Source: Raillietiella orientalis (Eukaryota). From it: a stretch of 64,000 nt of DNA. The stretch lies in the NCBI GenBank assembly GCA_036172245.1, contig JAYWIR010000008.1:2046001-2110000 (forward strand). The letters run 5' to 3'. The translations under genes were made by a program, and so were the position numbers. Below the pieces are notes generated by a model, which worked only from the letters and a program-made list of their open reading frames with translations, was not told the DNA's origin and ran no database searches. Of the stretch, positions 1 to 64,000 are shown piece by piece (the first letter of the stretch is position 1; every line of letters begins with the position of its first letter).

Positions 1-3000
1 TCCCCATGGTCGCCACGGCATCCGCCGGGGGCTGCAACGTGCCCCCGCAGAAGCGTTCCGCACGGCAGGTCGTCGATGGCCCCACTCCCGAGGAGCCGCA
101 GGGCACCTCCAGGAAGTCGGTTGGGCAGTTGGTGCCCGCCATGAAGTTGTTCGATCCGGCGTAGATCATGTCGGAGGTCGGCATCGAACCGGTGGCCAGG
201 ATGAAGTACAGCGAGAAGGACCCGGACTTGGAGTTGGTGTTGCACTGGGTCAGGCAGACGGAGCAGAACCCGGACTCGGTGCGCATGCACATGGAGTAGT
301 CCTGGAGCGCCAGGTGGCGCCCTTGGTTCTGAGGGAGCCAGTTGAAGCTCCAGATCGTCCCCGTGGAAGACATGAAGTACTGGAGACAGCCGTCGGGAGC
401 TGAAAGGAATCGCTCTTGTTGGGCGCGCTGAGTTCGCACCTCTCTCTTCTGACCTGCGCATGCCCTACGGCCCGCCCGCATTCCGGGACCTCGGAGGGAA
501 CAATCCGCCTCACTCTGAGCCAGCTTCGGCGTTCCCGGAAAGGGAGGCGGCAGTTCTGCTCTCCTTCGCATTCACGACTCCCTCTTTCACTTCCACTTCC
601 CCCAGACCGAGGTACTCTTCTCCCTCCCCTTTCTGTCTCTCCCCCCGTCTCTCTCCCCCAGAGGGTCTTAGGCGTCCGTGCGACTCCCATGGCGTTCTGG
701 AGGCGATGTGAACTTTAGGACCACTCGGGATCATTCTCAGGGAACCACCCCATCGCTGGGAGGAGGTAGGGCTCAGAACCAGAAGCCGGGAACTCTCATC
801 CTGGGTCCCTCGGGTGAGGTTCGTCACGAAAGATGCCAGATCCACCATCAGGTCCGGGGCGCCGTTTTCCAGCGGTTTCTCCGCTTTTCCTGCACCTATC
901 GTGAAGAAGCACCTATCGGAGGACTCAGACGCCTTCCGAGGTCATAAACGAGGCTCCAGGAGTCGACGCCCTCTCCGGGACGCTTCGAAGATGCGAGCCG
1001 ACCCCTTCCGTTTCCAAGCTTCTCATCTTCAGTGTAATCGAGGCTCGCCGTCTTCCAGGTGGCTTGCAAATACTGCCACCTGGAAGGCTCAGTTTGTCTC
1101 TCTCTTCAGCCACCATAGTCCCGCCGTTGGCTCCATCTTCAGCTACCACGAGGGCGCCGCGACTCATCCCTTGCATGTGCAGCTGGGTTCCTTGGGACTC
1201 TTCGAAGCCGGGGGAGTGGAAGTGCGAAGAGATCCCAAGAGCGGAGCCCGGTTTTTGTGCTCCACCACTGATCGAGAGAATGGAATTTGTCGCTGGACTT
1301 TGGGATGCTGCTCCACCGCGTCCATGTCCCCTCCAGCTCAAGAAATTTCGCCTCCTCTGTCAGTGTGTTGGGTCAAATGCAGGTCGCTCGATGTCCGCGG
1401 CCTTTCCCATTGTAGGCGGTCAGTGGGTCCGCCGCATCAACATCGAGAGCCACAGGAAAGATTGTGAGAGAAGCATCCCGTCCAATGGCTAAACGCGTTG
1501 GCGGCTCCGCTGGACATTCCTCGGAGGATCTGCTTTCACGGAGGAGGGGAGGGGGGAATCCGGCTGCAGCGTCGCAGAAGCTCCGTCCGGAAAGGCTCTC
1601 CACTCCGACGCGCTGGATCTCGTGAGGCTGACAATACATCAGATGCGATTTGGGGATGCTGATCGATGCGATGGAAAACCAGCATCCTTTTCGGCTCCTC
1701 CGTTCCTTCGTCCTCCTCGACACAGAGAGACGGCGCGGCGCGAAAGCGGTAAGTTGCGTCCTTTTGCGGATTAGCGGTGGATCGTCTGTGGCTCCGGCGT
1801 CTCCATCTGAGGCAATGAGACGGCAGCAGCGTTCTTTAGGAGGAAGGATAACGAGCTGCGGACCCTCCTTGACTAGGTGTGGGACCTAATTCCACCTGTT
1901 GAAGCTCGCTGGGAGGGGGCTGGCCGGTGGCACCGCTGCTCGCGCATCGTCCCAGTCGCCACCCGTTCAGAGAGTCACCGTCGGTTCGCGGCTCCTCAAG
2001 ACGCAGGGGCACTCCTCACCAGCTCGTAAGCATTCCGGGGAGTTAATCTTCCCTGAGTCTAACACCCCCTTCGGGAAGGGGTGCCCCTTCACACGGACAG
2101 CCATGCGTGCGCGCGCACCGCGTTGCGCACAGCTGGCCAACCTCCCGCGCCATCATTCGGAAGGAAAACGAGAACCGGCGAAAAGTCTGCCTCTTCGACC
2201 CATTCTGTAAGCTGCGGGTCCTGCGATGCCAAGCGCGACCGCTGCATCCGACCGAGGGGAGAGCGGGGCTGTCGCACGAACTTGCCCTGCAGGTCTCGCA
2301 GAGTTCCCAGGAGGCAGTAAGCTCCACCAGAGCTTTCCTCCACCCTCTCAGGCAGGGGATTGATGCTTCTCGGATGCTTCAGGAAGAGTGCTCTAGAGAC
2401 CGACTTTGCTAGAAGGTTTCGTCTGACCCTAAGAATTGGGCGTCTGCACGCTGACAAGGGAATGACCATGCTGGCAAGGAGGAGGCTTGAAAACTCCGAC
2501 TGAGGAAGAAGGATGGAGAACTCGTCAACTCCTGGAAAACGGAAGAAGGCGGAGAGGGTGATGATGAGTGAGGAGAGAAGGAGATACAGACGCAGAGGAG
2601 GGCCTCCGTCACCGCTGGACAGTTTGCTTCGTATCCAGAGCAGGGGTCCTTTCTTCTCCCTAATCCTTTTCAGTCTCACAGAGAGTATCTGAGCCTGGAC
2701 TTCACTTGACCCCGCTCGAACTTCATGGATCTTCTGCGACCACACGTAGGCAAAGCGTCATCCTTCCCAATCTGCACATGACCCCTTCCCGCCATCCACA
2801 CCGAGCCGGGAGCGCAGCAGTCCCCCCATGGGGTCAGTGTAGACCCACGTGCCCCTTACCCAGGTAGTTGCTCCCGCAAGCCAGCTGGGTGACGATGATT
2901 CTCCAGGTCCTGATGCTGCTCGCCTCCACGGCGGTGATGGTAAGAGTCACCGGCGCGAAGTTGTAGCCGCTGTGCACGTATACTGGAATGCACCGGGCAA

Positions 3001-6000
3001 CCAATCAGAGAGCAGAAAGATGAGAGTCCGCCCCCCCTCAGAGGAGGAGGGAGGAAGAGAGTCCGGAGTGGCCCTGGGAAATCAGGGTTGAATCTGGCTG
3101 AGAACGGAGGAGGAGCGAGCTACGGGCGTGTCTGCGGGGAATCCCTCAAACCCAGGTTTCCTTCGACTCCCTACTGAGTTTGGAGGCGGCTGCAGTGACA
3201 GGAATAGGTGGGCAACCTCTCGGCAGAAGGCGTTCCAAAAGCAGTGCTCTTGGAACGTGAACGGGAGGGAAGAGCTGGCGTTCAAGGGACGTGGCCAGCA
3301 CGTGGGATCAGGAAGTGGAGGGGAAAGGAAGGATGGGCACGGGATGCCTGGTGGGGGAAAAGGTCATGCAGGGTGTACGGGTACGCGCGCGTCCGTGGGA
3401 ACGCTGGTAGAAGAACCCCGCGAAGGCATGCTCTCAAGGCTCCGCCCGTGTCTTTGACATGAGGCGGTGCTCCGAGGCAGGAAGAAGCCATTGAGAGGAA
3501 ACTCTTACTGTGCTGGTTGTTGTTATTGCCGCAGATCGGAGGAACAGAAGTGGTTGCTCCTCCCACCGAAAACCTGTCGTTCACACACTGACCTTGGGCG
3601 TTCGGCTGCTCGAGGATGAACTCCTCGAAGGTCAACCTGGAAAGCAGATGCTTGATGAAACCCCTGACTCAGGATGAGGGAAGATGAGGTCCTAAGAACA
3701 ACCTACATCCGAAGCAGGGAACCGGGCAGGCTGCTGGCCTTCGACTCAACGCAGGTGGAAAAAAAGAGAAAGAAAACAAAAAGAAGCAGAGCTCTCAGAG
3801 ATGGGCGTGGTCGATCTCCCCCTGCTACGACGGATCTATTCAGGGGTTGTCAGGCTGGCTGGATCGAGGGAGGTTCCCCGAGCGGAAAGCCACCCCTCTA
3901 TCGGACGAGTGTCCTTCCCGTAGTCCTCAGCAACTGTCCACGAGTTCAGGGGGTGGATGATGGGTGGCAAGGCGACCGTCGTCGCCCTGTTCGACCACGT
4001 CTCGACACCAGTTGGGAAGTCGGAAGAGGGTGTCCCCGGAGGCGGAAGGGACAGGAAGTGCCTGTCAGCGAAAAGTTCCTCTTCTTCGTCGGGAAGTTGA
4101 ATCAGGGGAAGGTTGAAAAGGTTACACTAGTGTCCCCGGGCCCTGAAGGAGGATGAGGCTATTCTTCTCCGAAGCGAGCTGTCGGCGCTTCCCCCAAGGC
4201 TGGTTCCGAGACAGCGGCCAGCCCTGAGAAGAACCCGTGCAACCTCCAGCACACGGCCTGTCAGCCGCACGAAGGGCAACATGGAGCTTGAGTCGTTGCC
4301 ACAGCCTGCACGGGAGCACCTACATGTAACGAGCCTCTGAGCGTGGGAGGACGCTCCGGGGATGGCCTGCGGTACCTGGAGCCAGCATAAGGCTCTCGGT
4401 CGACCCCTTTACCGATGCCGTGTCTCTTCCTTCCGTGGCCAGGAGCATTCCCGAGGGTTTTTTTCTTTCCCTCCAGTTCCTTTTGCTGGAGAGAGGTAAC
4501 CACGAGGTCACTCCGGAACGCCGTCGCTTCTCGCTGGCGAGCCTTGAGGGAGGCGGCGATTTCTCTCCTTTCCTGGCCTCGCCGAAGAGATCCCTCTGGA
4601 CGAGGACGTGAGGTCCTTGGCCAGGAAGGGAGATGCAGCCATAAAGAAGCGGAAGGACTAGGTCCGAAAGGGGAAGGAATCCACGTGGGGCAAGCAGGAA
4701 ACTGCATCGCGCAAGGGTTCGTCCGTGCTTCGGAGGAGTGGCGGCAGACAAACCCGTCCGCCTCCCTGCAACAGGGGGACGCCCTATCCGGGGAGGAGAA
4801 GCGCGGCAGTCGCTTCCGCCATCTCTCGGAAGTCTCGTCTGGTTCAGAGGCATCTCCTCTTTCGCAGGTTCTGGTCCGGCCGGGACTCCAGGAGTCCTTC
4901 CGTCGCTGCAGAAGAGGGCGGACGGGGCGGTCTCGGAGATTCGCGCTCGCACTGCGGAGGGGTGCGGAGGGACGGTTGGGAACATCCTGTTGGATCAAAG
5001 TGAGGAGGAAGAGGAATAGCCAGAGGTAACACAGAGGACTATGGATCAGAACCCGCGCCTCGAAGTGCCGTCGGGACCCGCGCGGTGGCTTCACCTAGCC
5101 GACTATCCACGGACGAGAGCAAAACCTGAAGGGCTGCACGCTACTCAAGAAATTCCCATGGAAACGCGACAGGAAGGGACTCGTAATGGACCGCCACCCG
5201 TCTTCTTAATCCGCTCTCGCTCGTCGCCCTGGAAGCGGGGGCGTCACGAGCTCTTTCTGGAGGCAAGAGGATGGACCGGTCTAGAAGAATGGGAGGAGCC
5301 GGACGGCAGCAGGCACCCGCCATGCCCCTGGTCTCCTCCGCATCGGGCGTCCAGGCAACAAGCCCAACGCCAGAACCGTGCGCCGAAGGCGCCGACCTCT
5401 CAAACTAAGGAAGAAGCCTAGGAAGAGAGCCGTGGGAGAGAGCGACTCCTCCTCTTCTCAGGACCTCCTGCCTGAAGATGGAGACAAGCCTGCGTCCGCG
5501 GAAGATCGCTGCCGTGGGGGCGAGGGGAGTGTGGGGCGCCTTCCGAGTTCCGGTCTCCTGGTGCCGGAGGTCGCTCCCGAACGCGGTGCTCGACCGCCTT
5601 CTTCCAATCCCATCCCGGGTACCTCGGTCCGGCGCTGCCTGCCAGGCAGAGCGGGGGAGGCTTCCGGCGCACGAGCTCACCTGGAGCTTTGTGTTTTGTC
5701 TTTCAGCAGCAGTTGTTTCCCCTCACGAGGTGCTGGTAGTGGTGGCGTAACGATGTGGTCTCATCATTCCAGGGTTATGATAGTAAAATGACGATCGTAG
5801 TGGTGATTGGCTGTTGCTGGTGTGCTCGTGATAGGGCAGTGGGGATGAGAGTGGCCGTGGGGGTGTGACCATGGGTTGGGGCAACGGCACTGGCGGGCTG
5901 GTGGAGATGATGGTGGTGTACGTGGTGGTGTTGTTTGCGGAGTGATATTGGCATGGTATCGCGGGGAGGAGGCAGCGGCTATTGGTCGGTCTTCGGAGAA

Positions 6001-9000
6001 GTGGGAGGGCTTTCGACCCGAGGCCGGCTGCTGAGTAAGTGGCGTGTGCGACCCTAGCGTGCAGCGGCGAGCGAGGCTGACCGAGACCAACACGGGAGAG
6101 GCGGAGGAATGGGGGCATCCCGCGCGAGGGACCTCGGCGCCGATGAGAGGCATCGGGATGCAGGCCTCTGACCCTCTTCCCCTCCCTCCCTCCTCCCCTG
6201 GCTACGTCACGCTCTGCCCAAGAGGCTCGCGGAGTCGAAGGGAGGTCGCGAGTTCTCTGCTTCTCTCCCCTTCGACTGGCGGCCATTACGGGGGTGGGTG
6301 GAAACTGACGGCAACCGACTCACCTGTATTGGCAGATGTTGGGCCTTGGCTTGAGGATGCTGAACTGGCAGGCTCCGCTCGCGTTCCTCAGCGTGTCAGG
6401 ACCGACGAAATAGGTGTTGTTGACCATTGTGTTCGAAGAGCACCCTCGAGCGACTGAAACGTTAGTTTGAGAGCAATGGGAGGTTCAGAGAGAAAGGCCG
6501 GAGTGGCCGGTGACTCCTCCGGGAAAGGGTCTCTGCCTGTCTTCTTTCCTCCCCCTCCGATCCCCTTCCCGCTCCTCCTTCCTTGAGGGGGGCCACGCTG
6601 CGACAGATAAGTTGCGCAGGCTGCCGCTAGCTGTCGAAATCTCCGAGGCCATCCTGTCGGAAGGACTGGATTGACAGAGCGCCAGCCTCAAGGAGAACAT
6701 GACAGTTGCGTGCAGCTTTCCACAGCCTTTCCCGCGACTCGATGAAGAGCCCGGGAGCTAAGGACCTCTGCGCAAGAAGACGCCAGAGAGAGGAAGGGGG
6801 ACAGGAGGGAGGGGAGGGATGAGCTGGTTGCGCGCAGGCCCTGGAAAGCAGACCATGAATTTCCAGCTGTGCGCGCGCGCGCTTCGCTCCCGGAGAGAGA
6901 GCGGGGGCGGATCCGCCGCCTCTCTGCGCCAGCTCGTTCGACGGCGGCGCGGACGGTCCGCCGAATGGGAAGACCGGAAAGAGGCGTGTGAAGGAGGAGA
7001 AGAGCGAGTGCTCAGAGGACCGACGTCCGCGAGGCGCACAGCGCGACCCGAGTGGCATCTCCGCCCACGCAGCATCGGAGAAGAGCAACCGAGCGTCTAA
7101 AAGGCAGCGGAGCGCGCCTCCTGCCTCCATCCGCACGAACTTCCTGGGGAGAACCAAGCGGGGAGCTAACTGACCTGATCTGACCAGATCGTGACGACGC
7201 GGAGGACGGATGGAACGCACCGCGGCAGGAACGGATTACCGGCGGAGGGAGACGAGGGGAAAGCTGCGAACGCCCACGAAGATGCACTTTGATCTTTCCC
7301 TCTCTCCTCCGAGCATGATTGGGAGGGAACGAGGGCTAAGAGCCGGAGAGGCAGGTCTGAGGGACGAAGGTGGTCCTCACGCACGGAGGCGCCACCTCGG
7401 AATCGCCTTCGCAGCCTCGGCGCGTGCGCGCGCAAGGGAAAAGCACGACACGGAAGCGCCCGAAGAAGAGAGCGAATGGCCACAGAGCTCCAGAGACATC
7501 TTGAGGCGGACATTGCGCATGCAGCCAGGGACTCCCGTTCGTCCGAGGGACGTTGTAGGCGGCGCCGGGAACATCAACTCGTCGCGGATCGTCAGAGACC
7601 AGCAGCGCTCCTCCCGCCGAAAGCCAAGAGCCTCCACGTCCTCGCGAACTGCACCGGGGGTCTCTGACGCGCCTGTTAGTGGGTGACTGCAGGTCCCAAG
7701 GAAGTCCTGGAGTCCGCACACTCCATTCCAGGGAGGAAGGAGATGAAGGGGAATTCCCCGCCCTCAGAGAGGAGGGAGACGTGCAACCCGTGGCGTTGCA
7801 CCTGGCCTTCACGCCGGATGCCTTCCTCCCTCTTTCCCTTTCCCTTTTTTCCCTGCAGGCTCGCGCGCTGCGCAGAAAGACGCGTCGAGATTCCAGCGGA
7901 GGGGTCGAAATCTTCCCAGGCAGTCGCCGCTCCGAAGAGCTCTGGGTCGCTCTCTTCGAGAGGGCAGGTAGGCTATTGGTCCTCCGACAGGAAGAAAGCG
8001 TTTCCGGAGAAGACTCGGAGAAGGCGGAGCCCACCGGAGTCAATCTCGCAGCGCGCTACCTTGCGGTCGTGGGACCCGTCCTTTTCGGAAAGGACGCCGC
8101 TGGCTGGCTGCTCCCCCGGGCGTTCGTTTGTTCGCGAGCCCCACGGTAACGCGACCTTTTCTCGCTCTCCGGAGGGAAGAGAGGAAAGGACCGTCGAAGG
8201 ATGCTCACCGTAGCAGCAGCTGCCGAACCCCCGTGCGCAGGGTCCGTTGGCCATCCCTCCGAAGCCGAGGCATTGCTTGGACGTGTAGCAGGTCCCGCTG
8301 CGGCCGTTGCTTCCCACGCACATCAGGTTCTCGAACCGGAACAGCGTGAAGAGGGCGACTGGAAGACAATGGGGAAGGCGGGAGGTGAGCATCGGGGAGG
8401 TCTGGTGCGCGCGCGCACGGAGGGCAGACGTGGAGGACGACCCCTCGGTTGCCAGAGCGAGCGGGGAGCCCGAAAAGTTGGACTTCCGAGCGTCCTTGCA
8501 AGCGATTTTCGGGCGTTCTTTCCTCCTTCTTTTCCCCTCTTTCTTCCCCTTTCCGCGAACGCGCGTGGGTGAGAGTGCCTCTGATGAGGAGTATCCCCAC
8601 CACTCCAGCCGAGATCCTCGCTCGCCTCTAGGCCTATTTTCATCCTGGATGGTTGGGTGCCCTTGCTTCCCTCCCCTCCTCCCTTTACGACCTGGCCCCG
8701 GGAATGAAGAATGAGACCCCCTATCCGCAAACTCAGTTTCATAAGGCGAAAAATGTGCGGGTCCGGAGATGCCTCCAGAACTGCATCTTTCTGGATCTTC
8801 GACTCTCGTCTTCGGCAGGTCTCCACTGTGATACGCAAGCGCCTCCGCTGAGGTTTTCCTGCCGACGGGTCGAGGAGGGCGAATCCCCAGTGCATCCCGG
8901 GCGGCGCCCTCGGGACGACCCAGTGGCGGAGGGAAGCCACTCCGTGCTACGCCTCCGGCACGAGCAGCGGGAACCTACGGAGGAGTGGGTGGGTGGAGGG

Positions 9001-9534
9001 CCGTCCAACCCTTCGGAGGGTTGTAGCAGCCCCGCGCTGCAGAAAGGAGAGGAGATCGGGATGGGGATGCGCCACGTAGCAGCATGTCGCTTTGCGACCC
9101 GGATCCCCGCGTCATTCCTCCCACCCCCTTATTCCGAATCTCGGATGGTCCCCGCGCAGGCACGTTCGGCTCAAGGCGGAAACGAGCGACTCCTTCAGAG
9201 GTCGCGGCCGCGGGCGTCTCCAAACTCCGGTCTGGAGGCTGAAGGACCAGCAAAAGCGATCGTAAGCCCCAACGGGAGCACTCCCTCTCGCGTGGAAGGG
9301 TGGTGCTCACACGTGCAAAGGGAACGAACACCGTAGTGTTTCTCTCCGCGCGTCTCGGCCTATGACAGATAAAGCAAGAGTGAAGACGAATTGCTCACAT
9401 CTGGGTGACGCGGCCTTGCCAGGTTCCGTGAGATTGGCCGGTCCTGCTTCACCGTATCCCAGCAACACTCCGGAGCCAGCCCAGAGGAGCGAAACGAGCA
9501 GGCTCAAGCTTCTTTCCTCGAGGAGGCGAGGCAT
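1..9534 (-). CDS. Secreted arthropod-type CUB-domain protein (N-terminal Cys-rich module + CUB + CUB_2-like); 3' end lies beyond the left edge
   Basis: Exons (minus): 9534-9399, 8358-8209, 6453-6324, 3636-3509, 2982-2860, 399-<1. All introns are GT-AG with consistent phases (1,1,2,1,1). The protein has a signal-peptide-like start (MPRLLEERSLSLLVSLLWAGSGVLLG), then FRFENLMC..GTCYTSKQC..GPCARGFGSCC, NNTYF..CQFSI..ICQYRLTFEEF..CVNDRF..PPICGNNNNQHIY, WRIIVTQLAC, APDGCLQYF..GTIWSFNW..HLALQDYSMCMRTESGFCSV, CPTDFLEVP, RFCGGTL. These motifs are typical of this arthropod family. Confidence 0.9.
850..2750 (+). mobile_element. Degraded non-LTR retrotransposon (CR1/Jockey-like ORF1 end and ORF2 APE endonuclease region) in intron 5 of the CUB gene
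   Basis: Frameshifted motif remnants in the expected order: LSVCWVKCRSL (cf. yxNARSl), QWLN (ETWL), LDIP..GGGEGG (GGGV), ETDFARR..DPKNW (NPKxFW), LRKKDGELVNS..KKAERV. Boundaries approximate. Confidence 0.4.
3850..5100 (-). mobile_element. Degraded LINE reverse-transcriptase fragment in intron 3 of the CUB gene
   Basis: Remnants resembling KAxGxDG (~4760), PxxW (~4685), GxxQG..lF (~4145-4100) and ADD (GDDGRL, ~3985), collinear on the minus strand but frameshifted. Confidence 0.35.
5732..5960. repeat. Degenerate (GGT/GAT)n low-complexity tract
   Basis: Runs such as ggtagtggtggcgtaacgatgtgg, gtagtggtgattgg and gatgatggtggtgtacgtggtggtg are visible directly. Confidence 0.7.
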
Positions 9535-10566
9535 CCTGCGGGAACTCGCCGAGAAGGGTCGGGGAGGCTGATAGCCAGCAGTGCACGCGTGTCACCACGT
9601 GGAAGGGACGTGCCGGACCTCGGAACGATACTGGAGGGGATGTGTACCGCGGACGGAGAGGCCTCGGGACCTCCGTTCGGTGTTTAAATAGTGGTCGATT
9701 CTTGGCACAGAGAAAGAAGAAGAAGGTTCGTGTCATCGAGGGGTCAGTTCTCATCCTATTTCGGACCTCCATTGTTTACGAAACCCCGCTGGACGCGTCG
9801 TCCTCGCGATCACCGGACTCGGAGAAGAGCGCTGTGAAAACAAACCGGCTGAGCATCGTCCAATCGGAAAGTCGCTGGAGCGAGGAGCCCACTTTCCGCA
9901 TTGCCCATTTCCCGCTCGAGTGTCTTGGACAGATCCTGCAATCCTTTGCAGGCGGTGCAATAAAATTTCACGGAGATTTGGCTGAGATTTTTCTCATCCT
10001 CTTTCTTCGTCTTCGCTATTTTTTTCTTTCTACTCGTTTCTTTGTGGATCTGTTCAACTGCGCTCTGTCGAGCGGGCTTAGATAAACACATGCAGGAGCA
10101 TAGTGGGGCTTGTGTTCTTTTTTTGTCCTCATCTGATCGCATCTCAAGGGCTGGGAGATAGCAGCCCGCAGGATAGATGGAGCAGGGATCCCGCAACTGG
10201 ACACCCCGCAAGCATGTGCTGTCCGAACGTTTGCCACGGGTCCTCGACCTCGGAAGCATCCGGGAGATGCGTCCTCGACCTTTCGGCGATTCCGAGGTGG
10301 AGCCTCCTTGAGGGAGGACCACCCTCTTCCCGAGACCTGCCTCCCTGGCTTCCAGGTTTTTTAGAGGAAGCGGCAGGACCAGAGAACGCCGCCCTCCTTC
10401 GCGGTGCTCATTCCGCGCTCAGCGAAGGAGGGCGAAGATAGCGGCGCGACCTTTCGGGAAGGAGAACTCGGAATTGGCGCCACTGCTACCCGTTCCGCAC
10501 TTGCTGGTCCCTCTTTAGCATCCCGGACTCCGTGCCGAAGTAGGTCGATAGCCTTCCAGAGGAATT

Positions 10567-11311
10567 GGGCCCGCGCTGACGGCCGTGTGGCTGCGGTCTC
10601 CGAGCGTGGCACCCTCACACAGTAGGGGATTCGAATCCTTACGTGGAGGATCGACGCAGAGAACGGGGGGTGCGTCAGGGGTTTCGAGTTCTTCCCCCGC
10701 AGACTGACGCTGATTGACCTGTAGACTCCGGGTGCGGATGTCCCCGTTGAGTGACCGGGATTGAGAGTCGACCTTCAGGTCCTTCCAGAAGCAGAATCAA
10801 CGAGTGCGGTTCCCTCCGGTTGTGCAAAGGAGCGGACCTCCCATTCCGGGGGGACCCTCCGTGGATTAGGTGTGTCGCCACCTATCCAGAGAGTGCAGAG
10901 AAACGAGCTGATCCCTTCGGGGAGCAACCCTTCAGAGAAATTGGGAAGCGTCCCCTCGGGGATCTCTCCGGAGGAGTAAACAGGAGCAGTTCCTTTGCGG
11001 GGTCCCTTCAGAGAAGACAAAATGGAGGGATCCCCTCAGTGAGTCCCTCCAAAGAGAATAATGATGGAGATTCCCTTTTGGGGTTCCCCTTCGGAGACCA
11101 CCAGTGTTCCCTTCAGGGATCCCTTCCCAAGCGTGAGAGGAACTTCATCTTCTGGAGTCCTTCTTGGATTCGTAGGGCGGACTCCTCCCTGAATACCCTC
11201 CTATCTTAAAGAATTACATGCACCCTCGGGTAGCGTGGAACCTTGTCAAAGAAGTGAGCCGCGAGGTGCGCGAAGGCTCTTGTGGTACTCAGCGAATCAA
11301 AAAAAAGAAAA
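10567..11311 (+). mobile_element. Near full-length copy of a tRNA-headed SINE
   Basis: A-box-like cggccgtgtgg and B-box-like ggattcgaatcc (~10627), plus a second gtttcgagtt (~10681). Shares the core ggtccttccag..aatcaa, has an internal ~39-41 bp repeat array (10912-11130) and an A-rich tail at 11299-11311. Homologous to 39299-39880 at both ends. Confidence 0.8.
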
Positions 11312-11319
11312 CCGGAAAA

Positions 11320-11460
11320 CGAACGGATGTCCACGTTGAGTGATCGGGATTAGAAGTTGACCCTTCGCGGTCCTTCCAGGAATCAAGGAGTCGATTCCCT
11401 TCGGGGTCTCCCTCTGGTTATGCAGATGGAGCTGCACCCCTGCTCCTTGGGGAGGGGACC
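11320..11460 (+). mobile_element. Partial copy of the same SINE family (core)
   Basis: cggatgtccacgttgagtgatcgggattagaagttgaccc..ggtccttccaggaatcaagg matches 10735-10800 and 39487-39547. Confidence 0.7.
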
Positions 11461-11479
11461 CTACACCGCGTACCATAGA

Positions 11480-12480
11480 GCTGAAGCTGGAGCAAGCCCT
11501 CGAGGGTATCAACTAGCTCAATACCCATCAGGTGGTCGCATCTGTAGAGTGTAAGAGACTCGCTGCTCCCTTGGGAGAGCTCCCCGAAGAAGGTCGAAGA
11601 GTCCCGTGCTTGGGCCACCGCTCCTCGTCCGTTTCTTCTTTGCACGCCTTCAACGACCTCTACCAACTTGCGGGCGCGCTTTCGGTTTGTGCCGCCATCT
11701 TGTCCGGGAGAGTCAGGTGGCCTGCAAACCCGAAAGCCCACGTCTTTCAGGAAGGAGGTAGGCAAGGAAGGTCTTCCTTGAGTCTCCCCCACTTCCGAAC
11801 TCCTCCTGGAAACAGGAGCTGAGGGCACGGGAGAAAGACATTGCAAAACGCGCTAGGGATGCTTCTTTGCTCCCCCAAGGAAACCCGAGTCGCTCCGACC
11901 GGCTCCATGTTGACCAGGACGGAACTGATCCACCGAAACGCTCGGGATCTTGGAGCCGACACCTCTCTTCCTGATCCGCCTTTTCTAGTCCCCGTTGGTT
12001 GGCTCCCTGCGGGCAACTCACCACCACCGGAAGTGAGAACATCTCCCCGCAGTCTTAGAAGACTCCATGATGGTCGGCAGCGTGTCTTCTTGTCCTGCTT
12101 CTGATCCGGGCGCAGCTGCAACTGGTTCCTCTTCTCGTTCCTAGGGAACGGTTCCGTCTTCACGGTGCTGAGCTCTGCTTCCAGCTCCACGAAGTGGAGA
12201 GAAGTTTCCTACTTGCTCAAGAACAGCTCTCCTCCGTTGCTCAGCAACGTCCTCTCTCTCAGCGGTTCGCTTCGGTGGTGGTGCTGTTTGGTGCCGTTTT
12301 GCTGGCAAACGGAGGAAGTTTCTCGCCGTCTTCTTGCTCTCCCATCCACATCGGTTGGGCACTTGTCCTGACTGGTCCACGCTGGACTCCTGAGCCAAGT
12401 GGGCAACACTTGGACGCACAGACGATGTGCTACATCAGGTGGGCAGTTGCCAAGGGAGCGCTTGTCTCCTGCTGCCTCTC
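11480..12480 (-). mobile_element. Degraded RTE-clade LINE, C-terminal RT region
   Basis: Remnants VAHLAQESS..KKT, LEQVGNFSPL (cf. lExVxxFxYLG) and WSLLRLRGD (cf. sLlYgxEtW) in the expected order; many frameshifts. Confidence 0.35.
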
Positions 12481-13391
12481 CGCAGAGAAGGCGCCCAGGT
12501 TTCCATGCAAACTGCCCAGCGTGCCTCGCTCTTCTGCTCACAGTTCCAAAACGCAGCGCGCGACCCCGACGGTCAGCACCCCTCCTCGTGATGGCACTGC
12601 GGATGGCCGCTAGGAAGCGCCCCCAGAACACATCTCTTCTGCAAACAAGCATCACCGCTGGGAAAACAGGGAATTGCTCGGGGAACCCGACGATGATCCT
12701 CGAACTCTGTCTCTAGACACCGCATCCCGCGCCGGACAGACCGAACAGACATCTCCTCTGCAGCCGATGCCAGTGTTTCCTTTTCCGTTTTTTCCTGAAG
12801 ATGATGGTGGTAGTGATGGAGGGGAGGTCGGCTAGGAGCTCTCTTCCGTCCCACCCCTTCCCTCTCAGCGGGAGGACTTCCGTGGAGGAGGAAGCCACAG
12901 CGAGCCCTCCACCGGCCAACCCGTCATCGAATTCTCCGCTTGGCATTCACCGCAGGGCATTCCCCTCCCCCCCCCCCGAATGGATACCTCGTCATCTTGA
13001 ACGCTGCGTTGTTGCCCGGTCTGACTTGGCGGCGCCGCGCCCTCTCGTGTGCCGACTGTCGTCGTGGTAGCTCCAGCTTCCTGAGGAGGATTCCGGGAAG
13101 AGATCTCCGGGTTCCTCCCCTCCTTCTCCTTCCTTTTCCCCATGTCCTCTTCGTGCAGCACCACGGTGCTCTAGAACTACCCCCATTTGCGGCGGCAGCA
13201 GCGACCGGCGGAGCTCTCTTACAGGAGGTCACTCCCACCGGGAGGGTAGTAGCGAGAGCCACAGGCCTCCTAGGAAAAAAGGAGAGGGAAGCAATGAAGG
13301 GGAGCGCGCAAGGGAGCGCGAGGCGGTAGACCGCCCATCTTGTCGGCACCCCCCGCTTCGAGGTTGAGGCCGGCCCCACCGAATCTGCCCC

Positions 13392-13442
13392 CAAACAGCC
13401 CCATGTAGGTCGGCAGTGGAGCGACCTACATGGGGTTGTTTG
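13392..13442. repeat. Near-perfect inverted repeat (21-bp stem, 9-nt loop)
   Basis: caaacagccccatgtaggtcg-gcagtggag-cgacctacatggggttgtttg; a single G:T position in the stem. Confidence 0.9.
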
Positions 13443-14449
13443 TTTGTTCGGTCAAGTTCTGCTGAGCCACCGAAGAGCTTTTGTGCCCAGAGGCTCTCCT
13501 GAGTGCGCCCGCGCCCGCGCGTGACACGATTTCTGGAATCCCGTCGGGGTCGTCTCTGTGAGGGACCGAAACCAGGCAGCGACCCCTCACTCACGTTCCC
13601 TTCGAGGGTCTCCCTCGGCCTCGACCCGGCCTTGGGAGAGAGACCACGGCCTTCCCTGCAGAGTCGCAGCCTTTGGGAGACGGCACCCTCTCCGGGAAGA
13701 GAAGCGTCCGCCTCGTGCAGCCCAGAGGCGAGCGTTCTGGAGAGTCCTGTTGCTCAGCGACCCAGGACCTTGGTTTCATTAGCGATGGGAAGAGTCAGAG
13801 CTCTCCTCCTTCCTTGGGTCTTCCTTCTTTACTCCTCCCCACTCCCGCGCGCGCATTCCGCGAACAAGCGAGGAGTGAGGTCTCTTCGACCCTCTCGCTG
13901 CGGCGAAGGTTGCGCTTGCTCGCGCTGACCAGGGACGAAGGGTCCTTCTGTCCTCCGCTAGGAGCGCAAGGGTGGAGAACGCTTGCTCCGCACCGTCCTA
14001 GCGGCCTTGCCATCCACCGCTTCCCGACTTCGGAGTACATCCTCCCCCGAGGCACGACCCACCTTGAGGCTGAGAGGTCTTCCTCTTCGGTAGACCCAAG
14101 GAACCCTCATCTCCCCGTGGTTGCCCCACTGCATGCTGCTTGTCCTTCTTTCTTCGGCCTTTTTTTTTCTTCCTCCTCTTCGGAGAGCGTGGGGGTGACC
14201 AGCGCATGCTGAAAAGGAGAGGCCGGCTGCGCCAAACGGTCGCGCGCGCCACTCAAGCAGTGCGTGCGCACCGTCTTCTGCCACCACTTCAGCCACCCAG
14301 AAGTTCCGGTCGTCATCGCATCTGCTCGGGATCGGTCTGCGAGAGGAGGGGGGAAGAGGGATAGAGAGAGAGTTTCCGCTCTCCAGGAAGTTCGGATGGG
14401 CGCGCGCGCGTTTGCCCGCACCTGTGAGTACCGTCGCGAGACGCTCCAG

Positions 14450-16300
14450 ATGCTGTGGCCGTCTCGCGCGCGCCGGCCGATGCGAGCCCGGCGACACGGA
14501 CGCGGTGGTTTGGAGCCTCGCAGTATGTCCAGAGCTTTCCGATGGGCGCGTCCCCTTTCCTTTCCCCCCTCTCAGTAAGAAGCCGACCGCCCTACAGCGG
14601 AGGAGGACGAGGGGCCTCTCCGACGGCTCAGTGTCGCAGATGGAACTCCGTCCTCCTCCTCCTCTGTCCGTCCATCCCTCGCGGTATGAGAACTCTCGGG
14701 ATATGTCGAACAGTGGGTCCTCCGACTCTGACAAAGCGGTGAGCGAAGAAGTGGGGGGCCCAAGGAGGTCCATGAGACCCGTTGCTCCTCCTGCAGACAG
14801 AGAGGGGAATAACTGACCCAAGAAGGCAGGGCGCGTCTCGCCCCATGATCTTCGACTCTTCCTTCTCCTCTCTGGAGAATGTCGTGCCCCGAGGCAAAGA
14901 GGAGAACGCACGGCGAGCCAAGAAACCCCCCAGATCTTCCAGATCCTCTTCCGAAAATTCTAGAAGATCCGGAAGGAGGCGAGTGAGGACATTTCCAGGG
15001 AAACCCACAGCCGTCTGGAAAGTCCAGTGCGTCGTGCCTGTCCGACGCTCCCTATCGGGAAGGAATTGGGGTAGGATCAGCGAGGAAGAGAGGAAGATTC
15101 TTGAATTCGAGAGCAGCGAAGAGCTGGATATCCTGTCCAGGACACTCGAATGACTGGTGAAAGGCACGCTGCTGCTGGACTGAGAAGGAGGAGGAGGGTG
15201 TGTCCCTCCACGACAGACGACGGGAGGCGACCGGCAAGGACAGGTACCGGAAGCACCAGGGATGGAGGAGGAGGACGAAGACAGATGGCGAACGGGAGCG
15301 CAGACGGATTCGTCGGAGAAAGAAGTGTCTGTCGAAGGCTGCTGTCACGGGGGGCGAAGATGCTGCGGAGGCTGCTAGTTCTCCCTTCTCCGCGAGTCGT
15401 CACCGCGGTTCTCCAGCAGCCCTCCCAGAGGATGGCTCTCTGCTTCCGGGTTCTCCGAACGCAGCCCTGCTGCTGCTGCTTCTGCTGCGCGAGGGTGGTC
15501 CTCCAGATCCTCCTCTCAGCCTGCGAGAGTGGCTGCTTGCTCGCAGGGATGGCAGCTGAGGGGTCGCTCCTCCCAAAGTTCTCGCGCGCGTGCCGCTAAC
15601 GGCCTTCCTCCCTGAGAAGGCCGTCGCCCTCCTGCCCCTCCGTCCGCAGGCAAAGAGCCGTCGAGAAGGCGCGGCTGAACGGACAACCAACAATCCCGAG
15701 CCTCCCAACAATGCCGAAAGTGTACTGATTGTTGTGAGACCCACGGGGGCCAATACTTTCTCGTTGATTTTGGCAACAAAACCGATCAGGGGAAAACCCA
15801 CCAATCGCTGCCTGGACTGGTTCCTCTTTCTCTTCTCCCATTCGAGTAAGCAGTCACTCGCAACAGTCCCATGCAACAGGCGGCATCATCACCACTCGTT
15901 ATTCGGAGTCCGCATATCCTTTTGCCGCACGAGCGTGCATCCTCCGGGTAGGGAAGCCTTCAAGGAAAGGGGCAAAGCACTGACTCTGGCTCCTGTCAGT
16001 AATGCCTCGGGCGGTGGTTTGAAAGCTCGTATGGGAGATGTGGAAGAGAAGAGGGGAGCCGAGAAGGTGACTTTCTGTAGCTCAAGAAGGAGCGTCTTGG
16101 AATGGACCAAGACTTCTTGGAATTCTTCGTTCGAAGACGAAGCCCTATGGAACTCGAGGAATCTGAAGGGAGTGGCGGCTGCGGAAGCAGAGACGTTTCC
16201 CCCCTCTAGCTCTCTCTCTCGCTTCCCTTCCTCCTCCCCCTTCATTTCCGAGCTTGACGCTCGTTGCTTAGCAACGCTTCTCGTTTAGTGCATTGCAGAT
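14450..16300 (-). mobile_element. Degraded Jockey/I-like LINE 5' half (gag-like ORF1 with eroded zinc-knuckle region followed by APE endonuclease)
   Basis: ORF1-like LLTGARVSALPLSLK and PVQ..FCCQNQ..GSHN..GCPFSRAFSTALC (spacing like three CCHC knuckles), then a Gln-rich linker. Then APE-like remnants LPDRERRTG and LSVCRRSNGSHGPPW (cf. GDFNAH..W). Confidence 0.35.
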
Positions 16301-17904
16301 TTGTTCAGCCTTTTTTTCTATTTTAAAGTTATCGCTGCCTTCCAGAATGTGGGTCGTTTTCCTCGGAGGGACTGCCACGCGAGCTCTCCATGGCAATGAT
16401 CTCTCCCCGCGCAGCTGGGACTCTTATTGTTTGTTACCGAAACAAACACCATCCGCAAACACCATCCGTGTAAACACTGCTCATTCTTTCCGGCGCTATC
16501 AAGAGATCCAACCTTTCTTTGCTTGCGCGATCTCTCGCAGGTGATTCGATACCCTGAGCAAACCTCCGCCACGTGGTGCTCTGGAGGTCAAAGGTGTCTT
16601 TGACCCAGATCTGCTACCACATTGCGTATCGCTGAGTGTTCGACCGCATCTCTGTGGTGCTTCAGCGTGCCATTGCTGCTTCCCTTCCTCTCACTTCTGC
16701 GTGGACGGCGGAAATAGGCGCGGCGCCAACCGCCGGCCTCCTCTTCTCGGGGGGAGCCGCAGTGGGAGGGACCATGGAGAAGGTGGAGTGAGGAGCAGAC
16801 GAGGCCACTCGCAGCCTCGAGGCCGCCCCTCAGGAAGCGGCACCGACTTCCCCTTTCCCACTGAGTAGCGGGCAGCGGAGGCACGGGAAAGAAGGGAAAA
16901 GAAGGATTCCAGGAGGCGGACTTTCCTCCTCTTGGTCTCCTCGCTGCTCCCTGCGCGCCCGCGGGGTCCGGATTCGCGCAGGCCCCGACTGCTGGCAGGA
17001 CTGCCGCATCTGAGTGCGTGGAGCCCTTCAAGCCGGTACAGCGAGAATGTGCGGCCCTTCAAGCCGGTACAGCGCCCACCCCTCTTCCGCGCTTTGATTG
17101 GCGCGACAGAACAGCAAGGGCGCGGCAGCCGGATACCTGCAGAACAAGACTCACGGAGCACTCCCACCGCCGACGGAGGCTGACCCGAATGATTCCTCTG
17201 CGACCCTTGCGCGCCCTCCGAAAGCCCGGCGAAAACCTCCGGGAAGAGTCTTCCCTCTGGAGGGAGGAAGGGGAGGCACCCTGGTACCTGAGAGGCATCC
17301 GCTGCCTTCCCCTTCACCAGCTTCTCCCCCCTCCTCCTCACTTCCTTCTCCCCTTCCTTTGCTGCCTTCCCTTCTTCCGGTTCTCACTTCTGCCCCCACG
17401 CCCACACCACTGTGGCCATTCATGAGGGCGCCCTTTCCCTGGAATCGGCGCTGCATGCCCTTGATTCCTTGGGAAGCAGGAGGGGCGATAGGTTGCCCTT
17501 GTGAATCGAGCGGGCATGTAGAGAGTGAGGACTGGGTGGAGAAGAGGGGCAAAATGCGACCATGCCTGCAGTTGCTACCACACTCTCCCTCCGAAAACGG
17601 CCTGCCATGCACGCCCGTGGAATCGCGAAAGTGGGGAGAGGCCCTCCGGCGTGGTCCAAGCGAGAACCCGAACGGTGCATCCGCATCACTGGCTCTTGCT
17701 GTTCGACACGGTCCAACGCATCGTAGTGGACCAGTGACCTGTGGAGACCCGTTATGGCTGACTTCATGATCTGTTCGCGCTCATTGTGGACCACCGTTTT
17801 GTGCACGCTCTCTGGTTCAATTACTGTTTTTATTCCCCATGAGAAAGGTTGTACTTTTACAACAGACTTGAAATCACTGTTTCGACAATGCATCTGTAAA
17901 GAGC

Positions 17905-18055
17905 AATCCAGGAAGGGCTCGGAGTCCGTTCCTCTCACGCTTGGGGAGAGATCTCCCCGGATGGGGGGGATTGCACCTCCCACCCTGGTTGTCTCCGAAG
18001 GAATCTCCTTCCTCATTCTCTCCGGAGGGATACCGGAGAGAATGAGGGACACGAA
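17905..18055 (-). mobile_element. Partial SINE copy (3' part of the hairpin array)
   Basis: ggttgtctccgaaggaatctccttcctcattctctccggagggatacc matches 36711-36770 and 38385-38445. Confidence 0.75.
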
Positions 18056-18639
18056 CGAACCACGCAGTGATCCACGGTGAACACCCCCTCGTGAAACAGC
18101 GAACCCTCGCGAGCACGTGCGTGCCATGCAGTCATCCGCAACGAGTAGGCACCGTGCGTGGGTCCACCACGATGCATTGGGCCGTATTGAACAACAAGAG
18201 CCAGTAGTGAGGGCGCACCAGGCGGTGAGCCAAGGCGGACGCGAACGCTTCACGCATCAAGCCCCAGAGAGCGTGCTTGGGGCGCTGGTCCACAGCGAGT
18301 GTGTTGAGGACGATGGTCCGCAGGGAGCATGCATGGCATAATGTGTACAAAGAGTATGGACTCATCAGGCAGGGAGTATCCATGGCGCCTTAGTTCCGCG
18401 ATGGGTCCACGATAGTGACGGGGAAAGGAAACCCAGGGGGAAGAAGGACCGCGAAACAGGGAGAAACCGATCTTTGGTCTCCGGATCGAAATGGGACGGT
18501 GAGGTTGAGCGAGGCACGGCTGCCATAGGAATCTTTGACGGGAAGCCTTTGCTCAGAAAAGCTAGGACCGAGGTTTCGAGGGCGGGATACTCCCAAGGAG
18601 AGGGGACGTCCCCGTTCATCCCTTGGGCTCTGCGTGTGC

Positions 18640-18960
18640 CACCACTAGCGTCCGTCCCTCCACGTAGGGAGGTCTGAACTGCTGTTCACGGAAGCAATGC
18701 GTCCTGCTCCCGGATGGGTGCACGTCCCCTCGATGTCTTCGTCGGGAGACCTGCTGGTACCCCAAAACCGACTTCTCCCAGGGGATCCCCTTCCGGTTTT
18801 CCTCGGCTTCCTCCCACTGGCGCCTCTTTCACTCCAGCACCGTCGGCGGCCTTCGAGGAAGTCACAGCTGCGCGAGGACCATTTCTTCTGCTGTCCCCAT
18901 CCTTGAAGGTGTTCCTGCCCTCCGTGGTTGCTGACCCACGAAGAGAAAGCCAGCAAGGTC
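18640..18960 (-). mobile_element. RTE-like LINE 3' end remnant
   Basis: TGRGSPGRSRFWG..DEDIE..SDLPTWR resembles the RTE C-terminus GxRxRGRP..W.D..dRxxWr. Confidence 0.3.
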
Positions 18961-19499
18961 CGAGAGGTCGAGGTTGCCCGGAAGCAAGCCAGGATTGCGG
19001 CCCTGGAGGTCCGGGTGAGGAGGCGGGTCCTATACTTCCGCGCTGAGGATGCAGCGCTGCCAGGATGCTGGAGAGAGGAGGGTAGAGGGATAATGAGGAA
19101 AGCGATAAGTTATCTTTAATCTTATCTCTTTAACTCAGGTAAGATGGGAAAGTCTCCTCACTCGGTGCTCTGCCACTTGCACGCCTCGCCGCTCGCCTCC
19201 GGTGGTCGTCTGTACCCTCTCGTGCGGGAAAGGCGATCCCTGAGATTTCCGTGGTCCTTCCTTCTTCCTCCCACGCTCCTCCCCCTTCCTTCAGCGACCA
19301 CGAGGTCGCTGCTTCCCGGATGTGCCTGCCGGTCGGAGGAGTTTCATCCTGTTTTCGGGGCTTTCTTCCACCTTCCACGCGTCCCCGACGCAGGAGACCC
19401 GTTGCCAGCACCCTTATTGGACGGTGGCCCAAGAGATGCAAGGGCGGATCCCCGGAGTGGAGGTGCCCGGAGGGTGACGCTGGCCCCTAGAATGTGTGG

Positions 19500-21500
19500 C
19501 TGCATACCTTGTTTCCGAGAAGTAGAGCGCAGGAGAAAGCCGCCTATGAGAGGAAGGGCGCGCTCACAGAGCGGTCCCATCTGCGTTGGCTAGGAGACGG
19601 TAGTGCTCCAGGCGAGCGGACGCCGCGTTTTTCCTCCCGCACCGCGCTCGCACCTGCGTCAAACGCCAAGGGGAGGACCACTGCCTACTGCTAGAGAGAA
19701 GCAACAGAACTGACTGGGGATGGGGTGCCGCCCCCGACGGACTCCCTCTGAGCGGATGGAGATGCAACTCGCCCGTCGGTCCCCCCCCCCTCCTCCCCAT
19801 CATGATGGAGGCTTCAACTTCTTCTTGCGAAATGCCGGTTGCCGCAGCAACCTAACCTCTCCGTCCCTCAGCAAAAATCCTCTCCGGGGACTCCTTCCGT
19901 GCTCCTGCGCTGTGAGGTGCGTCTTCGGTATACCCGAGTGTTGTCTCTACGCTCCTGGGCAGCTCTTTCCCATGAAGGCAGGAGGAAGGAAAGGAAGGGA
20001 TGCTCCAGGAAGGGCCATCCTTCAGAGGTCACTTCGACTCCCTTTCAAGGAGAAAATGCATCTGCCCCTCGCTTCCACGGGAGTCCTCGGGACCCCAAAG
20101 TCTACCTTGACCCTCGCGACTTGTGGGCTTTACATTCTGGGGTGAGACTGCCATCTCTTCCACGGAGGAGCTCGCGGGAGCGGCGTGGGGCACCACCTCC
20201 TGAAAAACCCCTCGTCCGGAATCCTTCCAGCGTTTTCACCCACGGTGTCCCAAGACTACAATCCCAGAGGGATCACTCGAACGGTCTTTGCCTGGCAACC
20301 CAGAGGCGAGGACCGCCCGAGGGTCTGCAGTCCAGGAGGAACCTCAAAAAAGGCTCACCGGAGCACTGTGAGGATGCATGTGGGTCTGCAGGGAAGGGGA
20401 GGAGTCGGAGCAGCAAGACTGCACTCTGGGACGAACGGCGGTGGTCGAGAGGCCGAATCGGGGCCACACACGCCGCAGGGCGAGAACGCGCCTCTTGCAT
20501 GCTGAGGAGTGCCCTCCCCCCTCCAAGAGGATCTTCCGGAGGCGACTCCTTCCACTGGCATCCTGGTGGGCGATATGGGGATCTGTTGAAGCCCTTGGGG
20601 TCGTCTGAACCGTCATTTGCGCGACTCCCTTCTACTGGAGCCTTCACGCTGAGAACACATTCCGCCAGTGCTGCCGCTAGCGGTTGGTGATTGCGGCAAG
20701 ATCCTCCCGCATGCGATCCTTCTGCGTGATTTGGCTGGGGGAGGCGGAGGTGGGAGACAGAACCTCTCCTTGGCAACGATCGTCTCTCAGGGAAACGGTT
20801 TGGTCTTGCCCAGGTGGAGATCTCGGTGCCGGAACTCCCCAAAGCAAGAAAGCGTTCTGCGAGACGCAGAACAAGACGCTCCTGGAGCTCTCATGGAGTG
20901 GGGAGGGGAATCTGGTCAGTGACACGACTGCCAGAAGCTGTTTTGCGATCCCCACGCCAGCTTCCAGCTCACGAAGACAGCAGCCTTCCAAGGCTGTGGC
21001 TGCGTGCAAACCGTGCGCTTGCCGAGGGAACGAGTCTCACGCTCCCGTGTAGCAGTGGAATCGCGCGGTGGCACATGCTCCCCCTCACCCGCTGAGAGAT
21101 CTTGGAGATTCCTGGGAGTCATGTAGCTGAGGACCCTCTCCTGGCGCAAATGTAAGGCTTTGCCGTTTATCGAAGTGCCGTTCGATGCCGCCAGAGTCAC
21201 CTCAGAACTTGAAGAGTTGGCTGATGTTTGCACGGTGCTCGGGAGTAGAGACGAGTCCCGAGACACCTGACGTAGCACGGAGAAGCTTCCACGATCGGAG
21301 TCACCCGGCCCTTTCCCTATTTCTTCTCTGACCGCTCTTTCAGGAAGTGTAGTAGCTTTTGGGAATCTCCTAGTGCGTCCGCCCTCAGGCTCTGCGAGAG
21401 ACGGTGGAATGCTACGATCTTGGGAGTGCTCGGCACGGGATGGCAAGGGGAACCCTCCGAGGAGGACGCTGATGAGCATGACTAGGTCCACCATCCACGG
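19500..21500 (-). mobile_element. Degraded CR1/L2-like LINE ORF2 (reverse transcriptase)
   Basis: Collinear remnants: VSWKLA (PxxWKxA), VVSLTRFP (RPVSLTS), DDPKGFNRSPY (DFxKAFDxVxH), SSQSAVLLLRLL (GVPQGSVLGPLLF), FLLDC (FADD), GELHLHPL (RLxxLxLxsL). Confidence 0.55.
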
Positions 21501-22228
21501 CAGGATGGCGCCTGCGTTTCAACGTGTCCGGCAAACCATCACCAACCCAAGTGGAAAAAAGAGCCGTTGTGCCTTCCACGGGTTTAGAGGAACGTTCCCA
21601 GTTCGGTTATCATCTCGGCAAGGGGAAACGCTTTCCATTGCCCTCGACGATGACCCCATGTGCAGGAGAGCACGCGCGATCTTCCGCTCAAGGAATGCGT
21701 TCCGCCCAGCTCACCCCTGGACCTTTCCTCTCCTGTTCCGCAAGGATACATCGAGCCGGTAACCACCGATTTTGTTTTCTCCTTCCCTCCCCACGCAAAA
21801 AGTTGGAGAAGTGGTGCCGTGCCTACGAGCACGAAATTCCCGTGGGTTGTTTGCAAACGGAAGAGGACGGAAAGTCCAGGACAACGAAGAAATCCTTGGG
21901 AAGGAGGTGCGCCTTGCAGATGAGGTACTTTGAACACAAGGGACGTTTTCGCTTGGCGGTTATTCCAAGTGCGCGCGAGCCTCTGGAGTCTTCGCACGCG
22001 TGAGCAAAGCATTCAAAAGACGGCCAACTCCCGGTTGCCTGTGGAAACAATGAGAGGACGTGTCAGATCTGAAGATCGTGCATGATCTTCTGAGGGCGAC
22101 GTGGGTCAGACTCCGGAGTCAGCCTTCTGAGGAGGAAAGGAAGCGATGGGACCAAAGACGAGGCGTGCGCCATCTATGGAGCGCATTGCAAACTGAGTTG
22201 TGCTGAAGGAACGCGAAGTTGGAAGGAA

Positions 22229-22250
22229 ATATATATATATATATATATAT
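22229..22250. repeat. (AT)n microsatellite
   Basis: Perfect AT dinucleotide run seen directly. Confidence 0.95.
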
Positions 22251-22257
22251 CAAAATT

Positions 22258-23605
22258 ATGAAAAGTGCGGGGGCGTGAGTCACCGGAGCTCTGCGGAGTG
22301 AGAGGGGATGCGATTCGAGCTCGTTTCAGGGAGACTTTCCCCTTCAGGCGCTTTCTCTTCGAAGCGCGGAAGTTTCTCGTAGAGCGGAAAGCGCTAAGCG
22401 ACCCTCCATAGGAGCCAGTCGTACCCCCGAGAGCGCCCCCCGTTCCTTCCCTCTGCTCGCAAGGGCCAAGGCCGCAGGAAGTTCGCAGCCGGAGGCGCCG
22501 GACGCTACGACGGACAACAATGCGGGCTTCCATGGCAACCTGTGGAGATGGATCGCCACCGACGGAACGCGATGCGACGGCGCACCCTCCTGCCGAGGTG
22601 TTGAGGACGGCGTTGCTCCCTACCTCTCCCCCGGGAATGCACGCCCGCGGGAGCTCCGCTTCGCCTCCCCTCTGCCCCTTCACGCCTCCCCCTCCAACGC
22701 CTCCGCCCACCCCCCCTCCTGCCCAGTCCTCGGACGGAGAGGACGACGACGACTCCCTGCCGCCGCCGCCGCCGCCGCCGCCGCCTGCGGACGAATCCGC
22801 CCACCTGGCCAACCCCGTCGCCCTCAAAGTGCCGCCGCCTCCCGCCCTACCGGGGACGAACTTTCGCCTTGCGCCCCCTGCGCGCAAGGGCGGCGACGAG
22901 GACACCGTGAGGGTGGTGATGCCGGTGACGCAGCGGTGGCGCCTGGAGCCGTCCACCTTGAGCGTGGCCCTTTGCGGAGGTCTCGCGATCCCTCCGCCAG
23001 CGGCGCCGGCAAAACTCGGCGACGGGGACTTCTGTCCCGAGGAGGCGGGCAACGTGCGATCCAAAGTTCGCATGTACGATCGCCAGAGGGCCCCGACGCC
23101 GCAAGGGGCATGCGGCGCGCGCCCCACAGTCAGGGGGGCCGAGGAGCGGCGAGAGGAGGGCCGCGGTCCCTGGAGCCCCGCCCTGCTCGGAGGGATGCGG
23201 CTGCTGCGTCTTATGTGCCCCTCCTTGCATCTCCTGCTGGTCAGCATCCTGGAGGTGGGCGCTCCGGCAGCAGCGCGGCCTCCTGCCTCAGGGACACGCT
23301 GCTTCAAACGCCTCAGGAAGTGACCCTCTCGGGGACGACCTCCTCCCCCCACGCTCCCGCTCGCACCACGACGCAGCTCGGCTGCGCATGTAGCGAGTTC
23401 TCCCCGCGCTTCCGCCGGAAGCCCCGACACCTGCCGCGGTGCAATAAACGGCCGCCAGGCGCCTCTGCACGCCCACCCAACAATGGAAGCTCCAACAATG
23501 GGCTTCGGGAAGCTTCGACCGCACGTGCGATTCATCCGCTTCGGGCGGGCGGTGCAGTGGGCGTGCCTGTGCTACAAGCGGGTGCAGTGCCTAGGAGCTG
23601 AATAA
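22258..23605 (+). pseudogene. Disrupted intronless proline-rich orphan reading frame (~448 codons), origin unknown
   Basis: One frame runs 22262-23605 with two internal stops (TAG 22409, TGA 23321). An ATG at 22258 is out of frame by one A in an A-run, and the final TAA overlaps AATAAA (23601-23606). Contains TPPPPTPPPTPPP and DGEDDDDSLPPPPPPPPP. Confidence 0.35.
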
Positions 23606-23611
23606 ATAATT

Positions 23612-23905
23612 GACGTGTACGTGTGTGTGTGGATACGTGTAGCAGTATGTATTCTGACGTGTGTGTTGCACAGACGCGTGCAGTATGGGATGTGTGCGAT
23701 GTGTTTAGAGAATGAATGCAACTGTTATGCGTGTGTGTGGTGCCAGTGTGCGCCCGTCAAGGACGCGTTTGGTATATGTGTGCAAGGAGGTGCACGTAGC
23801 ACACGTGTGTGCAGCACGTGATGTGGCATATCGAGTGGGATCTAGACTTAGTCCCTGGAGCAGGCGCGTGTGTGTTGTGGAAAAGGGTTGCAGGGACGCG
23901 CGTGT
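23612..23905. repeat. Degenerate (TG/CG)n alternating purine-pyrimidine tract
   Basis: gtgtacgtgtgtgtgtggatacgtgt..gcgtgtgtgtgg..acacgtgtgtgcagcacgtg seen directly. Confidence 0.8.
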
Positions 23906-24399
23906 TTGATTTCCTTCGCGCTGCCGTAACGCCGGTACCCCTTGCTGCACGGATGCATGGCGTGTCGAGCGTTACAGGAGGCTGCGTGGATCTGTTTGTC
24001 TCATCTTGCATGCTCATTGGCCTTGAGCAGGTACTATGCTGCCCATCCGGCGGGGTGTGGAAGGAGACGCCGGAGAGGGTGGAGGATGAGGCAAGAGATG
24101 GTGGTCGAAAGCCTCTCTGAATGGAGTAGGAGGGTGGGTGAACCGCGAGGAGGCGGGCATCGTGGCTTTGAGAAAGGAGCAGAGTCTCAGGCTGACGTGC
24201 CACACCTGCTGGGCGCAAAGAGGGGGGGAAGACGAAGGGAAGTCGTTCGGGAACGGCCGCTCCAGCTGAGGCGAGGACCCTGTTCTCGTGGGAAGCACCC
24301 CAAGGCATGCAGGCATCCGGAGGCTGTCTTGCCTTCCCTGCCTACTGCATGGGACAGGCTGCACGTAGTGAAGCGTCCGTCAGCGTTTCCATGAGGAAG

Positions 24400-25050
24400 G
24401 GTCCCGACTTGGATGAGATCGGTCTGAACTCGGACGGGAGCGAGGTAGCCAATAGTACTCGCAATCATAGAAGAGTCCACCCCGTTGAGGTCGCGGGTTC
24501 GACCCGCAGCAGGTTCTTTGCAAAAGGGACATGAGATTCAAGAAGCTTTCAGAACAGAGGCAAAAGCTCACAGGGTGGGGAGGGTGTCGCCGACAGCACA
24601 GGAAGAGAAAAGAAAATCTGCGGCTGGTGACCAGGGGTTATCGGCCGTCGAAAGTAATTTGACTCCGAAAGCGACCTGAGACGGTCAGGATAGAGGATAC
24701 TGAGCTTCTCGCGTGTCCTTAGAAGTGACCATAGAAGCGTGCCAAGGCAGCTTTAAACAGCATGTGAGCATCTTCCGTGCCCTCAGGCGCACATGCAAGG
24801 ACTCCAGGATGGGATGGGGTGGATGGGAATGGAGCGTAAGCAAGAAGCTCCCGCCTGCGATGTCAGACGCAGGAAGGTTGGCGGGTGCCCCGCAGTTGAG
24901 CGAGGACCCTAGGTGAGGAAATCTGCCAGAAGTCGTCAGGAGCAGCTTTAACTGAAGCGACCCGTCTGCATCAGAATGTAAAAGAGTCCCAGGGAGAAGG
25001 AAAATGTGGGAAGGAAAGCAGGGATTTGACAGTCGATTCCTCTCTTGAAA
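24400..25050 (+). mobile_element. Degraded RTE-clade LINE 3' portion
   Basis: EIGLNSDGSEV (GLxINxxKT), AGST..HEIQEAFR, SRMGWGGW..KKLP (rlrWxGH..pk) and RKVGGCP (RxRGRP) in order. Confidence 0.4.
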
Positions 25051-25079
25051 GCGCCTTCTGCGAGGGTTCGGCAGCTGGT

Positions 25080-25550
25080 CAGCAGATCCGGAACAGCAGT
25101 TCCTGAGGGCTCCTCCGACGGTCAGACGACCGCCATCCCGGATTCTGCATGCCATTCCATAGAGGGAAAGGCTTCATCCCATCTTGCGCGGGACCGGCAT
25201 GCAGCCGTATCAGGGAAGCCGTGGGCCGTGGGACCGCTGCAGGCAACGCTGCGAAGCAGGGCAGGAAGAGCTAGTCTCTTTCAGGATCACAGACTTCCCG
25301 GGAGATTCAAAAGCGGCCACCTGACCATGAAGAGGACCACATGATTTCACATGGTGGCGGTAAGCACGAGAGCTCACAGAAGAAAGAGGGCACCAATGCA
25401 TGAAGGCACGACTCTGAACCGCGAAAAAAGCCTGGACATCAACAGCCTGAGATGTGTCCACGAACTTTCACGGGGGAGCTCGCAGAAGCGGCGTGGGAGG
25501 GAAGGCAGGTGCGCCGACGAAGGGCTCTACCTTGTGCTTGAAGCCTGAGT
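25080..25550 (+). mobile_element. CR1-like LINE 3' end remnant
   Basis: LQATLRSRAGRASLF..STRAHRRK..SLRCVHELSRG resembles LxsLexRRxRxDL..TRGHxxK..RVVxxWNxLP. Confidence 0.35.
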
Positions 25551-27084
25551 GATTCCTTTCCCGAAATCCCTTCAGCATTTGCATCCAAAAACCACGACAC
25601 CAGAAGAGTCACTCGAGACGATCTTGCCTGGCAACGCATAGGTTCGTGTCTCCCGCGGATATGCAATCCAGGAGGAACCCCTCAAGCACAGCAGGAACTT
25701 TTCAAGGGAAGACAGATGGAAGAGAAGGTGGACGGGAGAGCGGCGAAGGCTGTTCGATGGTCGCTCCGGCAAACAGGCTGCTCAGAGTCTTCTGAAAGAA
25801 AAATGTACAGTCATCATGGCGATCCTTCCAGAGCGAGGCTCGATGCTGGCACTCAGATTTGGCTGATCTCTGCGACAACCCTAAAAGTGGATTAATCGGA
25901 AGCATAATTTTCAGGCTGGGAGACTTGTCTGCGCGGACTCCTGCAGAAAGGACAGACGGTGAAGAGACAAGTGGCTCCTCTCCCTCTCCCCACCCAAGTG
26001 CCACAGACACGGACCGCGCGTAGTGCGGATGACTCTTAGGTGAAGATGCCCCTCCGATAAAACGGACAGTCGATGGCAACGTCAGTTCAATGGAGGTGCG
26101 CCAGCTGTGGCAGCATCGCAGCCAACAACGCCAAAAGACGCGGCGATAACATCGAGGCGAACGGGACCCGCCAGTTTGGAAAATTGTCAGGATCGAAAAA
26201 CCAGTGTGGTATGCGGAGACCGAGGTCAAGACGTGGATCTCGAGGCTCGCCAATGTGCAAGATATCTACCTCACTCTGCACTTTGAAAATGCAGACTCGA
26301 AACCAATCGAAGCGATCGTTCCATCCACGACCGGCTCCACTACATGTACTCCGGACAAAGAATTTCAGGAGATCTGCCTCGAGCGACGCCCTGCTGTTTG
26401 TCAGTGTCCACATGGACACCCCGGTGCATCCTACAGAAATTAAAGCTGACCTGACGCGTGCAAAGCGGCGCCGAATCCCCCTCCCCCATCTCCCAAGCGA
26501 CGATTCCCAAGTGGACAGCGTTCGGACGGAACGGCAAGGTGCGACGCTCAGTCTGGAATACGGAGCGATGCACATTGTTCGCGCGCGGTGTTCGGGCACG
26601 GCTAATGATGTACTGATACCCCTCTGCTCCGTTTTTGTCGAAAGAAAAAAAAGGCGCCCATAAGTCGATTCCCTCCCCCCATCGCTCGTCAGACCGGAGA
26701 AAATTCTGAAATAGAAAGCAGAAAGGTCACCGCAGCGACCCCTCGAGACGAAGAGTGGATGGAATCCTACCACGTGGAATTCGAGTCCACGAGAAGCTTG
26801 TGGGTCATTTTATTGGTTCGACTCTGGATACGGAACAAAAGGGATGCGCGTGGTATCAAAGTCTCCGGCGAGCTAATCACAGGTTCCGAAGCAGGACGTC
26901 TCTAGGTGGTTTGACTTTTGGCCGGAAGCATTCCGCTTGAAGGGAGGAACAATGCAGGAACCATCCATCCAATGTACCGTACTTTCGGATGAAACTGAGA
27001 GACAGCAGAGGGCATCTGCGCTACTTCCTGGTGTGGCTTCAAAGAATCGTGCCCGGAGGGGGTGTAGTCCCAGGTGCTCCTGGA

Positions 27085-27243
27085 ACGGTCGGTCCAGTCG
27101 GTCCAGTTGGTCCCATCGTTCCAGTTGGTCCCATCGGTCCAGTTGGTCCCATCGTTCCAGTTGGTCCCATCGGTCCAGTTGGTCCCATCGGTCCAGTTGG
27201 TCCCATCGGTCCAGTTGGTCCAGGCGGTCCAGGCGGTCCAGTC
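27085..27243. repeat. 9/18-bp minisatellite encoding Gly-Pro-X (collagen-like) repeats on both strands
   Basis: The unit ggtccagtt-ggtcccatc is tandemly repeated. It translates as [18 protein letters not shown].. (minus, within ORF 27039-27581) and GPVGPI.. (plus). Confidence 0.9.
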
Positions 27244-28461
27244 GTGCTGACGAAACCAGGATGCGTTCGGATGGTTCGTGCGTCGAATTTGCAAAACTTA
27301 TTGGAAGCCCTCAGCGAGCCGGCCAAGGAGGTGATTTCAAAGCTTCTGTTCCGAGCCTGCTGCCTCCACCTGTGTTCCAGATTCTGTCTTCGTCCATATA
27401 TCTTCAGCGCTTCTAAACAAAGAAAAATGGTGTAGTGTGGTGGCGTCCTCGGACAAGAGCAGGGAGAAGTGATGGTTTTTTGGGGGGGGAAGGGGGGGAC
27501 TGAGGATCTCCCCTCACAGCAACCAAGGAGCGTCAGGGGGCGCAACGCGTACGCACACGCATGGCAAACGCGTGTGCACATCGAACACCTTGAAGCGAGA
27601 AATGGAGGTCAGTAACTCTCCTGCCGAACACCTCGAAACACCTGTTTGGCACCTACAACACACGTGATAAGAAAAAAACACTACCGGCGGGGATTGCCCA
27701 CCCTCACAGCCGCTCTGCGCTAATACGGACACTAACACGGACGAAGACCTGAGTTTTTCCTAAGGGTCCACTGGCTCATCGGGAGAACTAGCGAATCATC
27801 GCGTCGGGTGGGACCGACGGCTACTTTCCTCTTACTTCCCTGATTTGCGTCAGTCGCGCTGACCTTCCATTCGCTTGTGTTCACCCATCAACACGCGAAT
27901 TTGTTGCAGAGGGCGCGCGACTTCGTGGGTTTGTGGGTGTCGCCGCAGAGACGGCTGCTTCCAATTCGCTCGCCCTGTGTTTCTGGAGTGCATTGGTGGC
28001 CGACCTGACAGGGCTGCTTTTTCGAGTATTCTAGCGTTCTTTCTTTGGAAAGCAGTGAGGCCGACACCTCGGCATCGAAGGAGCAGCAACTAGGAAGGAA
28101 TCCATCCGGACGGAGAAAAGACTTCGGTGGAAGATGCAAAGTCCCATCTCCCTTGATATCCCTGCAGTCGCATTCCATGGACAATGGAATGGGCCGAGGT
28201 CGGGTGAGCGGTTCGAAACCGTCCCGCCTCGGGCCGTGCAGGACATGCAGCAGTGCGGTCACTGTGTTCGCTTCTTGTGCCAGGGAGGGCTGTTTGAAAC
28301 TGCGAGTCTCCAGCCTCAGCGCCAGATATGAGGTGGGGCGGGTTCATGTGACCCACCTTGTATTACCCCCTCGGTGCGCACGCCCATTGGGAAGTGAGCC
28401 AACAGCAATCTGCGTCGAGGATGTAAGAACCGCACTACTGAGGAAGGTGGGCAGCAAGAAC

Positions 28462-28900
28462 GCCCGCGTTGGTGGCCGTGCGGCTGCGGGCTGCGCGTGC
28501 GGCATCGGGAGTTGCGGGTTCGGATCTCCACGTGGAGGATCGATGCCGTGAAACGGATGCATCGCTGGTTTCGAGTCCCTATAGCATGATGACGAGGGTT
28601 GGCTTCGGGTGCAGCACTGGTGTAAGCCGGAAACACCGGATGTCCCCCTTGACCATTGAGTAAAAAAGATTGGAAGCTGACAAGCCGGGGTCCTTCCAGG
28701 AATCAAGGAGCGCCGGTTGCCTTAGAATTCCCCCCTCCGGCTGTGAAAATGGAGCCGTCTCCTCCCTCGGGAGGTTGCCTCTCCGGGGTGTCAGCAGCGC
28801 ACTGCTCCCTTCGGGAAGCGTCCTTTCGGAGTTCTCTTACTCCGGAGCCCCTCCTGGTTTCATGGGGTAGTTCCTTCCGGATTGTCCCCTGACTTAGAGC
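28462..28900 (+). mobile_element. Diverged SINE copy (head + core)
   Basis: gcccgcgttggtggccgtgcggctgcgg head, gggttcggatc and ggtttcgagtcc boxes, ggaggatcga, ccggatgtcccc and ggtccttccaggaatcaagg are shared with the 10567 and 39299 copies. Confidence 0.75.
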
Positions 28901-29819
28901 CCTTCGTCGTCCTTCTTTCGTGAGTGCACAGTCGGCCGGGGGCAGTGGTGGGTCCATGGCAGACGGGGTCTGAAGTAGATGTCGCGAGAAGCGCACCCTG
29001 GAACTCAGAGGTCGGAAAGCGCCGTCGGGAATGCTGGTGCCACACGGGGCACTCATCTGCAAAGTCTCGTGGAATTCTCTACCTGGTCCTGGAAAACTCT
29101 CCCTATCCCCCGTCATCTCCCCGGCACCTCTGAAGAGGACATCGGGGGGCACCCGCAAGTTTGCTAGGGAAGAGTTCTCAGCCGCAGCGCACTTCGGAAA
29201 CGGTCATGTGACGAAAAGGGAAGACAGGAGGAGCAAGAACGGAAACTGCTTCCGGAAAAATTCGATTTTCGGGGGAAGAAGCAGTGTTCTGGGGGCTTGT
29301 TGCGGACTCGCGCGCCCGCCTCCGGGGCAACCCTCTACCTCATAAGAGGATAATTCGCGTTTTCGCGACTCCGTCGAGACTCGAGCCACTACTTCCGCAG
29401 CGAACGAGCGAGCCGCACGTTTCCCGCTTCGAGTCGCGGGTCGCGGAAGAGCGAATTCTCCTCTTATGAGGGAGAGGAAATCACTCTCCCTCTTTTTTTG
29501 GAAGAAGAAAAAAGAAAAATTCGATTGTAGCCGGCAGAGTAATACGACAGAGCACTCATCGCACACCTTCCAGCATCTTTCACAGCAGGATTGTCAGCTT
29601 CAGTAGTCATTCCTGAGTCCTGCCCCGGGCACTCTTCCCGGAACGAGGCAGCAGAGCAACCGATCGCAGGGTCAGAACGAACTCGCGCGGATCCCCTTGG
29701 TGCTCGCGCGCCTGCACATACCCAGCAGAGTGGTGAGGAGTTCCGTCGAACTCCAGAAAGGAATTCAAGCATCCCGAGGAAGGCCAGCCTGTGAGGCTGA
29801 GGACGAAATGTGCTCATGA

Positions 29820-31120
29820 GTGCAGAAGTCGCAGCGGATCCCTAGGAGTTCCATGAGCACCCCCTCTCCTCTCCCCCTCCCGCTCGCAGATGCACGACGC
29901 AAGCAAGGAGCGAGTTGGACTGCACAAGAGGCTGAGAGCGTGCCCGGGGCCAACGGACGTGCCGCGGAGATTTGCAGGGCCGGGCACTCCGCAAGCGAGG
30001 AGGTGCAGGTCTACCTGGTCGACCGGCCGCAGGTGGACTACCGGGCTAGTGGACCCGCGCAACGCCTAGACTGAAACCAGCAAGAGGTCGACGCGACGAC
30101 GGAAATCCCCTGCGCAGATCGAAAAGCCACGGGTTCGGATCCCGTAGCGAACCCGCGAGTCCATGGCCCCTGGAGCCGGTGACCGAGTTACGGAATATCT
30201 TCTTTGTCCAATGAAAGGCCGCGAGTTCGAATGCCGTCAAATGACGCCTCGAGCCCCGAAGAAGACCTGGCACGGATGGTGGCAAGCCCGGAAAAGGCGG
30301 ACGGTGAAAGTTCACAGGCAAAAGGTCGCCTCTGCATTCCTGAACAAACGGCCTCGCTCCCGAAGGTCGCAGCCCTTCCTCGGTTGGTAGGGCGACCGAT
30401 GTCGCGAGCCGCTGCGAGCTAGTGGGCATCGTCCTTTGCCTGCTCGAGAGCTGCGTGGGGAGCTGATGGGACCGAAGAGGAGCCATGCAGGAGTCCCGGT
30501 CGCTGGCCATTCTGGCGAGGCAGGGAAAAATCTCCAGGCGTCGCTTCCGGCTGCCGGAAGTGACAACTGCACGCGCATCGGCTGGTGAGTTGGCGTGTTC
30601 CCTTGATTCTACCACGCTGAGGCACACAGCACCCGCGCTGCGAGGGGCGCGCGACGATTCCGAAAGGTCAGACGGTCCCTGAGCCAAGCGGCAAGCGAAC
30701 GCGGTCTCCCCCTCTCTCGTCGGGAACGCAGCAGCAGCATTGAAGGAGGTGTCGAACCTGGCTGGAGTTCCCCCCTCTTGCCGTCGGAACGGGAAACGCG
30801 TTAGTTTCGAACTGACCCTGAATGACCGTCGAGCGTCTCCGGCACGAGGCGCGCACGCGCAAAAGAGGAAAACGGCATCGGGACGGCAGCAGACGCAGAG
30901 AGCGCGTCATTCCGTGCTCCACTCTTTGCATCTCGGCGGTGTGGGACGCTCGGAGCGGTTCCCGCGCACCTACCTTGGCGCAAGAAGCTCTTCTCGGAGC
31001 AGGTGTACTCGAGGAGCCAATTCTCGTAGTCGCTATCGAAATGGTGGTACGTCGTTCTGGCAAATCCTGGGGAGACACCAACAGGAATTGCACCGCCCGT
31101 CAGACCATCAACGGGCAAAC
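29820..31120 (+). mobile_element. Degraded Ty3/Gypsy LTR-retrotransposon pol (RT-RNase H)
   Basis: Collinear remnants: VDYRAS (cvDYRxLN), HGFGSRSEP (PFGLxxAP), VKVHRQKVASAFLNKRPRSRRSQPFLGW (dpxKvxaI..P..FLG), VTTARASAGELACSL (TDAS..GavL), RGKRH..ADAESA (GKxN..ADALSR). No LTRs identified. Confidence 0.55.
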
Positions 31121-32399
31121 CAGAAGTGAACCCCTCCCTCTGATGGGATCTACGGCAGGAGGAAGACGGCTATCCCCTTCACACGGGGCTTTTTTTTCTC
31201 TCCATGTTTCCGGTCTTGGCGCTTCAGCAAGTGCTCACGTGGAAGGAAGATTGGAAGAATCCCGCCCCCGAGAACTGGTGCCGTTCTCGGCACCTCGCGT
31301 CAAGATCACTTGAAACGTTCCCTTGATGCTTCCGTAGAGCACACTCCGAAACGCACTCCATTTGCTTCGGGTCCACCTCTTGCTTCTGCTCAAAATAAGA
31401 AGTGATGCTTGCTTGTTCATCTTGCCGAACGATCTCTTCCTTAGTACCCTCATTTCCTTCCGCTCCCCATTCCAGGAAACCTCCCATGTCCTTCTTTAGC
31501 TTCTTGCTCGTCAATGCAGACTTTGCGTTCTCCGAGTGACGTCACGAATGACGTCAGGGATTCCCCGCGTAAAGTCAGCTTTCCAGATCGGGATGCAGGA
31601 TTGAAACGCAAAGTTTCCTCCTGTGAGCGACCCCGTCTGCACGTTCCACAGAGCGCCTGGCTGTTCCGCGTGTGACCTCGGGAACCGCGCAGCCTCGTGA
31701 GGTGACGGCGTCGTATCGGCAACCGAAAACCCGTGCTCCGGCATCCGGTCCTCTTGAAGCTATCAGATGATTGCGAAGGAAATCAGGCCAAACTTTGTTC
31801 TCTCCGTTTCCAAGATGCCACCTCGCAGAGTTCAAGAACGTAGAAAAAAAAAAAAAGCAGATGAAAGAACGAGAGGTTCTGCGAGGTGATCTTCCGAGCA
31901 CGACCCAGAGACAGCCATTGAAGCAGACCCTTCAATCTGATGATCGACGCTGCAGCTTCCCTTGGATCCACACGGGCCTGCACATCCCTGTCTCGGGATT
32001 TGCGCTTGCAAGAGGAAAAGCATGGGGGACGTTTATGAGGCGACCTACAGAAAGAGAACCCCCGAAAATACGTTCGCTGGGGTACTCCCGAGGAGATGCC
32101 GAAAATTCTGTGCCACGAAAGCACTCGTTCCCTCTGTTCTTGGTTTTCGGAGAACTGCCACTGGAAGGGCAGACCCACACAGGTTTTTCCGAAGCCCTCA
32201 AAAGCCTTCCATCCACCAGCCCAAGTTGTGCCCGGCGCTCAGAACGAAGTCATGGGCGATAATCCGAGGCCTGAAGCACCTGACTTCGCTCCTGAAGCAA
32301 TTCGATTTACGCGAGTGCTTCTTTTAGACCGGAGCCTTCTACCGACTTCAGCTAATGGACGCATCCGGAGCTCATCAGAAGAACTCTTCCGCTGAAGAT

Positions 32400-34400
32400 A
32401 GCATTCTGCTGAGCCACGGCTCCTGCGAGCCGGTCCGCGACGGGTCATCCTGCACCGCAACACCAGAAGAATCGATGGAAAAATAAGGGAACGAGGAATT
32501 GAATAAATCCGTTACAGTGCTCCATCTTCTGTTGCTGTGAGTCACTTTAGCTGCTCTGGAAGCATGGGAGGAGAACGGAAGAGCCGACCACTGGAGCAGG
32601 CATTCCATATGAGAATTGGACACCGGGAGCTCTCTAATTCGGAAGAAATCCTTTGCGATCTCTCGTAGTGAGGACTCCTCTTCTGGACACGGTGGAGCTG
32701 GCTTGACGAGCAGCATCCTCCATCTGAGGAACTGTAATGGAATGTGCCTCGTGAGACGCCAAATCCCTAGCAGACGGACTCGGTCGAACGGCAAAAAATT
32801 CTCGGCGCCTAACACAAGGTTGCAGGTTCGAATCTCGCGGTGAACCACAGCCCTGTACTCGGCGAGGTGTGCAACTCTCCGAACCCCGTCGAGAGTTCGC
32901 CCTCCCTTGTGTCCCGACGAAGAACTCAGCGTCCGCTCAACCCTTCCTTCCTCAGCAAAGAGCTAAATGTAAACGCTCTTCTTGATCGATTTTTCTCATG
33001 ACGAAAACTCGTCCCCGACGATGGTTCGGATGACGCAGGCAGCACAGGAACAGCCGCGTCGACCAGAACGGCTGCTACATCGAACACACACCGCGGGGCA
33101 GGGGATCTCACCCGACTGGGAGGTCCTCGTGAAAAGGATGTTTGGATTCGGAAACTATGAGCACGCAGTTTGACGATTGGGGGCATCTCCTTCAAGAAAC
33201 AGCACGCGCCGTCTTCCTTTTCTTTGCTTCTTGTCCTTCAGATAGACAAAAACCAGGCGAGTATCCTGGAGGCTGTCCAAACTCGGCAAGGATGTGCACT
33301 CTGGCGAAATCCGAATCAACTCGTCCTTCCCCGCGCACTATCCTAAATCGGTTGCCTCTTTCCCTGCGTGGGACAGACGAAATATCTGGAACCTTCTTCG
33401 GAAATCGGATGCAGGCGAAGGGGAGCGGACGTTTCGGGTCGTCCGCTGGAGCAAGGCAGACAGATGCAGGAAAACACATACCCAGCTTATCCCTCGTTAT
33501 CGAAGAGTAAGTCGTGTTCATGGAGTCGATGGAAGACAGCTTGGTGTTGGAAACGATGTGACCTATTGGGCTGCCACCAACTGGAGCGATCATCCACCCC
33601 TGACTACTCACATGAAAGGCTGGAATTCGAGATTGGCGATGATGTTGCTATTTTCTTGATGCAGGCGCAAAGTCCAGCAGCTTCCCAGAATCTGGAGAGG
33701 TGTGAACGTCCTCTCTTGCTCGTACCATCTGCCCATCATCTTTGGGAAACAGGCATATCAGCAGCTCGAAATCGGGTCACCCTTCTGCGTGGCTTCGGGC
33801 CGTTGCTTCAACGCCCGGCATCGACCGAGGTCTCACGTAAACAAGAGCTACCGCCATGCCCCGTTGTGAGACGGATGCGCCATCAACTCGTACTGTCCGC
33901 CCCCTTTTTTCCCAGCGCACGGACAAGAGCTCACCATAGCAAAGTCGAGGACCACCCTCGTCATTGCAGAAGCACAGCTGCCACAGACGAACTTTCCTAC
34001 CCTCCTAGATCGCCTCTCGAGGTACAGCACCCACTAATCGTTCCCTAGCAAACGACGGTCCAGCATCTGATCAAGGTAAGGAAGCAGATCCATCGAGAGA
34101 GGGCCGTCCAGGAGGAGCACAGTCCGCGGAAGTTTCATTGGACAAGAAATGCTTCCCTGTTTGAGAAATGTGCCGGGTGCCCAGGTCGATGCAGGATGCA
34201 GGTGCCCCCCAGTCCCACACGGACGGGAAGCCACCGTGGGTTTTGCGCCTCCATGCCTGCAGCGGGCGTTGCTGAAGAAACCTCATGATTCTGGAGTCTG
34301 GAGGTTTCGAAGGAATCCCGACCGCCTATCTCGGCAATAAACCGCGCTTTGCTCTCTCTTCCGGTCAGCGAAGTTCGCAGGCAACGAGGGGAGTCCCGTG
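32400..34400 (+). mobile_element. Degraded LINE ORF2 (APE endonuclease to RT)
   Basis: 32520-32710 is homologous (inverted) to 37225-37420. Downstream remnants are ETGISAARNRVTLL (KxG..NYRPISLL) and AGCPG (GVPQG). Confidence 0.4.
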
Positions 34401-35109
34401 GCGAAGACTCGCTTCTCGGGGGGAAACGTGGAATTCACCCGTCCCTTGACGCGCGGAGACATTGCATTTTGACTGGCGAAGGACTCCAGGGAGGAAGGTC
34501 GGAGCACCAGAGCGTCGTCTGGGGATGCAGCTCGCGGGCGTGGGACCTCGCCCTTCAGTGTCGAAACCGGGGGCGTGGCTGGGAAGGCGCCGAGAGGAGA
34601 GAAGAACCACAAGAGGAAAATCGGGCTTCCCAGCTGCGCACTGGTCGCGGCGACCGAAAAGACAACGAAGAAATCCCTCAAAGGGAACGCTAGAGCGTGG
34701 ACAGGGTTGGCAGTCGATGGATGCGATTCAAACGGAGCGGCGCGGGAAAACGGGGGAGTGGCGGACAACGGCACATTTGGACTTCCGCTGCTTTGGTGGA
34801 AAATACGAACCGGCACCCGTCCCACATTCGGACTTGGAGTCAGAATGCGAATTTCCATGCGTCTCACCCCCACGATTGGTCCGAATGCCAAGCACCTTCT
34901 GAAGAGCTCTTGGGATCCCCGCTGAAGCAAGGAGATGAGACGCACTGGAAGATCGATGAGCAGCACCATGAAATTCGCACTGGGTTCACGAGGGTATTCA
35001 CAGGAAGGTTTCCAGGATTCTCAGGAGGCAGGGCTGGACAATGAGGCCAAATGCCACATTGCCTGGTCACGTGAAGCACGCGTGTTGACGTAATTAATTG
35101 GATACGACA

Positions 35110-35290
35110 GCCATGTGGTGGTAGGTAAGTCCATTGTGGAGGTTGTTACGCGTACTATGTGGGAAGTGGATGAACAGACCATGATCAACCGGATGGAGGA
35201 AGTTGATGATGTTATAATAAAAGAAATGATAGCTCTAAGAAGAATGCCAGCATGAGGATGACCACTGAAGGTAGTAGAGTGATGATGAAT
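35110..35290. repeat. Degenerate (GAT/GGT)n low-complexity tract
   Basis: gtggtggtagg, gttgatgatgttataata and gtagtagagtgatgatgaa seen directly. Confidence 0.55.
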
Positions 35291-35469
35291 AGGGGAGCTA
35301 TTTTCTGTCATGTCAGAAGAGTGATGGCTGACAGTCGCAAAGAGTTACTGTTGATGGGTGAAAGTCAGTAACGGAAAGGTGGAATTTCTAATTTTAAAGC
35401 CATAATTAGGGGAGAAAATGAGGATAGGAAGCGAAGGAAAGACACTCCTACAGCAGAAAAAGTGATGAT

Positions 35470-36300
35470 TTCAGTCGTGGACTAGAGAAACTTCCTAAAG
35501 ATATACAAGCCATCCTACAATGCCGTCGAATTGGCAGCCGTCCGGGTGAGAAGAGACGTGTTTGAAGCTGCAGATCAGAAGGATCTTCTCGACTTGTTCC
35601 CAGTCGAGCATCGGATCCCTCAGTACGACGCCGTTGATAAAATACAGTGTACAGTATACATTTCGGCAACACGATTGAAAGTTTGGAGAACACCCCAAGA
35701 CATTGAGTTCTCACGAGGATGCTGCACATATCTGATATTCGGTAGCTAGGAAACATCACTCGAGATCATTGGCTACAAACTGTCCCGCAAACCGATTCTT
35801 GGTGCGCTAACAACTTCATGGGAAAATTCAATCGTGAAGGGAAGATGCTCTCTCAACAGTGGACGAGTCCTGGGACAGCGGAGCGTTGCTGTTGGCAACG
35901 CGCCGTTCGCTCAGAATGGAACAACGCTTTTCAAAATTCGACGACGAAGGTTTGCAAAGATGAAAATGGAATCGTTATTGGTCCGCAAATTTCCTGGAAA
36001 CCTTCCTGAGAATTCTCTTCACCGCGTTCCGAGCAGCTACACACCCTAGAGACTCCGAACTGTCTCCCGCGACACCTCGGAACCTCCAGAATGACCGCAA
36101 GTCTCCACGTTTAGAGAGGGAGCATCCCTCATCATCATAAGGCGGCGCAGCATCATCACCTTGCCTCAGAAGCACATCTAATTTACGGAGCACGGCAGCG
36201 ATTCTCGTCTGCCGTGCAAACGGAAAGCCGAAGAATTCCGGCCGAGGAGACTAAGGCAAAATGTTGCAAAAAGAGGAAACCGCTTCCACACGGGACACAC
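35470..36300 (+). mobile_element. Degraded CMC/Chapaev-3-like DNA transposase remnant
   Basis: Across frameshifts: YNAVE/WQ (YxxxEWRLF), FPVEH..YDAV, LIKY..LKV (IxY..GDLKV), TRDHW..P, FAKMK/NGIVIGPQI (AKIKEGIFVGPQI), FLE (FLGN). Family assignment is from recalled motif order; no search was run. Confidence 0.45.
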
Positions 36301-36624
36301 GGCTGCATTTTCATATCTTAGTCATCAACAAAAAGGAATGCGCTCCAACCCGGGAGCTTGAAAAATAAACAAGAACCAAAACAAAGCCCACAACTCTTTT
36401 GCAGATAATAAAGGGTCCTCTTTTCAAGAAAGCTGGATGCTCGACTAGTGAGAGAGTACAGATAGCAGCAGATTTTCACAGGGAACCAGCATCCAGCGGA
36501 ATCCGAGCCCGCTCATTCTTTCCGTGCCTATTGAAAATTGGTCGCCCCTTTTCCTGCATGAAGATCCGGATGCAAAACTTCGACGGACGGAAGATCTGGA
36601 AAGACGACGGAATTCTTCAAGACA

Positions 36625-37195
36625 AGGGAGGTACCCCAAGAGGGCTCCGGAGAAAAGAGTCCATCCCTCTTACGCCTGGGGACGGATCCCCGAAGGGAAA
36701 TCTCCATCCTGGTTGTCTCCAAAGGGGAATCCCAAAGGGAATCTCCTTCCTCATTTTCTCTAAAGGGATTCCCAAAGGGGTCGGCTCCATTTTTCTTCTC
36801 CGAAGGGAACCCGGAAAGGATCCGCTACTCGGAATTTCTTCTTCCGAAAGAACCTGCAAAGGGACCTCTCCTGTTTCCTCCTCCTCTAAAGAGATACCCG
36901 AAGGGACACTTCCGAATTCTCCCTGAAGGGTGCTCCCTGAAGGCAGAAGCGCGCTTCTCTGCGCTCTGGAGAGGCATCATCTATCCTCCAGCGTCATGGT
37001 AGGACAAGAAGGGTCCCCCCAGAATGGAGGTCCGCACAAACGGAGAGTAACCCCTACTCCTTGATTCAGTTTCCTGGAAAAACCCGGAGATCGACTCCCC
37101 ATCCCGCCCACTGATCGAGGGCACTCGGTTTGAACCGCTACCAGTGCCGCACTCGGATGAACGGAGGCCAACGTCATCTTGTAGTTCTTCGGAAA
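36625..37195 (-). mobile_element. SINE copy lacking the 5' head, with full hairpin array
   Basis: Repeated cccgaaggga/cccaaaggga units at 36688-36940, then ccgcacaaacggag, ccttgattc..ttcctggaa and ccagtgccgcactcggatga shared with 38655-38780. Confidence 0.8.
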
Positions 37196-37214
37196 TCAGA
37201 TGCAGAAGTTCCTT

Positions 37215-37900
37215 TCAATTACTCAGGTCAGCTCCACCATGTCCAGAAGAGTAGTCCTCACTCATGAGATCGCTAAGGATTTCTTCCGAATTAGAGAGCT
37301 CCCGGTGTCCAATGCTCAAACGGAATGCCTGCTTCAGAGGTCGGCTCTTCCGTTCCTCTCCCCTGCCTCCAGAACATCTGGAATGCCTCACAGAAACAAA
37401 AGATGGAGTCTGCTGATCAACATGTGCGTTTGATATGAGAGCGAAAAGTCGCGCTGGCTGACCAATGGGAGATGTAGCCAATGGCCACCTTCTCGCACTC
37501 CTTCTCGATTAAGACGACATCCTGGGAGAAAGCGGCGCTTACAAGAAACGCTGCCGGTCAGATGCGCAGCTGGCCGCTCCTCTCAACTGCCGCGCTCAGA
37601 GCTGCCAGAGTCATCAACAGGAGACGCGCTGACTATTCGGCCGATCTCGTCGAGGGAGGGGCACAGCCAGTCCCGGGAGACCACTCGGGGCTTCGCCCGG
37701 ATACAGTGCTGCAGGAGGAAAACCGAGTTATCGCCCGGCCCGGCCATTGGAGGGAACCCGGAGGCAGCGCTGGAGGTAGCTCAGAGGAGAAAAGAGACGG
37801 ACCGCACGAGATGCGAGCTGTTCTTTCGCCGGCAGAGCACTGGCTTCGAGGGTTGAGTGCTTGCGACAGCCTGGAACGCGAAAGACGGCTAGGCTCTCGG
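37215..37900 (-). mobile_element. Second copy of the LINE endonuclease-region fragment
   Basis: gagatcgctaaggatttcttccgaattagagagctcccggtgtccaat is a near-exact reverse complement of 32615-32662. EKVAIGYISH resembles the APE iGxxYRxP motif. Confidence 0.5.
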
Positions 37901-38384
37901 AGACCTGGAATGCCCTGCAGAACGGCAGGGAACATGAAGAGGAGGAGAGGGATGAGAGTCACCTCCACAGAATATCCAGGACGTGTAGTGAGGGTGCATT
38001 CTGGGTCACAGTCCAGGGACAACGGTGGGTGAGCCTCCGGCCTCATGACCAACCGGGGGAATCCGTGGCGTGTGTGAAAACCCCAAAGAGCACACCATCT
38101 TCACCACGTTGACTAGACAAATACTAATCGCTTAGATCGCAGGACTTTGCTCCATCCTGAATCCAGCATCCTTTTTTCTTTTTTTTGGTTCCCAAAGAGT
38201 GCTGAAGAACCGTTCGCCTCCTTGTGGGGGGGGGGGCTCACGAATCTCTTGAACGCTGTCCATGCCACCCAGAGGTGCGTGTGACTCTTTAAGTCATCCC
38301 GGAAGGGCACCACCCTATGAACCCATGAAGGCAGCTCCGGAGGAAGGAGTGCCTTCCTCTCAGGCCGCAGTAAAACTTCTACCC

Positions 38385-38900
38385 TTGTTGTCTCCGAAGG
38401 GAATCCCGATGGGAATCTCCATCCTTATTCTCTCCGGAGGGACGCCCTTAGGGGACTGCTCCATTTTTTCTTCTCCGAAGGGAACCCGCAAGGGAACTGC
38501 TCCTTTTCACTCCTCTGGAGAGAACTCCGAAAGGATGTTTCCCAATTTCTCAGAAGGGTCGCTCCCTGAAGGGATCGGCTCCTTTCTCTGCACTCTCTGG
38601 ATAGGTGACGACACACCTAATTCACGGAAAGTCCCTCCGGAATGAGGGGTCCGCTCCTTTGCACAAGCGGAGGGGAAGCTCCCCGCTTCTTGATTTCTGG
38701 AAGGACCGAAAGGCAGACTGCCATTGTCCTGACGCTCGTCGTGGACATCCGGTTCGCCAGTGCCGCACCCGGATGAGTGGAGGCCAACCAGAGTCATCTT
38801 GCGGGAGAAACTCGCACCCACGGCGCATTGAGTCGATTCGTTTCGGAGTATTCGAACCCGCGGCGCCTGGTGGTGCCACGCGCGGAGACCGCAGCAGACA
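38385..38900 (-). mobile_element. SINE copy (head, core, hairpin array)
   Basis: The reverse complement closely matches 10585-11100, e.g. ttgtgcaaaggagcggacc..attaggtgtgtcg.cacctatccagagagtgcagagaaa. B-box gggttcgaat at ~38850. Confidence 0.85.
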
Positions 38901-39298
38901 CAGAGCCTCCGATGAGGGCTCAACCATAGCCAAGGGCTTCCGACGGCCTTGCTTTTCTCAAACTTGAGTTTTGCGCGCTTTCCTTACACGTGTTGAGCTC
39001 TAAGGCGAACAGACCTCAAGTCCCGAGTCCTGTCGCTTTAGATCCCCGAGCTCAGAATGCCCTGCTTCCAGAATGCTTCGATTTCGGCACGCGTCCAGCT
39101 CTTCTTCCGAGCTTTGATGAGCTTCGGGGGAAGCTGCTGCTGGTGGTGGTTCAAGTAAAACTCTGATCGTGAGGACGCTCTTCTGGAACGAGCGTCACAC
39201 CTCGTTTCCTGGGTGCTTTGTGCGCCTGAAGCTCAGCTCGAACGCATCCTTCACGCGGTCGCGTGCCATTCGCTCTTGAATGCTCCGACAGTGCTGGC

Positions 39299-39880
39299 GG
39301 GCCCGCATTGAGCGGCCGTGTGGCTGCAGCCTCCGCGCGCCTGGCGCCAAGCGTTGCGGATTCGAATCCCTCCCGGGGGAAGGATCGACGTCTAGAAACG
39401 GAGGGTGCGACGTGGGTTTCGAGTCCACCCCGCAGGATGACGCTGGTTGACGCACGAGCTTCGGGTACGGCCTTGATGGAAACCCAATGTCCCCGTTAAC
39501 TGGCCGAGATCGGAAGTTGACCCTCCAGGTTCCTTCCAGGAATCAAGGCGCCCTTCCAGGTTCTCCTCCGGTTGACAGAATGGAGCCGTCCATCTCGTCC
39601 CATGGAGTTGGTGGATTGGTACCTCTCCAGAGTGTTAAGATAGGACTGTTCCCTTCAGGGAGCGGCTTTTCAAAGAAATTGGGAAGCGTCCCTTCGGGGT
39701 TCTCTTGGGAAAAGTAACAACAAGGAGCGGATCCTGGATTCATTAAGGGTACCTGGGAGGGGTACCCCCTATCTTGAAGAATTACATGCATCCTTGGGTG
39801 GCATGGAGCAACGTTGAAGAGCTGCGTGAGCCGCCAGGCGCGCGAAGGCTCTTGAGGTGATCGGCGAACCAAAAAAAAAA
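39299..39880 (+). mobile_element. SINE copy with head, shortened array and poly(A) tail
   Basis: gggcccgc..cggccgtgtggctgc head; ggattcgaatccc and gggtttcgagtcc boxes; 3' end tatctt.aagaattacatgca..gtgagccgc..cgcgaaggctcttg shared with 11201-11297; A10 at 39871-39880. Confidence 0.85.
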
Positions 39881-39949
39881 GGAAAGCGAGAAAGTGTCGT
39901 AAAGAATGGGTGGATGGATGGAGGGAGGAGGGAGGGAATTCACAGTCGC

Positions 39950-41100
39950 ATCCGAAGATGATGGCATCACTGAGCAATTTCGAATGGGAAGTGATCTCTG
40001 AAGGGCGCTCCGGATGGTAACCAGCACACCTCAGATTGCCTCAGGACACGGAAACGCCACACGGAATGTGCAGAGTGGGTCCCCTTCTGGATCCAGGAGG
40101 CGTTGAGGAACAAAATCAGGAAACTGTCTGCCATTTTGTGCAGCGCTTGCTCTCCCACACTTGAGCAGAACAGGCTTACCGAGGCAAATTCTAGAGACAG
40201 TGCAGCCATCCATCGGAACAATAACGTCCTCGAGATAAGAAGAACAGGAGAAAGGAGGTTGACTGGCAACTACTTCAGAGAGACTCTCTGAAGTGGTTGC
40301 AGGTCGGTTCGTGAGGAGCATCTCTGCAGACTCAGCCAATGGGCTGAAGACCCACTGGCTTCTCACGAAAATTTCCACCAGACTAAATACCGGACATAGT
40401 CAGGAGCAGCGGGACAGATAGATCAAAAAGTCGTTCATCTGGTGCATAAGCTAGCAGGTGACGAAGGTCACAGAGGGCAGAAGAAGAAGAAAAAAACATC
40501 GATGGGTGTTTTGGTAATCCTCTAAGAAAGGTGTACACGAGGGAGAAGCCACCACCAAGGATATCAAGTGACTCTTATTAGGAACAGAAGTCTGTACTTC
40601 CTCTCGTAGGGGAAGCTCTGACTCAAGCGTAGGAGAGCAGTTTCGACTCCCGGGCATCGAGACCTGGTCAGTAGGTCATTTTACGGGTGGAGGTGGAAAT
40701 CCGACGCTACCTTTCCCAAGAAATCAGAGGATCCACTTTCGGAAAGACCTGAAGTAAAAGCCCAGGAGCGGAATGAGTCGGCATCAGCAGAGGTGAGGAG
40801 GAGCTCCCAAGGTGGGTCTCGAGATGACTCCAGGATAACTCTGAGATTCAGAGATTTGTGCTTACCGAGGAGGTTCCAGGAAAACCTAGACGACTCACGA
40901 GTGTATATTCAAGGTGAGAGGATGGTACAGAGACAGACGAGATCAGGCGACGCGAGAGCAAAACTCGGTGAAGAAGCGAAAGCTCGTTGAAATAAGAAAC
41001 GGATGTTGCGGCTGTCTTCGCGTTTCCCTGGTCACGGGCTCCGATGCAAAGGAGGTTTAGGCAGAGGGAAGTGGTTGTTGCTTCTAGGCAGCAGGTTTTT
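39950..41100 (+). mobile_element. Degraded CR1-like LINE ORF2 fragment
   Basis: PFWIQEALRNKIRK, KSFIWC (PKxFxxY), KSPGAE (KSPGxD) and LTEEVPG (GxVP) in order. Confidence 0.35.
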
Positions 41101-41574
41101 GTAAACTCTCCCTTCATCCCCCCAACTGACGGGAAAAAGACCCTCTACTGGGAAAGGACGGGAAAAAGACCCTCTACAAGAGCAGGAGTAGCCACTGGGG
41201 GAGTGGCTAGCTGAAGATTCCTCGGCACCGACGAACACGCGCGGATCCACGCGGCTGCTGTGCCGGCGTGCTCCATCCTGCTTGTCCACTCTCTGGCGAA
41301 CCTGACGCGCCCAGAGAAGGCTGCTTGCTGGTGATGATGATGAACTGCTAGCCCCTGTCCAAGCTTCTCATTTCAGGCATTTTCGTGGCGACCCAGACTG
41401 CCACGAAAATGCTGCTGACCATGAATCCACGCTTAACTGTTCTCCGCTCCGTGTGTGAGAAAAATGAACCTTCACGTCTCTAAGGCAGTACTTTTATGAC
41501 TGTTCATATTTTAATTAATCAGTTCGAATTTTAAATAATCAATTAAAATATAAACTATCATTAACTATCACGGC

Positions 41575-41690
41575 TGTAAATATATATATGTGTGTATGTG
41601 TGTGTGTGTATATATATACTGTCATATTTATATATATATATAAGCATTACAGTTATAATATCTAAATATTTAAACCATTTATATAATAAC

Positions 41691-41725
<35 letters not shown>
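41575..41725. repeat. Compound (TA)n/(TG)n microsatellite region
   Basis: Direct observation of tatatatatg-tgtgtatgtgtgtgtgtg and two further (TA)n runs. Confidence 0.95.
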
Positions 41726-41727
<2 letters not shown>

Positions 41728-42169
41728 GGATTCAAATAGATACAATAGCATATGGTTGAATATGCATGTGCGTACTTCATGTGTACATACCTATATTATG
41801 CACTTGAAGAAACTTGAAGAGCTGTTATTTTGTCTTTTCGCCCCCCTCCTCCCGATTATCTCCGATTGTGTTGCTGCTGATCAAAAGCAATAAAAAGATT
41901 CTAAAAGTATCCTCTGCCGCTTCCTGCGATAGCTCTCCTCTGTCCTGTACTCATGAGAAGATGAGGCAGGGTACGGAAAGATGTGAACGTTTACGTGACG
42001 ACGCTTTGTATACGATAGGCATTCCTTGCAACCCATCTGTTTACGCAGACAGATTGATTTCGTTCGATGCACACTCGGGCCGTCAGTTCGACGCTCCTCT
42101 TGGAGTTTCCTGATCGATCTCAGTTTTGAAAAAGAAGCGTGAACTTGCACAACCGCTGATCGGCAAGCA

Positions 42170-42375
42170 AGTCTTCGCCCTCCTCCTCTCTATCTTCCTC
42201 CATCCCTTTCCTCCTCCCTTGCTTCCTTCCCCCTTCTTCTCCGTCCTTTGTTCCTTCCTCTTCTCCTTCTCCCTTCCTTCCATCTCCTCTTTCCTTCTTT
42301 CATTCTCCTCCTATTTCATTCCTCCTCATCCTCAATTCCACTTCTTCCCTTCTAACTCCTCCGCCTCCCTACTCG
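42170..42375. repeat. Polypyrimidine/polypurine low-complexity tract
   Basis: About 200 nt composed almost entirely of C and T (tcctcctctctatcttcctc..ttctccttctcccttccttcc). Confidence 0.9.
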
Positions 42376-42999
42376 CTCCCGGACTCGTCGCACGCCAACG
42401 ACCACGTTCCCGCAGGGAGAGAGGGAACTTCACTGGTTTGAAACAACTCGAAGCGTCCCAATCCCTTAGCGACGAATCCCCATCATCCCGCATCCCCATC
42501 ATCTCTTGCTTTCATCCGGAAGAATGGCGGCTTCGGAAGGAGTCCGTTGGACAAATTTGAGAATTGAATTTTTCGTCAAATTGATACGTTTTGGACAACC
42601 GGAAGTCACTGAGGTTCGTGAACGCAATCTGCTACCATGGATTTCTCAATAAATGCCTCAGTCCCGGGACAAAAACAGTTTTCTCAGAAGAAAAGACACG
42701 AAGGCACGTTTGGTCCCGACAGAAGGCATTAAAAAAATAGAAGCACGAAACAATCCAATCACGAGCTAAGGGAGCCCCAAATCTGTTGGCTCCTTTTTGC
42801 TGAGCGGAGCCAGGCATCAGCTTGGATGGTAGCTAGGAAACGTCGATTCGAGGACCGCGCGGATAACGACGCGGGAGAGAGACTTGAATTCACTGCTTGA
42901 TTCCGACCCCATTCTCACTCCAAACCCCACAGTGCTACAAGAGGCCCCCCACTCGCACCCTCTTTTGCGTTTCCTGAACTCGTGAAACGTCAACAAATG

Positions 43000-44280
43000 A
43001 TTCTGCAGATTTCACAGGCACCCGACACGTTGACCACTTACCTCGGTGACATTCAACGAAGTATTCAGGGTAGCTTGGGGGCATGTTTCCCGGAGGTACA
43101 GCTTCGACGTCGCCAACGCTAAGAATTGAATCTCAAGGACCAAGTGAGGCAGACGAGACATGTTCGTGACAAATGCACACACGGCCATTCTTCGCCATTT
43201 ATATGGAATTTTGGAACCGGTCATTGCCCAGGTCAGTTTCGGTTTATGGGATCTCCTTCCTCTCCAATCTCTGTCAGGTAGGATGTTCCGTGGACACACG
43301 GCAGCCTTCACCACCGCTGGTCACCGCAAATACATCTCATCGGTCATGGGGGCAGTTCATCCGATTCAAGGGACAGATGCCCGCGCTGGTTCCACTCAGG
43401 AGACCTCAAAATCGAATGAGGAATTCGAATGAGGTCAAGAGTCGTGGCGGCCCAGCTCGAAGGATCGAGATGCCTTAGTTGAGCGGCAGACGATGGGAGG
43501 CAGCCAAACCCATCCTGAGGGATCCCGGATTAGTTCCTGTTGCAGCACCTCTGTTGCCCTCCGCCGCCTGACACGCTGGAAACGACGTGCACTCTTTACC
43601 TGAAGCGTCTCCACTTAAGGAAATGCTCCAGCTAAGAGAGATATTCGAGCTGGAATCCTTCGAGCGGTGGTGCCGTTCCTCAGGCGTCGTGTCCCCCCCA
43701 GTCATCCTCCATTTTGGCTCCATCTCGCGGAAGGCTCTCGGCCGGCTGTGGCTCTGCTACCTGCGTTCTGGAAACGCTTCTATGCGAGTTCCAAGAGAGA
43801 TCTCGCTGCTGTAGCACGTAAAAGACATCCTGCTTCTCCAGTGATTTGCAGAGAACCTGCCTCGAGCAGCTGAACGCTTCGGTGCTCGAAGTCTATGCGT
43901 CTTCGAGACATTGCTAAACACTCCTTATAAGTATGTTTACAGCTTCCTGTAGAAATCGCGCACCATGCACCTCTCCCTGATCTCTTTCATGATTCCAGGG
44001 ATATGATGATGGGAAAACATCCCTTGCTCGAAGGGATCTTTGATTTCGACGCATTTCTGGTTGTCAAGGAATGTGTTTGACCGGGTTCTTCCTCGCGCGC
44101 ACGCATTTTTCGGTATGCGTGAGAGGTGGCACGAGCAAACTCGCAGCAGACCGCAGCATCCGTTTGAGAGATCTCCTCGCACAGCTCGATGATTTTTTTC
44201 TCTACCTTCTGCAACGGCTCCTTCCATGTTTTGCTTCCTACGTCCGGTTCTGCCTGCATAACCCCCAGATGCACTCGGGC
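43000..44280 (-). mobile_element. Degraded RTE-clade LINE RT
   Basis: QAEPDVGSKTWKEPLQKVEKKIIELCEEISQT (KAxGxD..E..l..l..iw), PFEQGMF (eQxGF), KEIRERCM and KWRRMAVCAF (RIxMAxxAF), collinear. Confidence 0.45.
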
Positions 44281-46329
44281 TCTTTGGCTTCCCTACAGTT
44301 GAGAACAGGGCCGCGTCTGAACATCCAGTAGCAAGCGGAGGGAGGATCCGTCTGCATCTCCTCCTCCGAGCCTAAAACCTACGCCATCCCATATGAGGGA
44401 TCCGTAAATTTCCCATGAGCATCTCGCAAATCCAAACCAGCCTCCGGATGAGTGGGTGTAAGGAATAAGCATCAGATCCGAGTGGGTTTCGGTTCTTGGC
44501 AGGCCCCCTGGCATCCCGGTCGATGGCAGGGAGATGTCCTGTCGCTGCAAGGTTCCTTCATCCCACCACGAAAACAAAACAATGCACGTAAAGACGAAAA
44601 CAAATCCAGGAAAGGCTGGGCTCTCCTGGAACCTTTGCAGGCAGGCTCCCTTGGATGGAGGACACCACTGCCCCCCACTTTACCCTGACTTGTGCAATCT
44701 GGCATGCATTTCCTGATAGCATACACAAAATCAGCCTGCAATGACAAAATTCTCTTTGAAGAGCACATCACTGATGTCTCCATTAATCTAAAACTACCAG
44801 GATCTCGTGTCAAAACCCTCGCCCACTGCTTTTATGGAGCACCAGACTTGGTGTCTGTCTCCACCGATCAAGAAGAAACAAATCATTTGCAAACGAATAA
44901 AGTTCTCCATTAAAGGAATGAGGTGAATTGCGCTAATGATAGACTGTGATGTTATTTCTGACGAAAACAAATCAGCCCCAAAACACCTTTGTAAAAAGCA
45001 TGAAATCTGGAGGACTTCTTAGCTTCAACGAAGGCAAATCCCGCCTACTCAGCTTTCCTTTGGGACGATTCTCTTCATAGCTCTCTTACCTTCCTATTCA
45101 TCCAGAATCTGTCTTTCTGTCGAGATACCTGTGTCGATAGGAAAACGTTGTTTTTTTCCGGTGTTCCTGGAGCCCCTTGCGCATCATTTTTTAAGAGCAC
45201 TTCCCATAGCTTTGCCTTTTCCTTGTATGACCATCCGGAAACCATCAGAGAGTACTCCCTTCAAGAGTCAAAGTTGTTCTTTGTGTCAAACAGTGCCCTC
45301 CCATTAAAAAGAGGATACAAACATGCTGAAGAACCAATATTCCTGATCGTATCCTGATCGTAGCTGGTGAAGCACCATGGACGGGTGAGTTGGCTAGAGA
45401 ATCGATGCTCCATAGAGCTGCCCAGAGCTTTTTTTGTTTTCTTTTTTCTTTGTGTTTGTGGATCCACTTTTAAACTTGCAATCTGCTTACTCACCTTGAA
45501 CCCCCCTGATGTAAAGGTGGACTGTTTAACACACTTAGAACTAAACAAGGAAAATGCATCTTGAATAAGTTTTGGGAATACAAAGGGATTCACGATTACA
45601 CAGGATGCTGGGAGAGCTATAAGTTAAAGGCACGTGTCCTAAGAGTTCTTAAGTTCGTGGACTTGCTTACTGAACTTTTTTCGTCTCCTCAGTTTCGAAT
45701 GCAATGTTGCTAATTTAAGTGCTGCTCTGCTGAAAAGCCAGTTTAGTAAATGGGAAAAGTAAACATGTTTGGGACGAGCCCCGAAAGTTCTCTTCCACTT
45801 CACGTGAGTGGACTTTTCTCGATGGAAGTGGACGGGAAGGAAGGGGGGGGGGGGCCTGCCGTCTCGTGTGCGGTGAGTTTGCGTGGGGCCGAGGCGCTCC
45901 ACCTCGAAGCACGGAGCTCAGAAGTCCGACCGGTGAGAAACGGGAAACAGGAAGTGCGTAGCTCGGGACGAACTCCGGCAACCCTGCAGCAGCGACCGGC
46001 GACGGAGACCTCGGGCTGGAAACCACCTGTCGCCTGCGCAAGCGACGCAATCAGCGAAAAACACCTTGGCGCAGCAACCCTGACCGGAAACGGGAGTTTA
46101 CTGGAGTGGGCCTCGCAATAGCTGCTCAGGTTTTGAGCCCGGAGGACAATTTGTGGGGACAAGTTCTCTTGTCCCGCCGAACCGCATCCGGAAGAATGGG
46201 AGACCAATTCGATCGGCTGCGCATTTCAGGAGTGCAGAATTTTGCTTTCCTCTCTTTTGCTACTGGCCGGACCGCCGACAGCGTGGTGCTCCGCTGTCTG
46301 CATTTGGGCCATCCAGAATCTTTGCTCGC

Positions 46330-47540
46330 GAGACAAAAGCGGCCCGCGGAGAACTGGAACTTGCAGAACTGGAACGCGAATTTCCTCAAATCTCCAGAGA
46401 TAAAAACTATTCAAATCTTCCATTTGCTCGTGTCTTCTGCATGCTCTGGAAAACCAACTCCTCACAGGAAAGGAAACCAATTTACTGAGCATCTGGCTAA
46501 TTGAGTTAGATGGTATCATGATTCCACGAGTGGTGCTTTCAAGAGAATTCTCTAAATATGCTGCGAGACAAGAAAACTGTCGCGAATTTCCGGCCAGATA
46601 CTTCTATCGGAGAAGTGGGCGAGGAAATTCCAGGATTGGCTTCGGCATATTCGTGGTGCTGCCGTGCGGAAAAGACTTCTGAAAGGTCGCGGAACTTGTA
46701 AGACCAAGACTTCCCATTTGGCAAACTGGCCTGTGAAGCTTAAACATTGAGCTCCGTCTATGAAACAATCTCTTGTAACGTTACGGAAGGAGGAACTGAA
46801 ATCCAGTAGCCTAAATTTGGAAAGTTTAGCGTACCTCCACTTATCGTACACCAAGAGAATCGTTGTGGCTAAAGCATAACCATCCATTCGGTACTGTCCG
46901 TGGCGACCAACTGCGTGAATTCCATGAAGAGCCGTGGTCTTAGTTGCCGTCAAATAGGCGACTCTTATCTAAACTGTGGACAGAAAATGGGATCTTTATC
47001 ATCATTTCACCTCAAATGGGCCGGTAAACGGTAGAGCTGTCAGATAATTCAGGGAAGAGAACCAGAGAACCTGTTTATGGATGTGAAAAGCGCCTGAAAT
47101 GGACAGGAATCATTATCTGTATGATTCATTGGGGCATCTCTCGTAGATGTCGCCTCTTCAGCAGAGCTGAACACCAAACTTGAAGAGCTGTGGATCAACT
47201 CTCACCATCTGATTATCGCTACCTCTGCAAACAAAAGCTAAACTGTGAGAAATGCGGCTCCCTCATAAAGAATCGACGCATCTCTCCAGCTACTAACAGA
47301 GAATCCGGCATCCAGAGTGGAATATGGGAATGGATGTCCAAAAATTATGGAATTAGTTGAAAGCGCGTCTGGAGTGTTTCATGAAATGAAGATGGAGCTG
47401 CAATTATTTTCTGCTCAGTTCTGCGAACGAGCAGAGAGATCTCCTTCGAATGTTCATCTCGAGTTGGTGGGTTTCCACGCCAACGCTCCATTTCAGGACT
47501 CAGTTCAGTTCACTTCTATTCAACTGCCTTGAACGTTTGT
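46330..47540 (+). mobile_element. Degraded RTE-clade LINE RT
   Basis: ANFLKSPEIKTIQIFHLLV, DKKTVANFRP (NYRP), DQDFPFGK (QxGFRxGR), KFSVPPLIV (kfGvP) and VESASGVFHEMK (kAxxaF), in order. Confidence 0.5.
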
Positions 47541-48129
47541 CCTCTGTATGGAGCTACATATCGGTGCGTGTCGGGCCTGACTACTGCAAAATGTGAAGTT
47601 TGGAGTCGGGTCACAGATGAAATGTTGATGACCAGCTTCGCATTTCCGATTCACGACACCGTGCTGACATAAACAAGCTCGCATCAGTGACACACATGCA
47701 GACATGCCATTAAGATACATTCTTAATCAGACAAATGGTAAACAGAATTCTTAATCAATTAATAAGAATAAATGCTTCGTATCATTTCTTTGCTTGGTTT
47801 GTTACGGGCAGCAGCTACACTACAGAGAGAGTTGAATGATGCCGTAAACATGTATAATAAATTTCAATTATTTTTTTTCTTAAATATTCTTGCACTCATA
47901 AGAAGAGCTGAACTTTGCACAGCAAGATAGAAAAATAAGGCACTGAATCCAATTGATCGAAGCCGACTGTGAACAGAAAGATGTAATAAATCTCAAGATT
48001 TGATCAAACTGAAAAATAATTGATTAACAAGGTATTCTTTGGAATCTTGACCTTTTTATTTCCTTTCTATAGCCGTTTTGTTCCATGCCCTATGGATGAA
48101 ATTGTTGTCTAACAAGAGAATTTTTCTTC

Positions 48130-48830
48130 CAGATGCATCTTCAACACGGAGAACTCGATGAAGGCAACGAACCCAACAGCTGGACTGGTGAAATTGGAGG
48201 GCACTTATGTAAAATGAAAACAAATGGATACATAAAGGGATTGCCTACTATCGGTTATCGAGTTGCGAAACTGGAATTCTTCATACACAGAATTGTGGCC
48301 GCAGCACATTTCTTGAACGGGCGTGCAGCCAGCCCTCTGCAACGCAAAGGCTGCCGTAACTTGATGGATAACTCCCATCTTCCTGAAACAAGGACATATC
48401 TTGGAGAATCCGTTACGGAATAACTATGGAATATCTGGATGGATGCGCGAAGAATCCATTCTTCCCCTTCACTGGTGCGCGCAGCGACCCCATGGGGGCT
48501 GAAGGCTCTAACAAGATCTCCATGAAAGCGGAGCAAGTGTCCACGTAGCAATACAAACAGGGAGCACTGCCGTTACATCTTAGAAGATCTGAAAAGAAAT
48601 GTGCCTGCAACTGTGTGGGTATGGACACATGGGAATTAATCTCAACGGCAAAAGCTGAAGACGATGAACAAAAAGGAGCTGAAGGAAGAGAGCATTGGAG
48701 AGAGAGGCACGAACATGGGCACTACAAAAGGAGGAAACACGAAAGGCACCACAATGGGGAGCAATGGATGGAGTCTGCATACTGCAGATGGAACGTGGAA
48801 AAACATATACGCATAAAAGTCCCTAAAAAC
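48130..48830 (+). mobile_element. RTE-like LINE C-terminal RT remnant
   Basis: TYLGESVT (YLGS) and VGMDTWEL (YGxETW) motifs. Confidence 0.4.
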
Positions 48831-49649
48831 GAATGAATAAATAAATAAAAGACTTCACCAGAGAGGAACACCGTAGCTTGGGATACGAATAAGTATGATC
48901 TCGTACTTCCCCACGATTCCGCTCAGTATCTAAGGAACCGCAAAACACGGAAGCCAAAAGGCTATCGAGGGAACTGTTGGAACCATTCACCTGACATCGA
49001 GCAGAGTTCCCTTATGCATGCGTTGGAGGGCAAGACTGAGAAGCACGGAAACCACGCAAGGAAAAGGCAGCCTTTGAGCAAAAGGGCGGTAGCAAAGGGA
49101 AGGACTCTGCGCACAGACGCATCAGGCAGGACAAACCGTCCACAGTGAGTGTGCAGCCAATGGGCCAAACGGACCTCATTGCAGACAGCTCACAGCTGTT
49201 CAGACAGACGTCGATAACAGAGCTATCGCAAGAAACGCGCATCCACCTGAGCATGCGGTGAGGGGGAAGTCGAAGAGAGCCATGGATCTCAATGTCTCTC
49301 CGCATAGTCAGAAACGTTAAGGGGACGACGAGGTCAGCTAAAACCGGGAACGAAAAGTCCTGCCCGAAAAGACAGCTTCCGATAATAAAGGCAGAGAACG
49401 CGAGTCCGGGTGAAACGGTAGGAAAAGATGGAGATGATGTCTCCGTGACCCCGCACAGCAAAGCAACCAACGCATTCTACGGGAAGAACTCTTCCCCGTG
49501 AGCTTGGATGCAAACAATCCGCAGATCACACACGATCATCCACGATCACACAGGTGCATTTCATCATCTCTTGGCCAGTAATGAGAGTAATGAGGAACCG
49601 TAAGGATTACCCGCATCACCGAATTCGAACGTGTAAAAGCAGGCTCACC

Positions 49650-50700
49650 CAGGCAACGGACTGACTGTTTCCATGCCAATAGAAGAGCTCGCCTGGATCC
49701 AGACATTTGCCGGAATCGACACCGTTTCTCTGCGTATCACTCGCGCAGCCACGGCACACGGGCTTCCAGGTTTTTTGGTGGGTCATCGATGCGCATCGGA
49801 TAGGTGCACGGCCGACCGATCGACCTTCCATTTCCTGGAGTGCACCACGAAAGATAACACCCGACGGAGAAGCAAAAAGAGGCCTTGTACACCGACCTCC
49901 AACCTCGGAACGTAGCTATTCGGGGTAATCTGAAAGGCTACATTGAAGGGTCATTCAGATGGCACCTTCTGAAGTCTCTCAAAACTACTCTACCACGACT
50001 CTACCACGCACCGATCCGAGACTTCTGGTAAGCAGCGTGGCAGTGGTAGGCGGAAGGTCCCAATGCGAGTCGAGGACAGGAAGAGCGCAATCGAAGGAAC
50101 CAGCGATTTCTCGGGGTTCGCCTCGAGGGTCCGAACCTGCATCCTGGCGTTCGGCACTAGGAATTTTCGCTGCTTCTTCCGGTCTTCTCGGTAGAATCTT
50201 CGGCGTTGTGAGAGGCGAAAGGTATTTTTGGCGTTTCGAATGCATGTGCTGCGTTTTTGGAGATGCATCCGGGAGATCCTCTTGCTATGCTGGATGTTGA
50301 ACGACACCACCACCTCGCTTTGATCTTGCTGGGCTGGTTGTGTATATGACCTGGAATTTCCAGCTCTTCAAGAACGTCGTTCTTATTGAGATTCCAAGAT
50401 CTCAATGACCAGAGCGACAGCCACGCGAAGTGACTCGCAGGTTCCTGAGAACGGAGGAGAAATCGCTCAATCCCCACATTTTCCGTTTTTTCCTTTCGTT
50501 CTTCTTCTCGAAGACTGCCTATGTGATTTCGAATGGACAGAGTGCGTTGAACACCATGACGGGGTTCGCTGTTCTAAGGACGAGGTCAGGTCGCAGCGAC
50601 GGCTACTCAGTGCGTATCATTTGGCTGCTGGCCAGAATCTCGCATCATCCGTGCCTTCTCTCCCTGATGCGAGAGATTTATTTGCTATGCCTCCCGATGC
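49650..50700 (-). mobile_element. RTE-like LINE 3' remnant
   Basis: LNKNDVLEELEIPGHI..NAAHAFE and MEGRSVGRAPIR (EGxRxRGRP) in order. Confidence 0.3.
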
Positions 50701-52912
50701 AAACTGCAAAAAACCGCACGCGACGATTTAAAATAAGCGGCAGCATCTCGTCCCGTTCCAGGTACCGCTGTCAAGATTCGCTTCCCAGCCGGTTCTCGAG
50801 CAGACAGGTGACTAAGTGCTATCAATGAGCAACACATGAAAACTCTAATGAGGTACATGAAATCCAAGGGCGAATGTGCATTTCATTTCACTAGAGAGGC
50901 CCAAGGGAAATGGAGCAGTGCGATGCCCAGATGCTGGACGACACTACGGAAGAGCAGTAGGCGAACCGCCACCTAACTCGGACCAACGAAAGAGCGATGG
51001 CGTACCAGCGACAGAGACCGGAGCACCACCAAAGGAAGCGATCTGCTTTCTAGGAATTCCATGAAACAGATGCAGGGGACGCGGCCACCTGGACCTTCGG
51101 CCAAGAGCCGACCCGACGGCTGTGCTTGGAAGGACCATTTCCGATGACCCTCAACCACACGGGAATGAATTTTGCTGAAGATCTCCCACAGCCACGTCAC
51201 CGGAGAAGGAACACTTGAGCCAAGTGTGACTGGAAACCAATCTGTAACTCGTAGGGCCACCAGCGGCTGAAAAAATCGAGCGCCGATCCCAGAAAGCAGC
51301 AGTGCTGGGATTAACCTCTTTCCCTAGGGGGGCACATGCAACAGCAGCTTCCATTTGGTCCACACTCGTTTACCCTCCCCATTTCGTGGCACCGCAGGAA
51401 GACAAAGATCTAATCATCTCTGTAGGGCTAATGAAAACCTTTGAAAAAAAAAGCATCAGCCGATTGTGTTGCAGCTGATGAAAGAAAACTGATCATCCCG
51501 GAACACACGCAAGCGCCTGGCGGAAGCCGAAAGATGAGGGGGGAGGGTTCACATCAGCCCTGTGAAGATCAGTCAGCTGCCTAATCAGGCGCAAGGACAC
51601 CCACAGCTGGCAGTTCCTCACAGAGCACATTAAACCGTCTCTGCAAAACTCCAAAAACCATTCTTGGATTCGGGGAAATCGACCAGCCTCTGGAGAGGAA
51701 GACAGACAAAGGATGTGTTCTTTCTCGTTTACAAGAACACGATGCGTTCGAATGGGGACCAGAGTTCGAATGCCGCAGGACCCTGAGAGATTCTTCGGAA
51801 GATGCAGCTGGTCTTCAACTCAACCATACCAAAGACACGTCGGGTGGCAACCTGAGAAACACTGTGGAGGCATCAAACACCTCGCTGCACCCTTGGAAGG
51901 GGGGAGGAGAGCCCGGCGGGATGTGCGAAGGTCTTCTGAGAGCAGCGGCAGTCTTCTCGAAACAGCAGCCTCACGGGGCACGTCTGCGGGCCCGGCGCCA
52001 GGCCAAGAAGGCGCCCTTTTTCTAATCCGACCTTCGGCCTGGGGAAAATCCCAGCCAACAGGAGGGAAGCTGCGAGTGGAAGGAAGCGGATGGGCCCAGA
52101 GATTTCAGCGCAGGTGGAGTACCAGCTACCGCGTTACGCAATGGGGACCTGTCGTGGGATTCGTTCCCGCCTACTATGCAAGGCAAATCGGATGCATTTC
52201 ACCCGAGTTCGTTTTGCACACGTGCGTTCCTACTCAATGTGACCAAGAAGAGCACACACGAAAAATTTTTAAAGGCGCTTCATTGGATTTCTGATTAACG
52301 TTTTCCTGGTTTGCAATTTGCTTAAATAAGAAGCTGGCAAAGACAGCACCGATGTGATGAACTTTTCCAGAAGTTGACCTTTAAATAGTATTCACGCTTC
52401 TCATAATTAAACACGAGGTGTACTTCGGAGGCTGAACAAGCAAAACATTAGAGGTAATTGTTTTGAAAGACAGGAAGGAGTGACATAAATCATTACAATA
52501 AAGATACATCATTACAATACATATTTTATCGGAAGCATTTACATTCAAGTAGTTGATGCAAGTCATTTGGTACACACAATATCCAGCACGTTGGTAAACA
52601 GTAAATTTTCAATAAATTGACACTTTTGAAAAATTGATTTAGAAAAGGAATAGGATGATCAGTTAATATTACTATTTACTTTGGATTAGCGCAGAGGCCA
52701 TACTGTGCCTGTTTGCCATTTTTGAAAAGGAGCCACAGCAGAATTACAAGCTTGCAAATCAGAAACCCACTCAAACATCCAGGCATAAGTTCCTCCATGG
52801 TTTTTGGAATTTGAAGCATAGGAGCAATACAAACAGCACTGTTTCCTCTTTTATAATTCTTTACATCACTACTCCTTAATGTTTCATCATGCATATGAAC
52901 TCAATGTGGTAA

Positions 52913-52918
52913 TTTATT
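52913..52918 (-). promoter_or_regulatory. Candidate polyadenylation signal of ZFAND1
   Basis: AATAAA on the minus strand ~60 nt after the stop codon. The region is AT-rich, so chance occurrence is possible. Confidence 0.45.
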
Positions 52919-52977
52919 ACAAAGAGTGGGTATATCAATGTGAGATTGCCTAAATGAAAATTTAGTGGCAAGTATGT

Positions 52978-54088
52978 TTAATCATGAAGTAGCAAAGTTA
53001 TTGTTTCACCATCAGTAATCTTTTGTTCTAATAATAAGTGTTCAAAGGACATATGGACAGGCAATGTTTCATTGTGGCAATTTGAAATCAGTTTCTTAGA
53101 AAACACATAGTTACTCAAATTGAACTTTTCACTCAAGTAATCAATGGATTTTCCAACTGTCCAGAACTTTGATAGGAATATTGGTTTGGATTCTCCCTCT
53201 GCAGTCTTTGGCAATTTAATATTGAAATATATTCTTTCCTCAGAAGGTATCTGAGCATTACCAATAGCTTTCTGTTTCAAACGCATCATGTTTACCTAAG
53301 ATTAGAACACATTGGACTTGACTGGTGAAATTTCTAAAAGTGGACGGCACTAATTATTCAAGCTTACAAATAAATTCGTTTATAAACCAAATCGCCTTAC
53401 ATATATTTAAACATATGAATATATGTAAACTTACTAAATTTGCGGTTTTTAATGACCTTCTACCACAGCACTTGGGCTTACTAGCTGTAATAATAGGTGA
53501 TTTCAACTGTGTGTTTGTTTGTACTCTCGGTTTATTTGAAGAACACGAATGCACTTCTGGATAACGATGAAGCAAACAAAAGTACCTATTACATGATGAA
53601 CATAATGACAGATTGTTTGATTCACGGCATCCTTCTATGGTACACGTTTTTCGGGCACTGTGTTCCACTGGCTGCAAAAAAACAATTTCCTAACATTCTG
53701 CGAACGAGTTGCAAACATTATCATGAATGCTGATGAATTCATTTATTTTTTATGGCATTCAGTAATTGCAAACCAAATATCTTGTAAACATTCATCTAAT
53801 AGGCTTACTTTTAAATTCAGAATTTGATGACATGCACGATTACATAAGCATTTCTCAGGAAATAAACGATATGCTCTTAAACCAAGTTACTGAGAACCAA
53901 AACTGCAACTGAAATATCACCTTTATTGTGGGATGTTCATTAACACAAACTGTGCAGTCATGGCATGCGGGACTATAATGTTCTTTGCAGAAGACCTTTT
54001 GACAAAACTCACATTTCACAGGCAAAAAGTCCAGGCAATTGCAAGTTGACAAAGCACAATGAGCTCCAATTTCAGGAAACTCTGCCAT
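52978..54088 (-). CDS. ZFAND1: AN1-type zinc finger protein 1 (two AN1 fingers + C-terminal ubiquitin-like domain), ~240 aa
   Basis: Exons 54088-53921, 53671-53435, 53295-52978, joined by phase-0 GT-AG introns. MAEFPEIGAHCALSTCNCLDFLPVKCEFCQKVFCKEHYSPACHDC; CTIEGC..CSSCNRYFCLLHRYPEVHSC; VNMMRLKQKAIGNAQIPSEERIYF..FLSKFWTVGKSID. Confidence 0.93.
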
Positions 54089-56784
54089 GGGGCAGCACAC
54101 TCTCACCGCCAACCGTCGTTGCGTTCCCGCGTGCAGGAGCGGGGAAGTCGAAAGAGAACGTCCGAGGTGCCAACATATCCGTGGAATCCCACTATTTAAA
54201 ATATTGAATCTCTTGATATCATCCCCCAAAAGGGAACACTTCCAAAGAATAATGTTCTGCTTTCGACAAGTTCACATCGGAAATTCGTTTCCAATATCGA
54301 AATATTTATATCCGTAGTTTTTGTAGACCACCTTATAAAAGATGAAAGACCATAGACTCCTGAAACAATCAAATAGAGTTAGTTAAATTTTATGAAGCTA
54401 AAACAGATGAAATCTCGCATTCAGCCCTCCATATTTTTTACGCAAAAAACTGAAAACTTGATTATATATTGATCAGTGCCTGTTCAAAATTTCCACCGGA
54501 GGATAAATGAAACTTTCAGTTTTAGATCGAACTGGTTAATAAGCCCTTAGAAACAAACAGTTAACAAAGTGTAGTTCCATTGAAGGAAAAATGTGATAAA
54601 CACAAATGATTAAAACAGCAGGAATGTAGAGAAGGACGGAAAAAGCGAAAGAACGAAACTGGCCGAAAACGAAATGATCACATTCTCGCAAGAAAACAAA
54701 AGAAAAAAAAAAACACTGGCATGTAATAAGTTACATGTTGCATATAACAAGATCAATACCAATGCTGCAACGAGGCAAGCACAAAGCAAATATGCTCAAA
54801 CCATGATGTGCATAATAACCTCAAGGAAAACGGAAATATTTTAGGGAACGGATCGATGTTTTAAAGCATTGATATGCTTTAAAGCATGCTTGAACTTGAT
54901 ATGCTAATTTTGAAAGTTGATTGAGACAAGAGTTTAGAAATTCAGACAGACACATATTTGAGGCGATGAAAATTTATCGACTGTTTACTAAGGACAGAAA
55001 ATTCCAAGAATATTAAACAAACCTATCGTGCAAAACACTGGAATGATAATCATAGCATCTGTCCAAACATTCAGGCCTCAGTTTAAACTAATCTCATCCA
55101 GTCTAGCATCTGCATACCCAAGTTTTTCCATAATCATGAAACAGATCATTGCAAAATACTGATAAAGTTGACAGGTGCTATTGCAAGAGCACGGAATGAT
55201 GATAAATGTATTCCCAAATGATAATCGTCAGGAATTTCATTAGTACGATATTTTGCGTTTCAAAAAGCCTTAATGCTAAATAGATTCTGCAGGATTTTTC
55301 CCCCCTCTGGCTTCCAGAATGTGTTACGATTCATTGGCTATGATATCCTTCACTTTCATCAGAAGCAGGGATAATACTGAAGTAGATGGCCAATCTAGAT
55401 GAATCATAAGTGTCAAGCAAACAAAACGGTAGTAAAATATGATAAATTAAAAATAGACTATGTAAAGAAAAGTTGTGTTTGCAAAGTCACCTTAATGTTT
55501 ATTTTTAAGAATAGCTAGGACTATTATCTAATTGTGTTTGTTTGTTTTCAAAAGCTGTATGTTGTATCAAGAAGTTTGCTTTTTTTTTTGTTTTTGTTTC
55601 TATCTTTGTTTTCAAAATTTAGTTTTAGAAAAGTCTGCATGGATGTGAAAGACAGAAAAGAAATACGAAGACAAAAACAAGTAGCATCCCAGCAAACCAT
55701 CGAACTGCATGGTGCGGGCTTCTGAAAGAAATCGAGAAAGAAATCTTATTAATCTTGAAGCATCTGAAAGCATGACCTCGTCAGTAACGAACACCACAGC
55801 AAAGCACATAAATGAAGTTGCCTGGCACTAACACTTAATACACAAAAGTTTTCTCGTGCAAAAAAGTCCAGAAGCCGAATTGAGCCTTCAAGGAGGTGTG
55901 CACCCCGGTGTCTATGTGGTAATGGAGCGCAGCATCTTCCACTCTGCCAAACATTCGTCACCTGATGGAAGCTGTCATCTGTCCCAGTGCACTTCTTGCA
56001 CAAGGGAAGAAGCTTCTGAATAGAATTACTGCATTCTCACCTTGAGGCAGCTCCGACATCCAGCGCACCGTGCACCCAGACGGAGGTCACCCCGGAACTG
56101 GAATCTCACTCAAGTATCCCGCACTCGCGGGCGGGACCGGGGTCGTTCATTTCTTGTCATTTCCAAGGTGCTACAAAAGAGGCCGCTTGGAGGGGGGCTA
56201 CGTAGGAATTGGGTGAGACATGGGCAGAGCAGCTCGCCCCCACAAGGTATTTCGAAGAGAGGATTAGACTGCAGAAGAGGAGGCGGAGGCGGGGAGGGGA
56301 GAACCGAAAGATCTCCCGATTCGAGTGATCTTCCATCTCCTTGCTGCGGAGCGGAACTGAGAATCGGTAGCAGCAGTCTCCATCTACTCCGCCCCCTGGC
56401 TGCTGAGAGGCACGACCACGAGAGGGGAGGGCACAGCCAGAAACGAGTAGTCTCTCGGACAAAAAACCGGGTCATGACATCTTCACTGCTTACCCCTAAG
56501 GAACGAGGGATCGAAGCTCTCAGACGCTCTCGCCGCGCAGTGGAATGAGAGACTGGGGGGGGGGGGGGGCAAGCTCAAGTTCCGTGTCCCTCCTTGGTCT
56601 CCCCCTTCCCCCCGTCACCGCGGGAATGCTCTAGTCCCCTGCCCCCTCCAACCTGGCAGGACGGAAGGACTGCGTTCACAGAAAAACAAATTTTTTTTTT
56701 TTCTCTACTCCTTGCTCGGTTGCTCCCACGGTCTCCAGGGAAAACGGATGAGCCGAGAGACGAGGACAGCGACTCTGCCTTCTC

Positions 56785-59700
56785 TCACCAGACCTTGCAC
56801 TTACTTGAGGGATTCATCGGCGAGTTCTCGGGACAACGGAAGGCCTCGGCGAACGGTGGGAAGTTTGCCAAGGTTCCCAGGACCCTGGAGGGATGCGAAT
56901 GCGTCATTGGGAGCGGTCAGGCCCCAGGGCTGAGCGGATCTTCCCGCCGTGTTGGGAAAGAGGAAGAGGAAGAGGTTTTCAGGGATGGCGCTTCCACGGG
57001 AAACACAGAACATGAAGGCGCCTCGCCGGAAGGGCCTCGCATTCACGGGGGATCTAGTAAGACGAAGGGAACGGGAGAAGGATCCTTCGACGGTGGAAAC
57101 GCCCATCGGGGTCGCGGAGCAATGCATTCAGGGGAGGATTTCCAGCGCGTTTTCTTCGACGAGACGCGCTGGGAACCACGGGAAGGGATAGAGCCAGTTG
57201 CCAAAGTTCCACAGGACGATGACGATGCCGGTTCCACCGCAAGCGTTCAGATGTCTATCGCACCCTTCCCAGAGGTTCCCTGGGAGACGCGTCACCGATG
57301 AGCCCGACCTCCATGCGCTTCTTGGAAGAAGCGCACCCGGGGAAGCTGGCTGAACCCTTTTTCCTCCCGCCTTTCCTATCCGCGAAAGAGACCCCGAGGA
57401 CCGTGGCGAGTCACGACGAGCAAGGGGCGAGGCGTACGCGTCCCCACCCAGTTAGGGAAAGCGCGTCCTCATCCCAAGGGTGGAGACGCGGTCAAAGGGG
57501 AGGGAAGGAGTCAAGCTGTGGGCGAGGCGGCGGGGCTGAAGCGTGGCCGGCACCTCGGCAGACATCGCTCCCTCTCTCCCTCGGGCTCCGCAAGATGTAG
57601 ACGAAGGTTAAAAAGAAGGGGGCGTTTCGCCCTCCCCTGCCTCTCTGTGTGGGGAAAGGAAGGGGTCTTTTTTTTTTCCCCTCCCGTTTCTTCCGAGAAG
57701 TCTGAGGGAGCGTTGCTGCCGCCACCAGATGGGAAGGGGAAAGGGGAGAAGCGCGAGATCGGAGCCGGGGGCAGCTCGGCGGTGGGCCCCTCGGAGATGA
57801 GTTAGGAGGCACCGAGCCGGCAGCGAACACGTGCGACCGACCTCGTGGAAGCACGGCGCGAGCGTCGTCTTACTCTGCTTGCGGCTACGGACTCGGAGAC
57901 GGGGGGCAGGGGCGGGACGGAGGGGGGGAGGGGAGGGAGAGAGAGAGAGACAGGGGCGGCGCGTCGCCTCGCCCGCGGCAACCGGCTTCCCTCCGACCAC
58001 TGCAACAACGCTCCCCTCCGGCGGTAGCCCCTGCTGGCGGTGCATCGCCGGCAGGGAGAAAGCAGAAGGCCGTCGTTTCCGGAGCATTTCCAGGGAGGAA
58101 GCAAGAGGGAAGCGAGGGACAGTGAGGCGAGTGCGTCGGGGAGGCGGCGTGCCCCCTTCTCCTCCCCCTGCCGGCCTCGGCCGAGCTCCGCGTTGCCAGC
58201 GAGACGTCGCTCATCCTCCTCCCCTCTTCCTCATCTGCGCGGATGAATCTTCCCCTCCGTGCCTGAACTTTCCCGGAGGGTGGGGACTGGTCTTGATCTT
58301 GAGGATCGCCGCCTCCAAGGTCATGGACCCGCACCACATCTGAGCGAAGTTGAGGAAGAAGAGCTGGTCGGGGTTCAAGTCCAGATGGGGCAGGAGCAGG
58401 CTCCCTTTGCCCTCGGGGTTCCTGCTCTTCCAGTTCTGGAAGGCCTGGGAGAATGGAAGAGGAGGAGGTCTCAAGGCTTCGCCCCTCCGCCCGCCCTCAC
58501 CGTGAACGCCTGCCGGATGCCGCCCAGGTCCGCCATGTTTTCGCCTTGCGTCGCCGTGCCGTCCACGGTGATGTTCGTCTCGGTGATGCTGAACTTGCTG
58601 TACTGCTCTGGGGAGGGGGAGGAGCGGTCGATCTCGCTGTGGGAGGGGGTGGAGGGGGGTAATGAAGTCTGCAGGGAAGCTCGGGAGAGAAGGGCCGCGA
58701 ACTGCCAACCCGCTTTTTCCCTCCTGCCCCTGGAGCAACCCGGAAGAAGGGAGAGCGCGCAGCTTGCAGGGATCCTCGAGTCCTCGGGGAGGGAGCGAGG
58801 CCGCGGTAAGGGGGAAGCCCTGCACCTGCCCCGAGGAGGGGAGGCATCCTTCGACGGACCGAGCTTTTAAGAAGTGCGCGGCTGAGAGACGCCTTCCTGC
58901 TCGAGAGGGAGGATGATGAAAACGATGGTGGTGGTGGTGACGATGGCAGTGGTAATGGTGACGGGACAATGATAGTGATAGGGTGGTAATGAGGCGGTGA
59001 TGGTTGTAGTGATGGTGATGGGGTCATAATGAAGGTGGCCGTGACGATGATGAAGGGGTGATTGTCGCGGTGGTGATGATGGAGTGGCAGAGGTGATGGT
59101 CGTTGTGGAGATGATGGAGATAGGCTGGTGACATGGTGATGATAGTGGCAGTGGTGATGGTGGTGGCGGTGGTAGCGATAGGCTGGTGATGGGATGATGG
59201 TGGTGGTGGACGTGGTGATGGTAACGATGGTGGCGATTGTGGCAGGGGGAAGAGGGATCGTCCGGCGAGCCCCTCGGAGCATCTCCCGAGGGAGGATTCC
59301 CTTTCTCTGCTCCGACCTCAGGGGCCTCCAGGGGACGCTCGCGCGGGCGTCTCCGAGGAACTAGGAAACCGCGTGTTCCAGAGGCCAATGCGAAGCCGCG
59401 GTGCCTCCGTCCCACGGGGGGGAGGGGAGAAGGAAGGAATAAGGCGCGCTGCACACGAAACCGAGTCGGTGCGCCACCGCGCAGACGAACCGCCACCTCC
59501 GAGCGGGGTCGAGGTCTCCTCCCTTTCCCCTGCTCACCGCTCCCGCACCCGCATCCGAGCCCGCCATCCCTCCGGCGCACGCGTGGAGAAGCGACTGCGG
59601 TGGCGGAGCGTGCAAGGCCTGCTGCCGCCTCCCGGGACGAGGGAAGGCGCGAATGTGCGCGTCCAGGAGCGGAAGGAGGAGGGAAAGAAGCCGTCAGCAG

Positions 59701-62700
59701 GCGAAGGCGGTTCCTCCTGCAGCCTCCCCCCCTTTCCCTACGCGAGTGCAGGGTAGGGGAGGATGGCATCTCCACCACATTTGCGACTCTCCCTGGCTCA
59801 AGAAGGGAAGGAGGGGGAGCCCCGCCGCCACTCCTCTGCTCACCGATCATGCACCGGGTCCGGGAGTGGAAGCGGATCTCCGACAGGTGGTTCCACCAGG
59901 AGACGACGTTCCCGTCCTTGTCGAACTGGCGTCCCTTGTCGTCGAACCCGTGCGTGATCTCGTGGCCGATGATGACGCCGATGCCCCCGTAGTTCAGGGG
60001 CGCCGGGAAGTCCTTGTGAAAGAACGGAGGCTGCAGGATGCCGGCGGGAAGCACTATGGGAGGAAGGAGTGGGTGGAAGGAGAGGGAAGGAGAGGAGGAA
60101 CGCGAGACCCACATATCTGGTTCCTGCTGCGGCTGTAGAAAGCGTTGACCTCCACGGGGCACATCTTCCATTCCCCCTTGTCCACCGGGGCGCCGTATCT
60201 CTTGAGATCCTCCTGGGCGTGGAACTCGGCCGCCGACAACATGTTCTCGAAGAAGTACAGAGGTTCGAAGCTCAGCTGGAAGATGGGAGGGAGGGGGACC
60301 TCAGAGAAAGGGTGGTTGGTCCTTGGGCACGACGGCCGCAGGGAACGAGCCGCGGCGGAGACTCCCGCTGCGAGGAGGAGGTTGCCACGAACGACTCTGG
60401 AGAATGCCCTCCTATCGCCTCCCCCCCGAGTAGGAGGCGATGGCTGGCCGTACTGAGCAAGCGCACGCCCACAACCGACGTAGGGCATCCGACGACGGTG
60501 GCCGCCGTCGAAGGGCCATGCCCTCCTGCACGCCCTTTTCCCGCATACGCGGAGGAGAGGCGCTCCCGGTGACGGAGGTTTCCCGAGGGAGGATCAGAGG
60601 CTGTAGAGAGAAGAGAGTGAGGACCGACCCTCTCCGCTCTATCCACGCCTTCGTAACTTCGGGTTCAAAGTGGCGAGAAGAGGAGGGGGGAGGAGCGCGC
60701 GTCCACTCGCGCGACGCCGAGACGACGGCACCCTCGGAGCGAGTGGGCTTAAGGAATGAGGCGCCGTTCTGCCTCTCTCCTCTCATTCTCTGCACAGCAG
60801 CCCGCCGTGAGTCGCAGTTCCTCCGCGCTCCCGGTTACGGGCGCGTAGCGGAGCGTATCCCTCTTTATAAGGCAGCAGCCACTCTCTGCTCCCCCTTCCC
60901 GGAGGTGACTGCCAGGTCCGGATGATCCTTTCTCTTCCGCTTGCCTGCGCGTACTCCGCGTCCAGGCGCCTGTCGTCTTGGATGAGCTCCGGGTAGCCGA
61001 TCTTGTAGTCCATGTGATTCAGCTTCACCATGGCGTATCGCCTGGTGCTCCAGTCCATCCAGTCCGTGTCGTCCAGCACGTGCATGAAGCCCTCCTTCAG
61101 CTCTGGGACAAAGTGATTTTCCTGGAAAGGTTGGCAGTAGGAACGAGGGGAAGAAGTATAGAAAGGAGGAGAAGGAGGAAGGAAAGAGGAGGAAGAGAAG
61201 CAAGAGAGGAGGAAAGGACGAGGGGTTGAAAAAGAGGAGGAGAAGGAAGGGAAAGGGAGACTTACGACGAAGGCGTAGCTCTCCTCGTCGAAGAACTCTT
61301 CCACGAACATCTTGCCTACGACGAGCGGCATGGTGGCCTTGAGCACGTTCACGCAGAAGGTCCACCTCTCTGGGCCCTTCATCCTGCCGAAGATCTTCTT
61401 CAGGAATTCCTGCCTAGCATCGTCGAAGCGCGAGTCCATTGACTTGACCCTCTGCATGACGAACCTCCAGAGCATGTAGTTGGCCACCACCCTGGAGGCA
61501 AAGAGGTCGACCGGCGGAGGACAGGGGTGGAAGAGATAAGGGGTTGGAGTGTTCCGAAGGCTATGAGAGGGAGTCTTAGGGGAGAGCGAGGCGGAGAGAG
61601 AACTTTCCGACGCTGTTCTCCCCCAGGACCATGCCGGCGGCGGTAGCGGCACGAGGACAGTGGCGTCCTGCCTCCGACCGCAGAGGAGGATCGCCCTTTC
61701 GATCTCAGCCTCAAAGCAAGAGCGAACGCGGGCGAGAAAGGTGGAACGGGAAGATCTCTTGAGGAGTCACGAAAAGCGACCGCTCTGCTGTTCGAGGGCG
61801 GGAAGAGAAGGAAGAGGAAGAGGAGATTTTTTACTCGGTGGGCGTCTTCCGGATGAGCTCTTCGAGCTCCTCGAAGTACTTGGTGTTGAAGACTATGGCC
61901 TCGTCGGCGAAGCGGACGCTGGACACCAACTCCTTCAGGATGAACTCCCAGTCGATGCGGGGGACCTTGGCAGCGAGCTGGCTGAGCGTTCTCCTCTGGT
62001 ACGAGGACGCCGATCCACGGATCGCTTCCTTGGACGCCTGGATCTACATCCGCAGGAGAGGGAGAGAATGGGAGAAATGAGGAAGGGAAGGGAAGCCGTC
62101 TTCGCCTTGGATCCGGAGTGGTAGTGACAGCAGAAGGAGAGGGGAGGGGGAGCTCCTCGTCGGACGGCACCACCGAGCTCTCCCAGTGCACCTCCGTAGT
62201 TCAGCGGGTGATCCAGGGAGCAATCGCGAGACCAAACGGCAGATTACGCCGCGTGGCAGCGGTGTGTGAGACCCTCCTCCCCCTTTCCATTTCCCTTCGG
62301 GCGCTTGCCCCGCTCTCAGAGCGGAGGAGGGCCAGGGAGTTGCCGAGGGGGACGGCTCTGGGAGAGGCGGATACTCGGATCGCTCGACGGCGGGTAACCA
62401 GGTTCTTCGCTTCCACCGGGAAGCGCACAGCCCTGGCGACACGGATTCTCCCCGGGTGATCACTGCGGACCCGCTGCGAGTAGAGAGAGGAGGAGATGAG
62501 GAAGCAGGAGAAGAGAAGAGCGGTGGGAGTTCCGTTCGTGAACCACTAGGGTCTTCGCGACGGTGCCTCGGGACTCCCACGAAGAGCGACAGACCTCTTC
62601 AGGAAAGCCTTCAGCAGCGCAGGGTGGAGAGGAAAGGGAAGGGGAGAGGAGGAGGGAGGGATCGGTCGGGAAGGGAGCTCGTGCCAGGCGTTCCCGACGC

Positions 62701-63825
62701 AGGCGAAGGACGGCTCAAGGAGCGCTTGGTCAAGAAAGAGAAGGCTCTACCTCGGCCACCGACATTTCGAACCGCAGCACCTCCGCCATCTTTAGGGCAG
62801 CCCGCGCCCGTGGGGCTCCCAGCAGCACGGCGACGTCCGTCATGAAGGTCAGGTACGCCTCTCGGAACTGTGAGTGGCGCTCCTTCAGAAAGTAGTCGCT
62901 GGGCATGGAGAGGGACGCGTGGTCGATCTGGGAAGGGGTGAGGGGGAGGGCAGAGCACACCTGGCGTGACCCACCTCGATGATGTGGTGCAGGGAGTCGA
63001 GGCTGTCCGGTCCCACGCTGACCGCGATGAGGACGTCCTGGTTGAAGAGCCGCAGGCGGACCATCATCTCCATCCAGTCGAAGGCCCTTTCCTCCCAGTG
63101 CGGCTGGAGCACCGGCCAGCCACCGAGGTCCTGCAGCAGCGCCAGGAGCGGGGTCGGGCCTCTGAGCATCAAGACGTCTGCCGGAAGAACCGCACAGGCA
63201 AGTCAGGGAAGGAGTAGGTCCCTTGTTCTCCCCCCGCGACCTCCCCAGGGAACGTGCCTTCCCGCATGCACGAGGAGTACAGGGTGAGGAGCTTCCTGCG
63301 CGCGTTCCAGGCGCTTTCCTCCTGGTCGGACGTGAGGGAGCCGGAAGGAGACGGCCCCCAGCGGAAGACCGAGTCCAGCAGCACCCTGGAGACGTCCTCC
63401 GCTAAGGGACGCGCAGGCGAACTCTTCTCCATCATCCCGTGCAGCTTGTCGTCGATGTCGTCGCGCAGCTTGGAGAAGGCGTCGTACACGACCTTGTCAG
63501 ATGGGATGGGGTGGCGGCGCTCCCAGTTGCCGCAGGCGTACTGGAAAAAGTCGACGCAAGGGTCGGCGCCGGGGTCGAGGTAGCTGCTCATGAGGCGGGC
63601 CTGCGAATCGCACACGTCCGCGGCGGCTGGAGGAGACCGGAGGCAGGCGCACCGCCCGACGAGCGTCAGGGAGAGCGACGCCAGGGCCCAAGTCCACGTG
63701 ACCCGTGGGGAACGCCCTGCCCAAACCGCATGGGCGGCAGAGCGTACAGGAGGAGTCTGCCCTTGGAGAATCTCGCGTGGCCGCCGCCGTAGCGCCTGCG
63801 AGGGAAGTCCCGGTGAGGTGGGCAT
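56785..63825 (-). CDS. Neprilysin-family (peptidase M13) zinc metalloendopeptidase; 5' end uncertain
   Basis: Exons: (63825 ATG, or acceptor 63795 or 63626)-63258, 63177-62975, 62927-62751, 62043-61835, 61491-61266, 61121-60945, 60275-60113, 60053-59844, 58607-58501, 58444-58263, 56884-56785. Phases are all consistent. Motifs [98 protein letters not shown]. Confidence 0.95.
58912..59240. repeat. Degenerate (GGT/GAT)n trinucleotide tract inside a neprilysin intron
   Basis: About 330 nt of gatggtggtggtggtgacgatggcagtggtaatggtg.. seen directly. Confidence 0.9.
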
Positions 63826-64000
63826 GAGGAGTGGTCGCAGGAGCTCCTTTTCGGGAGACGCTCCCCCTCTCCCGATGCGCTCGGGAGAAGCCGGAGAAAG
63901 GCGAATGGCAGGAGGCTACGCGGGGAAGGAAACAGGCACCGCGGGAACGGCAACCGGAAAAAGCAAGATGGCAGCGGCGCGCGCGCGCGCTAACGAAGGC

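Follow-up and report, generated by a model that had tools for sequence, protein, structure and literature searches.

An M13 peptidase gene in the 64-kb window (the whole stretch of DNA analysed here), from an arthropod-like animal, raises the question of why three of its ten introns should begin with GC, which is, to our knowledge, the one variant donor accepted by the standard splicing machinery. The baseline of ~1% that the initial annotation had given for such introns in animals agrees with published data (PMC7072748), in which U2-type GC-AG introns account for <1% of animal introns (PMC7072748, PMC2490688). The predicted gene and its parts are as follows.

56785..63825, minus strand: M13 (neprilysin/ECE-type) peptidase gene, start to stop codon, 11 exons, 773 aa, HEITH, C-terminal CxxW
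63258..63825, minus strand: exon 1, with inferred start codon, putative signal-anchor, and first part of the M13 N domain; PF05649 1-69, E 1.2e-17
63178..63257, minus strand: intron 1, GC-AG, 80 nt, donor aag|GCACGT
62975..63177, minus strand: exon 2; PF05649 76-132, homologue-profile positions 159-236
62928..62974, minus strand: intron 2, GT-AG, 47 nt; the reference model has the top profile score
62751..62927, minus strand: exon 3; PF05649 134-194
62044..62750, minus strand: intron 3, GT-AG, 707 nt
61835..62043, minus strand: exon 4; PF05649 198-262
61492..61834, minus strand: intron 4, GT-AG, 343 nt
61266..61491, minus strand: exon 5; PF05649 266-335
61122..61265, minus strand: intron 5, GT-AG, 144 nt, donor gtc|GTAAGT; boundary not fixed by the profile alone
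60945..61121, minus strand: exon 6; PF05649 341-381
60276..60944, minus strand: intron 6, GC-AG, 669 nt, donor cag|GCAAGC
60113..60275, minus strand: exon 7; no Pfam match, homologue-profile positions 490-544, E 2.3e-11
60054..60112, minus strand: intron 7, GT-AG, 59 nt
59844..60053, minus strand: exon 8, zinc-binding HEITH; PF01431 13-81, E 4.8e-26
58608..59843, minus strand: intron 8, GT-AG, 1236 nt
58501..58607, minus strand: exon 9; PF01431 83-116
58445..58500, minus strand: intron 9, GT-AG, 56 nt
58263..58444, minus strand: exon 10, ending ...HPPGKF plus two bases of an Arg codon; PF01431 129-173
56885..58262, minus strand: intron 10, GC-AG, 1378 nt, donor cag|GCACGG, phase 2 within the conserved Arg codon
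56785..56884, minus strand: exon 11, C-terminal ...CKVW, stop TGA; PF01431 176-205

An imperfect 58-nt tandem repeat lies inside intron 8 (59075-59237).

Joining the 11 exons gave a 2322-nt coding sequence for 773 aa with no internal stop. Pfam families PF05649 and PF01431 matched 10 of the 11 exon translations in colinear order (all but exon 7), the matches extending over positions 1-381 of PF05649 and 13-205 of PF01431. When the homologue profile was compared with the 64-kb window, 11 colinear matches fell on this gene and none elsewhere. M13 peptidases are characterized by a zinc-binding HExxH motif and a downstream E-x-x-x-D motif, and both are present in the translation, as HEITH (exon 8) and GENMAD (exon 9). 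Insect neprilysin-4-like and ECE-like M13 peptidases share the PF05649 and PF01431 architecture, the HExxH motif, and the conserved C terminus, and are 40 to 44% identical to the present protein across ~700 aa. However, no close orthologue was found, the best full-length homologue showing 43.5% identity (703 aa, single HSP) and the best exon 1 match among 1.84 billion representatives showing 39%. The gene is intact and presumably encodes a functional peptidase.

The GC donors of introns 1, 6, and 10 have exactly the coordinates and motifs reported in the initial annotation, including AG at positions -2/-1 (aag|, cag|, and cag|), and the other seven introns are GT-AG. It had also been claimed that the reading frame could be joined only via GC, nearby GT dinucleotides being in the wrong phase or, at the last intron, deleting the conserved FR. 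Phase alone proved insufficient for this claim, as in-frame GT-AG pairs exist at junctions 1 and 6 once the acceptor is moved. The part concerning FR held, since the best GT alternative at junction 10 is a donor 6 nt upstream that removes these residues, and homology and site strength favour GC at all three junctions. Against a profile built from 57 homologues, we scored 864 GT/GC x AG pairings that preserve the frame and introduce no stop, drawn from +-120 nt around the ten junctions. The GC model was top-scoring at all three GC junctions (858.9 bits), versus 847.9, 842.9, and 846.0 bits for the best GT alternatives at junctions 1, 6, and 10, respectively (margins, 11.0, 16.0, and 12.9 bits). 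Among the seven control junctions the reference GT model was top in six. The exception was junction 5, where a GT located 3 nt upstream scored 3.4 bits above the model and a GC located 9 nt upstream equalled it, and the resolution of the profile test is therefore limited.

In an alignment of 18 homologues, no gap crossed any of the three GC junctions, save one single-residue insertion in one homologue, and the F/Y-R-V motif was retained across junction 10. The profile matches abut at the GC junctions (158|159, 491|490, and 712|707). The in-frame GT competitors have only 2, 1, and 2 of 7 consensus flank matches at junctions 1, 6, and 10, respectively. From these comparisons, we infer that the GC donors of introns 1, 6, and 10 are real splice sites. 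An artefact, whether by mis-modelled junctions with a nearby GT in use, by assembly error at the +2 C, or by decay of a gene copy, appears very unlikely. In-frame GT-AG alternatives are indeed present at all three junctions, but they cost 11 to 16 bits, delete or add conserved residues, and match the flank consensus at 1 or 2 of 7 positions. In addition, it would be unlikely for the assembly of a 7-kb gene to contain separate T-to-C errors at precisely these three +2 positions while the 2322-nt frame, HExxH, and the C-terminal motifs are all intact.

Two further genes in the window were available for comparison.

1..8392, minus strand: animal-CUB-like secreted protein gene, cut by the window start; 5 exons, 4 GT-AG introns, start codon inferred
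52978..54088, minus strand: ZFAND1-like gene, 240 aa; 3 exons, 2 GT-AG introns, Pfam zf-AN1 x2 and UBL_ZFAND1

The CUB-like gene was located through a GC3 scan, and Atlas look-alikes of its product bear PF26080 (score, 0.97). Pfam comparison of 269 ORFs of >=95 aa (positions 1-56700) and of 150 of the 494 ORFs of 50 to 94 aa (33.8-50.9 kb) yielded only parts of ZFAND1 and a collagen-like repeat.

Donor flanks were scored at seven positions against the (A/C)AG|GT(A/G)AGT consensus printed in PMC2490688. The GC donors matched at six (intron 1), six (intron 6), and five (intron 10) positions and outscored the window's 13 GT donors (mean, 4.4/7; one-sided Mann-Whitney p 0.025). The gene strand contains 585 GC dinucleotides, and the only two with 6/7 flank matches are the donors of introns 1 and 6. 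AG|GCAnG occurs seven times, three of which are the M13 GC donors. All three GC introns end in AG, with a polypyrimidine tract before the acceptor. The best explanation of these predicted introns is that they are ordinary U2-type GC-AG introns with the known signature. Like them, animal U2-type GC-AG introns have GC at +1/+2, AG at the 3' end, AG at -2/-1, and a polypyrimidine tract, and their remaining donor positions are nearer to the consensus than those of GT donors (PMC7072748, PMC2490688). What departs from the usual animal case is their number, three of the ten introns of a single gene or ~30 times the usual share; they are predicted here from genomic sequence. An extended donor box is the hallmark of U12-type introns, and a U12-type assignment was rejected on finding that the donor octamers of the GC introns do not contain it. 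C-to-U editing of the donors had no support and was set aside.

The initial annotation had suggested relaxed donor recognition in this lineage, a reading that the flank scores (6, 6, and 5 versus the GT mean) disfavour. [quoted passage not shown] Such animal lineages do exist (PMC7072748), and these two invertebrates resemble the present case in having many non-GT donors with an upstream AG and A at +3 (PMC7072748). They use GA and GG donors, however, whereas none of the 16 introns of the M13 gene and its two neighbour genes has a GA, GG, or other odd donor, and the flanks of the GC donors are closer to the consensus rather than weaker. Rfam at gathering thresholds found no RNA gene, and hence no U1 gene, in the 64-kb window. 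The isolation of the lineage is compatible with relaxed recognition, as no close relative was found among 15 billion proteins: an exhaustive exon 1 search returned 3492 matches, none at E<=1e-30, the best being from Ladona fulva and Ischnura elegans (36 to 39% identity). The exon 8 search gave 6296 of 6304 candidates at E<=0.001 (top identity, 71%), a metagenome scan with exon 10 yielded no orthologue but four weak loci that aligned in part (34 to 68% identity), and word searches with two further exons (ZFAND1 UBL and CUB) returned nothing.

Base composition differs sharply within the window. The M13 coding sequence has a GC3 of 0.88 and its introns are 63% GC; the CUB-like gene is similar (GC3, 0.84; intron GC, 0.59-0.63), versus a GC3 of 0.32 and intron GC of ~0.30 in the ZFAND1-like gene. 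GC donors make up 3/10 in the M13 gene, 0/4 in the CUB-like gene, and 0/2 in the ZFAND1-like gene. The initial annotation had counted seven neighbour introns without a GC donor; the lack of GC donors was confirmed for six (four CUB-like and two ZFAND1-like), and the contrast between the M13 gene and its neighbours is weak. Likewise, the comparison of the GC-rich genes (3/14 GC donors) with the AT-rich gene (0/2) is without statistical weight.

At a 1% rate, the probability of at least three GC donors in ten introns is 1.1e-4, and that for 3/16 is 5e-4 (95% interval of the rate, 4-46%), but these values overstate the significance because the gene was picked for looking odd. They bear on whether the three introns are a chance cluster at the usual GC-AG rate of ~1% or less, with no compositional or regulatory cause, which we regard as unlikely. 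The absence of GC donors in the other two genes, including the CUB-like gene with its high GC3, agrees with chance, as does the choice of the window as unusual, since a few such clusters would be expected among thousands of multi-intron genes at P ~1e-4 each. Set against this are the low probability itself, the lower 95% bound of 4%, and the GC3 of the M13 gene, which offers a cause with a documented precedent in GC-rich algae.

GC-biased conversion of donors, one of the causes raised in the initial annotation, fits best with the composition of the M13 gene, but the CUB-like gene is equally GC-rich and has no GC donor, and local GC alone is therefore without predictive power for the GT-to-GC switch. 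The explanation that we favour, by a modest preponderance, is that GC pressure makes the +2 position drift from T to C at donors strong enough to tolerate the change. The M13 gene lies within a strongly GC-rich domain. Where substitutions or gene conversion favour G/C, the T at +2 is the single invariant splice-site base that can change to C without loss of splicing. Because a +2 C would be tolerated only if the remainder of the donor is well paired with U1 snRNA, strongly flanked donors may become GC and persist. We take the change in the three donors to have run from T to C and attribute it tentatively to GC pressure and not to regulation.

Published comparisons bear on this drift in both directions. 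The GC content of splice sites correlates with that of the genome in animals (r 0.434; PMC7072748). In Emiliania huxleyi (65% GC), GC-AG introns account for 56% of 241 mapped junctions (PMC4028052), and GC-rich pelagophytes have ~14 to 17% GC-AG introns versus 0.32% in a lower-GC relative (bioRxiv 10.1101/2024.10.30.620910); the authors of both studies attribute the excess to GC content. In mammals, by contrast, the effect of GC-rich regions is small, and mutation bias has been argued against as the cause of GT>GC accumulation (PMC2490688). E. huxleyi and Aureococcus/Pelagomonas resemble the present gene in combining a high share of GC donors with ~63 to 65% GC DNA and AG acceptors. However, the algal sets are whole-genome, transcript-supported, and from protists, whereas ours is one animal gene read from DNA, and, unlike in the GC-rich algae, the GC-rich domain shares an animal genome with a gene of 35% GC located 700 bases away. 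Drift of donors under GC pressure appears to have been described for GC-rich algae and not for animals; our literature search found no paper joining "GC-AG introns" with "biased gene conversion" and none on "GC-AG" together with Lepeophtheirus salmonis. A broader reading, which we consider possible but doubtful, is that the genome, from a barely sampled arthropod-like lineage, is a mosaic of GC-rich (GC3 0.84-0.88) and AT-rich (GC3 0.32) domains and that biased gene conversion has turned at least a tenth of the donors in the GC-rich domains from GT to GC.

The GC donors could also be weak sites kept by selection for regulated or alternative splicing, for example intron retention leading to truncated products. 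Alternatively spliced genes show an excess of GC donors (PMC2490688). Intron 10 of Caenorhabditis elegans let-2, like the introns described here, begins with GC and belongs to an animal gene whose product is secreted or membrane-bound; its +2 C was shown to be necessary for developmentally regulated exon choice (PMC2490688). In the M13 gene, read-through of intron 10 would stop after 17 more codons, with loss of the conserved C terminus, and a GT lies 4 nt downstream of the intron 1 donor. Such control nevertheless seems distinctly unlikely. No alternative or duplicated M13 exons are present in the 64-kb window, read-through of intron 1 leads to a premature stop, and the strong flanks are those expected of efficient constitutive GC donors.

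At present, the locus is one gene with three well-supported predicted GC-AG introns, which warrants an annotation note and provides a lead but implies no new mechanism. If biased gene conversion has made at least a tenth of the donors in the GC-rich domains GC, the genome would be the first known among animals to parallel the GC-AG-rich genomes of haptophytes and pelagophytes, and it would provide a natural experiment on the strength of the selection that holds the T at +2. If GC donors are numerous in GC-rich domains, the animal would offer a system in which GC-biased fixation could be weighed against the selection that keeps a splice-site base almost invariant. In that case, gene predictors restricted to GT would break or truncate such genes, and failure of gene prediction due to GC donors has been reported for E. 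huxleyi (PMC4028052).

The neprilysin/ECE-type (M13) peptidase gene was modelled with 11 exons, 10 of which gave translations with colinear Pfam matches to PF05649 and then PF01431; the exon 7 translation had no Pfam match. A profile of 57 full-length homologues, run on the six-frame translation of the entire window, identified exactly 11 M13 pieces, including exon 7, all colinear and on the minus strand, and revealed no duplicated or extra M13 exons in the window. At its N terminus, the protein carries a putative signal anchor; it also contains HEITH and GENMAD, and its C terminus ends in Cys-x-x-Trp. Insect neprilysin-4-like and ECE-like proteins align with it in one segment of ~700 residues at 40 to 44% identity. 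All 10 introns end in AG and 7 start with GT, while introns 1, 6, and 10 start with GC, exactly at the coordinates and with the motifs proposed in the initial annotation.

Features of the window:
63825-56785, minus strand: M13 peptidase gene, 11 exons; joined frame of 2322 nt, stop-free, 773 residues
63257-63178, minus strand: M13 intron 1, donor aag|GCACGT
60944-60276, minus strand: M13 intron 6, donor cag|GCAAGC
58262-56885, minus strand: M13 intron 10, donor cag|GCACGG
54088-52978, minus strand: ZFAND1-like gene, complete, 240 aa; GC3 0.32; two GT-AG introns, ~30% GC
8392 to window start, minus strand: animal-CUB-like gene; GC3 0.84; four GT-AG introns, 59 to 63% GC

For each of the ten M13 junctions, all GT or GC donors and AG acceptors up to 120 nt away were combined, and each full protein from the 864 in-frame, stop-free combinations was scored against the homologue profile. 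At junctions 1, 6, and 10, the GC model ranked first of 59, 127, and 26 alternatives, and the best GT alternatives were 11.0, 16.0, and 12.9 bits lower, respectively. Such GT alternatives were among the in-frame, stop-free combinations, and therefore in-frame GT-AG pairs do exist; the proposal that the frame can be joined only via GC donors is supported by homology and site strength rather than by phase alone. At junctions 1 and 6, the GT-AG alternatives are in frame only if the acceptor shifts as well, and the GT lying 6 nt upstream of junction 10 removes Phe-Arg, as stated initially. In an alignment with 18 homologues, the (F/Y)-R-V motif split by intron 10 was retained, and no gaps fell at the three junctions apart from one inserted residue in a single homologue (junction 6). 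Among the seven control GT junctions, the model scored best at six; at junction 5, the model was outscored by 3.4 bits by a GT lying 3 nt upstream and was tied by a GC 9 nt upstream, and therefore the profile alone does not resolve boundaries at the scale of one to three codons.

Donors were scored at the seven positions outside the dinucleotide of the consensus (A/C)AG|GT(A/G)AGT, as printed in PMC2490688. The GC donors of introns 1, 6, and 10 had 6/7, 6/7, and 5/7 matches, respectively, versus a mean of 4.4/7 for 13 GT donors across the three genes modelled in the window (one-sided Mann-Whitney test, p 0.025), and the competing GT sites had 2/7, 1/7, and 2/7. The gene strand contains 585 GC dinucleotides, of which only two, those of introns 1 and 6, reached 6/7 (19 had 5/7), and three of the seven occurrences of AG|GCAnG are the donors of introns 1, 6, and 10. 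None of the three sequences resembles a U12-type donor. Sequencing errors are an implausible source, as all three would fall exactly at +2 in an otherwise intact gene. Such compensation by the flanks is described as characteristic of GC-AG introns under the major spliceosome (PMC2490688), and introns 1, 6, and 10, as putative introns of this kind, fit that description. Relaxed donor recognition, suggested initially, is disfavoured: the GC donors exceed the average donor in strength, and GA, GG, and other odd donors are absent from the 16 introns. Splicing-level regulation of the peptidase would be another candidate cause, on which the one relevant observation is that the window holds no alternative M13 exons.

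The M13 coding sequence is 62% GC (GC3, 0.88), and its introns are 63% GC. GC donors occur in 3/10 M13 introns versus 0/6 in the other two genes, for which 0/7 had been counted initially. The probability of at least 3/10 at a 1% baseline is 1.1e-4, and 3/16 places the underlying rate at 4 to 46% (95% interval); both figures overstate the case, since the finding was picked for looking odd. In the animal data summarized in PMC7072748, GT-AG introns make up 98.3% and GC-AG introns <1%, and the GC content of splice sites increases with that of the genome (r, 0.434). For mammals, PMC2490688 describes GC-rich regions as modestly but significantly richer in GC donors and gives 298 GT>GC changes versus 40 in reverse, an excess for which its authors doubt mutation bias as the cause. 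In Emiliania huxleyi, GC-AG accounts for 56% of 241 curated junctions (PMC4028052), and in GC-rich pelagophytes, for ~14 to 17%, versus 0.32% in a lower-GC relative (bioRxiv 10.1101/2024.10.30.620910); both reports ascribe this to GC content. The M13 gene, an animal gene of 63% GC with 30% GC donors, fits the pattern of these GC-rich algae. The best reading is that donors with otherwise strong positions would have become fixed for C in place of T at +2, neutrally or nearly so, under GC-biased substitution or gene conversion. A chance cluster within an ordinary genome is possible, and the CUB-like gene, GC-rich too and with GC donors in 0/4 introns, gives fair warning.

GC-AG introns, flank compensation, and the link to GC content are already known. 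No papers joining "GC-AG introns" and "biased gene conversion" were found in the literature searched, and this limited search gave no example of a GC-driven GC-AG excess in animals. The three donors are worth an annotation note. Matches of the M13 and CUB-like genes indicate an arthropod affinity, and nothing close turned up for the genes searched. M13 exon 8, the most conserved, shows at most 71% identity to any match; exon 1 had no match below 1e-30 among 1.84 billion representatives, its best named matches being dragonfly and damselfly proteins (36 to 39% identity). A metagenome scan with M13 exon 10 gave only four matches, all weak and partial, and a word search gave no homologue of the ZFAND1-like or CUB-like exons.

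The sense strand of the M13 introns (56785-63825) is strongly pyrimidine-rich (C, 37%; T, 21%; G, 26%; A, 15.5%), with C+T reaching 88% in intron 5. Intron 8 carries an imperfect 58-nt tandem repeat (59075-59237; ACC/ATC-rich units, ~2 copies, 73 to 76% matches), which a low-complexity stretch in CUB intron 2 (~5760-5950) resembles by eye; a repeat finder gave no link between them. The CUB-like gene (1-8392, minus strand) encodes a secreted protein and continues beyond the window start; a local scan gave no Pfam match at E <=0.001, while its Atlas look-alikes carry PF26080 with very high confidence.

The ~44 kb at 8400-52000 (47 to 63% GC) has few genes for such GC-rich DNA and only three tandem-repeat arrays; no protein domain was recognised in ORFs of at least 95 aa or, at 33.8 to 50.9 kb, of 50 to 94 aa, and there was no Rfam match. 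An 18-nt tandem repeat at 27098-27232 (7.5 copies, 94% matches) reads on the minus strand as collagen-like Gly-Pro-Thr/Met triplets and gives the only other Pfam match (Collagen, E 3e-7), with no evidence of a gene. The ZFAND1-like gene lies wholly inside a 3.6-kb AT-rich island (52300-55900; 35% GC; CpG o/e, 0.63) with sharp edges (~300 bases), in surroundings of 55 to 63% GC (CpG o/e, 0.84 to 0.93) and only ~900 bases from the stop codon of the M13 gene. Mosaic methylation, a recombination cold spot, a recent insertion, and an assembly join are candidate origins of the island.
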